From Octopus sinensis (taxonomy: Eukaryota), in NCBI RefSeq assembly GCF_006345805.1, contig NC_042998.1:169632001-169696000 (forward strand): a stretch of 64,000 bases of DNA, read 5' to 3'. Below, in pieces: positions 1 through 64,000 of this stretch (position 1 is its first letter; each line of letters starts with the position of its first letter). The notes beneath the pieces were generated by a model. It had not been told where the DNA came from. It worked only from the letters and a program-made list of their open reading frames with translations, and did no database searches. A program made the position numbers and the translations under genes.

Positions 1-109
1 ATGCATGTGTCTGCTGTACCCTTATCAGACTGGTAGTCCTGATGGGTATACTGGGCTTTGTATATTTTACTCCAGCGTCACTTTGATGGTATGCACTGCT
101 CTCTCACTC

Positions 110-1872
110 AATAATAATAATAATAATAAGCCTTGCTGCTATAGGTACAAGGCCTGGATTTTTGTGGGGAGGGGGACAATGGATCACATTGACCCCAGTA
201 CTTGGCTGGTACTTAATTTATCGACCCCAATAGGATGAAAAGCAAAAGTTGACCTCAGCAGAATTTGAACTCAGAATGTAGCAACAGATGAAATACTGCT
301 AAGCATTTCCCCTGGCATGCTAACAATTCTGCCAGCTCACTGCCTTAATAATAATAATAATCTATTCTGTTATATGCACAAGACCTGAATTTTGGGATGG
401 GGGGGGGCTATCTGATTAATTAAACCACAGTGCTCAGCTGGTATTTACTTTATTGATCCCAAAAGGATGAAAGGCAATGTTAACCTCAGTAGCACATTAG
501 TCCAGAATGTAATGAGCTGGAAGAATTTCTGCTAAGCATTTTGTTCAATGCAGTAATGGTTTGGCCAGTACACTACCTTACTACTACTACTACTGATAAT
601 AATAATAATGGTTTCAAATTTTGCTGCAAGGGCAGCAGTTTTGGGGAAGGGGATGAGTTGATTACATCGACCCCAGTGTTCAACTGGTACTTTAACTTAT
701 TAATCCTGAAAAGATGAAAGGCAAAGTCTACCTCGGCAGAATTTGAACTCAGAATGGAGTAACAGGCAAATTACCACCAAACATTTCGTCCAGTGTGCTA
801 ACGATCCTGCCATCTTGCCACCTTAATAATAATAATAATAATAATAATCCTTTCTCCTATTGGTACAAGACCCAGTAATTTGGGGGAGAAAGCTGGTCAA
901 TTAAATCAAGCCCAGTGCTTAACTGGTACTTATTTCATTGACCCTGAAAGGTCGAAAGGCAAAGTTGACCTCAATAGAATTTGAACTCGCGATGTAGTGA
1001 CAGACAAAATGCTGCCAAGCATTTTGCCTGATGTGCTATAGGTTCTGCCAACTTACCATGTTTTTAATAGCTATTTCTACAATAGGCAAAAGGCCTGACA
1101 TCTGTGGGGAGGGAGCTAGTCATTTGACAATTGGTACATATTTCATCATCTCCAAACGAATAAATGGTAGTTGACCTGGGTGGAGTTTGAACTCAGATCA
1201 TAAAAGCAGACAAAATAGCCACGAAGTATTTTATCTGATGTGTTATCAATTCTACCAGCTTGCTGCCTTAATAATGATAATTTCAAATTTTGGCATATAT
1301 CCAGCTGTTTCAGGGAAGGATTAGTTGACTATATCAACTCCATTTCAATAAATGGTACTTATTTTATTGACCCTGAAAGGATGAAAAGCAAAGCTGACCT
1401 TGGCGGAAGTTGAACTTAAAACATATAGACAGAAGCGCTAAACATTTTGCTTGGCATGCTAATAATTCTGCCAGCTCACAACCTTCTTAATAATAATAAT
1501 CCTTTCTACTATAGGCATGAAGCCTGAAATTTTGGGGTAGTTGATTACATGAACCCCAGTGTTTCACTGGTACTTAATTTATTGACCCCAAAAGGATGAA
1601 AGACAAAGTCAACCTTGGCAAAATTGAACTCAGAACGTAGTGGTGTGCTAGCGATTCTGCCAGCTCACCGCCTTTATAATAATAATAATCTCTGCTATAG
1701 GTACAAGGTCTGAAATTGGGGGAGGGGACTAGTTGACTACATCGAGACCAGTGTTTCACTGGTACTTAAGGATCAAAGGCAATGTTGACCTTAACATAAT
1801 CTGAACTCAGAGACAGGCAAAATGTTGCTATGCATTTTGCCCATTATGCTAACGATTCTGCCAGCTCACCTC

Positions 1873-1906
<34 letters not shown>

Positions 1907-2731
1907 GTTTCAAATTTTACAAGGGCAGCCATTTTGGGGGAAGGGATGAGTCGATTACAACTACTCCAGTATTTCACTGGTACTTAATTTATCAATCCCT
2001 AAAGGATGAAAGGCAGGATCTTTTCGGTTTGAACGGCAGTTTTTAACATAATTTCTTGGAAACTAAAAAATTTTAAACTTCGTATGCTGGTAGAATGTGT
2101 TTATAAAACATCTTTTTCTCTTGGCTTTATTGAGAAAATTCTATAGTTTGTAAGATATTTGTTGTTTTTATCTTCAATTTCTGCAATTTCAACCAATCAC
2201 TGACGTCCATTGAGGTAAACAACATTCTGTGCTGTATGAATATGTCCCTCATTTAAGAAACAGATTGGGTTTATTTACATTTGTGAAGAAAAAAAAAGAT
2301 ACCTTCCCTCCACCCATAACCCTAACCCTAACCCTAAAATAGATTGAAATGCAATAGATCGATACTAGGGTCATAATTATGGGTGATAATTTCATATGAC
2401 ACCGCTAGAAAAACTGCTATTCAAACCGAAAAGATCTGAAAGGCAAAGTGAACCTCGATAGAATTTGAACTCAGAACATAGTAGCAGATGAAATACTGCT
2501 TAGCATTTCACCCGGTGTAGTAGTAGTAGTGGTAGTAGTAGTAGTAATGATTTCAAAATTTGACACAAGGCCAGCAATTTCAAGGGAGGGCATAAGTCGA
2601 TTACATCAACTCCAGTGTTCAAATGGTACTTGACCCCCAAGAGGATGGAAGGGAAAGTTGACCATGGTGTAATTTGAACTCAGAGCATATAGACAAATAA
2701 AATGCTGGCAGTAACAATTCTGCCAGCTCAC
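110..2731 (-). mobile_element. Head-to-tail array of ten family-B SINE copies (approx. 130-346, 361-579, 609-824, 849-1060, 1071-1269, 1281-1484, 1501-1674, 1690-1872, 1904-2518 interrupted by a MITE, 2547-2731) separated by (AAT)n/(TAC)n/(TAG)n tails
   Basis: Each unit on the minus strand reads tRNA-like head GG(C/T)GAGCTGGCAGAA..TTAGC, B-box-like CTGAGTTCAAATT, central GCCTTTCATCCTTT.GGGGTCGATAAATTAAGTACCAG, then a simple-repeat tail. Confidence 0.85.
2016..2437. mobile_element. 422-bp MITE with ~29-bp TIRs and 8-bp TSD (GAAAGGCA), inserted in a SINE; superfamily uncertain (Merlin- or hAT-like)
   Basis: Left GGATCTTTTCGGTTTGAACGGCAGTTTTT, right AAAAACTGCTATTCAAACCGAAAAGATCT; GAAAGGCA at 2008-2015 and 2438-2445; internal (TAACCC)3 at 2317-2334. 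Confidence 0.85.
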
Positions 2732-3069
2732 CAGTAACAACAATAACAACATTAACAACAAATTTTGACATCTGATATATACCTAGTCATGTTTCGAGAA
2801 GTGGGTATGTCATTGTTTAAATTTCTAGTTCAGATATTGATCTGTTAAAATGATTCATGTTTTAGGTTGAAAAGTATCATAATACATGACAGCAAATCAA
2901 GAAAATAGTAGTAGTGGTAGTTGGTTAGATTTTTCAGTTTCTATTGTAGTTATAACATCTGTTATTTTAAACAGCTTTGTGTTTTAAACTACTATTACAA
3001 AAAAATACTGCCACTCATTTGCTTTTGGTCCAACTTTTGAGAAACTTTTTTTTCTACGGCTACTGCTGA

Positions 3070-3102
<33 letters not shown>

Positions 3103-3715
3103 CACCACCACCACCACTACTACTGTCTCAAATTACACCCTGTCATTAATCATTAAAAAAATCAAATTGGATTATATAGTCCAAGATAACTATTCCAAAA
3201 TAAATATCAATAAAGGAAAGACTGCATTGTTAATGGCACCTTAAGTTTTGAGTGTATAAAATTGAATTTGATCTACTCCCTTCAACTTATTGGGTAAGCC
3301 TACTTCTAAAATTGCATTGGTCTTTTATTTTCTGTACAATGTTTTTGCTTCAATTTTTGCTATAATTGTATTGTTTCTAAACTGCTCTCCTTTCAGACAT
3401 TTCCCCCCCTTTAATAGCGGCAATAAGGACCAGGTTATTATTGCATAAAACTACCTTGGAGCAACTTGTTCTGAATTCTTAAATAATTTTCTTGAGGAAT
3501 CTTATAAAAAAAGATTTTGGCTAAGAACAGAACTTTGATGGACATCCACTTGAACTTAAACATTTTATTGATTTTCCAGCCTTTCAGATTTTACTATAAC
3601 ACTTTTGCTCATGACTTCAGTTGGTTTTATAAAGCTATTTTTGACACTCGTAACTTTTTCAGTAGCCGCCAAATTATGGAATTCAAGACCCTGTATAATC
3701 CTTCAGTATATAGAT

Positions 3716-4125
3716 GCAGGTGTGGCTGTGTAGTAAAAAGCTTGCTTTCCAACCACAAGATTTTGGGTTCAGTCTCACTGCATGGTGCCTTGAGCAGGTG
3801 TCTTTTACCATATCCTCAGACTGACCACAGCTTTGTCAGAGGATTTGGTTAATGGAAACTCAAAGAAGCCTGTCGTGTGTGTGTGTGTGTGTGTCTATAT
3901 ATCTTTGTGCATATGTCTTTGTTTTCCCCCCACCACTGCTTAGCAATCAGTGTTAGTGTGTTTATGTCCCCTAACTTAGCAGTTCAGCAAAAGAGACCAA
4001 TAGAATAAGTACTAGGCTTTAGAAAATAATTCCTGGGGGTCAATTTGTTCAACTAAAAAAAAACCTTAAAGGTGGTGCCCCAGCATAGCTGTAGTCAAAT
4101 GACTGAAACAAGTAAAAGATAAAAG
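3716..4125 (+). mobile_element. Family-A SINE, diverged full-length copy
   Basis: GGTGTGGCTGTGT..GGGTTCAGTCTC head, internal (GT)n, 3' CAGCATAGCTGTAGTCAAATGACTGAAACAAGTAAAAGA. Confidence 0.8.
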
Positions 4126-4267
4126 ACACATGTTGTTAATGTTAAGCTCTTGGTTATCAATTCTGAGTGAATAATGATGTTTTTACATTGTCAAGCCAAT
4201 TCACAACAGAACTAAACCCTCAGCAATGAGATTTCCACATTTACTTTATGAGTGTATAACAATAAAC

Positions 4268-4564
4268 GTCACCCTTTTCAAGCCTAGCCAGGCTCATGGG
4301 CCCGGTTTCCCAGTTTCTGTGGCGTATGTGTTCCCCCAGCTGGACAGGATGCCAGTCCATCGCACTGTTACTCAAGAAACAGGAAGAGAGAGTGAGAGAA
4401 AGTTGGGGCGAAAGAGTACAACAGGGGTTGCCACCACCCCCTGCCGGAGCTTTGTGGAGCTTTTAGGTGTTTTCGCTCAATAAACACACACAACACCCGG
4501 TCTGGGAAGCGAAACCACGATCCTCCGACTGCGAGTACACTGCCCTAACCACTGGGCCATTGCG
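4268..4564 (-). mobile_element. Family-D SINE
   Basis: Minus strand CGCAATGGCCCAGTGGTTAGGGCAG..GTGGTTTCGCTTCCC head; 3' TGCGATGGACTGGCATCCTGTCCAG..GAAACCGGGCCCATGAGCC block shared with 17222-17524 and 30134-30432. Confidence 0.75.
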
Positions 4565-5415
4565 TTTATATATGTGTGTATATATATACATAAATGTATA
4601 TTTATGGTCTGGCTAAAACTTCTTAGCAAATCACTTGTATGCTCTGGGTCTAATTTATAGTCAGGACCATTTTATATTAACATACATTACTAATATATTT
4701 GGAAAAATATATACTTCAGAACTCAATCTAGTTATGAAAATCAATGATTGATAAATACTGTTGATTAAGGCAAGTCAAGCTATGTTAACATTTGATGTTT
4801 GACTCTTATCACAGTAGTGCAAGATATTTCATACATTTGCTATAAAATAATTAGTTGAAAGAACACAGGAATATGGAAATGTTTTTCCTTTTAGATTCAT
4901 TAATGTATACATTAACTTTTGAATTTCAGTAACATTTTTCTTGGATGGTAAGGTGAGTCCCACAACCTACTGAATTGGAGAAGTGCCACTGCAGTATTTG
5001 TACAAGCTAGCAGAACTCATCTGTCTCCATTCAACTTGATAACTGGTAGAACCTCTGCAGGAGTTCAATCCAGTAATGCAAGCTGATAAAACACTCATAA
5101 ATTTTATTACTTCTATTGCTATTTACAACAGTCAGTTGTATTCGGTGTTAGCTATTTAAGGTGTCTTGACTTGAGATACAAGCTTGTAACTTGTTTTGGG
5201 AGGCATGAGGTGGGGGCATAAAGGATGCATATCCCAAGGCCTCAAAAGTGAACCCAGGAGGGGACAACCATTAATGATGGGGAATTTAATATATCCATCC
5301 AACCATATGTAACAGCATATTTAATTCCCTTTACTTTTCATGAATAAATATGATAAACTGTGATTTTTCATTACTAAATTTTAACCATTGCGGGTTTTTT
5401 AAAAACTGTTATTAA

Positions 5416-5820
5416 GGAGTGGCTGTGTGGTAAGTAGCTTGCTAACCAACCACATGGTTCCGGGTTCAGTCCCACTGCGTGGCATCTTGGGCAAGTGTCT
5501 TCTGCTATAGCCCCAGGCTGACCAATGCCTTGTGAGTGGATTTGGTAGACGGAAACTGAAAGAAGCCTGTCGTATATATGTATATATATATATATGTGTG
5601 TGTGTGTATGTGTTTGTGTATCTGTGTTTGTCCCCCTAGCATTGCTTGACAACCGATGCTGGTGTGTTTACGTCCCCGTCACTTAGCGGTTCGGCAAGAG
5701 ACCGATAGAATAAGTACTGGGCTTACAAAGAATAAGTCCCGGGGTCGATTTGCTCGACTAAAGGCGGTGCTCCAGCATGGCCGCAGTCAAATGACTGAAA
5801 CAAGTAAAGGAGTAAAAGAG
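5416..5820 (+). mobile_element. Family-A SINE, young full-length copy
   Basis: GGAGTGGCTGTGTGGTAAG A-box-like, GGGTTCAGTCCC B-box-like, internal (TA)(TG)n, tail CCGCAGTCAAATGACTGAAACAAGTAAAGGAGTAAAAGAG; CpGs intact. Confidence 0.9.
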
Positions 5821-7624
5821 TATACCTTAAGACTTTAACTAAGATATTCTTTTCTCTATGTTTATCATGCTTAGTGCTTTTCTTTTTTCTTTCAAAGTAA
5901 AACTTATTGACACTAAGCACTCCTATATAGGACAGAATGACAAATTGAGGTAATTCTAATATCTCTTGTCACACTCATACACACTGAAGTTATTATACTG
6001 GTTAATATTGGTTAATCCTGGTTTATAATCCTAGATACCCTGCACACAAACACATCAAACACTTGACATTTCCACCACAAGCATATATCAAGCTTTTTTA
6101 TGTTTACATAGGAAAAGTATAAACACCATATCTGTAAACATCAGAAAAAAGAGCATGTATATGCATGAAAATGTGCTTCAAAATCTTCAAGTGTAGTATA
6201 TTTTGTTTGTTTTTGTCAGTACTTACATGACCCCTGGTTAGTAAAAGTGATATAGCAGAGTGGATATATAGTTCTGGATTACTAGCTTAAAGGTTTTGAG
6301 GTCAAATACATTGTCTGTTTTTTTTGTTTTTTTTTTAGCTCAATTATATTTAATTCTCTATTTCTTAGTTTATATAAATGTTGGGAATAGGCTAATAGAT
6401 ACAGTGGTAATATCACCTAAGGAAGGTCAATGTCCTGACCAAATGTAGACAGATATTTTACATCTTGCCAATTTATGGGTGTTATAGTCCAATCTGCATA
6501 AAGCCCGCAAAGCTAGGGAGACATACTTTTATTTTTCTTAAACTAGGAAACTCTACATAATGTAGTCCTAGATATATTTGAGCAGAAAAAACAGATCAAA
6601 TTGTCTTTGGTCACAGGTCTGCTTGATCAAGTTAACTTGGAATGAAACAACAATGACAGCAATAAGGGAGCCTCTTTGTGGACACTCTACGTGCTAGAGA
6701 GAGCAACTAAATCCTCACATAACACCCAATTGAAAAGGATAAATGTGATGGATAGTACTCCTTCAAAGATAATATAATCACAACTGAAATGCTTTTGATC
6801 ATAAGTCTGCTCAACCAGAGTTGACTTGACAGGATAAGAGATAAATCATAATAACAACAACATCACTAACAACTGTGAGGTAATGAGTGAATCTATACAT
6901 TTGCTAAAACAATTAGAAAGAGCAGCCAAATCTTCAAATTATACATTACTATCTTTTGAAAAATTTAATCCTAGATGTATAATGTCTAAAAACAATGAAA
7001 CAGGATGATCCTGATTACAACTGAGCTGAATTTGGGGCTGCTCAACCAGAGCTAATCAGAAGCTAAATAATGTTTATAACATCAATATTTATTGACCTTT
7101 TTCTTTCCTTTAAAAATCAGCACGAACTTTCCGGACAGCCCAATATTAATAAAATGTGTGTGTGTGCATGCATGCACCTTCATGCTTGCACTTTCCCCCT
7201 ACCACTACTTAGTTTGTTTGCATTTCCATAACTTAGTGGTTTGGTAAAAGAGACCAATAGAAATAAGTATTAGGTTTTAAAGTACTGGGTGTGGGTGTGA
7301 CTTGTTCCACTACACCCTTCAAGGCAGTGCCTCAGCATTGCCACAGTCCAATGATTATAATAAGTAAAATATAAAAGAGTTATGTCTGATTTAAAAAAAA
7401 AACAAAAACTTGAAAACTGACTCACTTTGGTTGACTTGCTTTACTGTTCAGTTTACTCAGTAGATGTAACCAGCAATGTCAAGGCTTATTTCTGGTCAAA
7501 AAAAGACAGTCTGGTTACAGCTACTTAGTAATTTACAACTAAATCTATCTGCTATTTAATTTCTGGTTACAAATACCATTGTATTGCTAATGTCTACCTA
7601 GATTTTTAAATTTTTGTATGTGTA

Positions 7625-7627
<3 letters not shown>

Positions 7628-7661
<34 letters not shown>

Positions 7662-7725
7662 TGTGTGCTGCTTACATACACACACACATGTAAGTTTATA
7701 TCTATGTATATATATTTAATATACA

Positions 7726-7792
<67 letters not shown>

Positions 7793-8008
7793 GTGTTTGT
7801 GTGCTTGTATACACACACACACACATGAGTGAGTGGACAAACAAAAGAAACGGCACTGAACACATTTATTGGGAATTATATGTATTATTCAAAACACTTC
7901 TATTTGAATTCTGTGCCACTACAAGTTTCGAAGCCACTAACAGAACCTATCACCACAGGCTGATGAGAACCCAAATATATATATGCGTGCGCGCACACAC
8001 GCACACGC

Positions 8009-8050
<42 letters not shown>
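7628..8050. repeat. Cluster of (GA)n, (TG)n(TA)n and (CGCA/CA)n microsatellites
   Basis: Directly visible at about 7628-7657, 7725-7790 and 7985-8050. Confidence 0.95.
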
Positions 8051-8053
<3 letters not shown>

Positions 8054-9194
8054 TTGTCAAGCCACATACACACTTTGTCAAGCCACATCAAGCCAGTGTG
8101 GCAGAGTAGGCTCATCAAACCAGTATGATCTCAAATTCATGGCCTGCACATCAGACCATGATTAGTGGAGAGAGCATACTGAGGCCTTCATTCTGCAGTG
8201 GACTGAATTTAGGCAATCCAATCCAGTCTGTGTGTGTGTATGTATATATATATATATGTATATCTCTTTCACTCTATATCATATATGTCACCATATATTC
8301 ACAAGTACCAGTGTTTTGGCATAAGTGAACTTTTGGTTAGTTAACAATGTTTGTGATACATTTCATCTTCTAAAGACTAATTCACTGCAGTTACCATCGA
8401 GAAAAAATTCTCTCTTATGGCAAAAAGTGTAAAAACATCATAGCTGTCCAGTTTTGGCTCCTGTTAGATTCCCTGATGCTGTGTTTCTAGCTCTTGAGCT
8501 GTTATCAATGGGAAATACCAAAGCGAGGTAACAGTTGATACTGCTGAATTTCTCCCAACCTGGTGGTCTAATAGCGCAATTCAGTCAATATTGTTGACTG
8601 AGCTTTAAATCTACTTAGAGTTGCCTCTATCTATCTGTCTGTGTATGCTTTCACCCAACTATTGTTGGTCTACAAGAAAACCCTTCCTCACTCCTTATCT
8701 CCAGCCTAAATTGTTCATTTAGAACAATATTTTGCTAGACTTAACTGGTGTTTGTTATGCTACCACCATCAGTCCTGATTCATTTATAAAAAGTTAATGA
8801 AATAAGCAATTATTTTTATGTTCTCCCACCCCCTTTCACAACTATTTCCTTTTCTTCCTCTTCTTCCTCCTTTGATCTCTTTAGTTAACTATGGATGTCA
8901 TCATCTTAATGTCCACTTTTTATGCCTGCATGAGTCAAATAGAATTAATTCAGGTAGAGTTTCTACAACTGGATGCCATTCTTGTCACTGACCCTCAAGT
9001 AAAATAATATTTCTTCATGACCAGACAGGTTGTTACAGGATAATGGAAACGGACACAGCTTAGATGACAGTGGAACTAGCTTACAACTAAGATGCAATAT
9101 CAAGGACAGAAGACAGTAACACACAAACACATGTGCACACACACCCATATATATATATATGCATATATAAAGGGTAAAGAATGATCATGAGATT

Positions 9195-9460
9195 GCACCT
9201 AGAAAATTCTCCTCTGAGGCACAAGTCCGGACATATCAGCCTCCTCTCTCCACGCTACCAATGTTATCCAAGGGAAAGGCAAAGGTCGATGCAGCTTGGC
9301 ACCAGTGACATTGCAAGTCATTTCTACAACTGAGTGAACTGGAGCTATGTGAAATAGTGTCTTGCTCAAGAACACAACACACACCCTGGTCTAGAAATCA
9401 AACTCACTATTTCATGATTGAGATCCCAACACTCTAACCACCAAGCAATGTGCCTTCACA
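9195..9460 (-). mobile_element. Family-G tRNA-headed SINE
   Basis: Minus strand TGAAGGCACATTGCTTGGTGGTTAGAG..GAGTTTGATTTC..GTTCTTGAGCAAGACAC. Confidence 0.65.
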
Positions 9461-9476
9461 TTATATATATATATAT

Positions 9477-9720
9477 CATCATCATTTAGCGTCCGTTTTC
9501 CATGCTAGCATGGGTTGGACGGTTTAACTGGGGTCTGTGAAGCCGGAAGGCTTCATCAGGCCCAGTCAGATTTGGCAGTGTTTCTACGGCTGGATGCCCT
9601 TCCTAACGCCAACCACTCCGTGAGTGTAGTGGGTGCTTTTTACGTGTCACCTGCACAGGTGCCAGACAGAGCTGGCAAACGGCCACGAACGGATGGTGTT
9701 TTTTTCGTGCCACCGGCATG
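9477..9720 (-). mobile_element. 5'-truncated RTE LINE 3' UTR (family E)
   Basis: Reverse complement of the 48000-48407 3' UTR; ends CCATGCTAGCATGGAAAACGGACGCTAAATGATGATG. Confidence 0.8.
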
Positions 9721-9769
9721 AATATATATATATATATATATATTGTGTGTATATGTGTAAGTATATGTG

Positions 9770-10086
9770 AGGGCAAGTGGCCAAGTTGTTAGAGTATTCG
9801 GCTCACACTTGTTGGGTCATGAGTTCAATTCCCTGGTGGCGCATTGTGTTTTTGAGCAAGACACTTATTTCATGTTGACCCAGTTAACTCATGACTAAAG
9901 TGAATTGTGCCTACATTTCAAAGGGCCAACCTTGTCATATTCTGTGTCATGCTGAATCTCTGTAAGAACTACATTGAGTGTATATGTTTGCGGAGTGCTC
10001 AGCTACTTGCATGTTAATTTCACGAGCAGGCTGTTCCTTTGATCAGATCAACTGGAACCCTCATTGTTGTAACCAACAGAGTGCCA
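9770..10086 (+). mobile_element. Family-H SINE
   Basis: tRNA-like head (GTGGCCAAGTTGTTAGAG..GAGTTCAATTCC), TTGAGCAAGACAC block; body shared with 29912-30525. Confidence 0.65.
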
Positions 10087-10143
10087 ATATATGTGTGTGT
10101 ATGTACGTATGTATATCTATGTATTTATATATATGTGTATATC

Positions 10144-10512
10144 TCTTTTACTCTTTTACTTGTTTCAGTCATTTGACTGTGGCCATGCTGGACGACCCCA
10201 GGACTTATTCTTTGTAAGCCTAGTACTTATTCTATCAGTCTCTTGCCGAACTGCTAAGTTACGGGGACGTAAACACACCAGCATCAGTTATCAAGCGATG
10301 TTGGGGGGAGGGGACAAACACATACACAAACATATATATATATATATGTATATATACATACATACATATGACGGGCTTCTTTCAGTTTCTGTCACAAGGC
10401 TTTGGTCGGCCCAAGGCTATAGTAGAAGACACTTGCCCAAGGTGCCACGAAGTGGGACTGAACCCAAAACCATATGGTTCGTAAGCAAGCTACTTACCGC
10501 ACAGCCACTCCT
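10144..10512 (-). mobile_element. Family-A SINE
   Basis: Reverse-complement match to 5416-5820 in both halves. Confidence 0.85.
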
Positions 10513-10524
10513 ACGCCTACATTT

Positions 10525-10581
<57 letters not shown>

Positions 10582-10822
10582 CTACTCCATTCTATAACCC
10601 TCGTATTCTTATTCGCACACTTGGCAACAATCCTGGTCACCTACTGTGAAATAGAAAAAGAACACATTTTTTAGCTTATTGTACTTCGATACAAAAAAAA
10701 AAAATCCACAACCTTCTGTTTCAATAAACCACTATTGTTCCTGAAAGTTTTTTTTTTAATATTTACTATGGATTGCTTAAAGCTGACTTTCTTCCTACAC
10801 CTTGATCTCTGGTTCTTACATT

Positions 10823-10864
<42 letters not shown>

Positions 10865-11746
10865 CTTGAGGTAGTATCAAAAAGTTCTCAGACTAGTTGT
10901 TCTATATTGCCCCAACAGATGGCAACACATGGTTGTGTACATAGAGCTAGCAGTGACTTTCAGAAAGCAGTGTACTGAGTGACATAACGATGTTTACTTC
11001 GCAAATTGTGAAATTTGTGTTTTTGTGGTCATGTGTATGCTGTAGTCTGCAATTTTGTCATGGACAGGAACAAAGAGCTAACATGAAATTTTGCATTAAA
11101 CTTGGGAAGTCTGCTACAGAGGCATTGAACATGCTTTGGCAAGCTTATGGTCATCAGGCAATGGGTCGAATGCAATGTTTCAAGTGACACAGGCACTACA
11201 AAAGTGGAAGAACATCCTTGGAAGATGAGCAATCTGGAAGACCTATCTTGTGTGTTATCTCACCGGAAATGTGGTATTGTGCATCAAGAATTTGTTCCCC
11301 AGGGCCAGACTGTCAATTGAGAATTCTACTGCAACGTTTTGAAGCATTCGAGGGAAGACACTTAGCAAAAGCAACCGGATCTGTGGAGGATGAAGAATTG
11401 GATTCTTCATGACAACAATAAACCCTGTCACCAAGTTCTCCTTACTCATGAGTTTCTCACCGAAAACATGGTATCGCTTCCACACCTGCCCTATTCAGAT
11501 TTAGCACCTCAAAAGTCACCATTTTAACACTGATGTTGATACAGAGCAAATCACAGGAGGTCCTTGACTCACTTACAGAAAACCGACTTCCAGGCTGGAT
11601 TCCAAAAGTGGCAGGAACACTGGGACTTGTGTATTGCTACACAAGGTCACTATTTCGAAGGAGATGATATTGAAACTTAGGTAAATAAGTTATTTTATAT
11701 CAAACATAACAAGTCCCAAGTCCTGGAACTTTTTGATATCACCTTG
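10865..11746 (+). mobile_element. Internally deleted, degenerate mariner element
   Basis: TA-flanked imperfect TIRs (GAGGTAGTATCAAAAAGTTC / GAACTTTTTGATATCACCTTG). Translations EQRANMKFCIKLGKSATEALNMLWQAYG..EDEQSGRP (HTH), EFVPQGQTVN, WILHDN and HLPYSDLAP match mariner transposase motifs. Confidence 0.9.
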
Positions 11747-11899
11747 TATATTATTGACTTTTGATCTTTTAATGCTTCAGCTATATGTATATTAATATTT
11801 TTTGCTTATTTTGCTTGAGTGGGAGAGAGAAAATGTTTTTTTTATAGAAAGGTCTTATCATAGTCTCCTGGGAGTTTGGAGGTGATTTTTTTTTTCATG

Positions 11900-12290
11900 C
11901 AGTGGCTCATACCCTGGAGGTTGAAGTTTGCTTCTTACATATTTAGGTGGTCTTTTATTTTTAGTGTTTTTGTTGCATTATGCAGGTGGTTGGTACTACA
12001 TTTTCCAGCCTATAAATCAACATAGTATTTGCTATAAACATGTAGTGTAAACATTCAAACATCCTTACTATCTTTCCAAGTCCTGTTGCTTTTCACCATG
12101 AAACTTTTGGTCCTCCAATGTCGTCTTGGTGTATAAGTTGGCCTACCTATTTCAGCTGAAAATTTTGGTCTGAAAAATTTAGCAGCTGTGATCTGCGGAC
12201 AACCTGTGGTAATTGCACAGTTTTGTGTTATCTACACTTTAGTGCTTTAATTATGAAGAAACTGGGGGCCTAAATTGGATTGACACAATC
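11900..12290 (-). mobile_element. Possible pogo/Tigger-like DNA transposon fragment
   Basis: GGTGTATAAGTTGGCCTACC..GAAAATTTTGGTCTGAAAA resembles subterminal motifs of pogo-like elements; no intact ORF. Confidence 0.3.
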
Positions 12291-13075
12291 TATGATAGAT
12301 TTAATATATTGTTTGTGTACCACCATTATTGTTTCTTTCTCTTGGCAAAATGTTGTACTCTGAGTATTTTAAATATTTGTGTATCATTTTGTTTTCTTTA
12401 TTGTCTTTACGGAGTGTTGTGGAGATGTATTTGTATATAACTCTTAGTATTCCGTCTTCACTGTGTATGATGTGTTTATGTGGTTGAGTATGATGTCTGT
12501 TGTAGTTGATGTCAAGAACAACACATTGCTTGTATAAAGGTAACATATGTTTTGTATGAGCAACTACATATACATCCACATCACACACACAGAACTGTTG
12601 TTTAATTCAACAATTATCATAAACCCATGTGAAATAAGTCAACAAAGAAATGTGTTGTTTTTAAGATATATTTGTCATTTTTTTTCTCTTCTTACCCTCA
12701 TTCACATTACTTTGTTTCTTCTCTTTTCATAACAAATGAATGACTTATCTCTTCATTATTTTCTTTTCAACTGAAATTTTAAGTCAACATACCCCACCCC
12801 ACCCTCTGGCACCCCGGGCTAATCTGATGCTAAACAATAACAATAGTTAAGTTATTGTTAACATATTTAATGTAGTTAACATCAAAAGTTAAATTTATTC
12901 TCAATGGTTTATTTTTTAACATAACAACACAGTTGTTATTCTAATTTATCATTTCTTCATTTCTTATTTCTCCTTCTCTTCTTTTTAGCTTGTGACTTCT
13001 AATTTTCTTTATCTCTATTTCTCTTTTGTCTTTCAAATTTCTTACTCATTTTTGAAAATAATTTTTGAAAATAAT

Positions 13076-13376
13076 TTTCTTTATTACCCACAAGGGGCTA
13101 AACATAGAGGGGACAAACAAGGACAGACGTAGGTATTAAGTTGATTACATCGACCACAGTGCGTAACTGGTACTTAATTTATCGACCCTGAAAGGATGAA
13201 AGGCAAAGTCGACCTCGGCGGAATTTGAATTCAGAACGTAGGTAGCGTAGGATGAAATACCTATTTCTTTATTACCCACAGAGGGGACAAACATAGGTAT
13301 TAAGTTGATTACATCGACCCCAGTGCGTAACTCAGCATTTCGTCCAGAGCGCTAACGTTTCTGCCAGCTTGCCACA
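13076..13376 (-). mobile_element. Family-B SINE variant (CCCTTGTGGGTAATAAAG tail) with a partial second copy nested at ~13260-13332
   Basis: TTATTACCCACA..GGGGACAAAC..ATTAAGTTGATTACATCGACC occurs twice; the head resumes at ~13333. Confidence 0.75.
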
Positions 13377-14341
13377 GAATTTTTATCATATACCTCCACT
13401 CCCCGCCTCTCTTTTCACTGTTCTTTCATGACTTTATACTCCATTTTAAGCTGATTTGTTATCACTCCTATTTCTTACTTTTTCTATTTCTTTGTCTTTT
13501 CTCCTAAATTCACTTTCATTTCTATACAAATTCTTCTCCACATATTCTTTCCTCTTCCCCTTTCTCTCTGTACCAATTAAAGCTAGAGTTAATTGCACTA
13601 AATAACCTATGAAATCTAGCAACATTTTGGAGGACAGTGACCAGAGCCACTACTACACTATTAGTTGCCATAGAAGGAAGCCTAAATTTTTTCAGCATCT
13701 TTTTTTATTCTTTTTGTCCTTGACGTTACTTACTACCTTACCCTTACCCCCTCCTCCCCACCTGGATACCACAACCCCCAAATTTGATTCTTGCTTTGTT
13801 TTATTTTACAAACCCACAACTGAAGAAGAGCATAATCAAGAGAACACAACTTGAGAGAAAGATTAAGGTCATTAAGGATGGCTAAAAACTATGGGGTATG
13901 TTTATATATGAAAGAGAGCAAGAATGAGAGAAAGAAGAGAAAGAGAAAACAAAAAAAAAAGGAAGAGAGAGAGAGAGAGAGAGAGAGAGTTAATATCATG
14001 GAATACGGTTTAGTGGAGACTTTCATGTTGGTAGATAAGTACACAGCAAGTATTATTGGTTTGAATGGAAAATATATATACTTTCGGTTAGTGTTGAATT
14101 TCTTGTCTTTCATAATGATTTTAGATTATTTTATACATCATTTTATCAGGGACAAACCTGTAGTCTTCATATGATGCAGGATATGAAAAAAAAATAATGA
14201 AATTTTAAATTTTGTCAAAGGTAGGATTTTATAGAGAATAAAATGTTTTAATCTCTGCAGAGCTTCCTACCTTAAATCATATATTCTTCAGATATATTTT
14301 GCATATACATTGTATTTATTGTCTGATGTACTTCTATATTT

Positions 14342-16263
14342 GGTTAATATAGGGCGTAACAAATATCAGAAAATCAAAAAAAAAATGTGTGTAATAGGTG
14401 TAAAACAACTTCCTATGAACGAATATGAAAAAAAAAATTCGCGCACGCGAAAGGGGGGTGGGGGAGAGGCCTCGGAAAATTCACATCGGGAAGTTCCGAA
14501 AGCGTCTGAGGGGCTGACCCGGGCACCAAAACAAAAAAAAAATAGTGTAATATGTGTAAAACAACTTGCTCTAAACGAATACGAAGAAAAAAAATGCGCT
14601 CTCGAGAAAGAGGGGTGGGGGAGAGGCCTCGGAATATTTATATCGGGAATTTCCGAAAGCGTCTGAACCGGGCACAAAAACAAAAACAGCGTAATAGGTG
14701 TAAAACAACTTGCTCTAAACGACTATCATGAAAAAAATGCGCGCTCGCGAAAGGGGGGGGGGGGGAGAGGCTTCGGAAATTTCACATCTTCAGTCCACGG
14801 CCTTTAAACTAAGAAAAAATAGTGTAATTGGTGTAAAACTACTTGTTCTAAACGAGTATCAAGAACACACACTCACACATGAATCATAAACTCCGTATTT
14901 CGCAAAAAAAAAAAATAAAGAGAAGAAATTCTGGAAAAGTGAAGAAATGTTGGATCTCATTCCTTGGTTAAAGCTATTTTAAACATTAAATTTATGCTTT
15001 TCTTTGAAATAGTTCAGATATATGCAATTCTTCTCACTTATTAAGATGCATTTATCAGAAAAAAAGAGACAGAAAAAATTATTATTTTGTGTCAATCCTT
15101 CCCTAATTATCCTTTATTAATTAGTTTTGGCGTGTATTTTTTTCCCAAATTTATTTTTTCACCTTTACAACACTGTTTAGTAAAGCAATTAATTATCTTT
15201 ATAATTTGCATATTTGACTTATTAATCAAAATTCTCTAGATGTAATATATACTAAGTAATGCATCCTTCATTTATGTGTTCCGTTCTGTATTATGCATGC
15301 GTGACTGTTTGTATGTAAGTGTGTTTAACTGTGCACATGAATGTGAATATTAAAGAACATATTTATTTACTATGATTGTTATTTTCAGAACAAATAAATC
15401 TTTTGGCTGTTATGTTATTGATGTTATTATTATTGCTAGTTAAAGGGTGGTGACTTGGCTGAATTTTGAGTCTTGTAGTATGTAGTTGTGTTAGTCAATA
15501 TTCTGAGTTCAAATCCAACTCATTTCTTTATCATCATTATCGATGGACCACTCAAAGAGGTATGTATACATTATCATTTTCGTAACATAATTTCTGTAGT
15601 ATTTCAAGATGTTTCTGACACGTATTTTGATTCACATGGCGGAGATCCAACATTTCTTCACTTTTTCCAGAATTTCTTCTCTTTATTTTTTTTTTTTGCG
15701 AAATACGGAGTTTATGATTCATGTGTGAGTGTGTGTTCTTGATACTCGTTTAGAACAAGTAGTTTTACACCAATTACACTATTTTTTCTTAGTTTAAAGG
15801 CCGTGGACTGAAGATGTGAAATTTCCGAAGCCTCTCCCCCACCCCCCTTTCGCGAGCGCGCATTTTTTTCATGATAGTCGTTTAGAGCAAGTTGTTTTAC
15901 ACCTATTACGCTGTTTTGTTGTTTTGTTTTTGTGCCCGGTTCAGACGCTTTCGGAAATTCCCGATATAAATATTCCGAGGCCTCTCCCCCACCCCTCTTT
16001 CTCGAGAGCGCATTTTTTTTTCATATTCGTTTAGAGCAAGTTGTTTTACACATATTACACTATTTTTTTTTTGTTTTGGTGCCCGGGTCAGCCCCTCAGA
16101 CGCTTTCGGAACTTCCCGATGTGAATTTTCCGAGGCCTCTCCCCCACCCCCCTTTCGCGTGCGCGAATTTTTTTTTTCATATTCGTTCATAGGAAGTTGT
16201 TTTACACCTATTACACACATTTTTTTTTTGATTTTCTGATATTTGTTACGCCCTATATTAACC
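14342..16263. mobile_element. 1.9-kb non-autonomous foldback-type DNA transposon with ~620-bp modular TIRs and 8-bp TSD (Merlin-like termini)
   Basis: Arms 14342-14958 and 15642-16263 are near-perfect reverse complements; ends GGTTAATATAGGGCG / CGCCCTATATTAACC; CTATATTT at 14334-14341 and 16264-16271. Confidence 0.9.
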
Positions 16264-16427
16264 CTATATTTTTGTATTTATTTTGAATTCTTTTTTTTTT
16301 CATGCTTAAAAAATCCAACTTGGTTTCTTGTTACAAAAATAGGTATATCTGAAACCATTTGAAATTAATTTTTTTTTCATTCCTTTGCATTCTATAATAG
16401 AATTTATAAAAAAAAAATATTATTCTA

Positions 16428-16816
16428 GGTGCAAGAGTGCCTATGTGGTAAGAAACTGGCTTCCTAACCACATGGTTCTGCATTCAGTCCCACTGCTTGG
16501 CACCTAGGGCAAGGCAAGTGTCTTCTACTATAGCCTCAGGCCAAAGCCTTGTGAGTGGATTTGATAGATGGAAACTGAAAGAAGCCCATTGTATATATAT
16601 ATATATTTGTGTGTCTTTGTGCCTGTGTTTGTCTCCTACTGTTTAACAACTGGTGTTGGTGTGTTTACATCCCCATAATGTAGTGGTTTGTCAAAAATGA
16701 CCGATAGAAGTACCAGGCTTTAAAAATAAAAACAGTTCAGGGGTTTATTCATTTGACTAAAAATTGTTCAAGGTGGTACCCCAGCATGGCCACAGTCTGA
16801 TGACTGAAACACGTAA
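16428..16816 (+). mobile_element. Family-A SINE, diverged
   Basis: Both halves align with 5416-5820. Confidence 0.8.
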
Positions 16817-16979
16817 ATCATATTCACAATGATGTATTTATACAGAGGCAGTCTTAGTTCTCAGATCAAAGGAGGAGCTCTGTTCTCTTAAATACATTTT
16901 GTGTTTATTTTTTAACCAGATGGATAGGTGTAAGAGAACTCCAAATGACTGCCATTGCTTGAATCTCAACATCTGTATC

Positions 16980-17775
16980 ATCATCATCATCATCATTTAT
17001 CATCATCAACAACATTCTAAGTGTATGGCTGTATTTTTTGTTTGTGTGAATTGGTTAAATCTACTTTGCAGCATCTCATAACAGATCTGTTTTGTTTTTT
17101 TTTGTGTGTGTGATCTCTGTAAGACCCAGCATCATGAGATCTAACTTTTACTAACTCTTTTCCTATGTCTTCCTCTGACACTTTGTCATCCAGCTCACCG
17201 TATCCATTTTATTATTTTTTCCCTTTGTTCCTTCTTGAGCCATGCCTGGCTCATAAGGGCCGGTTTCCCAATTTCATTGGCATATAGGTTCCCCACCTGG
17301 ACGGGATGCCAGTCCGTCGCAGGTGAGCTGCTAGATGCAGGAGGAAAGAGTAAGAGAAATTTGTGGCGAAAGAGTCAGCAGAAGTTCGCCATTACCTTCT
17401 GCTGGAGCCGCATGGAGCTTAGGTGTTTCGCTCATAAGCACACAAATCGCCAGGTCTGAGATTCAAACCCGCGATCCCTTGACCGTGAGTTCACTTCTCT
17501 GACCACTAGGCCATGTGCCTCCACGGTCTTGTTCATTCATATCACATGACCATAATATCTTAGGCATCTCCTCTGCACTTTTAACGTGAAGTCTTTATTG
17601 CCCAGCCACTCTCTCAGCTCACTTGTTCTTCTCTACCCTTCATGCATGTTAACATTACATGTCTGACAAATCACATGTGCTTTATCTCTTTTCAGCCTCT
17701 CCAAAAACATCCATATTCACTATCCATATCTCACTATCATGCATCATCATGCTTCACACACACTGTCTTTTGCAT
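16980..17775 (-). mobile_element. Highly degenerate RTE LINE 3' fragment interrupted by a family-D SINE
   Basis: Minus-strand translations resemble the RTE C-terminus (MMHDSEIW; YGHV; VKLDLMMLGLT) with stops and frameshifts; (GAT)n tail near 16980-17000. Confidence 0.5.
17222..17524 (-). mobile_element. Family-D SINE
   Basis: Close match to 30134-30432; head GGAGGCACATGGCCTAGTGGTCAGAG. Confidence 0.85.
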
Positions 17776-18539
17776 GAAAAAAAAGAAAAAAGAAATAAAC
17801 GAAAAAATAGAATTAGTTGCCAACAGCCAGCAATTTACCAAATAAATCAATGAGGACGCCACTATGCAGTTGATCCACATGCTAGAAATAGCAGCCAAAT
17901 CTCCATCAAATCAAACTTAAAAAGATAGACATGTTCAACAGTATAGAGCAGGTACAGGTGGGCCACATTAGTAAAAACATTCAAGGTAATTTTTCATTAG
18001 GCTTGCCATTCAGGGAGTCCCACAGACTGAAGTTTGTCCATGGCTGGTGTAGATATATATATTAAGATAGAATAGGCTAGGTTGGAATGCTTTTGGTCAT
18101 AAATATCATCTATCAGAGTTGGCATTTGAGATAAATGTAAACTTAATCCTCTCAGACCTGGGTCCGTGTCTAACTCTACCCTCCACCTGGGCTCCCAAAC
18201 AAAAAAAATATATAGTTGCATATATAGTTCAAGAATAATGATTGCAAGTAAACTAATGAGCAAAATTGGTTGCTTCTTCTTTTTCCATGTGTGTTGTTCA
18301 TTACTTCTTTACTGGGAATCCAGCAGAGATAACATTTAACCTATTCCTCCTATAGCAGGAATATGGCTTGACATGGTTAAACTTCTTTTTCTTCCCTCAT
18401 TCCTTACTCTGACATTATGTGTTCACAACTGTTACTTTCAGCCATAAATATTTCATTTAATTGACAGAAACTATCAATAACATTTAGCAATTAATATTCT
18501 ATTCAGTTCCATCCAGTTAAACTGTGTTTTAAGAAGTTT

Positions 18540-18830
18540 TATGGAGACCTGTCAAAAGTTAGCAAGAAGATCAGACAAAGATGGTTGTGTCTATCTGATC
18601 ATTGCATGTGCCACCCTGAACTGGAAACATCCAAATTAGTCTTGTGAAACTCACTTTATGTCAATGTAAAAGAGGAAGATGTTGTCACACATCAACAACT
18701 TGATTGCAGACACTCACCTGGAATGTATCCAGGACCTTGAGGTAGTGACGATGGACCAATCAATGTGGCAGGTAGACTTTGTTGCTGTGGCCCAGGTTGG
18801 AATCCAGCTATGATAATAATAATAATAATG
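18540..18830 (+). mobile_element. Degenerate 3' end of a further RTE-type LINE
   Basis: SDHCMCHPELETSKLVL resembles RTE GHC.RH.E....LVLW; followed by (AAT)n at ~18812-18828. Confidence 0.45.
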
Positions 18831-20968
18831 TGTGTTTGTGCATGTGCTCATAACTATCTTCTTACCTTCACAACATTACAGAATTTAATACTTGTGAGTG
18901 TTATTGTCATGTAAGTGGTATCATTCATTTCCAATCTTCCATGAAGACATGTCTAGTCATTGAGAAACATTTCCTTCCTTGAAAATGGGTGAGGGTTGGT
19001 GATAGGAAGGTTATCTAGCTCTAGAAAATTCTGCCTCATCAAATTTACCAAATCCATTCTCAAGGCTTTGGTTGGCCCGAGGCTATAGTAGAAGACACTT
19101 GCCCAAGGTACCATGCATTGGGACTGAACCTGGAACCATGTGGTTAGTAAGCAAGCTACTTACCACACAGACACTCCTGCCTCTTGTTTTCAGTCGTGTT
19201 TGTTTGTTTGCCTGTGGACAAGATATCTCAAGAACCACTGGATGGATTTGGATAAAACTTTCAGTGATGTTTGGCCTTGTGACTGGCATGAACTGGTTAG
19301 ATTTGGGGATTGATCTGGTACTGGACAAGGATTCTGGATTATTTTTCTTGTTTTTGTACTTTTTTTTTTGAGAGTAGATAGGTTCATTTTTAGTATTTTT
19401 GATTGTGAGAGCAGTCGAGTTTATTTCAGATATTCTCATTTTAAAAATCATCTCTGGCTAATCGTTGAGGGGATGTTAGTGTTGCCTTGGCGGAGGTTTG
19501 CGCTCTCTGAGTTCTCGTTTAATATTGTTATTTTACTTACTATCGTTACCTCAGTTGTTTTTCACAGCTAGATTCCCTTCATGCTTCAAATTACTGAACC
19601 AAAAAGAAAAGAAAATTTTTGTTAATCAGTCTATTTTGGTAATAAAAGTAATATCTTTCCTCAGACCCCAAAATTTTCTTTGTAGTTTTAAGGTTTGAAT
19701 TCATGATCATGTGCTTAGTTATCTAACATTTTAAAGGAAAGTTACTCAGCTGTCAAGTTACTAAATTAAGTACTGAGTTAGCCAAAATAGTTGCATTTTA
19801 AACATTATATTTAGCATTTAGTCAGGGTCTTATACATTTTATGTCCTTCTTCCTGTTCTTTTCTTGTCTTGCAAATTACTTAGTGGCTTCACTCATGCTG
19901 GTGGCATGAAAAACACACCTAATACACTCTGTTAAGTGTTTGTTATTAGGAAGGGCATCTAGCCATAGAAACTTTGCCAAAGCTAACATTGGAGCTAAAC
20001 TTAGCCCTGCAGCATGCTAGATCTTGTCAATCCATGCGAGGAGGGAAGTGGGCATTAAATGGTGGTGATGATGATGATGATGAAAAAGTTACATTCATTA
20101 TTGCTGTTCTTGTTGTTCAGTTCCTGGTCGGATGTGATCAAATAGACCTATGATCAAAGACATTTTGTTGTTTCTTATTTTCAGAAATAATATATCTACA
20201 AATACTTTATACTGAATGTGGAAGCTGCTCTCTTTATGGCTTGGGATGTTCTTTATTTTATTTCAGAAATTAGTTTATAAGAATTTGAATTCAATGATAA
20301 TGTTTGTTCAATTCTATTATCACAATGGTGACAATTCTACTATAGCAATATGTTTTTACAGTTGGCGAGCTGGCAGAATCATTAACACATTGGACAAAAT
20401 ACTTTGTGGCATTTCTTCCAGCTCTTTATGTTTCAAATCCTGCTAAGTTCAACTTTGTCTTTCATCCTTTCAGAGTCAATAAAATAAAATACCTGTCAAG
20501 TATTGGGGTTGATATAATAGACTTGTCTTCACCCTTCAAAATTGCTGGCCTTGAACTCTGCAATGGATCAGCAATAACATAACCCCATATTTAATCAATA
20601 AAAATTTCTTCAAAACACCTCTCTGTAACAAACCACTCTAAACCTTAATTACCTCTCCACTCAGACCCACATACCCGAGGAAGATTTTAACTCAACAGAG
20701 ACTATATAAAGCCAAGGTTAACTCCAATGCGTCACAGTCTAATAATGGCTTAATTGGCTGAAACTTCGAAGTTACTGTCATCAATATTCTTATCTTTTAT
20801 CTTTTACTTGTTTTAGTCGAATGATTCTACCCCTTAACATTTTTTTTCTTTTTAAAGCCTGGTATTTATTCTGTCTGTCACTCTTGCTGAACTGCTAAGT
20901 TACAGGGACATAAACACACCAGCACTGGTTGTCAAGTGGCAAGGGTGAGGGGGACAGACAAAGACACA

Positions 20969-21347
20969 GACCTATTGAGTCAAGTACATCAACATCAAAA
21001 TGAATATCAATTGGAAATAGTAGTTGTGATACCTGTGCCAGTGGCACATAAAAAGCACCATCCGAACGTGGCCGTTGCCAGCACCGCCTTGACTGGCTTC
21101 TGTGCCGGTGGCACATAAAAAGCACCAACCGATCGTAGCCACTGCCAGCCTCCCCTGGCACCTGTGCCAGTGGCACGTAAAAAGCACCCACTATACTCAC
21201 GGAGTGGTTGGCGTTAGGAAGGGCATCCAGCTGTAGAAACACTGCCAGATCAGACTGGAGCCTGGTGCAGCCTCCTGGCTTCCCAGACCCCAGTCGAACC
21301 ATCCAACCCATGCTAGCACAGAAAACGGATGTTAATGATGATGATGA
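20969..21347 (+). mobile_element. RTE LINE 3' UTR (family E)
   Basis: Starts GACCTATTGAGTCAAGTACATC as at ~48025; GTGGCAC(A/G)TAAAAAGCACC subrepeats; (GAT)n tail. Confidence 0.85.
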
Positions 21348-21394
21348 TTGGGACCGCGTGTGTACCATTGGCGTGTGTACTTTCCTTCTCCTAT

Positions 21395-21429
21395 GTTTCC
21401 GACGAAGAGATCTGCTCGAAACGTTAAAC
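21395..21429 (+). ncRNA. Hammerhead-ribozyme-like motif, variant core
   Basis: GTTT CCGACGA A GAG atctg CTC GAAAC GTT AAAC: stem I GTTT/AAAC, stem II GAG/CTC, palindromic AACGTT stem III. Confidence 0.6.
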
Positions 21430-21519
21430 CCTCCTTCTTTCCTGAGTGTCCAATAATACTATATTTGTTCCACGTCCTCGCGTTGTTGTGTTTTTTTGTG
21501 CTTTCTTGTTTGGATTAAC

Positions 21520-21573
<54 letters not shown>

Positions 21574-22191
21574 CGGGCTTCTTTCAGTATGTCTAACAAA
21601 TACACTCACAAGGCTTTGGTTAGCCTGAGGCTATAGTAGAAGACACTTGCCCAACATGTCATGTAGTGGGGACTTGATCGAGAGCCATATGGTTGGAAAA
21701 CAAACTTCTTACCACACGGCCACATCAGCACCTATATTATTCTTATTTAAGAATAATACATCTATATATATACATACATATACTTGTGTGTATGTATATA
21801 TACGCATATATGTGTGTGTGTATGTATATATACGCATGCTAATAAAGAGAAGGTGTTATTCAAATGTGTACAGCATATAAGCATTATATATTGAGGATGT
21901 GAATGGTAGTAATGATTATGAGAGATAGTAGTAGGAAAGGAGAGAAAGAAAAATTATGAAAATGATATTTTCAACAATTCAAGGAAAATATATGCTATCA
22001 TACAAATGTTTCACCAGTTTTTCAATCTGGAGCAAAGATGACTAGGTCACTGAAGAATTAGGAAGGAGTGGGTGGAACTGTACCATTCTTTGAACTGAGA
22101 CTTCAATACTGCTAATTCTTTGCAATTAAAGCTAAACTGATAGTTTTGTGGCTTCAAGGTTAAATTTAGAAGATTGTCTCCACTCCTTCTT

Positions 22192-22234
<43 letters not shown>

Positions 22235-22840
22235 CAAACTCTGGCTCACTGTATTTTTTCTTTCTCTCTTACCATTACTTGTAAGTCTGCAATTTATTTA
22301 TTGTTAAAATGCTCAGCTGATGTTGGACACTGGGTTAGTGAAAGGAAGGGAGATAATGCATGCGTGACTGTTTTAAATACAAAAAAGTTATGACTACATT
22401 TTTCTGCAGATTTACATGTGAGGTTGTTTACGTATGCTAACATGTACTGAATGTGTTCAGTCAATTACATAGGCAGTGTATGAAGGATGTTTGTTGATGA
22501 ACATATATATATACGATATGCATATTGAATGTTATAATGCTGGTAAATGGGTCTATATCAATACTGATGTTTGTATGTATGTGTGTGTGTGTGTGTGAAA
22601 GAGAGAGTTGATGTATAAACATTTCTATTATTCTGTATGTAAATATGTGCATTAAAGAAATATTTTTAATTAAGAATACATTCACATTGATAATTGAATG
22701 ATAAGCTACCATTCAGAATTCAGAAGGTTTCTGAGTGATTCCCTGTTATGGATACATAATCTATTGCAGGAATATTTATATTTCGTTTTTGGATTTGGTT
22801 CGCAAGATTCTTTACATGAGTTCGTGTGTTGAAGTATATT

Positions 22841-23008
22841 CTGTTGTGTCTGGGGAGAGTCATTTTCTTTTTGTGCCTTATAATGTAACACCAGTAAAAA
22901 TAATGTAACACCAGTAAAAATAAAAATAAGAAATAAGTGGAAATTTTACTGGTGAGTGTGTTACATTATAAGGCACAAAAAGAAAATGACTCTCCCCAGA
23001 CACAACAG
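22841..23008. repeat. Perfect 50-bp inverted repeat with an internal 20-bp tandem duplication
   Basis: 22841-22890 is the reverse complement of 22959-23008; TAATGTAACACCAGTAAAAA occurs twice at 22881-22920. Confidence 0.95.
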
Positions 23009-23019
23009 GAATATTTATA

Positions 23020-23460
23020 TATTAGCGATACCAAAAAGTCATGTCATTTAATGAGTTCAAATCAGCTTAAAGCATTTCATAAATATATTTATTCATTCAA
23101 AATATAATTGCCGTCATTAGCAATAACATTTTCTCACCTCAAAACCAGTTTTCTGATTCCTCGAGCAAAAAGATCAGGTTCTCTAGAAGACAAAAATATT
23201 TGGAATGCCGTTTTGACATCATCCTTGCTTCTGAATGTTTTCCACTGATAATGACCTGAATAAACAAAAATCTGATGGTAGAGTAGGGAAGGTGAAGTAG
23301 AGCTTCCTTAGCCTAATGAATTTATCTTACTTTGAATTATTTTTTTTTAATGTAGCCTTTATTATCAAGGAATTGCTGATGAGGTACCCATTGCCCTTCT
23401 CTATGCACTTTCCCAAATCTAACTGATATTGAGATCTTACACAGTGAATCTAGGTTTATT
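23020..23460 (-). mobile_element. Degenerate, internally deleted mariner transposase fragment
   Basis: GQWVPHQ, LLHLPYS..PSDFCLFRSL, KTFRSKDDVKTAFQIFLSSREPDLFARGIRKLVLR*ENVIANDGNY. Confidence 0.85.
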
Positions 23461-23559
23461 AAACCTCTGTGATAAGTCATAGATAGACTGACATGGGTCT
23501 TCTTGTGATATAATGTTAAACCATTTGTTTGAAAATATGACATAACTTCTCAGTAACCC

Positions 23560-23905
23560 TAGCACCTGTGCTGGTGGCATGTAAAAAGCACCTTTCGAGC
23601 ATTGGGCCTCATGGAGGCAATGACAAATGGTCAAGACCTTTGGCAATATACTGTGCTTAAGAAGACTCATCAATCCAAGTGAAATCATAGTTGTGGCAGA
23701 TACTGGTGTCACACAACTGGCACCTGTGCCATTGGCACATCAAAGCATCATTACGCTCTCAGAGTGGTTGGTGTTAGGAAGGGAATCCAGCCATAGAAAC
23801 TATGCCAAATCAGATTGGAGTCTGGTGCAGCCCCATAGCCTACTAGCCCTGGTCAAACCATCTGACCCATGCCAGCATGGACAACAGGCATTAAAAGATG
23901 ATGAT
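23560..23905 (+). mobile_element. RTE LINE 3' UTR (family E), diverged
   Basis: GGTGGCATGTAAAAAGCACC..GAGTGGTTGGTGTTAGGAAGGG..CCATGCCAGCATGG..GATGATGAT. Confidence 0.75.
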
Positions 23906-24411
23906 GAATGGTTAGTATAACGTCTTTGCACTTGGCCAAATTTATTATATTTCTTATCCAAATGATATTGTCACTGTCTCAGGTAAAGCTGTAGAATGAA
24001 TTCAAAGGAATTATTCCATTTACTTCTCTTCCCTGACTTTACATTATAATGCACAAAAGGTTTCTTTTTAACAAAAATGGATAACAATGTGATGGAGAAA
24101 GTTATAAATGGCTACAGATTTACAAGGCACTTAATTAGATTTCTGTCTTGCCAACCACCTATATGAGATGTAAATGATATTTTGGATCGATTCATTATCT
24201 ACTTTTCAGTGATTTCCTTTGATCTATACAATTTCAAGGAAAGAGGTTATATTGTTACTCTGAGCAGCTATTAATTCATCCACTGAGCCATTGAGTCATC
24301 TAAGAATTTTTTTATCCTTCTATCTGTTTTGTCTGTCTGTTCTATTTGTCCACCCCACCCTCTCTGTTGCAGCTGCAGCTACTGTTGTTCAGCTCTGAAC
24401 TATAGAAACAC

Positions 24412-24810
24412 AGGAGTGGCTGTGTGGTAAGTAGCTTGCTTACCAACCACATGGTTCCAGATTCACTCCCACTGCATGGCACGTTGGGCAAGTGTCTTCT
24501 ACTATGGCCTTGGGCCGACCAAAGCCTTGTGAGTGGATTTGGTAGACGGAAACTGAAAGAAACTTGTCGTATATATATATATATATATATGTTTGTGTGT
24601 CTGTGTTTGTCCCCCAACATCGCTTGAAACCAATGCTGGTGTGTTTATGTCCCTGTCACTTAGCAGTTTGGCAAAAGAGACTGATAGAATAAGTACTAGT
24701 TCACAAAGAATAAGTCCTGGGGTCGATTTGCTCAACTAAAGATGGTGCTCTAGCACGGCCAGAGTCAAATGACTGAAACAAATAAAAGAATAAAAAGAAA
24801 AAGAAATAAA
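24412..24810 (+). mobile_element. Family-A SINE
   Basis: Both halves match 5416-5820. Confidence 0.85.
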
Positions 24811-25479
24811 AGAATTTATTTTTCAAATATATAATACTATACCAAGGACTTTCTATTTCTTATTCTACCTTGTGTGTGTGTGCATTTTTGTGTTTGTTCC
24901 CCATCACCAAGGGGCTGACAGAATATGTACCAGGCTTAACAAGAAATGTACTGGAGTCAATTTATTCAACTAAAATTCCTCAAGATGGTGCCCCAGCATG
25001 GTCGCGGTTTAATGACTGAAACAAGTAAAATAGAGGAAAACAATAGGAGTCTTCAATGTTTTGCTATGAAAAAAAAAGAGCAAAAAAAAACATTTGTTAA
25101 AATAATCTTCAATGCTTCAGACATTTTTGGTGTTTATTTCTCAGAATGGGATTTTGAACTTAAAATCTCTTTCTTGTGACCATTAACAAATAGTACTTGG
25201 TGTCTGAGTACTCATAAATAGCTCTCTTTATCATTAAGATAAATTAACAAGCAACAAACCAGAAAGTAATTTAGGTTATCATTTACATGAATGTAAATTA
25301 TTTTCTGGTTTGATAGTTGTTAATTAGGGTCTACAAACAAATGCTGTGGATTTCAGCAAATTTCTCTTCAACTAATTGTAAATTATCACTTTGGTAACAA
25401 AAAGAAAGAAAAAATATTGTGCATGCAGTTAATCTGTCATGATTCACGTGACTAAATCTGGCCTTTCACTCCTATTCTG

Positions 25480-25712
25480 ATTTCTTTATTGCCCACAAGG
25501 GGCTAAACATAGAGGGGACAAACAAGGACAGACAAATGGATTAAGTCAATTATATCGAACCCAGTGTGTAACTGGTACTTAATTTATCGACACCGAAAGG
25601 ATGAAAGGCTAAGTCGACCTCGGTGGAATTTGAACCCAGAACCTAACGGCAGACGAAATACTGCTAAGCATTTTTCCCGGTGTGCTAACATTTCTGCCAG
25701 CTCGCCGCCTTG
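25480..25712 (-). mobile_element. Family-B SINE variant
   Basis: Matches 13076-13260 and, reversed, 52805-53045; inserted in a piggyBac-like MITE remnant. Confidence 0.8.
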
Positions 25713-27950
25713 CTCTCACACCTATTCTGCAATGTAATTCTAAAAATAATCACATTACCAAAATCTCAAAGCTATGAGAATAGGCTTGATTAATTCAAAA
25801 CAATTTGAATAAATAAATATTATATTTGTCAGAATAATCTGAATGCTAAAGTCATATCTGGCCCAAGTTCTCTACTTGTTTTATATTTAAACTGACCAGA
25901 TTCTGTCTCTCACACATATTCTACAATGTCATTCTAAAAATTAACAGTCAGTGGCTTGTAACGAGATGGGCTTAGAGATTAGGGTGTTTGGCACATGGTC
26001 TCAATATGTGTTGAGTTCCTGGACTGGTCAGCATGCCATGTCCTTGAGGAAGGTACTCTATTTCATGTCACTCAGTTGCAAGTACCAGTTTGTTGCTGGT
26101 ATATTCCTCTGTTCCTTCAGCTGTTACATCCTGGATGTTGTACTGGTTCATAAAGAAGGAGGCTGTGAGGGTGTCTATATCAGCGCATGATTACATAGGC
26201 ACCAAAAACAATTAGTAAAATAAAAACATAGTGCATGTTACCAAGTCATACTTGCAGGTGACAACTGGTTGGACTATACTAATTAACTGCTTAAATGATG
26301 CATATTATAGGTGCAGGCATGGTTGTGTGGTAAGAAGTTTGCTTCCCAACCACATGGTTCCAAGTTCAGTTGCACAATGTGGTACCTTGGGCAAGTGTCT
26401 TCTATTATTGCTCCACACCAACCAAAGCCATGGTGGATTTGCTTGACAGAATCTAAAAGAAACCTGTTCATCATCATTATCATCGTTTAACATCTGCTTT
26501 CCCTGCTGGCATGGGTTTGACTGAGGACTGGCAAGCCGGTAGGCTGCAGCAGGCTCCAATCTGAACTGGCAAGGTTTCTACAGCTGGATGCCCTTCCTAC
26601 TGTTGCATATATATATATGGGGTTTGGTGCAGCCATCTGGTTTGCCAGTCCTCAGTCAAATCGTCCAACCCATGCCAGCATGGAAAGCGAACATTGAACA
26701 ATGATGATGATGATATATATACATACATATGATGGACTCTCCCATTGAAGACAATGTATGGCTGTTCAGCTTATGCCAAATGACCCCCATAAATGATTTG
26801 TTTATAGTGATCAAATGTATGTACCATACATTAGCTCATACTCTCCATCAAATTGATGTTGTCTGCGCAAGTCCACAGTGTGCCACACGTCAGGTGTTGA
26901 AGTGATTGCTTATCAATGTGAGATGAACTGTTTTGCTCAAGAACACAACACACCACCTGGTCTATGAATTGAAGCTACAATCTCACGTTTGTGAGCGCAT
27001 CACCCTAATCATTAGGCCATGTGCCCTCTAATAAGTGTGTATGTGTGTACATGCATGTATGTGTGTGTTACTATCACATTGTTAGATAGTTGTAAATATG
27101 AGTCACTATCATGCAAGTAGTGTTCTTTGTTTCCAATCTTCCATGAAAACATGTCTGGGTTATGGCATGGGGAAATATTACCTTACTAGGAAACAGGTGA
27201 ATGTTGGCAAGAGAAAGGAGCGTCTGGCCATAGAAAATCTTTCCCCAACAGATTCCATCCATTCAATGTAAGCAGGGAAAAGTGGACAGTAAAACAACAC
27301 ACACACAGATAGATATATAGGTTAAGTAATTTGAAAATGAAGTGCTGTGGCCATAATACTTGCAACAGAGTATGAACCACTGATTTCTAAGGCTGATAGG
27401 CTTGTACCCTATCTCCTCAACCATCTGAGCCCCTCCGCTTGTGTTTGTTTACTTCTGTTGGAAGCACTTTATCTAAATCTGTTCGGCTTATCTTGGGAAA
27501 TGTTGCTGGGCAACCAGTAAACTCTATTTTTACTGATAAAATCAATCTGTGCTATGTTCCAGATTGAAGGATGTATTATTTATTAATTAATCTTAGGAAA
27601 AGATTTTTTATTGATTATAGTTTTTCATGTTACATTGTTACATAACTGGAATTTACTTTTATCAATTTTTGAATGCTAATAACAACAATAAATAATAATA
27701 ATAATAATAATGATAATAATATTAACATGTCATTCTTGCTGGTACACTGAACTGTTAAATTTTTAAGTGCAACACTTGTAATATGAGCGCATTACATGTA
27801 TATAGGCCTGGGTAATATAACAATAATAAAGTGGTGGGAAAACGAACACATTTATGAATTATACTAAAATTAAGATATTAATATCTTGCTTTCCCATGAA
27901 TTTCTGAACTCTTGCTCGATGGCCTGGTTTCCCCTTCATTGTGTACTCTA

Positions 27951-28140
27951 TACTCTTTTACTTGTTTCAGTCATTTGACTGCAGCCATGCTGGAGCACTC
28001 TTTAGTCGAGCAAATCGACCCCAGGATTTATTCTTTGGATGCCTAGTACTTATTCTATCGGTCTCTTTTGCTGAACGTGACGTAAACACAGCAGCATCAG
28101 TTGTCAAGGGATGTTGGGGGGGACAAACACAGACACACAA

Positions 28141-28182
<42 letters not shown>

Positions 28183-28330
28183 GACAGGCTTCTTTCAGTT
28201 TCTGTCTACCAAATCCACTCACAAGGCTTTGGTCGGCCTGAGGCTATAGTAGAAGACACTTGCTCAAGGTGCCACGCAGTGGGACTGAACCCAGATCTAT
28301 GTGGTTCATAAGCAAGTTACTTACCACAAC
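27951..28330 (-). mobile_element. Family-A SINE
   Basis: Reverse complement of 5416-5820 with an internal (CA)n. Confidence 0.85.
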
Positions 28331-29489
28331 ATGATTTTAAGTTCTGTCCCACTGTGTTGCATCTTGGACAATTATCTTGTATGGCCTTGGTTTAACCAGG
28401 CTTTGTGAGTGAAATTGGCTGGTGGAAACTGTGGAAACCTTGTGTGTGCACGTGTGCACACCCATGTATAATATGATTTTGGGTTCTATTTATTGTGTAG
28501 CATCTTGGATAAATGTCTCATATAGCCTTGGAGTTATGCAAGCTTCGTGAATAAAATTGGTAGATGGCAACTGTCTGGAAGTTTGTGTAATAACAATCTT
28601 CAGGTGAACAGCATCATGATAAGTAGCTTGCAACTTTCAATTTCAAAGACTGCTGGAATTGGTAAATGGTGCAATTATGCAGTTCTCTTGGTATCAGTAA
28701 GGGGAGTTACAAAGATCAAGAAACAGGCAAATTGAAAGAATAAATAGATTAAATGTTCTTAACCATTTCCCTGTCCAACACTATTGGTTGACTTGCCACA
28801 TTTTTTCTGCATAATTAAAACTGTTCATAATGTTAGGAATTTCTTTTGTTCTTTTCATTATATCTTTAAAGAAAGCATATATACCTGACAAAAACCTGAG
28901 AGACACAATAAGGCTCTCAAGACATGTAAGGAATTTTTATTAGGCATTTCAGATGTCATAAGAAACATTTGACAACCATATGTAGCTCTCAAAACTGATT
29001 GGATTAAGAATAATCTTTTATCTTTTACTTGTTTCCGTCATTAGACTGTAGCCATGTTGAAGAATTTCTACTCAAGTAATTTAAGCCATTTTTTTTAAAG
29101 CCTGGTACTTATTCTATTGGTCTTTTTTGTCAAACAATTAGATGGGTCAAAACCATTGAACTAAATAATAGTCTCATGAATTCCATTTTTCTTTCTCTTA
29201 TATTTTACCACATATATAGTAAAATAAGGATTCATATAGAATCAGGTACTTGAAAAGGTATAGGGTTGGATAAACCTGTGGTTCTGGCCTATGGTTGGTA
29301 AGTATCAAATAGGATATACTGATTGTGTACACAGAGAAAACCACCCTATGAGTATTTAGTGCTTAGGGACTGGTCCAAAGCATGCATCATGTTGCATTGT
29401 ACATTGTTGGTATATTCTAGGGTGTCCGACCAGTTGTAAACCCCCTTGGTGTATTATAATCAAATGATGATGGATAACTATCAGCTTAT

Positions 29490-29563
29490 TACAACTGTTT
29501 CTTATGAATTTTTTAATAGAAGAATGAGAACATTTCTCCATTACAAAAAGCCGTAATCATCAG
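29490..29563 (-). ncRNA. Decayed hammerhead-like motif
   Basis: CTGATGA TTACG..CATAA GAAAC AGTT GTA: canonical core, but stem I does not pair. Confidence 0.4.
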
Positions 29564-29718
29564 GGACATGGTTGAAGTCTGCCGACAGCCTTTAGCCATG
29601 CCCCTGCTGTATTCTTGGAATATTCTTTTGTTTGTAAAGTTACATTTCATCTGATTACGGTTTTTTGTAATGGAGTAATGTTCTCATTCTTCTATTAAAA
29701 AAAAAGTGTAAGAAACAG

Positions 29719-29789
<71 letters not shown>

Positions 29790-29911
29790 GCAGGCAGATT
29801 GCTTGAGGAAGTAACAACATATTGGGGAAACTGCAGAGTAACAGTCCAGTCGATCAACCTAAATAAGCAATCTATGTAATTATCTGTGATGTGTGTATGC
29901 ACACACACATA

Positions 29912-30525
29912 TAGTGAAGGTGTATGGCTTAGCAGTTAGGGTATCCGATTCACAATTGTAAGGTTGTGAGTTCGATTACCAACAGCATGTTGTGTTCTTG
30001 AGCAAAGCACTTTATTTCACATTGCTCCAGTCCACTCAGCTGGAAAAAATGAGTAGTACCTGTATTTCAAAGGGCCAATCTTGCCACATTCTGTGTCATG
30101 CTGAATCTCCCTGAGAACTACGTTAAGGGAATGTTGTTTGTTCCTTCTCGAGCCATGCCTGGCTCATAAGGGCCGGTTTCCTTGGCGTATAGGTTCCCCA
30201 CCTGGACAGGACGCCAGTCCATCGCAGGTGAACTGCTAGATGCAGGAGGAAAGAGTGAGAGAAAGTTGTGGCGAAAGAGTCAGCAGAAGTTCACCGTTAC
30301 CTTCTGCTGGAGCCGCGTGGAGCTTAGGTGTTTTGCTCATAAACACACACACATTGCCTGGTCTGAGATTCGAACCCGTGAATCCTCAACCGCGAGTCTG
30401 CTGCTCTAACCACTAGGCCATGTGCCTCCACTTTAAGGGAATGCCCAGCCACTTGCACGCTAATTTAATGAGCAAGCTATTCGGTTGATTGGATCAACTG
30501 GAACCGTTGTCATAACCAACAGAGT
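29912..30525 (+). mobile_element. Family-H SINE split by a family-D SINE insertion
   Basis: Body matches 9770-10086 on both sides of 30134-30432. Confidence 0.75.
30134..30432 (-). mobile_element. Family-D SINE with an 11-bp TSD
   Basis: TTAAGGGAATG at 30123-30133 and 30433-30443. Confidence 0.9.
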
Positions 30526-31214
30526 ACTAGTATATTATAAATATATATCATTGACTTCCTGTCCAAACACTTCATATTTGTATCATGTATTTATATTTTG
30601 CATTTTATCAAGTAAATTTCTCCAAGTACTTTTCTTCCTTCAGTTTTTGAGCGTAACAGTGATTAACACCTCAGTAGATGATCTAGAATTTGGTGATATT
30701 ATTTATTAATTACTTAATTAGGAAATTGATACCCTGAAATCAATATCTTGTAAACATGTGTGAAAACATTTACATCTAATCAGGTTAATTATATTCAATC
30801 TGCCTTTGCCAGTGAAAGGATATGATGAGTAAAAGTCAACAATAACATGTAAAAAAGCACTTTTATAATGTACACCAGCAAATTATATCCAAATTCATGC
30901 AATAGTTATGTTTTTATGATTTTTATACTGGACTAACTGCATTTCATCATCATCATATTGTTTCTGACATGATTGAGAAGTTTGTCAAAGGACAGTACTA
31001 CAGGAAAATTCTGGTTTGATTTATGTACTTTTCCTTATGATTGGGATATGTTAATTAAAACCAACCACTAGGATAAAAATCTTGAAGCATTAAGTATGCT
31101 ATTTTAAAATAGTAAGAGGATGCTATCTAAGCAAATTAAAGCTTTATATGCTTTGCGATCCAGTTCCAGAAAAGAAGTATATCACATTCTCTCAAAAATA
31201 TATATATTTTTTTA

Positions 31215-31600
31215 TTACTTGTTTGTCATTAGACTGCGGTCAAGCTAGGGCACTGCCTTGAAGAATTTTTAGTTGAATAAATAAACCCTAGTACATAAAT
31301 TCATTGCTAAGCTTAGTACTTATTCTGTCGGTCTCTTTTCACTGAATCACTAAGTTACAGGGATGTAAACACACCAACACCAGTTGCCAAGCAGTAGCAG
31401 GAGACAAATAAAGACACACACAAACACATACACACACACATGATGGACTTCTATCAGTTTCTGCCTAACACATCCACTCACAAGGCTTTGGTCAGCCCAA
31501 AGCTTTAGTAGAAGACACTTGCCCAAGGTGCCATGCAGTGGAACTGAAACCAGGAAACATGTAGTTGGGAAGCAAGCTTCTTACCACACAGCCACACCTG
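31215..31600 (-). mobile_element. Family-A SINE, diverged
   Basis: Both halves are recognisable in reverse orientation. Confidence 0.75.
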
Positions 31601-33399
31601 CACCTTATGACATCAACAATATACAGTTTTCACTGTTAAGAATAAAATTTCTAAAATGGTTAGAGAAATTTGCTTTGCTCCAATGGTAGAACATTTGTCA
31701 TGTCTACAGGGGATCTGAGTTTGTGTCCTACAGGCCTTCAACTTCTTCCCAAAAGGGTTTTTCAACCTATCGTTTACATGCTGATATTTATAGCTTAATG
31801 TGCTTTGAGATCCAGTTCCCAAAAAGAAAATATATATTTTTCTGTCCTTGTTTTTGCTACTAACTTCTAGTCAACCATAATCAAGCATGCACTAATCAAA
31901 AGCATTCCCATCATGATCATCATGACTTTCAAAGAATATCTAAGGCTATGCTATCTAATGTGCCTTTCTGTTTTTTAAAACAATAGAGTATGGTTTAAAG
32001 GAGATCTGTTATTTTTAGCAGTTCAGTTGACCATGTAGATACCCTACCATATAAGTTTGATTCTCTATCATTTAGCTATCCCTCGTAGACATACTAGTAA
32101 TTTCATAAATTTTATAAATTCATTATCTTTATTTTGTAACCATAGATAGATTTTATAATATATAATTTTGACTAATGAAAAAGAAATTCAATACTAGGAT
32201 GAAAGCATACCATACATGGCATTTAACATTTTGAAATTTTGCTGAAAGTTGAGTATAAACACTTGAACAAGCAATTTACAATTTTTTACTCAACCTTACT
32301 AAAAAAAAAAAAATTTAATTCTGCACTTATAAATTTACTGCCACATACCTTCATGAATGCATAATCATATAACAATAATATTTAATTTTATATGTTTGAT
32401 TCCCTACTCATCTCTCACATACATAAAAATCTTTGTAAATTTATGATTCTTGTAACAGTACTTCTTCAGACAATTTTTACAATTTATCATCTTTACAATG
32501 TAAAGAAAAGAAAGAAATGCATACCACCCCATGACATTTAACTTAGCAAAATTTTGCTGGAAAGTGTACAACCAATATAAACACTTGACTGTGTAGTTTA
32601 CAATCTTTGTCCAACCTGCTAAATTTTTTACATACCCTGGATTACTTTCATACTGGACTAACTACATATATCAAAATCTCTAGCTTCAAACAGGATTGAG
32701 AGATTTATCTACAGGAAATTTCTGGTTTGGTCTGTGTACTTTTCCTTATAACTGGTACAGTTTAATCAAATCCAGCTATTGCAATAAAGGCAGTTAGTCC
32801 AGTATGAAAGTAGCTTCATTTGAACACGTATAGTTTTGCATATATACAAGTGTACATATATTTACAACCACATAACCTCGTGTATATACTCACATAATTA
32901 ATTTGATTTATCTACCTCTCATAGATAAAGTCAGTAGTACATCTGATGTGTACAAGAGTACAATTGTATGAAAGCAAAGCATCTGTAATTAAGTTCTTTA
33001 ACCATTCCCTTTTTTCCATTTGTTTCAGTCATTAGGTTGCAACTATCCTGGGTACTGCCTTGAAGGGCTTTATTGAACAAATTATTGACCCCAGTAATTA
33101 TTCTCCTTGCCCTCACTCCAATTCTTTTCAACATCACTTGCTATCTCTGTTATCTCCCCTCATGCTCTTATGGAACATCCCCCTCTATCCCCTCTGGACT
33201 ATATGCACTACCCCCACTGTTACCTCTGGGCAGGCCTCTCCCTCTCTCTCACTCTGACTGTTTTTCTAACTCCCTCCCACCTTCCTTGTCCTTCTGAAGT
33301 AGTCAAGTATTTCCTCAGTAGTAAGAGGGCTGCCTCAGTCATCCCTTGATCTCTTGGTTCTACTCCCTCTCTCAGCCGAAAGGTCCTTAGATTGTGAGC

Positions 33400-33785
33400 T
33401 TGCTGATGCGTCACATAAAATGCACTCATTTCTGTGTCACATAACATAGCACCTGTTCCGGTGCCATGTATAGAGCACTCGTGCAAATGTTATGTGATGA
33501 GTATCTGTGTTGGTGCTATGTAAAAAGCACATGTGCCACTTCCACATAAAAGGCAACTGTGCAGGTGTCACCTAGGGAGCACCCACGCCAATGCCATGTG
33601 TTACACAACTCTGCTGGCGACATGTTAAAAGCACCCGATACACACTAAAGTGGTTGGCATTAGGAAGGGTATCCAGCTGTAGTAACCATGCCAAAACAGA
33701 CAATTGGTATAGATCTCTGGCTGACCAGCTCCTGTCAAACCATCCAATCTGTGCTAGCATGCAAAACGGGTGTTAAATGATGATA
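33400..33785 (+). mobile_element. RTE LINE 3' UTR (family E), diverged
   Basis: AAAAGCAC subrepeats, GTGGTTGGCATTAGGAAGGG, GCTAGCATG..GTTAAATGATGAT. Confidence 0.65.
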
Positions 33786-33834
33786 TATACAATATATATA
33801 TATATATATATATAATATATATATATATACATGA

Positions 33835-34372
33835 AAATAAGGATGAAATCGTTAATTTAAAAATTTAAAAAAACGATTTTATCAAGTGGTCAGCATGGAA
33901 AAAAATAACGTTCAAAGGTAATAATTATAAAAATTATAAATTAGGGTATCTACGAGATACAACCATGCAGAAAATAGCAGCCATAATCTGACTTTAAAAC
34001 CGCCTAAATTGTCCATATATCAACAGAGAAAAAACAAAGAGACAAGATGAAACTAGTAAAAATTACTGGATAATTCTAGATCCGGATTTCTGGCTTTGCA
34101 TTTATGAATGCTTTGCCTCGTCAATAGAATACACACAGAAGATAAACATAAATACATATATATATATAAATACAACATGCGAATACTTATACGAATGTAT
34201 ACCCATGCATCATGGCCAATTCAAAATGCCTGCCGTTTTATTCCATGTGAGATATGGTCAAAATATCGCCGCAGTAAATACAGTGTCGAAATAAATTTAA
34301 ATTTATATAAATAAGGATAAGACCGTTAATTTAAAAATAAAAAAACGATTTTATCAGCATGGAAAAAATAAC
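33835..34372 (-). mobile_element. ~540-bp unit with ~65-75-bp terminal direct repeats and an internal hammerhead-like motif (Penelope- or retrozyme-like)
   Basis: AAATAAGGAT..GTTAATTTAAAAAT..AAAACGATTTTATCA..GCATGGAAAAAATAAC at 33835-33908 and 34309-34372. Confidence 0.55.
34073..34130 (-). ncRNA. Hammerhead-ribozyme-like motif
   Basis: ATTCTA TTGACGA GGC..GCC A GAAA T CCGG ATC TAGAAT: 6-bp stem I, palindromic ATCCGGAT, AUC triplet. Confidence 0.6.
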
Positions 34373-34506
34373 ATCTCAGCAGTGATTATGAGTGTATGTG
34401 TATATATAATGGGAAGCTTTATGAAAATAGACAAAAGACGAAGGCAGGTGGAAAACAAACAAACAATTGTATTAGTATGGCGCTCAGGAAATATAAATAA
34501 AACAAG

Positions 34507-34544
34507 TCTTTAACGTTTCGAGCCTACGCTCTTCAACAGAAAGA
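34507..34544 (-). ncRNA. Hammerhead-like motif, variant core (same family as 62726)
   Basis: TCTTT CTGTTGA A GAG cgtagg CTC GAAAC GTT AAAGA. Confidence 0.55.
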
Positions 34545-34545
34545 T

Positions 34546-35089
34546 ACGTGTGTATGTATGTATGCATGTATGTATGTATGTATATATATAGGTATGTATA
34601 TATATATGTAGGTATGTATATATATATGTATGTATATATATTTGTGTATGTATGTATATATATATATATATGTATGTGTATGTATGTGTGTGTATGTATG
34701 TGTGTGTGTATGTATGTATGTATGTGTGTGTATATATATATATGTATATATATATATGTATATATATATATATGTGTGTATATATATGTATGTGTATATA
34801 TATGTATGTGTATATATATGTATGTATATATATATATGTATGTGTATATATATGTATGTATATGTATGTATATGTGTGCATATATATTTATGGATGTATG
34901 TGTGTATATATATGTATGTATATGTATGTATATGTGTGTATATATATATATGTATGTATATGTATGTATATGTGTGTATATATATATATGTATGTATATG
35001 TATGTATATGTGTGCATATATATTTATGTATGTATGTGTGTATATATATGTATATGTATGTATGTGTGTGTATATATATGTATGTATAT

Positions 35090-35125
<36 letters not shown>

Positions 35126-35285
35126 GTATGTGTATGTATGTATATATATGTGTATATATATATATGTGTGTGTGTGTATGTGTATGTATAGATGTGTATA
35201 TATATGTCTATGTATATATATTTATATATTATGTATACATTGATTTATATGTACATATACACACATTCACGCGTGTGTGTATGCG
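34546..35285. repeat. ~740-bp compound (TA)/(TG)/(TATG) microsatellite
   Basis: Directly visible; source of the long YIYI/VCVC pseudo-ORFs. Confidence 0.97.
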
Positions 35286-35569
35286 TATATTTATAAAAAA
35301 CAGGAATGGATCCTAACTTCTGTTAGCCAGCTTAGCTGCTATTTTATTTCACTATAACTGTCGTTATAACAGTTATGGAATTTAAATGTTTAACAATGTA
35401 TTCAATAGACCAGTCCCTCAGACTCGCACCTGTCGTGCTTATATTTATCCGTTTGACTCTGTCTGCCTTTTACTATTATGTGCGTACATATATTTATACA
35501 GGTGTGTGTGTGTATATATGTATATATATATATTATATGTATATATATATATATATTCATATGTATATT

Positions 35570-35950
35570 CTCTTTTACTTGTTTCAGTCATTTTGACTGT
35601 GGCCATGCTGGAGCACTGCCTTTTAGTTGAGCAAATCGACCCCAGGACTTATTCTTTGTAAGCCTAGTACTTATTCTATCGGTCTCTTTTGCCGGGCACG
35701 TCAACACGCCAGCATCGGTTGTCAAGCGATGTTGGGGGGGGGGGGGACAAACATACACACACACATATATATACACACACATACATACATACGACGGGCT
35801 TCTTTCAGTTTCCGTCTACCAAATCCACTCACAAGGCTTTGGTCAGCCTGAGGCTATAGTAGAAGACACTTGCCCAAGGTGCCATGCAATGGGATTGAAC
35901 CTGGAGCCATGTGGTTCGTAAGCAAGCTACTCACCACACTACCACTCCTA
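35570..35950 (-). mobile_element. Family-A SINE
   Basis: Reverse complement of 5416-5820. Confidence 0.88.
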
Positions 35951-36189
35951 CACCTATGTATATGTCTATATACTTAAGTATATAGGAAATGCATCAATTG
36001 ACATATCGAGTTACACCAAATGCTTTGCTTGTCTGTTTTCCAGGTTTGCTCTGTTTACATTTTTGTGTATGTATGTATATACATGTATGCATTTATATAT
36101 TTTTGCATATAGGGCATTGTTGCTCAATTTGACAGTTTGGAAAAGAAAAGGAAAAGAAAACATGATATTTCATCCAAAAAGAAATGCAG

Positions 36190-37020
36190 TTTAAAAAAGC
36201 AAAAAAATATCAACTGCGTTATAGCTGAAGGATTAGTTTACTCAAAGTACTTCCAACATGGCCTTAAGACGGCTCCAGTATCTGGCACATGTGTTTGTCA
36301 CTATGTCCTTCATGAGACAGGTTTTATAGGCAAAGCAGTTGGTGACTTTCTCTCTCAACTGCATCCCACTCATGGTAATTCATGAGATTTCAATTAAAAA
36401 TCCAAAAATTGGGGCTGGTAAAATTATAGAAATTTTTGAACAACCACTTCTGACTCTTTCTTGAAGTATGGCAAGGAGGAGCTTAACCCTGCTGCCATAC
36501 ATATGGCCTTCCAGCAGCAACCCTCTCAAGCCAGGGATTGATAGTAGTTTCCAGCAGCTTCACAAAGCAGTCTGAATTGAGCCTAGGACTCTGTTCAAAG
36601 ATTTGAGGTAGACTAAAGACCATCATGGTTTGGGGGAACTTAGTTTTCAGGATATATGAGACATCATATGCATCGTAGACAAGCACCTATTATTCAAAAT
36701 GTAATGAAAGTAATCCTGGCTGATCTTTTCATCTTAGAAAAACCATATTATCCCTGGCTCAACAGAATGTCTCAGCTTGTTCAGGAGTTTCTTTGCTCTC
36801 CGTCAAGTGGTTCTCCTAGGCTTTGGCTGTTAGACTATGTCCCTTGCATAGCTTGGTGGTGACTCCAATCTATCTCTCTCACCAAAGCCCAGATTCCCTT
36901 GCTCCAATCTTCCATCAGTTTGTCCTCCAGTTTGTTGGATGAATTGTGGCATGTCGACACAATGAAAATGCCTTCCTGCTGGTCATAGCTTCAAAATTGC
37001 TGTTGCAGCTGTCCATATAG
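36190..37020 (-). mobile_element. Degenerate Tc1/mariner-superfamily transposase remnant (maT-like appearance)
   Basis: INPWLERVAAGRPYVWQQG (catalytic D lost), then a region resembling HTSRKSQKW and a C-terminal RFWSRLKA..AVIAEG-type motif; many stops. Confidence 0.7.
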
Positions 37021-37464
37021 CATCTTAGTCTTGACGTTGTTCATATGTGTATGTCTGTTTATTAGATATTTGTGTGTGTGTGTGTGTGTATATAAGACTT
37101 TTTCTATTCCTGAGCGTTATACTAATACATCTGTTGTTTTGTACACCACCTGTCTTTGTCTTTTGTTTTTTTCGTAAACTCTCCCTATATATATATATAT
37201 ATACAATTGCAGCATGGAAGGTGTTTATAAACCATTTAAAAAACACACAAAAACCGTTAAATTCACTTCAACATTTAAATTTAATTTGTGTCAAAATATT
37301 TTCATTATTTTGAAACTGCATCATGTTCACTGACAAAATTTTATGAGTTTTTGTTGTTTGTTTTTAAATGGTTTATAAACACCTTCCGTGCTGCAATTGT
37401 TTTGTTTCAGCACACAATCTCAGATCAAGTCACTTACTATACAAGTACATCTCCATAATAAATA

Positions 37465-37522
<58 letters not shown>

Positions 37523-37982
37523 TATATATTTATAAAAGAACAGGAATGGAATCTGATTTTTGTTAGCCAGATTAGCTGGCATTTTGCTTTTCTTTACTTT
37601 GCTTTATCTCATAACAGTACACTACAACTGTTGTTGTAACAGTTATAAAATTCAAATTTCCAACAATGTGTTCAGTCAACCAGTCCCTCAGACTTGCACC
37701 CTGTTGTGCATGTTCATATTTATCTATATGTTTCTGTCTTTTACTGCTATATGTGTGTGAATGTATATATATATATATATATAATGTATGTGTGTGTTTT
37801 ATTTTCCTATTTTGTGTTTCAGTCATTGAACTATTGCCATGCTGTGGCACTTCTTGAAGGTTTTTAATCAAATGAATTGACCCCATTACTTATTGTTAAA
37901 CAAACCAACACCAGTTCTCACACAGTGGTGGGGACAAACACAAAAGCACATATACACACACAGATAGTGTGTGTGTGTGTGT

Positions 37983-38283
37983 GTGGCACATAACAAGCAC
38001 CATCTGAATGTAGCTGGTACCAGTGCTCCTTGACTTGCTCCTGTGCTGGTAGCACGTAAAAAACACTATCCGAACATGATTGATGCCAAGCCCGCATGAC
38101 TGGCTCCTGTAAAAAGTGTCCGCTACACTCTCAGAGTGGTTGGCATCAGGAAGGGCACCCAGCTGGAGAAACATTGCCAGATCAGATTGAAACCTGGTGC
38201 AGCCGCTCGCTTTCCAGACCTCAGTCAAACCGTCCAACCCATGCCAGCATGGAAAACAGACGTTAAATGATGATGATGATGAT
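37983..38283 (+). mobile_element. RTE LINE 3' UTR (family E) inserted in the microsatellite of a minus-strand family-A SINE
   Basis: Family-E motifs and (GAT)n tail; SINE-A halves at ~37810-37960 and 38283-38310. Confidence 0.75.
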
Positions 38284-38460
38284 ATACGACAGGCTTCTTT
38301 CAGTTTCCATCTATACTCACACACACAAGCCTTTCCTATTAATTTTTTTCAAATAATATAAGCGCGGGCTACTCACCCCAAGATTCCGAGTTTGACACCA
38401 AGCAGTGACCTATATAGTAATAGTAGCACTTTCATTATGTTCAAATCAATTTTTTATAGG

Positions 38461-38849
38461 CATAGGAGTGGCTGTGTGGTAAGTAGTTTGCTTATGAACC
38501 ACATGGTTCCAGATTCTGTCCCGCAGCATGGCACCTTAGGCAAGTATCTTCTACTATAGCCTCGAGCCGACCAAAGTATTGTGAGTGGATTTGGTAGACA
38601 GAAACTGAAAGAGCCCGTCATATAGATGTATATATGTGTGTGTGTGTTTGTGTGTCTGTGTTTGTCCCCCCAACATTGCTTGACAACTGATGGTGGTGTG
38701 TTTACATCCCTGTAACTTAGCGGTTTGGCAAAAAGAGACCGATAGAATAAGTACTAGGCATCCAAAGAATAAGTCCTGGGGGCGATTTACTCAATTAAAA
38801 GTGGTGCTCCAGCATGGCCACAGTCAAATGACTGAAACAAGTAAAAGAG
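38461..38849 (+). mobile_element. Family-A SINE
   Basis: Both halves match 5416-5820. Confidence 0.88.
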
Positions 38850-38885
38850 TATATATATATATATATATATATATTCACACACATA

Positions 38886-39122
38886 GTATAGATGGGCTGG
38901 ACACGTCGCCCGGATCACCGATAATCGGTGGACGCACGCAGTCATCGAGTGGTACCCACGTGAGCGGAAAAGACCTCCACGACGGTGGAGTGACGATTTC
39001 AAGAGGACGATTGGGATCACGTGGATGAGAAAGGCGCGATCCAGAGAGAAGTGGACAGTGTGCTGTGACCAGCAGTGTCAAATGGACGCCTGACGGACTG
39101 GTCGGTCAAAGTGATCAAAGTG
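38886..39122 (+). mobile_element. Young 5'-truncated RTE LINE (distinct family) with a ~15-bp TSD
   Basis: Open frame 38887-39093 YRWAGHVARITDNRWTHAVIEWYPRERKRPPRRWSDDF..; (CAAAGTGAT)2 tail; ATATTCACACACATA at 38871-38885 and 39123-39137. Confidence 0.9.
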
Positions 39123-39619
39123 ATATTCACACACATACACAATATTTTATAAGATTTTTCATTTTACCCTTTTGTGTGTAATGTATAAAAAAAAGCAACA
39201 ATGTCCAACCTACTTTCCTGTGTACACACACACACACCTCAACCCTTGTACTAACATTTAGAAAAATTGATAGACAGTGAGCTGGTGCTCACCAGTTTGT
39301 GACCACTGTTGACAGTAACAATAACTATTGCTGACACCTAATATTCAGCCTGTGCTAGATCTTATAACAAATACTATATGACAGCAGCAATCTATACACA
39401 GTATATATATTATGTAGCAAAATTCTTCCTGTCATAACATAAAGGGCTAATGAAAAGTTTCCTTTCATCTACTAGATTCTATCAGTACAATTGACATTCC
39501 AAAAATTCTCAATTATTTTTTTAGTCTGGTCATACACGTTTTCACATATACATACATGTAGACTTGAAGGAGCCTCTATATGGTCACTCGAACTGCTAGA
39601 AATAACAGCCAAATTTCCC

Positions 39620-39835
39620 TTAACCCTTTAGCATTTATACTGGCCATATCTGGTCCTTAATATTCTACCTCTTTTATGTTCAGACTGGCCAGATTCTACC
39701 TTTCACATCTACCATACAATGTCATTATAAAAGTAATCACATCATTGAAATCATGAATCCACAAGATAATGCATGATTAATTTAAAACTATGTGAATAAA
39801 TAAGTATTACATGTATTCAATTGCTAATGGATTAA
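39620..39835. mobile_element. piggyBac-like MITE
   Basis: TTAA-CCCTTTAGCATT..TGCTAATGGA-TTAA; same family as 41931-42152 and ~49371-49580. Confidence 0.55.
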
Positions 39836-40239
39836 ATCATAACCTATCATCTTAAAAGATCATATTAGATAATGTAGCCCTTACAACGCCTTAAAAAGAC
39901 AAACTGGTCAAGGCTGGAATGCTTTTTGCATTGTCTGCTTAATTATGGTTGACCTGAAACTAAGTATAACATAAATATATGCAAGGAGATGCTGCCAAGT
40001 TTCTGGCTTTAGGTAAAAGAAAAAACAGGAGGATCAGTTAATTATGATTTCACTCAGTATATTTCCCTCTGATTCACACACATATTGCAGCAGTCCTTCA
40101 GTTTTTCTAAGCCCTGTGAAAGAACTCAAAGGTTAGGCCTGCAACCAGGCCTTTAGTAGTACCCTTAAAGCCAGGAACTTTTCAGCACCTCCTCCTATAT
40201 CCTGGTTATGTCAGTACAGTAAAGCTTTTGTAGGTACAG

Positions 40240-40590
40240 TCGTGGCTATGTGGTAAGTTTGCTTCCCAGCCACATAGATCCTGGTTCAATCCCACTGTTT
40301 GGCACCAAAGTTGACCAAAGCCTTGTGAGTGGATTTGGCAAACAGAAACTGAAAGAAACTCGTCATATATATAGGAGTCTATATCTATGTGTGTGTCTAT
40401 GTTGTCTTCCACCTTACTGCATAATAACCATTGTTGGTTTGTTTACATCCTGCAATTTACTAGTTTCACAAAACAAATTGATAGAATAAGTACCAGGCTA
40501 TAAAGAATAAGTATCGGCATGAATTTGTTTGATTAAAATCCTTCAAGACTGTAACCCCAGTATGACCACAGTCCAATCTCTGAAACAAGA
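40240..40590 (+). mobile_element. Family-A SINE, old
   Basis: Diverged match to both halves; CpG-depleted. Confidence 0.7.
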
Positions 40591-41930
40591 CGATATTGTT
40601 GTCTAAACTAATAACAAGCTTTATTTGGTTTGATATTTTCCCCCTTTCTATTTCGAAATAACAAAACGATTTCAATTTTTGGCATAAGTCCAGCAATTAT
40701 AAGGCAGGGAGTAAGTTGATCACATCGATCCCACTACTCAACTGATATTTTTTTTATCGACTTTGAAAGGTAAAGTCGACCTCAACAGAATTTGAACTCA
40801 GAACATAAGGACTGGCAAAATGCTGCCAAGCTGTTTGCCCAGTGTGCTAACAAGTCCGTCAGCACACCTTATTTTGAAATAACAGCATAATACTTCAAAA
40901 GATATTAACAATAAGTGTCACTTGTGCATATGTCCACACCTGCTAATAGAATTTGTGTTTATAATTTGAAATAAAACGGGACAGTTCAGACATGAAGTCG
41001 AGAGTTGCTATTGTTGAGTTGTTAAAAGCACTTTGACTGTTTTATGCTGTAAGTTGTAGGTTGACTGTCATGAAAGAAGAAAAGCGAAATGAGGAAGTCA
41101 TATCAGAATGTGAATTAACAAACATTACAATCAATTTTCAGAAGAATATATAGTTGAACTGAAACAGGAATTATGTAAAAACATGAGAGAGAAATTGTAA
41201 TTTTGACACAAGACCAACAATATTAGGGAAGTGGGTAAGTCAAGTACATTGACCACCATCCAACCTCGGCAGAATTTCAACTCAGAATGTAAAGGGTTAG
41301 AAGGAAGGAATACTGCAAAACATTTTTTCCAGTGTTCTAATGATTCTCACAGCTCACTGCCCAAGAGAAATTATAGATAATATAAATTGGAGGAAAACTG
41401 TTGATAAAATGCTATACCCTTTTACAGAAGGGAAGAGAGGAACAAAAATGGAAATATATGTATATATATTGATATCTAACATAGGCACAAGGCAACTAAT
41501 TTTGTGGTGGAGCAGGTTATATTTGATTAAATCAATCCAGTTGACTGGTACTTATCTTATTAATCTTGGAAGGACGAAAGGCTACAACAACCTGGCCTGG
41601 ATTTAAATTCTGTCTGAATACTGTAAAGTGAGGATGTTGAGCTCATAATTGTAAGATCATAGTTTCAATTCCTGGGAAAGGCAGTGCATTGTGTTCTTGA
41701 GCAAAACACTTCATTTTACATATGCTGTAATTCATTCAGCTGTAAATGAGTTCCTGCAATATCTGGGAAGTTAACCCTGTGACAAGTCTACCTCCCATTC
41801 AGGAGTGAGTGTTGTAATCTCATACACTTATATACCATGGAAATGAGTTTAAGCTCTGGTCTTGTGAGTCCTAAATACTGTAAAGTGTTTTGTCCAGCTC
41901 GCTTTCAATTTTGTCATCTAACACCATTTT

Positions 41931-42152
41931 TTAGCCCTTTAGCATTCTGATTATTCAGTCAAATGTAATATTTATTTATTCACGTGGATTGCTCTTGCAT
42001 AATCTTATACCTTCGAGATGTTGCTGGTGTGATTGTTTTATCTTTAGAATGACATTGCAGGTAGGTGTGAGATGTTGGATTTGGCTAGTTTGAACATAAG
42101 ACAGGTAGAATATTTGGACCAGATTTGGCTGGTTTGAATGTTAAAGGATTAA
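41931..42152. mobile_element. piggyBac-like MITE
   Basis: TTAG-CCCTTTAGCATTC..GAATGTTAAAGGA-TTAA; internal sequence shared with 39620-39835 (reversed). Confidence 0.55.
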
Positions 42153-42709
42153 GGCATATTTTGCAAATGTAAACTTCTTTTAAACAATAATCTTAATATA
42201 TAAAACAGAGTTTGTGTATGTGTGTGTGTGTGTGTGTGTGCATATGTTCCTTATGAATTTGAAAACTGAGTTGATGTATGAGGTATCAAAAGATTTAGTA
42301 ATCTTTTGGCTACCAAATAAAGTAGGTTTTTTGCACAAATCTTTTTTACTACAAAAGCAATCTCAAAAACGAGGTTGGGTTGCACAATTTTGAGGTCTTT
42401 AGCTAAGGGAGGCAACTCTGCCTGAACAATCTATGTCTTGCAACATAATGAGAAAATGGTTAAAATACATAGAGTTTTACCAGGGAATGAGTCTTCAAAG
42501 GTATACCGTCAATTTTATTAGTATTATTTAGTAGATAAACTTTTAATGTGAAGTATGTTTGTGTTTTGTTTAGCCCAGAGTTGCCTCTGATGTAGCAGAC
42601 CCATCACAGTTCTTTTTTTTTTTTTTCCTGAAATAGTGTAAATATTGATGAAAGGGTGTGTTTTAAGAGATTTCACTGCTATTTGTAGTAGCTCAAGTTA
42701 TCACAGAGA

Positions 42710-42750
<41 letters not shown>

Positions 42751-45294
42751 TGTGGTGAAAAATATACTTTTTCTCAGAATATTTTGCATAATGATTTTTT
42801 AGGAAATCTGGACATCGTTTTTATTGCTAACCATTCAACTTCAAATTAAAATTGTTAATTGTTGGAAGTCAAGTAGACTGAGATGTTCATATAGTGTTAC
42901 TGTATAGAGTGGAAGTTCAATACAAAGTTTGTGGTTAGTAATCCATTACCTTAAATTTGAAGCCATTAAGTCTTTAAACATTATCTTACTGGGTTTAGTC
43001 TTTCGATTGTCATCATGATGGGGTAATACCTTCAAAAATTTAATTGATCATACTGACCTCAATATGTATTTCAATCTGGCATTTATTTTATAGTTCTCTA
43101 CTTGATGAACTGCTAACTTTGAGACATAGTGGGACACAATACTCAATTTAACAACAAATGTAAAAGCACACACACACACACATATACTAGATGCAAGAAT
43201 GACTGTGTGGTTGAGAAGTTTGCTTCTCAACCACATGGTTCCATGTTCGGTTCCTCTACATGGTACCTTGGGCAAGTGTTTTCTACTATAGCCCTAGGCC
43301 AATCACAGACCTATGACTGTATTTGGTAGACAGAAACTGCAGCTTTGTTCATCATAAAATAACTGAAAGACGTGTTTATAAAAAAAAGTGCTGATTCTGC
43401 CCATATGAAAAGAACAAATAATACAATGCGGTTGTAGGTTATAACAGCTGATGCATTGTTAGTATAACAATATAGAATATCATATGAGTTTCTGTAATCT
43501 GTGTGCAACATATAAAATAAGTGTAACATAGCTACAAATGTTATGTCCTACCACAAAATGCACATCCTCGGCATAACCAAAACTGTATCACAAAAACTTA
43601 CCTTTCTCCTTAGAGTCAGAAAAATATTTAATTCCCTAAAATATTTAATTCTTGACAATGCTCAAATAAAACTTACAGTGAAGTACTATTCAAACATTTG
43701 GGACAGTCTGTGCAGTTGCTGTATACAAACATCCTAACCTGCATCCAAACAAAGACCACTACCACATTGATGGGCATGAAATTGCTCACCATCCACACTT
43801 CAATTTATATTCTAGAAGTGTGCTGGCTACTCACTCTGCCTTTTACTTAGCTGATCTCAGGTCAATTCTTGTATTTATCCTTTTCTCACTCATCTCTCCT
43901 TCTCTTGTCTTCCATACTGTGTCAACTTTATCCCTTTCATCTCCCCTAAACACTGAACATTACACCCAATCATTCATATCCAAAACTACCCTCTGGAGTT
44001 CTGCCCCTGCAATGTGATTTTCCTGCAGCAGACAACATATAACTATTCAAGCAGAACTTTACATCAAAGTGGTTGTGAAGGCAATAATCACAGCTCCTTC
44101 CTGCAGACCAGACCAGATCAATAAAAATACTTTTTTAAATTATTTATTTTGCTGTCAATCCTACCATATATATATTTCCTTTGCTGTCATTTCTGATTGG
44201 TTAACTTTTTGTTAAATATACATTGTTCCATAAGCAGTTTGTAAATAACAATTTCACTGTTCTTGTTTTACTATCACAGTAATGATTTCCAATACACTAA
44301 ACTCAACTGTTCTGACCTAGTATTTTTTATTACACTTGTCTTTGCCTTCTTGATTGGGTGTTATTCCCTTCTTAAAACCTGCTCAGAACAATAAATAAAG
44401 CAATCAGTCTTGAAAAAAGTTAAAAGCATGAATAGTATCCAATCTAAAACTCTATCTCAAAAAGAAAACCATGATGTCTGCAAATGCACAACTGTCATAA
44501 GACCCACAAGGCTAACCCTTAAAACTTTTGTAGTCTTAGTTGTACTCTATGCTTAAAATAATATCTCTCTCAAACCATCTTTTATACATGTCATTTCTAC
44601 TGTCTCACACCTCAAAACTAGCAAAACCACACTAACCCACTATTCACTTTTAATTACAAATGACTTGTCTTGCAGCCAATGAGGAGCCTTTACATGGTTG
44701 TTCAACCTAATATAAATATCAACCGAATGTTCTCCAAATCATATTTTATCTTCTTAATTATAGAAAGGAAACATTAGATAATGAATGATGTCCTGCATGT
44801 TGGTTTCAAATTTTTGGCACAAAGCCAGCAAGTTCTAGGGATGATTATATTGACCAAACTGCTGAACTGACACTTATTTTATCGAACCCGAAAGGATGAA
44901 AGGCAAAGTCGACTGTAGCAGGATTTGATCTCAAAATGTGAAGACAGACAAAATGTTGCTGAGCATTTTGCCTGACATGCTAATGATTCTGCCAGCTGTA
45001 GTTACACCAAAGACAAGTTGGTCATAGCTGGAATGTTGTGTGGCTTCTTGATCAAAATTAACTTGGCAAAACTACAAGAAAAACAACAGCAAAAGCATTT
45101 TTCCTCTGTATCACTGAAGAAAACAATGTTAGATATTGTTGTAATTTCTTATTGAAGAGATGAGATCCAGACTCAGCGGTAATTAGATGTTCCAAAATGG
45201 CTCCTCACATTGAACAAAAACAGAGCTTTATGGATACCTCTATGAAGGGTGGGAGTTAACTCATTATAATTGTCGACTTTGGTAACCCTCTGTG

Positions 45295-45535
45295 GAGGTG
45301 CATGGCTTAGTGGTTAGGGTGTTGGATTCATGATCGTAAGATTGTGGTTTCAATTCCTGGACCAGGCAACACATTGTGTTCTTGAGTAAAACACTTTATT
45401 TCACATTGCTCCAGTCCACTCAGCTGGCAAAAATGAGTAAATCTGCGCTGGACTGGCGTTCTGTCCAGGTGGGGAATATATACACCACAAAAACTGGGAA
45501 ACCAACCCTATGAGTGTATATGACTCAGGAAGGAA
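45295..45535 (+). mobile_element. Family-D-related SINE
   Basis: GGAGGTGCATGGCTTAGTGGTTAGGG..GGTTTCAATTCC head, GTTCTTGAGTAAAACAC block, GGACTGGCGTTCTGTCCAG 3' block. Confidence 0.7.
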
Positions 45536-46153
45536 CTTTTTCTGTAGCCCTCTAATGTGTGAGGATATAAGATATCTAATCAATGAACTTAGATATAATT
45601 CATTAACAAATGAGATCGTATTCATTAACTTATTAACAAGAAGTTTTGTTTTGCTTTGGAACTAAAGGGAGCTATTTCTCTTGTTTCACCTCTTGTGTGA
45701 GGACATTTCTCATTCTTCAATCTTAACTCTTTAGTCACAATTAATTACACATGACATTGAAATTTTGTCGTGTCATCCCTTACGTCTCCTTTCTATTTAA
45801 TTTAACACTCAATAATCACATAGCTTGATAGTTTCTATTAATGCCCTTCACAGACCACAACTTGTACTTTGAAACTTCTATAATGTTTATTGTTTTGTTA
45901 TTGTAAACATCCTGTTTCCTTGTCTGTTAATTAGAATTGTTCTTCTATATTTAACATGACAGAATTTTAGAGGTCATTCATATATAATTATTTCCTGCTT
46001 GTTCACACACACACACACACACAAATGTATATGATGATGATGATCATTATCATTACATTTATTATTGTTTGATTTTCTTTTTTTTTTCTTCATATAATCA
46101 CATGTATTTTATTTATGAATATATACATAATACAAAATATGCTTAAACAACAT

Positions 46154-46555
46154 GACACTTATAGGAGATAAGCCAAAACAAATACCTCCCAGAGTGCATT
46201 CTTTTATTGGTTCCTTTTATTGAACTGCAGTCTTGCTGGATCATTAATATCAAGAGTACATTCAGTACTTATTTCAGTGTGGTACTTATTTGATCACTCT
46301 CTGTAAAATGGCTAGGTTACCTTTTGGTGTAAAAAGATAACTCAGCACACCATTGACACTTATAGGAGATAAGCCAAAACAAATACCTCCCAGAGTGCAT
46401 TCTTTTATTGGTTCCTTTTATTGAACTGCAGTCTTGCTGGATCATTAATTTCAAGAGTACATTCAGTACTTATTTCAGTGTGGTACTTATTTGATCACTC
46501 TCTGTAAAATGGCTAGGTTACCTTTTGGTGTAAAAAGATAACTCAGCACACCATT
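46154..46555. repeat. Tandem duplication, 2 x 201 bp, one mismatch seen
   Basis: GACACTTATAGGAGATAAGCC..GCACACCATT at 46154-46354 and 46355-46555. Confidence 0.95.
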
Positions 46556-47737
46556 TTACACAGCTATAAACAAATATTATCCTCCTCCTCATCATCATCA
46601 TCGTTTAACCGTTTCGTTACTGTATGTATTTTGTGATGCTTTGTGTTTCTTTCAATTAATTTTAAATATAACTAAAACTTTAGTAAAATAACTTAGTTAT
46701 CATTCAGCTAGTGTTAGGAACATAAATTGTGACTTAGGTTTGGTGGAAGATTTTAATTCAAAACTTATGAAAACAAGACATTTGTGCAACAGAGCCAGAG
46801 CCGGCTTCAGCCGGGTTAGTAACAAAAAGGTTAACATCCATTTTTCTATGCTGGTATGTGTTAACTGATTTGACAGGAGCCAATGAGTCAGAAGATTGCA
46901 CAAAGCTCTATTGTCTACATTGGATGGATGCCCTTCCTAATGCCAACCACTTCACAGAATGTATTGGTTTATGTGGTACCAGCACAAGTGAGCTCAACAA
47001 GTAATTCACAAGACAAGACCCCCACATCTGAGGAGTTGTAGTATTAAGGGAGGTAGCTTTATGCTAGGTGATGAGAGGTTAGGATATGATAGAGGAGACA
47101 AAAACAGGTGTCTTGCAATAGAGAAGATATGTGGCTGCCTTAGTTGGGAAAAGAAGAGAAGATAGTGATAAAGAGGTATAAGTGTGTGTGCTCACGCACA
47201 CTTAATGGATTTCACCACACTTATCTCTAAGCTACCATAATTCTATTCATAAATCAATTCAAGGCTACAGCAAAAGACATCTCCTTAAGGTACTGCATCA
47301 GGAAATCAAATCTAGATTCAAAGTGAGTGCAAAGCTAACTTCTTAACCATATAGTTATGTCCTTGCACATATATATGTGAAGAATTTTGAATGAAAAGAT
47401 TTTGAAATACTAAGCTATTTCATTTATGAGGGTATGCTGAAAAGTTCCTGGCTTTTGGATAAAAGAAAATACAAGAGGATCGTTAATTATGATTTTATTC
47501 AACAGATTCCATTCTCAGATTCACACACTTATTACAACAGTCTTTCAGTTTTTCTAAGCTCTGTAAAAGGACTCAGAAAGTTGGGACACCAACCAGGCCT
47601 TTTACAATACCCTTAAAGCTAGGAACTTTTCAACACACCCTTGTATTTAATAACATATAATATAAATAATAACATATTCAAGGATATTTTATTGTGTTAC
47701 ACTTGAGTATGTTTTTCATGTTCATGATCAAATATTT

Positions 47738-48407
47738 GTGTGTCTGGTCATGTACTACGGATGGATGAGGAGAGATGTGTGAAGAAGTGCCACTCCCAAA
47801 CTGTTGAAAGAATTCGGGGTAGAGGTAGACCCAGGAAGACATGGGATGAGGTGGTCAAGCATGACCTTCGAATGTTGGGCCTCACAGTGGCAATGAAGAA
47901 AGACCAAGACCTCTGGAGATATGCTGTGACTGCAAAGACCTGACAAATGAAGTGGGTTCATGGCTTGCAGGACAGCCTGCTGTGTTTACCTTGGATCGTA
48001 GGGCAACCTGCTGTGCTTGAGGAGACCTATTGAGTCAAGTACATCAACATCAAAATAAAAATCAAATGGAAATTGTAGTTGTGATACCCGTGCTGGTGGC
48101 ATGTAAAAAGCACCATCTGAATGTGGCCGATGCCAGCACCGCCTTGATTGGCTTCCATGTCAGTGGCACGTAAAAAGCACCAACCGATCGTGGCCTATGC
48201 CAACCTCCTCTGGCCCTGTGCTAGTGGCACGTAAAAAGCGTCCACTACACTCAGAGTGATTGGCGTTAAGAAGGGCATCCAGCTGTAGAAACACTGCCAG
48301 ATCAGACTGGAGCCTGGTGCAGCCTCCTGGCTTCCCAGACCCCGGTCAAACTGTCCAACCCATACTAGCATGGAAAACAGATATTAAACAATGATGATGA
48401 TGATGAT
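47738..48407 (+). mobile_element. RTE LINE 3' fragment: ORF C-terminus plus complete family-E 3' UTR
   Basis: SGHVLRMDEERCVKK..RGRGRPRKTWDEVVKHDLRMLGL (stop 47941-47943) runs on into the subrepeat UTR and (GAT)n tail. Confidence 0.9.
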
Positions 48408-49961
48408 ATCTATAAAACGTGTTTTATTTAACAGCCACACCTTTTCAATTCGTAACTACACTCCACTAGTTACTGCTAGAAGTATATTTATATAATTGAA
48501 ATACTATATTGATTATTGCTTTCTGTCCAAATTTAATGTTCCTGTTTGATGGTAGTGTTCTACTTTCAAATAGCCTTCTTGACACTAATATCATAAAATG
48601 TTTTTATTTTAAAAATAACTCAGTTTTTCAACCATTATCTTTCTGTCTTTTTTGTTTTTTATCTCTTGATCTTATATCTTGATATTTTTAATCAGAACAA
48701 TCACAAACTATGATAAAGCCTCATAGATAAGATCCTGCATCATTTTATGCAGTCTTAAATATAACCTTTTATTTAGACAGTAAATTTATTTTGAGAAATT
48801 CAATTACTATTTCAGTCACAAGTGTTCAGTCAGGTCTGAGCTTAGGCTAAACAACAACTGTATGATGCCTAATTAACTGCCATCTATTGCTACTAAATTG
48901 AGAAATAAATTGTTTTATTCAGTGCACTTGATAATACAACCAGCTAAAGTGTTGCAGTGTTCAAATCCTTGTGCTTGCATTTGACTTTTTTTTTTTTTTT
49001 TTTTTAAGAAAAACCATAGATTAGGTGAATTCTTAACTAGCAGACCCAATGATCAAAGATGTTCCAGCTTTGTCCATTCCCTTTTTTACTGTAGACAGTA
49101 TTTCTAGGAATATATGATCCGTTGTATTGTCTTTTAAGATGGTAGTATTCGATTTTAGGAAGATTTGACTGCTGTTGGTAGCTGATCAAGTGGCTACATA
49201 AAAACTCTCATTACCTAACTTGAGGATTAATGTCTGCTGTTCAGAGGAAAATATATCTATGATTGGCTGGTGTTGTATCCAGAAAATTTATCTCTCATCT
49301 ATCTTCTTTTAACAAATGGCATGATTCAACACATGCCCATGGTACCTTATGATCCAGTCAAGAACTAAATTTAACCCTTTAGCATTCAGATTATTCTGTC
49401 AAACTTAATATTTTATTTATTCACATTGTTTTGAATTAATCATTCATTATCTTGTAACTTTGAGATTTAAATGATGTGATGTTTAGGGTAGGTGTGAATA
49501 GTCAGATGTGGCTGGTTTGTTCATTGTGCTCAGCACTTATCATTTCTTAAATGTAGTTCTTGGATGGATCTTAACCCTTCAGCATTTAAACCAACTATAT
49601 CTGGCCTTAATATTTTGCCTGATGTGTTGTCATGTTGTACATAAATCAATGTTATATAAGATATTTTTTCACATATTGGTTCCAAACTTTCAATTATAAT
49701 CGCACTGATGCACTGCTGCTTTCAGAGTTTTTAATTGATTATAAAGAACTCAATATTTGCTGTGGTAATTAACCATTTTATCCCGTATAAGATTGATAAA
49801 ATAAGTCTATCTTCATTTGAAAGGGTATAGCTCTTTCGCAATGAAAAAGTTAATCTGAATTTGCTGTGATCTGATAATCTTTTCCAATAAAATTATCTTT
49901 CTTTACTTGTCTTGTTTAATATTGAATTATTTATAAATATTGATTGTTTTTTTTTCACCAG

Positions 49962-50070
49962 GTAAAGTGCTACCTTGATAAACACAACTGCAGGGTCGTT
50001 ATGGCTAGTGTATGTTCCAGTGACAAGGAGGAATTCTTGCAAATGAAGTCTCCAACAAAAAACGCAGAAG
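49962..50070 (+). CDS. Candidate internal coding exon of an unidentified gene (VKCYLDKHNCRVVMASVCSSDKEEFLQMKSPTKNAE-G)
   Basis: T-rich acceptor TTGTTTTTTTTTCACCAG, open frame, donor AAG|GTATTA, non-repetitive sequence. No family recognised. Confidence 0.5.
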
Positions 50071-51270
50071 GTATTAAATATTCTAATCTATTTTTAATTG
50101 AAGGAAGAAAAAAAAAATGCTTATGAATTTGTTTTGCAAGATAGCTGATGTGAAATCATGTGTTGAAACAGATATTGTTATGTTTCAGGATGGTCATTCA
50201 TTATGATATTTCTTACCAAATAAACATACACACTATATATTTGTTCTTCACTCATTTATTATTGTTCTTATTTTATCTTATGTCCATTCTCACGCACCTG
50301 TGACCTCCTCAGTGACTCTTCTATCCAATGTGTCTCCTCCTGTTCAGAGTGAAGAATGAATATATAGTGCATGTGTTTATTTGGCAAGAAAAAATAAACG
50401 ACCATCCCAAAACAGAAGAAAAATTGTTTACCAGAAAATGATATACTCATCTTCTAATGTTTTTGTAGTTTTAGAATCATATTTTGGTTCATTGTGGTTA
50501 TTATTGTTTATTTAACCTCCAGTGAGCTCAATAGAACACACTTATTGTCAAAGGTATTCCAACTGTGACCATCCTGACATATTTTGAGACACAATGTATT
50601 GTGGATTACACCAACCAATGAGTCAGTTTTTTTTTTATCTTATTTATTTCTAAGATAGTGTGAAAAACCAATTTGCTTATAAGAGAAATATAATTTTGCT
50701 TGGAAACAAGTAAGTGTTTGTGACAGGACAGGCATCTGGCCATACAAAATCTATTTCAACAAACTCCATGAGACCCTTACAAGCATGGAAAAGTGGATAC
50801 TAAATGATGATGTCCCAATAGACATCCACCTTTCATATTAAAGACCAGCAAAAGTTGCTGACTGTTACCACTTTGTGATCAAGCCTTTTAATAAATAACA
50901 AATAACCAACAAAAAGACTTTGGGATCTACTAGTTTTCATAACCAGTTAACATTATCCACAATTATAATAAGGGGTTTATATCATATATTCAAACGTAGT
51001 TTGCTGAAAAGTGTGGAAATTAAATTTAATTAATTTTAAATTTACCTTGGGTAAGTGTCTTCTGCAGTAGTCCCAGGCTGACCAAAGCTTTGTGAGTAGA
51101 TTTTAGTAGACAGACACTGAAAGAAGCCCAACAAATATATCTATCTATCTATCTATCGATTGATTTGATTGTAATATGCTTTTTATTAAAGCTGAAAAAA
51201 TCTTCACAAACTGTTACTTAAAGTTTCACATTACTGTTTTTCAGATAGTTGTGATCATATATCATCACAG

Positions 51271-51306
51271 CTGTCTGATGAATGGTATCATGAAACTGAG
51301 TAACAG
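51271..51306 (+). ncRNA. Canonical minimal type-I hammerhead ribozyme motif
   Basis: CTGT CTGATGA ATG gtat CAT GAAAC tga GTA ACAG: all conserved core nucleotides present, stems I-III pair, GUA triplet. Confidence 0.75.
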
Positions 51307-51339
51307 GTTGTGAAGATATTTTTCAGCTTTAATAAAAAG

Positions 51340-51590
51340 TATGTGTGTGTGTTACTGTCTCTTTGCTTTGGCATCATGTGATAGTTGTAAATGAGTGTCA
51401 CCAAAATAGTAGTGGTCCCTTTTATTTCCATTATTCTGTGAAAACATATCTGGTCATGGGGAAGCATTACCTTACTTGGAAACAGGTGAGGGTTGGTAAT
51501 AGGAAGGGCATCCAGCCATAGAAAATCTGCCTCAGTAAAATTTCATGTGACCCATGCAAGCATGGAAAAGTGTAAGTCAAAATGATGATG
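51340..51590 (+). mobile_element. Short element (family F) sharing the RTE family-E 3' terminus
   Basis: Unique 5' body, then GGTTGGTAATAGGAAGGGCATCCAGC..CCATGCAAGCATGGAAAAG..ATGATGATG; relatives at ~18880-19060, ~27070-27295 and ~50730-50812. Confidence 0.6.
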
Positions 51591-52804
51591 GCACATATAA
51601 ACTTATTTGGATGTTATAAGAATTATTAAAGTTTTGTTTATTTGGCTTTTGAAAATACTATTTAGAATTAATAGAGGTTCATATTTATGGTGTAGTCACA
51701 GTAAACAATAAAATAACTATCAGTCTTTTTTTCTGATTTGTGTATTGACAAGTCTGGCTGTTATTTTTAGCAGAATGAGTGACAATATAGTGGTTTTCCC
51801 TCATAGGCTCTTTGAAATTTTTGTAATCAGGTTAAAAAGGCTGCTTATTATGTTTTTATACAAAGATCCTTTTGACATTTAATTTCAGTTTACCATAACC
51901 ATGTAATTTCAGGATCAGTCCCACTATGCAGCACCTTAGGCAAGAGTCTTGTACTATAGTCTCAGGTCAACCAATTCCTTGTGAGTGAATTTAGTTGACA
52001 AAACTAGATGCTATGAGGAAGCTCATTGTGTGTGTGTGTTTGTGCTTGTCCCTCTGCCACTGTTTGACAATTGGTGTTGGGTTGGTTATGTCCCCATAAC
52101 TTAGAATAAGTACAAAACTTTAAAAATAAGTATCAGAATCAATTTATTTGATTAATCCTTTCAAGACAGTGATCCATCATGGTTGCAGTGTGTGTGTATG
52201 TATACATATGTGTATGTGTTTGTGTTTGTCCCATTTCTTGACTATTGGTGTTGGTTTGTTTATGTCCCCATAACTTAGAATAGGTAGAAAAGTTAAAAGA
52301 TAAGTACCTTCAAAACAGGGATCCAGCATGGTTACAGTCTGATGACAAAACTAGTAAAAGGTAAAAACTAAATCAGTGTGATGACCATATCAGAATGGCT
52401 TTCTCATTTTTCTCCTACATTTGAGGCCTTATGGCTAGGTTGGTCATATGATTTGGATGCCAGATAACTGGCTCCCAAAGATGGTCCTCTTCAAGGAAAT
52501 CAAGACTGGAAGTAGGCCTCATGGATGTCCAAAACTTCGTTTCCATGATCATCTCAAGTGATCTCTCATTTTATACAATATCCCCCCCACTAAGCTGGAT
52601 CTCCTAGCTGTTAATTAGAAGGCATGGAAGTCCATATGTGATGCTAGAGTAAAGTGCTTTGAAACCCAATGCAAGAGACGTCAAGAAGAGAGGAGACACT
52701 GTCATTAACCCTCTGCAGCTGTTGTTTCAGTGTCCTCAGTGCCACAGGTTCTGTATCTCTTGTATTGCTCTTGTCAGCCACATCTGCTCTCATGAGAAAC
52801 AATA

Positions 52805-53045
52805 TGCTGGAGGAAAGCAGTGAGCTGGCAGAAACATTAGCACGCTGTGCAAAATGCTTAGCAGTATTTCAGCTGTCTTTACGTTCTGAGTTCAAATTCC
52901 GCTGAGGTCGACTTTGCCTTTCATCCTTTTGGGGTCGATAAATATAGTACCAGTTACGCACTTGGGTCGATGTAATCGACTTAATCCCTTTGTCTGTCCT
53001 TGTTTGTCCCCTCTGTGTTTAGCTCCTTGTGGGCAATAAAGAAAA
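52805..53045 (+). mobile_element. Family-B SINE variant
   Basis: GCAGTGAGCTGGCAGAAAC..CTGAGTTCAAATTCCGCTGAGGTCGACTTTGCCTTTCATCC..GTGGGCAATAAAG. Confidence 0.85.
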
Positions 53046-53809
53046 AAGAAAAAAGAAAGAAAAAAAGAAACAATATGCTGGAGGTAGAGGAGGATGAACG
53101 ACTTGGATCAACACTGTCATCACCTTTGATGAGCTGTTATGAGCAAGCAAGCTTGTGGCTGATATTTGAAATCTTTTATAAACAACTTATTTTGTGACCA
53201 AATATATATGCTATGGTGCTATCTCCATGTGCTTTGAGTGTTCAAATCAACAGTAGAATTCTTGTTGTTTCTCTGAGCAAGATAACTTTATTTTGCAGTT
53301 ATTGACTGAAATATTGATTTCAAATTTTGGCATGAGACCAGCAATTTTGGGGAAGGATCTAAGTCAGTGACATCAACCCCAGTGCTCAACTCCAAAAGGA
53401 TGAAAAGCAAAGTTAACCTCAGCAGAATTTGAACTCCGAACATAAAGATGGGTGAAATGCCACTAAACATTTTTCTAAGCATCCTAACAATTCTGTCAGC
53501 TTGCCACCTTCATTGACTGAAATATTAAGAATAGTTACTAGAACTGAAAGCTATTTGCAACTGCTAGTGAGAATGGTTATCTGTTTAAATGAAGAGCAGT
53601 AATGACACCAAGACAGTTCTCTGAGTGACTACACTCAGAATAAGTTTCTTGTGTGGAAACTCATTAGCTGCAACTGTCTGACTTCTACTGTTACAAAAAT
53701 CATGCGACCACTTCCCTAATTTACCAGTTGTGCTAAGATCATGTAGTTTGTGATTAACTTTACTGAAGATCTTCATAAAATTTCAATAAAATCATATTCA
53801 CATTTGCAA

Positions 53810-54278
53810 ATTCGATGACTGGCACCTATGCCAGTGGAGTGCTAAGAACAACATCTGTGCATGATTGCTGTCAGAGCAGCCGTCTGGCTTCCATGCCAGT
53901 GGCATGTAAAAAGCACCATTCAAATATGATTGTTACCAGCGTCGCCTCACTAGCACTGGTGCCAGCGGCACGTGAAAAACATTTCAGCGAGGTGGTTGCT
54001 AGTGCCGCTGGACTGGTTCTTGTGCAGGTGGCACATAAAAAACACCACTTGAGTATGGCCGTTGCCAGTACTGCCTGACTGGCCCTTGTGTTGGTGGCAC
54101 TTAAAAGCACCCACTACACTCTTGGAGTGGTTGGCGTTAGGAAGGGCATCCAGCTGTAGAAACTCTGCCAGATCAGACTGGAGCCTGGTGCAGCCATCTG
54201 GTTCGCCAGTCCTCAGTCAAATCGTCCAACCCATGCTAGCATGGAAAGCGAACATTAAACGATGATGATGATGATGAT
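53810..54278 (+). mobile_element. RTE LINE 3' UTR (family E)
   Basis: Four or five AAAAGCACC subrepeats, conserved terminal block, (GAT)n tail. Confidence 0.8.
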
Positions 54279-55269
54279 TTGAATGGTTGAGAATCTGTTT
54301 CAGTATCCAATTGTAATGCTGTACGAGCCGAGTGTCAGTCAATAAACAAACTTATTTTCTTCTAAAGCTCCTCATTCATTTAATGTTACAGAAACTTGGT
54401 ACTAAGCATTAGATGTATTAGGTACTGAGATTCATGAAACAATTTACTTTGTGTCTGTATTGTGTGTGTGTGTGTGTGTGTGTGTGTAAGGGGTGTTATT
54501 AATTCTAACTATTTGAGCACTGATATTCACTTTAACTAATTTCTCATATAATTTCACAATTTGGCAGCTTCTCCATTTATTAATTTCAAGAGGTACCGGA
54601 AATATATAGAATAATTACTAATTACTGTCTGCAATATCCATAAACAAACAAGCAGGAAAGACTACAGACATTGCTTCTCTATAATTAGACATGATACATT
54701 TTTTAATCAATTGTTGTATGTCATTATCTTTTATAGTTATTGTTTTTATTATATTTCAAAATTCTATTTTTGCAGTTGTTCTTCCTGTTGTTATATTAAT
54801 AGTTTATCTTATAAAAATACCAGACGTTGATTTCCTTGAAAATCTGTAGTATTATTGTCCTTTCTTTAGTGTCTAATAAAACAAAGTTATTCACTACAGC
54901 ATATTATGAAATGTTTCATATATGTATGTTCAACTCATTCTAGCATTGAACATAGACATTAACTGATGTTTGTTTGTTTGTATTTATGTGTGTGTGTGTG
55001 TATTTATGTTTGTATTTACAGTATAATGCATTTGCAGTGCTGTCATTCTAAAATTTCCACATTTAAATGTCATATCGAAATGTTAGTGCATGATTTCAAA
55101 TACCACCAAAGATAGAATAACAATTTAAATAATTATTTCACATTGAAATTTGTTTATTATTCTAAAATATTCAGGTTTATTTGCTCTATAAATTGGATTT
55201 AATTTTAACAGTGGTTGAATATATTTAAAATATATAAAATCAACAGCTCACTTCATAGAGCAGAATACC

Positions 55270-56674
55270 AGAATATTTTAAAAGTGTGATCAAATTTAAA
55301 TGTGAAACAATGAAAGAATAAATTATTTACTATGGTATTTGCAACCATGTACCAACTTTTCAAAGATATGATCTTTTTAAAGGAGGAATTTTAGTATCAT
55401 ATTTAATCTCAAACAGCTTGTGCACAATGTTCATAGTCTGACTTCATTCAAGTTACTTGATATGTCTGTACAAGACTCCATGAAGTTTGCCAGAGAATAT
55501 TCCTCTTGGGAGATATTGCAAATTGAAAAAGTATCTTGAAAGATGCTTGCAGTCTTGTACTCTCTAAAAGAAGGGGTGCCTTTGTGCTATTTATTTTCTG
55601 TGCCTGGAACCCTCTGGAACTTTGTCTTTATCACCAGGATAGCGTGACAGAAGACTAACAGCATCAAGCATTACAATAGTAATGTGCTGAGCTTAATTGG
55701 AAACACTTACAGTCCTTGGCTGGCAAATATCTTGAACAGTAAGGACTGGCAGCTCCAGTATGAATTGCAGCTGCAGTTTTCAGATGAGAGATTCTTCAGG
55801 CAACCAGCTATGACATCCAAGAACCTGAACAGTGTGGCTATCAAAATTAATCACTGCTGGTTCTGGATAAAAGAATGCTTATACACAGATCAAACTAGTG
55901 GTGACATCTGACTCAAAAGGAAAAACTTTCTTTGATGCTTCTCATGGCACAAGCAAAACTTTTTTGACCAACCTAATTTTGGTAAAAAGTTTGTTCACTT
56001 CAGTAGATTGCTATTGTAGTGATTTCATCTGGAAATGCTGTAGTTCGGTTCACAGATGAGACTGTTTATTCTACTTTTAAACAACCACTCAACCTTATAC
56101 ATAATGTCTATCCTGTGTCCAGCATTGGCAAAGGATCTGGAGAAGCAAAGATTCTGGAGCAGGCCAAGCTAAAAGTATGAAATGAGTGCACAATGTCCCA
56201 CAAACTTCTATTTGAAGCTTTTGATCATGTTAGAAGTTCTCAGAAGTAACACCAATATCATAGGTGGAGTTGCAGTCTTGCTCTGATGATTTCAAACAAA
56301 CTGCCAGTCTTCCAAAAAGGTATGCTTGTTGATGTGTTGAAAGCATGCCTCAAAGAACCCTGATTTTGGAAATGACAGAAAAAAAAAACTTCATCTTACT
56401 ACCAACACAAAAGATGCACATAGCAGTGATGTCTTGGCAGCTTAATTTGCAAAAGTTTTCTTTCACATGGGAAATATGGTTAGCTATCCATTGACATGAC
56501 TGGAGATGACACAATACAAAAAAAAATAGGCATAGGAGTGGCTGTGTGGTAAGTAGCTTGCTTACCAACCACATGGTTCTGGGAACTTGGGAAAGTGTCT
56601 TCTACTATAGCCTTGGGCCGACCAAAGCCTTGTGAGTGGATTTGGTAGACGGAAACTGAAAGAAGCCCGATGTA

Positions 56675-56705
<31 letters not shown>

Positions 56706-57330
56706 GTTTGTGTGTCTGTGTTTGTCCCCCCAACATCACTTGACAACCGATGGTGGTGTGTTTACGCCCTTGTATCTTAGTGGTTCAGCAAGAGACCAAC
56801 AGAATAAGTACTAGGCTTCCAAAGAATAATAAGTCTGGGGGTCGAGTTGCTCGACTAAAGGCGGTGCTCCAGCATGGCCACAGTCAAATGACTGAAACAA
56901 ATAAAAGAGTCAACATATTTCACAAAATGCTGAGAGTTTTTGCCAGCCTCTAATAGAGTTATAGAAACTATGCCTTGCTTTTTGAATGTACCATTCTTGC
57001 TAACAAAGATGACTGTGTTCAGGATATTATTGGCACCTTCATGTAAATAATACCAGCTCAATCCAGATGGAATAAGTTAGTTCATTCTGTAGTTGATGTT
57101 AACAATGCTGCCAACTATCCAATTTACAACTTCAGTTTCTAGTGACATTGTTTTTTTTCTATGTCCATCAGCAAGTCTTAGGAATCTGTTGGGGGTTGCT
57201 TAAGTTGAACAAGTCTAGGTTTTTTCACGGTCAGTTTTATGGTGCATGCTCATGTGTTGAGCTAAATAAACGTCTTTTTATCAAAGCACTAATCAGCAAA
57301 ATATAAACAGTTGTCCACCCCAGATCTCTT
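55270..57330 (+). mobile_element. Degenerate Helitron Rep/helicase (PIF1-type) remnant, interrupted by a family-A SINE
   Basis: Motifs in the expected order: FFDASHGTSKTFLTNLIL (Walker A, 55928), IAIVVISSGNA..STFKQPLNL, NECTMSHK, IGGVAVLL*DFKQT, ECTILANKDDCV, NAANYP, SMSISKS, HGQFYGACS. Confidence 0.85.
56530..56909 (+). mobile_element. Family-A SINE
   Basis: Both halves match; small internal deletion in the head. Confidence 0.88.
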
Positions 57331-57636
57331 GTTGCGTAAAACACACTTGTTTTATGAGTTTGGAATACAAGAAACTATATAAGGTAAAATGTAAGTTCCT
57401 AAGTTACAAAAATGAAGCAGTCTCAAAAGCTTCATACATAAAAAACTGGAAAAATTCAACTTTAGACCTACATCTGCATTACAATAAAAATATAGGCAAA
57501 TATAATTTCAAGCAAAAGCTCTAGATTAAAACTTGCTAATTAAACATGAAAAGGGTTCACCATTTTTGAGTATTCATACTATGCCAAGCGCTTCTATTTG
57601 TGTGTGACTGAAATAATGCAATTTTAAAATTATATA

Positions 57637-57834
57637 TCATCATCATCATCATCATCATCGTTTAACGTCCGTTCTCCATGCTAGCATGGGTTGGACGGTT
57701 CAACTGGGGTCTGGGAAGCCAGAAGGCTGCACCAGGCTCCAGTCTTATCTGGCAATGTTTCTACAGCTGGATGCCCTTCCTAACGCCAACCACTCCGTGA
57801 GTGTAGTGGGTGCTTATTACGTGCCACCTGCACA
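57637..57834 (-). mobile_element. RTE LINE 3' end (family E)
   Basis: (CAT)n then CGTTTAACGTCCGTTCTCCATGCTAGCATGG. Confidence 0.85.
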
Positions 57835-58787
57835 AAGTAAGATAGGGGTTATGAAAGTAACCCACTATGGGATATCAGTTATTCAATATACTGCTGGTAA
57901 AGTACCCAAATACTAAATACTATTAATTGCAATGCTCTTAATTCATTTATTGTATTGAATGGGTGAAGGTAAAAAATATTTTTTACCATAAATTCATAAT
58001 ACAAATAAGAAAATGGAGAAACAAATTCCTATCGATTATCAATTTACGGATATTACAATTTCACATTCATCATCATTTAACGTCCGCTTTCTATGCTAGC
58101 ATGGGTTGGACGGTTCAACTGGGGTCTGGGGAGCCCGAAGGCTGCACCAGGCCAGTCAGATCTGGCAGTGTTTCTACAGCTGGATGCCCTTCCTAATGCC
58201 AACCACTCCGAGAGTGTAGTGGGTGATTTTATGTGCCACCGACACAGGTGCCAGACGAGGCTGGCGAACGGCCACGCTCAGATGGTGTTTTTTATGTGCC
58301 ACCGACACAGCACGCTCGGATGGTGTTTTTATGTGCCACCGACACAGGTGCCAGATGAGGCTGGCGAACGGCCATTTATTAATTATACAAATGGGAACAT
58401 CAAAACGATATACATCAATATGTAATATAATAATAATAAATAAAATAATACAAATAAACTGCTCCTTACAGCTGTTTCAGCCTATGGTCAAGAGTCAATT
58501 CAACTTAAATTGCCTATAGATGCCATTGTAATATAGTCCTAGGCATTAAAAATTATATTTGTATGTTTAAATAACCAATAATATAGGCAATTTAAGTTGA
58601 ACTGACTCTTGACCATAGGCTGAAACAGCTGTAAGGAGCAGTTTATTTGTATTATTTTATTTTTTATTATTATATTACATATTGATGTATATTGTTTTGA
58701 TGTTCCCATTTGTATAATTAATAATGTGAAATTGTAATATCCGTAAATTGATAATCGAAAGGAATTTGTTTCTCCATTTTCTTATTT
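57835..58787. mobile_element. Penelope-like pseudo-LTR remnant with a ~200-bp inverted partial duplication
   Basis: 58582-58787 is the reverse complement of 58003-58067 plus 58376-58518; carries a hammerhead 3' half GAAAC AGCT GTA; homologous to 62890-63276. Confidence 0.6.
58068..58375 (-). mobile_element. RTE LINE 3' UTR (family E) inserted in the left arm of the inverted duplication
   Basis: CATCATCATTTAACGTCCGC..ATGTGCCACCGACACAG subrepeats; absent from the right arm. Confidence 0.85.
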
Positions 58788-58858
58788 ATATATTTATATA
58801 TCGGAATATATTAACATTGGCCACCTGTTTCTCTAGGATAGCTTAAGTAATGTAGATA

Positions 58859-58899
58859 CTTCTAATGAGAACTCAATATTGTTCGAAAATCGATTAAAG
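58859..58899 (+). ncRNA. Hammerhead-like motif with a G5A substitution
   Basis: CTT CTAATGA GAAC tcaatatt GTTC GAAA A TCGA TTA AAG; palindromic AATCGATT stem III. Confidence 0.55.
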
Positions 58900-58989
58900 C
58901 TGTTCGTGTTTTTTTTTTTAATTTAAAGAGAAATAATTAAATTTACCCTGTTTATATAGCTACCGCGTATGACACCCACACACACACAG

Positions 58990-59340
58990 CTGTGTGATTA
59001 AGAAATTCATGTAGCAATTCTGTGGTTTTGGGTTCAGCTCCACGACGCAGCATGTCGAACGAGTGTCTTCTACTATTGTCCCGAACAGACCAGTGCTTCG
59101 TGTGTTAATTTGGAGAGCAGATACTGTACGCCCACCCACACACATGGGTTTGTCCGACTCCACCTCCGACGTTTGATGACCAGTATTGCTTCATGTCCCC
59201 CGTATCTTAGCCGTTTCGTAAAGCGCACCAACAGATAAGTATCAGACTTCAATGAAATAAGTAATGCGAGCGATTAGATTGACTAAACCCTTCAAAGTTT
59301 GCCCCAGCGTGGCCGCAATCTAATGGCTTGTTTCAACACG
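58990..59340 (+). mobile_element. Very diverged but CpG-rich family-A SINE
   Basis: GCTGTGTGATTAAG..GGGTTCAG..GAGTGTCTTCTACTAT..GATAAGTA..CCCCAGCGTGGCCGCAATCTAATG. Confidence 0.6.
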
Positions 59341-59534
59341 AAAAAGCATAAAAGAATATGTGTAACATCCTCATTTTTTGTATGACAAACCCTGTGAACT
59401 ACCTCATTTGACTAATATTGGGCGCGGTCTGAGTGTTAACAGCCTGAGTTTAAATCTGCCACCAGGTTGTGAGAAAAACTACTTTTATATCAATTAAATA
59501 AAACTCGAACCGATGTCAACATGTCTTTCCAGCG

Positions 59535-59686
59535 TTACATGTCGTCGAAGCTGGGAACATTACGAAGAAGTCGCCGTAGTGCCTCTTCTCTCACGAGATG
59601 GAGCTCAGGTAGATAGATAAGTTTCTTCGCAAACGTTCTCTCTAAATTTCTAAACTGCCTTTCCCTTGTGAACTTTAAAAATGAGA
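59535..59686 (-). CDS. Possible terminal coding exon (..FLKFTRERQFRNLERTFAKKLIYLPELHLVREEALRRLLRNVPSFDDM*); strand ambiguous
   Basis: 58-codon open minus frame with protein-like composition in non-repetitive CpG-rich DNA; a plus-strand ATG..CAG|GT reading (59521-59608) is also possible. Confidence 0.3.
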
Positions 59687-59814
59687 CTGTCAGGTTTCCG
59701 AGTGTGACATTTTATCTGAGAATGTGACGGTTAGCAAACAATGGGTTTGTCATAACAGAAACGTACTTAATTTTTCATCATATTTAAAACTCTTAAATAT
59801 ACAATTTGTTACAC

Positions 59815-59873
<59 letters not shown>

Positions 59874-60661
59874 TATATATATATTTGTGTGTGTGTGTGT
59901 GTGTATGTATGTAAAAGAGAGCGAGTTCACAAAAGTTTTCAAACAATCATTCAAAATATATCTACAATTGATGTAGACCTCTCACTTAATCTAGCTTCAA
60001 AGTCTTCACTAACACTGGCTTGTACATATGGTTGTTATATAATTAACATTTTAAAAAATTGTTTTCTTTTTATTCAGTTTATACTTAAACGTTACTGGAG
60101 TTCGTATATCAACAGGGTAATATACACACGCACTTTTGAAGCAAAAGAAAACAACTAGCTAAACATAACTTCATATGAAAGGTTGGGGGGGGGGGAATGT
60201 TAATATAAATATAAATCATTTCTAGATTGTCTGGAGAAGATTTTAAATATGATTTTAGGATATTTAGTATCTTTTTCTTTTTTGCTTTTGCCCCCAACCA
60301 CACTGTTATTTTGAAGTTATTACAGGTTATTACCGAAACTTCAATTTTGTAATTTCCGATGTTATTTATTAAATGATTTCTTTTTTCTGGTTTTGATAAT
60401 TGGTCAAAAACTCTCGTATTTAAAGTTTGTTATGAAATTGTAATGGTAACTTAATCTTATGTTAAAATCTTTTGAAAAGTGTTGTTTTATTCGAAATTCC
60501 CGTTTTGCCCTAGTCATTTATTGAAAATCCAATAAACAAGTTCTTTGTGTAAAAGGTTCAATATCATTTGATCTCTGTAGAGACGTTTGAATGTGATGTT
60601 ATGTTATGTTTTTTCTTCCATATGTAGAGTTCTGTATTTTTAATTATCTGTGATGTCTGTG

Positions 60662-61380
<719 letters not shown>

Positions 61381-62427
61381 GAATTTAATTATCTTCTTCA
61401 ACTTAATACCCTAAAGAAAATCTCTCATAACCAGGTGCTGATGCATCCGAATAAATTAATTAAAGATTCAGTTGAATTATTTTATCCCATTTATTTATTT
61501 ATAAATATAAAATAAGATTGCGTGTGAAATACTTTGTACCTTGTTTATTTACTTCGTAAGTAAACTACTTCTGAACGTTTGCTCAACGTGTTGCTACGAA
61601 CGTGGCATCGATCTAGAATAGATCGGGGATTAAGTTAAAAATTTTGAAGAACGAAAGACTGATAATAGGGAAGAAAAAAGGATATGCTGAGAAAGAGAGG
61701 GTGGCAGTTTGAATTAGCAGGGCTTAATAATTTTTAGATGATCAATTTAGAAGATTTCATTATATATAGCAAAGTAACTTCTACATGATTGCACCCAGCA
61801 TTTTATCACAAAATATTGAGAAACGGTTATTAACACAGTTGTTATAGTAACCGTTTAATATCGTTGGATGACCTCATAATATTTATAACTGGCAGCTGTT
61901 GTACTTTCTTTATTGTATTTTATTTATTTTATCGTTGTTTTGATCCAGTAGCTTTGACATATTTATTTATCTTTTTGTAACGACATATTTGAGCATTATT
62001 TGCTTGTTGTTTTGGGGCAAGTGATTAATAGTATTTCTTATTGATCAATGATGCGCATTTTCGCCCTGTTGACGAGAGCAACCAGCTGTTTATCTCAACT
62101 CATTCAACACTTACATCTCTCTCTTTCTCTCCTCTTTCACATACATATGCACACACAAACAGAAGTTCACTTACTAACATTTACTAACACGCTTCACCTA
62201 CTACTTTGTGTTTCTTCCATCGTTTCTACTTCCCATGAACAAGCAAATTATCTGGAAACGGAGGCGTACGCAGTGGGTGGCATTCCTCTACTTCTCAGTT
62301 CACGTCTAACTCCCCTCGTTTTTGTCCCCAACTTCACCCTCATGGTACTCCTTGCACACCGCTACTTACTAAAGCCCAGTTTCCATCACTGATATGATTC
62401 CCTACACAACTTGAAGCACATTTATTC

Positions 62428-62625
62428 TTTTACTTGCTTCACTCGTTTGACTGCGGCCATGCTGGAGCGCCGCCTGAAAGTGTGTTAGTCGAAGAAATCG
62501 ACCCCAGGACTTATTCTTTGTAAGCCTAGTACTTATTTTATCGGTCTCTTTTGCCGAACCACTGAGTTACGGGGACATAAACACACCAGCATCGGTTGTC
62601 AAGCGATGGCGGGGGATAAACACAC
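62428..62625 (-). mobile_element. Family-A SINE 3' half, CpG-intact
   Basis: TTTTACTTGCTTCACTCGTTTGACTGCGGCCATGCTGGAGC..ACCAGCATCGGTTGTCAAGCG. Confidence 0.8.
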
Positions 62626-62671
62626 ACATCAATACTTACACACACACACACACACACGTATTTATATATCC

Positions 62672-62849
62672 ACGATCGTTAGCCACTACACACATTTTTC
62701 TCTCTCCTTGTTTTTTTCTGTGTCCCTTTCTGTAGAAGAGCGTAGGCTCGAAACGTAAAAGACTTTTTTCTAATCCTGAGCGTTATATTAATACATCTGT
62801 TTGTTTTGTACACCACCTGTCTTCGTCTTTTGTTTTTTTCGTAAATTCT

Positions 62850-62853
<4 letters not shown>
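62672..62853 (+). mobile_element. ~180-bp hammerhead-bearing short repeat (relatives at 34415-34545 minus, 37094-37185, 63865-64000)
   Basis: Shared CCTGAGCG..CCACCTG(T/C)CTTCGTCTTTTGT body; flanked by (TA)/(CA) tracts. Confidence 0.7.
62726..62761 (+). ncRNA. Hammerhead-like motif, variant core
   Basis: CTTT CTGTAGA A GAG cgtagg CTC GAAAC GTA AAAG. Confidence 0.55.
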
Positions 62854-62890
<37 letters not shown>

Positions 62891-63256
62891 AATTGAGATA
62901 GGTGTTGTAAATGCAACCCTCCATGGGATAACATATATCCAATATACTGCTACTGAAGTACCCAACAAAGTTAATACATAAATGTTAAGAATTGTGATGC
63001 AATTAATTCATTTACTGTATTATATGGGCAAAGGTAAAATGTTTTACCACAAATTCATAATACAAAATAAGAAAATGGAGAAATACATCCAAATCAAATA
63101 TCAACTACCAGATAATACCCAATCACATACTTTATTAAACCACCACATAAGAAACTTTAAGGTCAAACATAATAATATAGAACACAACAGTGTACATAAA
63201 GGAGTAATATGATACAATAAGTACAATATGTATAAGAGAATATAAATATAAACTAC

Positions 63257-63383
63257 ATCTTACAGCTGTTTCGGCCATGCAGATAAGTATGTCTCATTTT
63301 ACTTATATTAGCCATTTGTGGTAGGTCAATATGTAGTTATAAATGAGACATTTACAAAAATATCCCAAGGCCTCTTCGGAGAT
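63257..63383 (-). ncRNA. Hammerhead-like motif with a 92-nt stem II insert
   Basis: ATCT CCGAAGA GGCC [92 nt] GGCC GAAAC AGCT GTA AGAT. Confidence 0.65.
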
Positions 63384-64000
63384 TATGAAATACAAACCAA
63401 ATTACATATACACTTATATAAGTGTGGGTACATACCCATAATAAATCATATACATATACATATGAGTGCATATACTCATACTCATATACATATACATGTA
63501 CATAATAATATAAATAATATAAATCAATAAACATACATATGTTTCATATTCAATGTTACAGTTTTTCATCCTAATATTGTGATATTACAATGTAGAAAAC
63601 ATACACATATTAATACCCAAATGCAGATATACAGAATCAAGAGTACATTATATTAATTCATATTAATTTACAAAATGTCATTAATGTTAACATCATTACC
63701 ACTAATGCTACCAATATCATTATTCTTATTATTAATAACACTAATACTAGTAAAACAATATATAGATCCCATTATTAGCAATATAGTAGCAAAACCAAGG
63801 ACCACAATAGTACTACAGTACCATGACCTCTGACCTCTGCCTGAAGTCAGAATGCCATGATAGACCGTTAGCTCCTACACGCATTTTTTTCTCTCCTTGT
63901 TTCTTTTCTGTGTATCTTTCTGTAGGCTCGAAACATAAAAGACTTGTCCTATTTCTATTCCTATTTGTTTGTTTGTACTCCACCTGCCTTCGTCTTTTGT

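What the first reader, a model, noticed from the sequence alone, without database searches (positions are those of the whole stretch)
14342..16263. Young foldback element with ~620-bp TIRs built from 133-156-bp modules and an 8-bp TSD
Seen: arms differ by only a few substitutions and homopolymer lengths; GG..CC ends; perfect CTATATTT TSD. Each arm has four GTAAT.GGTGTAAAAC.ACTT motifs (14391, 14547, 14691, 14824), is GC/CpG-rich and encodes no transposase. Established: GG termini with 8-9-bp TSDs fit Merlin; modular long TIRs fit foldback architecture. Inference: a recently mobile, possibly undescribed non-autonomous family. If transcribed it would form a long dsRNA hairpin, relevant given extensive A-to-I editing in coleoids.
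Basis: partly seen in the sequence, partly recalled or inferred. Interest (0 to 1): 0.7.

Follow-up and report, generated by a model that had tools for sequence, protein, structure and literature searches.

The report
Foldback-like non-autonomous DNA transposon in Octopus
This is a real 1.9-kb "foldback" jumping-gene insertion with no gene of its own in an octopus genome; it is a fairly ordinary mobile element, mildly interesting because its ends carry the signature of Merlin transposons, which I found to be recently active in octopus.

Summary
Window 14342-16263 is a 1922-bp element with two inverted arms (617 and 622 bp). The arms differ by 2 substitutions and 4 small indels and surround a 683-bp AT-rich loop. 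The ends are GG..CC, flanked by an exact, non-extendable 8-bp duplication, CTATATTT. Each arm has a unique 31-bp outer end, three full modules (156/144/133 bp) plus a partial fourth, and a unique inner domain. A 21-bp motif occurs 4 times per arm and nowhere else in the window. No frame encodes a protein domain. CpG is undepleted in the arms (o/e 1.28 against 0.35 for the window).

Best reading: a young, non-autonomous, foldback-like cut-and-paste transposon, moved in trans. Repeat ORFs and SINE copies place the window in the genus Octopus. I recovered an 8.7-kb Merlin family from O. sinensis and O. vulgaris with GG..CC ends, 354-bp TIRs and 8-bp TSDs. That is the same signature, but there is no sequence similarity. 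Merlin is therefore favoured (about 0.45) and not shown; Mutator/foldback is the main rival.

Copy number, an autonomous partner, transcription and RNA editing could not be tested. It is a new member of a known kind, of low to moderate interest.

The parts
14334..14341 (.). Left copy of the 8-bp target-site duplication, CTATATTT
   Evidence: Read directly. It is identical to 16264-16271 and cannot be extended (14333 T vs 16263 C; 14342 G vs 16272 T). Chance about 3-7e-5.
14342..14958 (+). Left arm (TIR), 617 bp
   Evidence: alignment to the reverse complement of the right arm: 2 substitutions and 4 indels. Identity collapses after 14958/15642.
14342..14372 (+). Unique outer (terminal) domain starting with GG; presumed transposase cleavage and recognition end
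   Evidence: The terminal 30-mer is found only at the two ends. It is not related to the module motif beyond chance. The function is inferred.
14373..14528 (+). Module 1 (156 bp)
14529..14672 (+). Module 2 (144 bp)
14673..14805 (+). Module 3 (133 bp)
14806..14865 (+). Partial module 4 (first ~60 bp only, including the conserved motif)
   Evidence: family D3; alignment.
14391..14411 (+). Conserved 21-bp motif GTAATNGGTGTAAAACNACTT, first of four per arm (others at 14547, 14691, 14824; mirrored at 15757, 15889, 16038, 16194 on the - strand); candidate subterminal transposase-binding sites
   Evidence: 8 matches, 0.02 expected, none elsewhere in the window. The binding role is inferred by analogy with the subterminal repeats of other TIR transposons.
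14866..14958 (+). Unique inner domain of the arm
   Evidence: it is paired with 15642-15735 but is not part of the tandem modules.
14959..15641 (.). Middle domain (loop), 683 bp, 27.8% GC, non-coding
   Evidence: Composition. No Pfam domain in six frames. No Rfam or tRNA match. No relative elsewhere in the window.
15642..16263 (-). Right arm (TIR), 622 bp, with the same domains as the left arm in mirror order
16264..16271 (.). Right copy of the 8-bp target-site duplication, CTATATTT

Best explanation
The region is one genuine insertion of a non-autonomous, foldback-like class II (cut-and-paste) DNA transposon in an Octopus genome.

Proposed mechanism (inferred, not shown): a DDE transposase encoded elsewhere binds the unique GG-terminated ends. 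It probably also binds the four reiterated 21-bp motifs in each arm. It excises the element and integrates it at a target cut with an 8-bp stagger, and repair of that stagger produced the CTATATTT duplication.

The element carries no gene. About 64% of it is two 617/622-bp inverted arms, each built as outer domain, about 3.5 tandem modules, then inner domain. The arms surround a 683-bp non-coding middle.

The insertion looks recent. The transposase superfamily is most likely Merlin (my estimate about 0.45), otherwise Mutator/MULE (about 0.25) or another superfamily with 8-bp TSDs. The confidence given below is for the general statement (a real, non-autonomous, foldback-like TIR transposon insertion), not for the Merlin assignment.

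Side effects expected from the structure: a roughly 612-bp perfect-stem hairpin if transcribed (a substrate for ADAR or Dicer), and cruciform or hairpin-prone DNA.
For: Shown:
- Near-identical arms with sharp outer and inner boundaries.
- An exact, non-extendable 8-bp TSD at the IR boundaries, chance about 3-7e-5.
- GG..CC termini that are unique in the window.
- The motif occurs 4 times per arm in a fixed orientation, 8 matches against 0.02 expected.
- Modules are only about 73-80% alike among themselves while the arms are more than 99% alike. The tandem array therefore predates the event that made the arms identical.
- No protein domain in any frame, and no RNA family.
- CpG o/e is 1.28 in the arms against 0.35 in the window. 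This fits a recent arrival in a CpG-depleted genome.
- Predicted RNA fold of -1261 kcal/mol against about -440 for shuffles, with 612 of 617 left-arm bases paired to the right arm.

For Merlin:
- GG termini and 8-9-bp TSDs define Merlin (PMC8101967).
- Merlin is unusually abundant in O. bimaculoides, with 191 hits (PMC8101967). Among molluscs it is almost restricted to cephalopods (PMC10294476).
- An 8.7-kb Merlin in O. sinensis and O. vulgaris has 99.6%-identical copies, identical transposase at 3 loci, GG..CC ends, about 354-bp TIRs and 8-bp TSDs GCAAATCT and CAAGGCTT.
- That family also has a 471-bp MITE derivative with TSD CAAAAGAG/CAGAAGAG.

Closest architecture: Tetris of Drosophila virilis, which has a TIR outer domain, tandem repeats, an inner domain, a non-coding middle, and an 8-9-bp TSD (PMC4079207).
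Against: - Only one copy is known, and the window holds no other copy or fragment. Repetitiveness, the basic property of a transposon family, is therefore not shown.
- No paralogous or orthologous empty site could be found.
- The element has no sequence similarity to any of the 8 Merlin-bearing loci fetched, 5 of them from Octopus.
- The window contains no Merlin transposase remnant.
- The 617-bp TIR is longer than the published Merlin range of 24-462 bp.
- Arm identity can be maintained by intramolecular gene conversion, so it is not a clean clock.
- Several arm differences lie in homopolymers and could be assembly errors.
- Searches of protein, metagenome, viral and prokaryote collections found nothing. 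The control shows these collections barely sample octopus non-coding DNA, so these nulls say nothing about copy number.
Confidence: 0.8

Rival explanations
1. The element is the same kind of object, but it is mobilised by a Mutator-like (MULE/Phantom-type) transposase, the superfamily to which most foldback elements have been assigned.
For: - MULEs are defined by long TIRs (over 100 bp) and 8-10-bp TSDs, and Muta1 makes 8- or 9-bp TSDs (PMC5225508).
[quoted passage not shown] Tetris, the closest structural analogue with an 8-9-bp TSD, was tentatively placed there (PMC4079207).
- MULEs occur in all mollusc genomes analysed (PMC10294476).
- The 617-bp TIR is beyond the published Merlin range.
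Against: - Nine bp is the commoner MULE TSD (from my own knowledge).
- The conserved 5'-GG terminus is a Merlin hallmark (PMC8101967).
- The one recently active family I could reconstruct in Octopus with GG ends, long TIRs and 8-bp TSDs is a Merlin.
- No MULE transposase could be sampled, because the searches were exhausted, so this rival was not tested directly.
Confidence: 0.25
2. The element is a non-autonomous member of another superfamily that makes 8-bp TSDs: hAT, P/Galileo-like, Novosib or Zisupton.
For: - An 8-bp TSD is typical of hAT.
- Galileo (P superfamily) shows that foldback architecture arises independently in other superfamilies (cited in PMC4079207).
- Novosib and Zisupton were detected mainly in cephalopods among molluscs (PMC10294476).
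Against: - The terminus GGTTA fits neither the hAT (YARNG) nor the P (CANRG) terminal consensus (from my own knowledge of Yuan & Wessler 2011, not tested here).
- hAT TIRs are normally short.
- Galileo makes 7-bp TSDs.
Confidence: 0.12
3. The region is not a mobile element. It is either an assembly artefact (a chimeric foldback read) or a local inverted duplication made by replication template switching.
For: - It is single-copy in the window.
- Inverted-duplication artefacts do occur in long-read assemblies.
- Some arm differences sit in homopolymers.
Against: - An exact 8-bp direct duplication lies precisely at the outer boundaries of the inverted repeat.
- The middle is a 683-bp unique sequence rather than a point of symmetry.
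- The arms differ by a 7-bp and a 2-bp indel and by 2 substitutions, so they are not copies of one read.
- The arms have a composition foreign to the flanks, with CpG o/e of 1.28 against 0.26-0.40.
- The GG..CC ends match a known transposon signature.
Confidence: 0.05
4. The structure arose from two independent head-to-head insertions of a roughly 620-bp element.
For: Neighbouring inverted copies of one repeat are common in octopus genomes (PMC5625713).
Against: - Neither arm has its own TSD. The left arm is flanked by CTATATTT and ATTCCTTG, while the composite is flanked by a perfect TSD.
- Neither arm has terminal inverted repeats of its own.
- The window contains no solo arm.
Confidence: 0.02

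Closest known systems
Tetris, a foldback transposon of Drosophila virilis (Dias et al. 2014, PMC4079207)
   Same: Both have long TIRs divided into a unique outer domain, internal tandem repeats and an inner domain. Both have a variable non-coding middle domain, no ORF, an 8-9-bp TSD and an unknown autonomous partner.
   Different: Tetris is from an insect host and has an unrelated sequence. Its repeat unit is 220 bp against 133-156 bp here. It was tentatively placed in Mutator. Its tandem repeats have expanded into satellite arrays, and nothing of that kind is seen in this window.
Merlin superfamily (Feschotte 2004; PMC8101967), including the 8.7-kb Octopus sinensis/vulgaris family reconstructed here (L025 265-8996, L027 252-8997) and its MITE (L028 6779-7249)
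   Same: All share 5'-GG..CC-3' termini, 8-bp TSDs, long TIRs (about 354 bp in the Octopus family) and the same host genus. Non-autonomous derivatives exist, and there is evidence of recent activity in Octopus.
   Different: There is no detectable sequence similarity in the termini or interior. The Octopus Merlin TIRs hold microsatellite rather than 133-156-bp modules. The arms here are 617 bp, longer than the published Merlin range of 24-462 bp. No IS1595-type transposase is linked to this element.
Drosophila FB, and MULE/Phantom-related foldback elements (as summarised in PMC4079207 and PMC5225508)
   Same: These elements also have very long modular inverted arms that form most of the element. 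Most copies are non-coding, and their TSDs fall in the 8-10-bp range.
   Different: FB makes 9-bp TSDs (my own knowledge). FB arms are built of much shorter subrepeats and usually have little or no loop. No MULE transposase link was tested here.
Galileo (P superfamily foldback-like element of Drosophila; cited in PMC4079207)
   Same: It has long TIRs with multiple internal transposase-binding sites. This serves as the model for reading the four motifs per arm as binding sites.
   Different: Galileo makes 7-bp TSDs, has different termini, and its full copies encode a THAP-type P transposase.
Palindromic Harbinger MITE of Xenopus tropicalis (PMC5625713)
   Same: It is a self-complementary repeat that folds on its own into tight dsRNA and is heavily A-to-I edited.
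   Different: It is about 200 bp long, belongs to another superfamily with a 3-bp TSD, and its editing has been shown experimentally. Here, transcription and editing are untested.

Membership tests
Class II TIR (cut-and-paste) transposon, non-autonomous | Terminal inverted repeats with sharp ends | tested here: met
   Arms of 617 and 622 bp with more than 99% identity; the outer ends fall exactly at 14342 and 16263.
Class II TIR (cut-and-paste) transposon, non-autonomous | Target-site duplication directly abutting the TIRs | tested here: met
   CTATATTT on both sides, 8/8, not extendable; chance about 3-7e-5.
Class II TIR (cut-and-paste) transposon, non-autonomous | No transposase ORF | tested here: met
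   No Pfam domain in any frame; only short or read-through ORFs.
Class II TIR (cut-and-paste) transposon, non-autonomous | Multiple dispersed copies in the genome, each with a different TSD | not testable with these tools
   There is one copy in the 64-kb window. No cephalopod genome is searchable. The nulls are uninformative, as the control shows.
Foldback-like elements | Inverted arms make up most of the element | tested here: met
   1239 of 1922 bp (64%) lie in the arms.
Foldback-like elements | Arms built of tandem subrepeats between an outer and an inner unique domain | tested here: met
   Three full modules and one partial module per arm (156/144/133 bp). The outer domain is 31 bp and the inner domain 93 bp.
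Foldback-like elements | Non-coding middle domain | tested here: met
   683 bp, 27.8% GC, with no protein domain and no RNA family match.
Merlin superfamily | Conserved terminal 5'-GG-3' (PMC8101967) | tested here: met
   GGTTAATA... at the left and ...TATTAACC at the right.
Merlin superfamily | 8- or 9-bp TSD (PMC8101967) | tested here: met
   The TSD is 8 bp.
Merlin superfamily | TIR length within the described range (24-462 bp) | tested here: not met
   The arms are 617 and 622 bp. An Octopus Merlin reaches about 354 bp, so the published range is probably not a hard limit.
Merlin superfamily | Termini shared with an autonomous copy encoding a DDE_Tnp_IS1595 transposase | tested here: inconclusive
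   Eight Merlin-bearing loci were fetched, five of them from Octopus (L025-L029). None resembles the element. The window has no Merlin remnant. O. bimaculoides alone has 191 Merlin hits, so the sample is very small.
Mutator/MULE (including foldback-type) | Long TIRs (over 100 bp) and an 8-10-bp TSD (PMC5225508) | tested here: met
   TIRs of 617/622 bp and an 8-bp TSD.
Mutator/MULE (including foldback-type) | Termini shared with an autonomous copy encoding a MULE transposase | not tested
hAT superfamily | 8-bp TSD with short TIRs that have a YARNG terminus (from my own knowledge) | tested here: not met
   The TSD length fits, but the terminus is GGTTA and the TIRs are 617 bp.

The most novel reading that the evidence does not exclude
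This is the first foldback-type derivative of a Merlin transposon. On this reading it represents a cephalopod family whose CpG-rich modular arms fold on their own into dsRNA of about 600 bp. Such a family would contribute to the exceptionally high load of long perfect dsRNA and to the hyper-editing reported for Octopus (PMC5625713). Foldback architecture has so far been tied to Mutator and P, not to Merlin.
Probability: 0.15. Interest if true: 0.5.

Novelty: new member of a known kind. Interest (0 to 1): 0.3.

Why it matters
If the family proves to be multi-copy and Merlin-driven, it would add a third superfamily in which foldback architecture evolved. It would also give a handle on recently active DNA transposons in Octopus. 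Those genomes are about half repeats and have an unusually high content of long, near-perfect dsRNA-forming loci and of A-to-I hyper-editing.

A self-folding element of about 600 bp in a transcribed region would be a ready-made substrate for ADAR or Dicer, and a hotspot for hairpin-mediated deletion or ectopic recombination.

As a single insertion it is of local interest only. It could serve as a presence/absence marker between individuals or sister species.

Tried and rejected
1. Other copies in the window. The terminal 30-mer, the 21-bp motif and a blastn search with the whole element found none.
2. A paralogous empty site. The joined flanks hit only a downstream SINE, not the insertion point.
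3. RNA gene origin of the loop or modules. A sequence in the loop looked like a tRNA T-arm, but ARAGORN and Rfam (gathering threshold and E<=10) found nothing.
4. Copies recovered through translated arm ORFs. The protein database gave no hit and the exact look-up gave no hit. The control with a high-copy repeat ORF showed that the database holds only annotated Octopus proteins, so these nulls are uninformative.
5. Motif scans of the metagenome, viral and prokaryote genome collections. These gave only single chance matches of at most 37 bp.
6. The idea that the terminal 34 bp is a diverged copy of the module motif. Rejected: the alignment scores are no better than shuffles.
7. A hunt for the autonomous partner. 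I took an O. bimaculoides Merlin protein from the supplement of PMC8101967 and found relatives. I then fetched 8 loci. None shares sequence with the element. L030-L032 share no repeats with the window, so they are probably not from Octopus.
8. Retrieval of the orthologous locus. None of the Octopus proteins found is encoded identically in the window, so no orthologous locus could be fetched.
9. Protein remnants in the element. Pfam gave nothing above noise.
Full report
**The observation**

The window was read at 14200-16400 and scanned for repeats. I aligned 14342-14975 against the reverse complement of 15625-16263. The arms are 14342-14958 (617 bp) and 15642-16263 (622 bp). They differ by two substitutions (14582 C/T, 14760 G/T) and four indels: 2 bp, 7 bp (AAACAAC), 1 bp in a G-run and 1 bp in an A-run. 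Identity collapses abruptly at 14958/15642, leaving a 683-bp middle (14959-15641).

The outer ends are GGTTAATATAGGGCG... and ...CGCCCTATATTAACC. The terminal 30-mer occurs only at these two places in the window. Directly outside the ends lie CTATATTT (14334-14341) and CTATATTT (16264-16271). This is an exact 8-bp direct repeat that cannot be extended in either direction. By base composition, such a match has a probability of about 3-7e-5.

The motif GTAATNGGTGTAAAACNACTT is found at 14391, 14547, 14691 and 14824, and mirrored at 15757, 15889, 16038 and 16194. That is 8 matches where 0.02 are expected, with none elsewhere. Module spacing is 156/144/133 bp on the left and 132/149/156 bp on the right. 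The left-right differences are the arm indels.

'GC-rich' is only relative: the arms are 40% GC and the modules 44.6%, against 36% for the window. 'CpG-rich' is striking: observed/expected is 1.28 in the arms, 0.35 in the window and 0.26-0.40 in the 5-kb flanks.

**Anatomy**

Each arm consists of four parts:
- a unique 31-bp outer domain;
- three full tandem modules, plus the first ~60 bp of a fourth;
- a unique 93-bp inner domain.

The modules are only about 73-80% alike among themselves, whereas the two arms are more than 99% alike. The tandem array is therefore old relative to whatever made the arms identical.

Each full module holds four features:
- an A-run;
- the conserved ~40-bp block containing the 21-bp motif;
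- a CpG palindrome (TTCGCGCACGCGAA, CTCTCGAGAG or GCGCGCTCGCG);
- a G-run followed by a CGGAA...TTCCG inverted pair.

I tested whether the terminal domain is a diverged copy of the module motif. It is not: the scores are no better than shuffles.

The element has no coding capacity. Its ORFs are short or are read-throughs of the arms, and no Pfam domain appears in any frame. There is no tRNA and no Rfam family, even at E<=10. The middle domain is AT-rich (27.8% GC) with a host-like CpG deficit (0.53). It has no relative in the window.

**Is it a transposon insertion?**

Four features are the classical footprint of a cut-and-paste insertion:
- an exact TSD at the precise boundaries of the inverted repeat;
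- sharp termini;
- a composition foreign to the flanks;
- internally reiterated subterminal motifs in a fixed orientation.

The alternatives fare poorly. An assembly palindrome would have no 683-bp unique centre, no TSD, and no 7-bp or 2-bp arm indels. Two independent head-to-head insertions would each carry their own TSD, and neither arm does.

What is missing is repetition. The window holds no other copy or fragment and no paralogous empty site. No cephalopod genome could be searched.

The indirect routes gave nothing:
- the arm ORF against the protein database and by exact look-up;
- the motif against the metagenome, viral and prokaryote collections (only chance matches of at most 37 bp).

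A control shows these nulls carry no weight. A high-copy repeat ORF from the same window retrieved just 13 proteins, nearly all of them annotated Octopus 'hypothetical proteins'. Its exact sequence is not on record either.

**Host**

That control also identifies the host. The hits are Octopus vulgaris and O. bimaculoides proteins at 45-91% identity. The window's ~400-bp SINE is 82-89% identical to copies in O. sinensis and O. vulgaris loci. The species cannot be named.

**Which transposase?**

The literature gives two families that fit:
- Merlin has TIRs of 24-462 bp with a conserved terminal 5'-GG and 8- or 9-bp TSDs (PMC8101967).
- MULEs have TIRs over 100 bp and 8-10-bp TSDs, and Muta1 makes 8- or 9-bp TSDs (PMC5225508).

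Most foldback elements have been assigned to Mutator. Tetris of D. virilis is architecturally the closest analogue: an outer domain, 220-bp tandem repeats, an inner domain, a non-coding middle, an 8-9-bp TSD and an unknown partner. It was tentatively placed there (PMC4079207).

On the other side, Merlin is unusually abundant in O. bimaculoides, with 191 protein hits. Among molluscs it is almost restricted to cephalopods (PMC10294476).

To test the Merlin link directly, I took an O. bimaculoides Merlin protein (KOF79200.1) from the supplement of PMC8101967. The window has no Merlin remnant. A database search with this protein led to Octopus loci L025-L029.

L025 and L027 are on two O. sinensis chromosomes, and L026 is from O. 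vulgaris. They carry an identical 305-aa transposase. L025 and L027 are 99.6% identical over about 8.75 kb. Reading the boundaries gives:
- termini GGCGATGTTTCG... and ...CGAAACTATGCC;
- TIRs of about 354 bp at 96% identity;
- perfect 8-bp TSDs, GCAAATCT in L025 and CAAGGCTT in L027.

A 471-bp MITE with the same ends sits at L028 6779-7249, with TSD CAAAAGAG/CAGAAGAG.

So Octopus holds a recently active Merlin family with exactly the signature of the finding: GG..CC ends, an 8-bp TSD, long TIRs and non-autonomous derivatives. However, the finding shares no sequence with any of these loci or with three further Merlin contigs. Its 617-bp arms also exceed the published Merlin range.

Merlin is therefore favoured (about 0.45) but not demonstrated. 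MULE/foldback is at about 0.25 and other superfamilies with 8-bp TSDs at about 0.12. hAT and P termini do not fit GGTTA, though that rests on my own knowledge of the consensus termini.

**How it most likely works**

Shown: the structure, the TSD, the absence of genes and the folding potential.

Inferred:
- A trans-acting DDE transposase recognises the unique GG ends. It probably also binds the four reiterated 21-bp motifs per arm, by analogy with the multiple transposase-binding sites in the long TIRs of Galileo and other elements.
- It excises the element and inserts it at an 8-bp staggered cut.

The insertion appears young for three reasons: the TSD is intact (16 of 16 bases), the arms differ at 2 of 617 aligned sites, and CpG is undecayed in a CpG-depleted genome. 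One of the two substitutions is a CpG/TpG difference (14582). The other lies in a G-run, where modules 1 and 2 agree with the right arm. Two caveats apply. Intramolecular conversion between arms can keep them identical, and the homopolymer differences may be assembly errors.

**Consequences**

Folded as RNA, the element gives -1261 kcal/mol against about -440 for shuffles. In that fold, 612 of 617 left-arm bases pair with the right arm.

O. bimaculoides has an exceptionally high hyper-editing rate and a high fraction of loci able to form long perfect dsRNA. Self-complementary repeats are edited on their own in Xenopus (PMC5625713). Nothing here shows that this locus is transcribed.

**Verdict**

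This is a real, well-preserved, non-autonomous foldback-like DNA transposon insertion in an Octopus genome. It carries a Merlin-type signature and its autonomous partner is unknown. It is a new member of a known kind. Whether the family is already in Repbase or Dfam could not be checked. Interest is low to moderate (0.3). It would rise if the family proves to be a Merlin-driven foldback that contributes to the octopus dsRNA and editing load.

Noticed in passing
window 16420-16817; also 5417-5808, 24411-24786, 31215-31605, 38466-38845 and more than 15 others: A SINE-like repeat of about 400 bp is present in more than 20 copies in the window (69-80% identical to the copy next to the element). 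It is 82-89% identical to copies in O. sinensis and O. vulgaris loci L026 and L028.
   Followed up: partly
window 20895-21368, 37896-38324, 58093-58425: A second dispersed repeat family. Its accidental ORFs match many 'Hypothetical predicted protein [Octopus vulgaris]' entries, so TE fragments are annotated as genes in that assembly.
   Followed up: partly
window 34484-35316 and 60564-61401: Long microsatellite-like blocks (TA/TG/CA-rich, with strong GC skew) produce fake ORFs of 170-260 aa in several frames.
   Followed up: no
L025 265-8996, L027 252-8997, L026 (O. sinensis GCA_006345805.1; O. vulgaris GCA_951406725.2): An 8.7-kb Merlin element with an identical 305-aa transposase at three loci. 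Copies are 99.6% identical and have GG..CC ends, about 354-bp TIRs and 8-bp TSDs (GCAAATCT, CAAGGCTT). It carries nested SINE copies (638-981 and 5412-5755) that are shared by the copies, so they moved with it. The family is evidently recently active.
   Followed up: partly
L028 6779-7249 and L028 5415-7751 (O. sinensis VCDQ01004827.1): A 471-bp MITE of the same Merlin family (ends GGCGATGTTTCG, TSD CAAAAGAG/CAGAAGAG) sits about 70 bp downstream of the annotated transposase ORF, inside a second, older Merlin. That older Merlin has ends GGTACTATTT.../GGTGCTACTT..., imperfect inverted-repeat blocks spread over the outer ~370 bp at each end, and no clear TSD.
   Followed up: partly
window 14440-14455, 14596-14610, 14739-14752 and their mirror sites in the right arm: Each module contains a short CpG palindrome whose sequence varies but whose symmetry is kept (TTCGCGCACGCGAA, CTCTCGAGAG, GCGCGCTCGCG). 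This is followed by a G-run and a CGGAA..TTCCG inverted pair. It may be a second protein-binding or hairpin feature.
   Followed up: no
L030 3971-9196 (ENA ERZ26222911 contig): A Merlin transposase gene is followed by three evenly spaced (1473 bp) 104-aa DDE_Tnp_IS1595 fragments, a tandemly repeated Merlin piece. The contig shares no repeats with the window, so it is probably not from Octopus.
   Followed up: no
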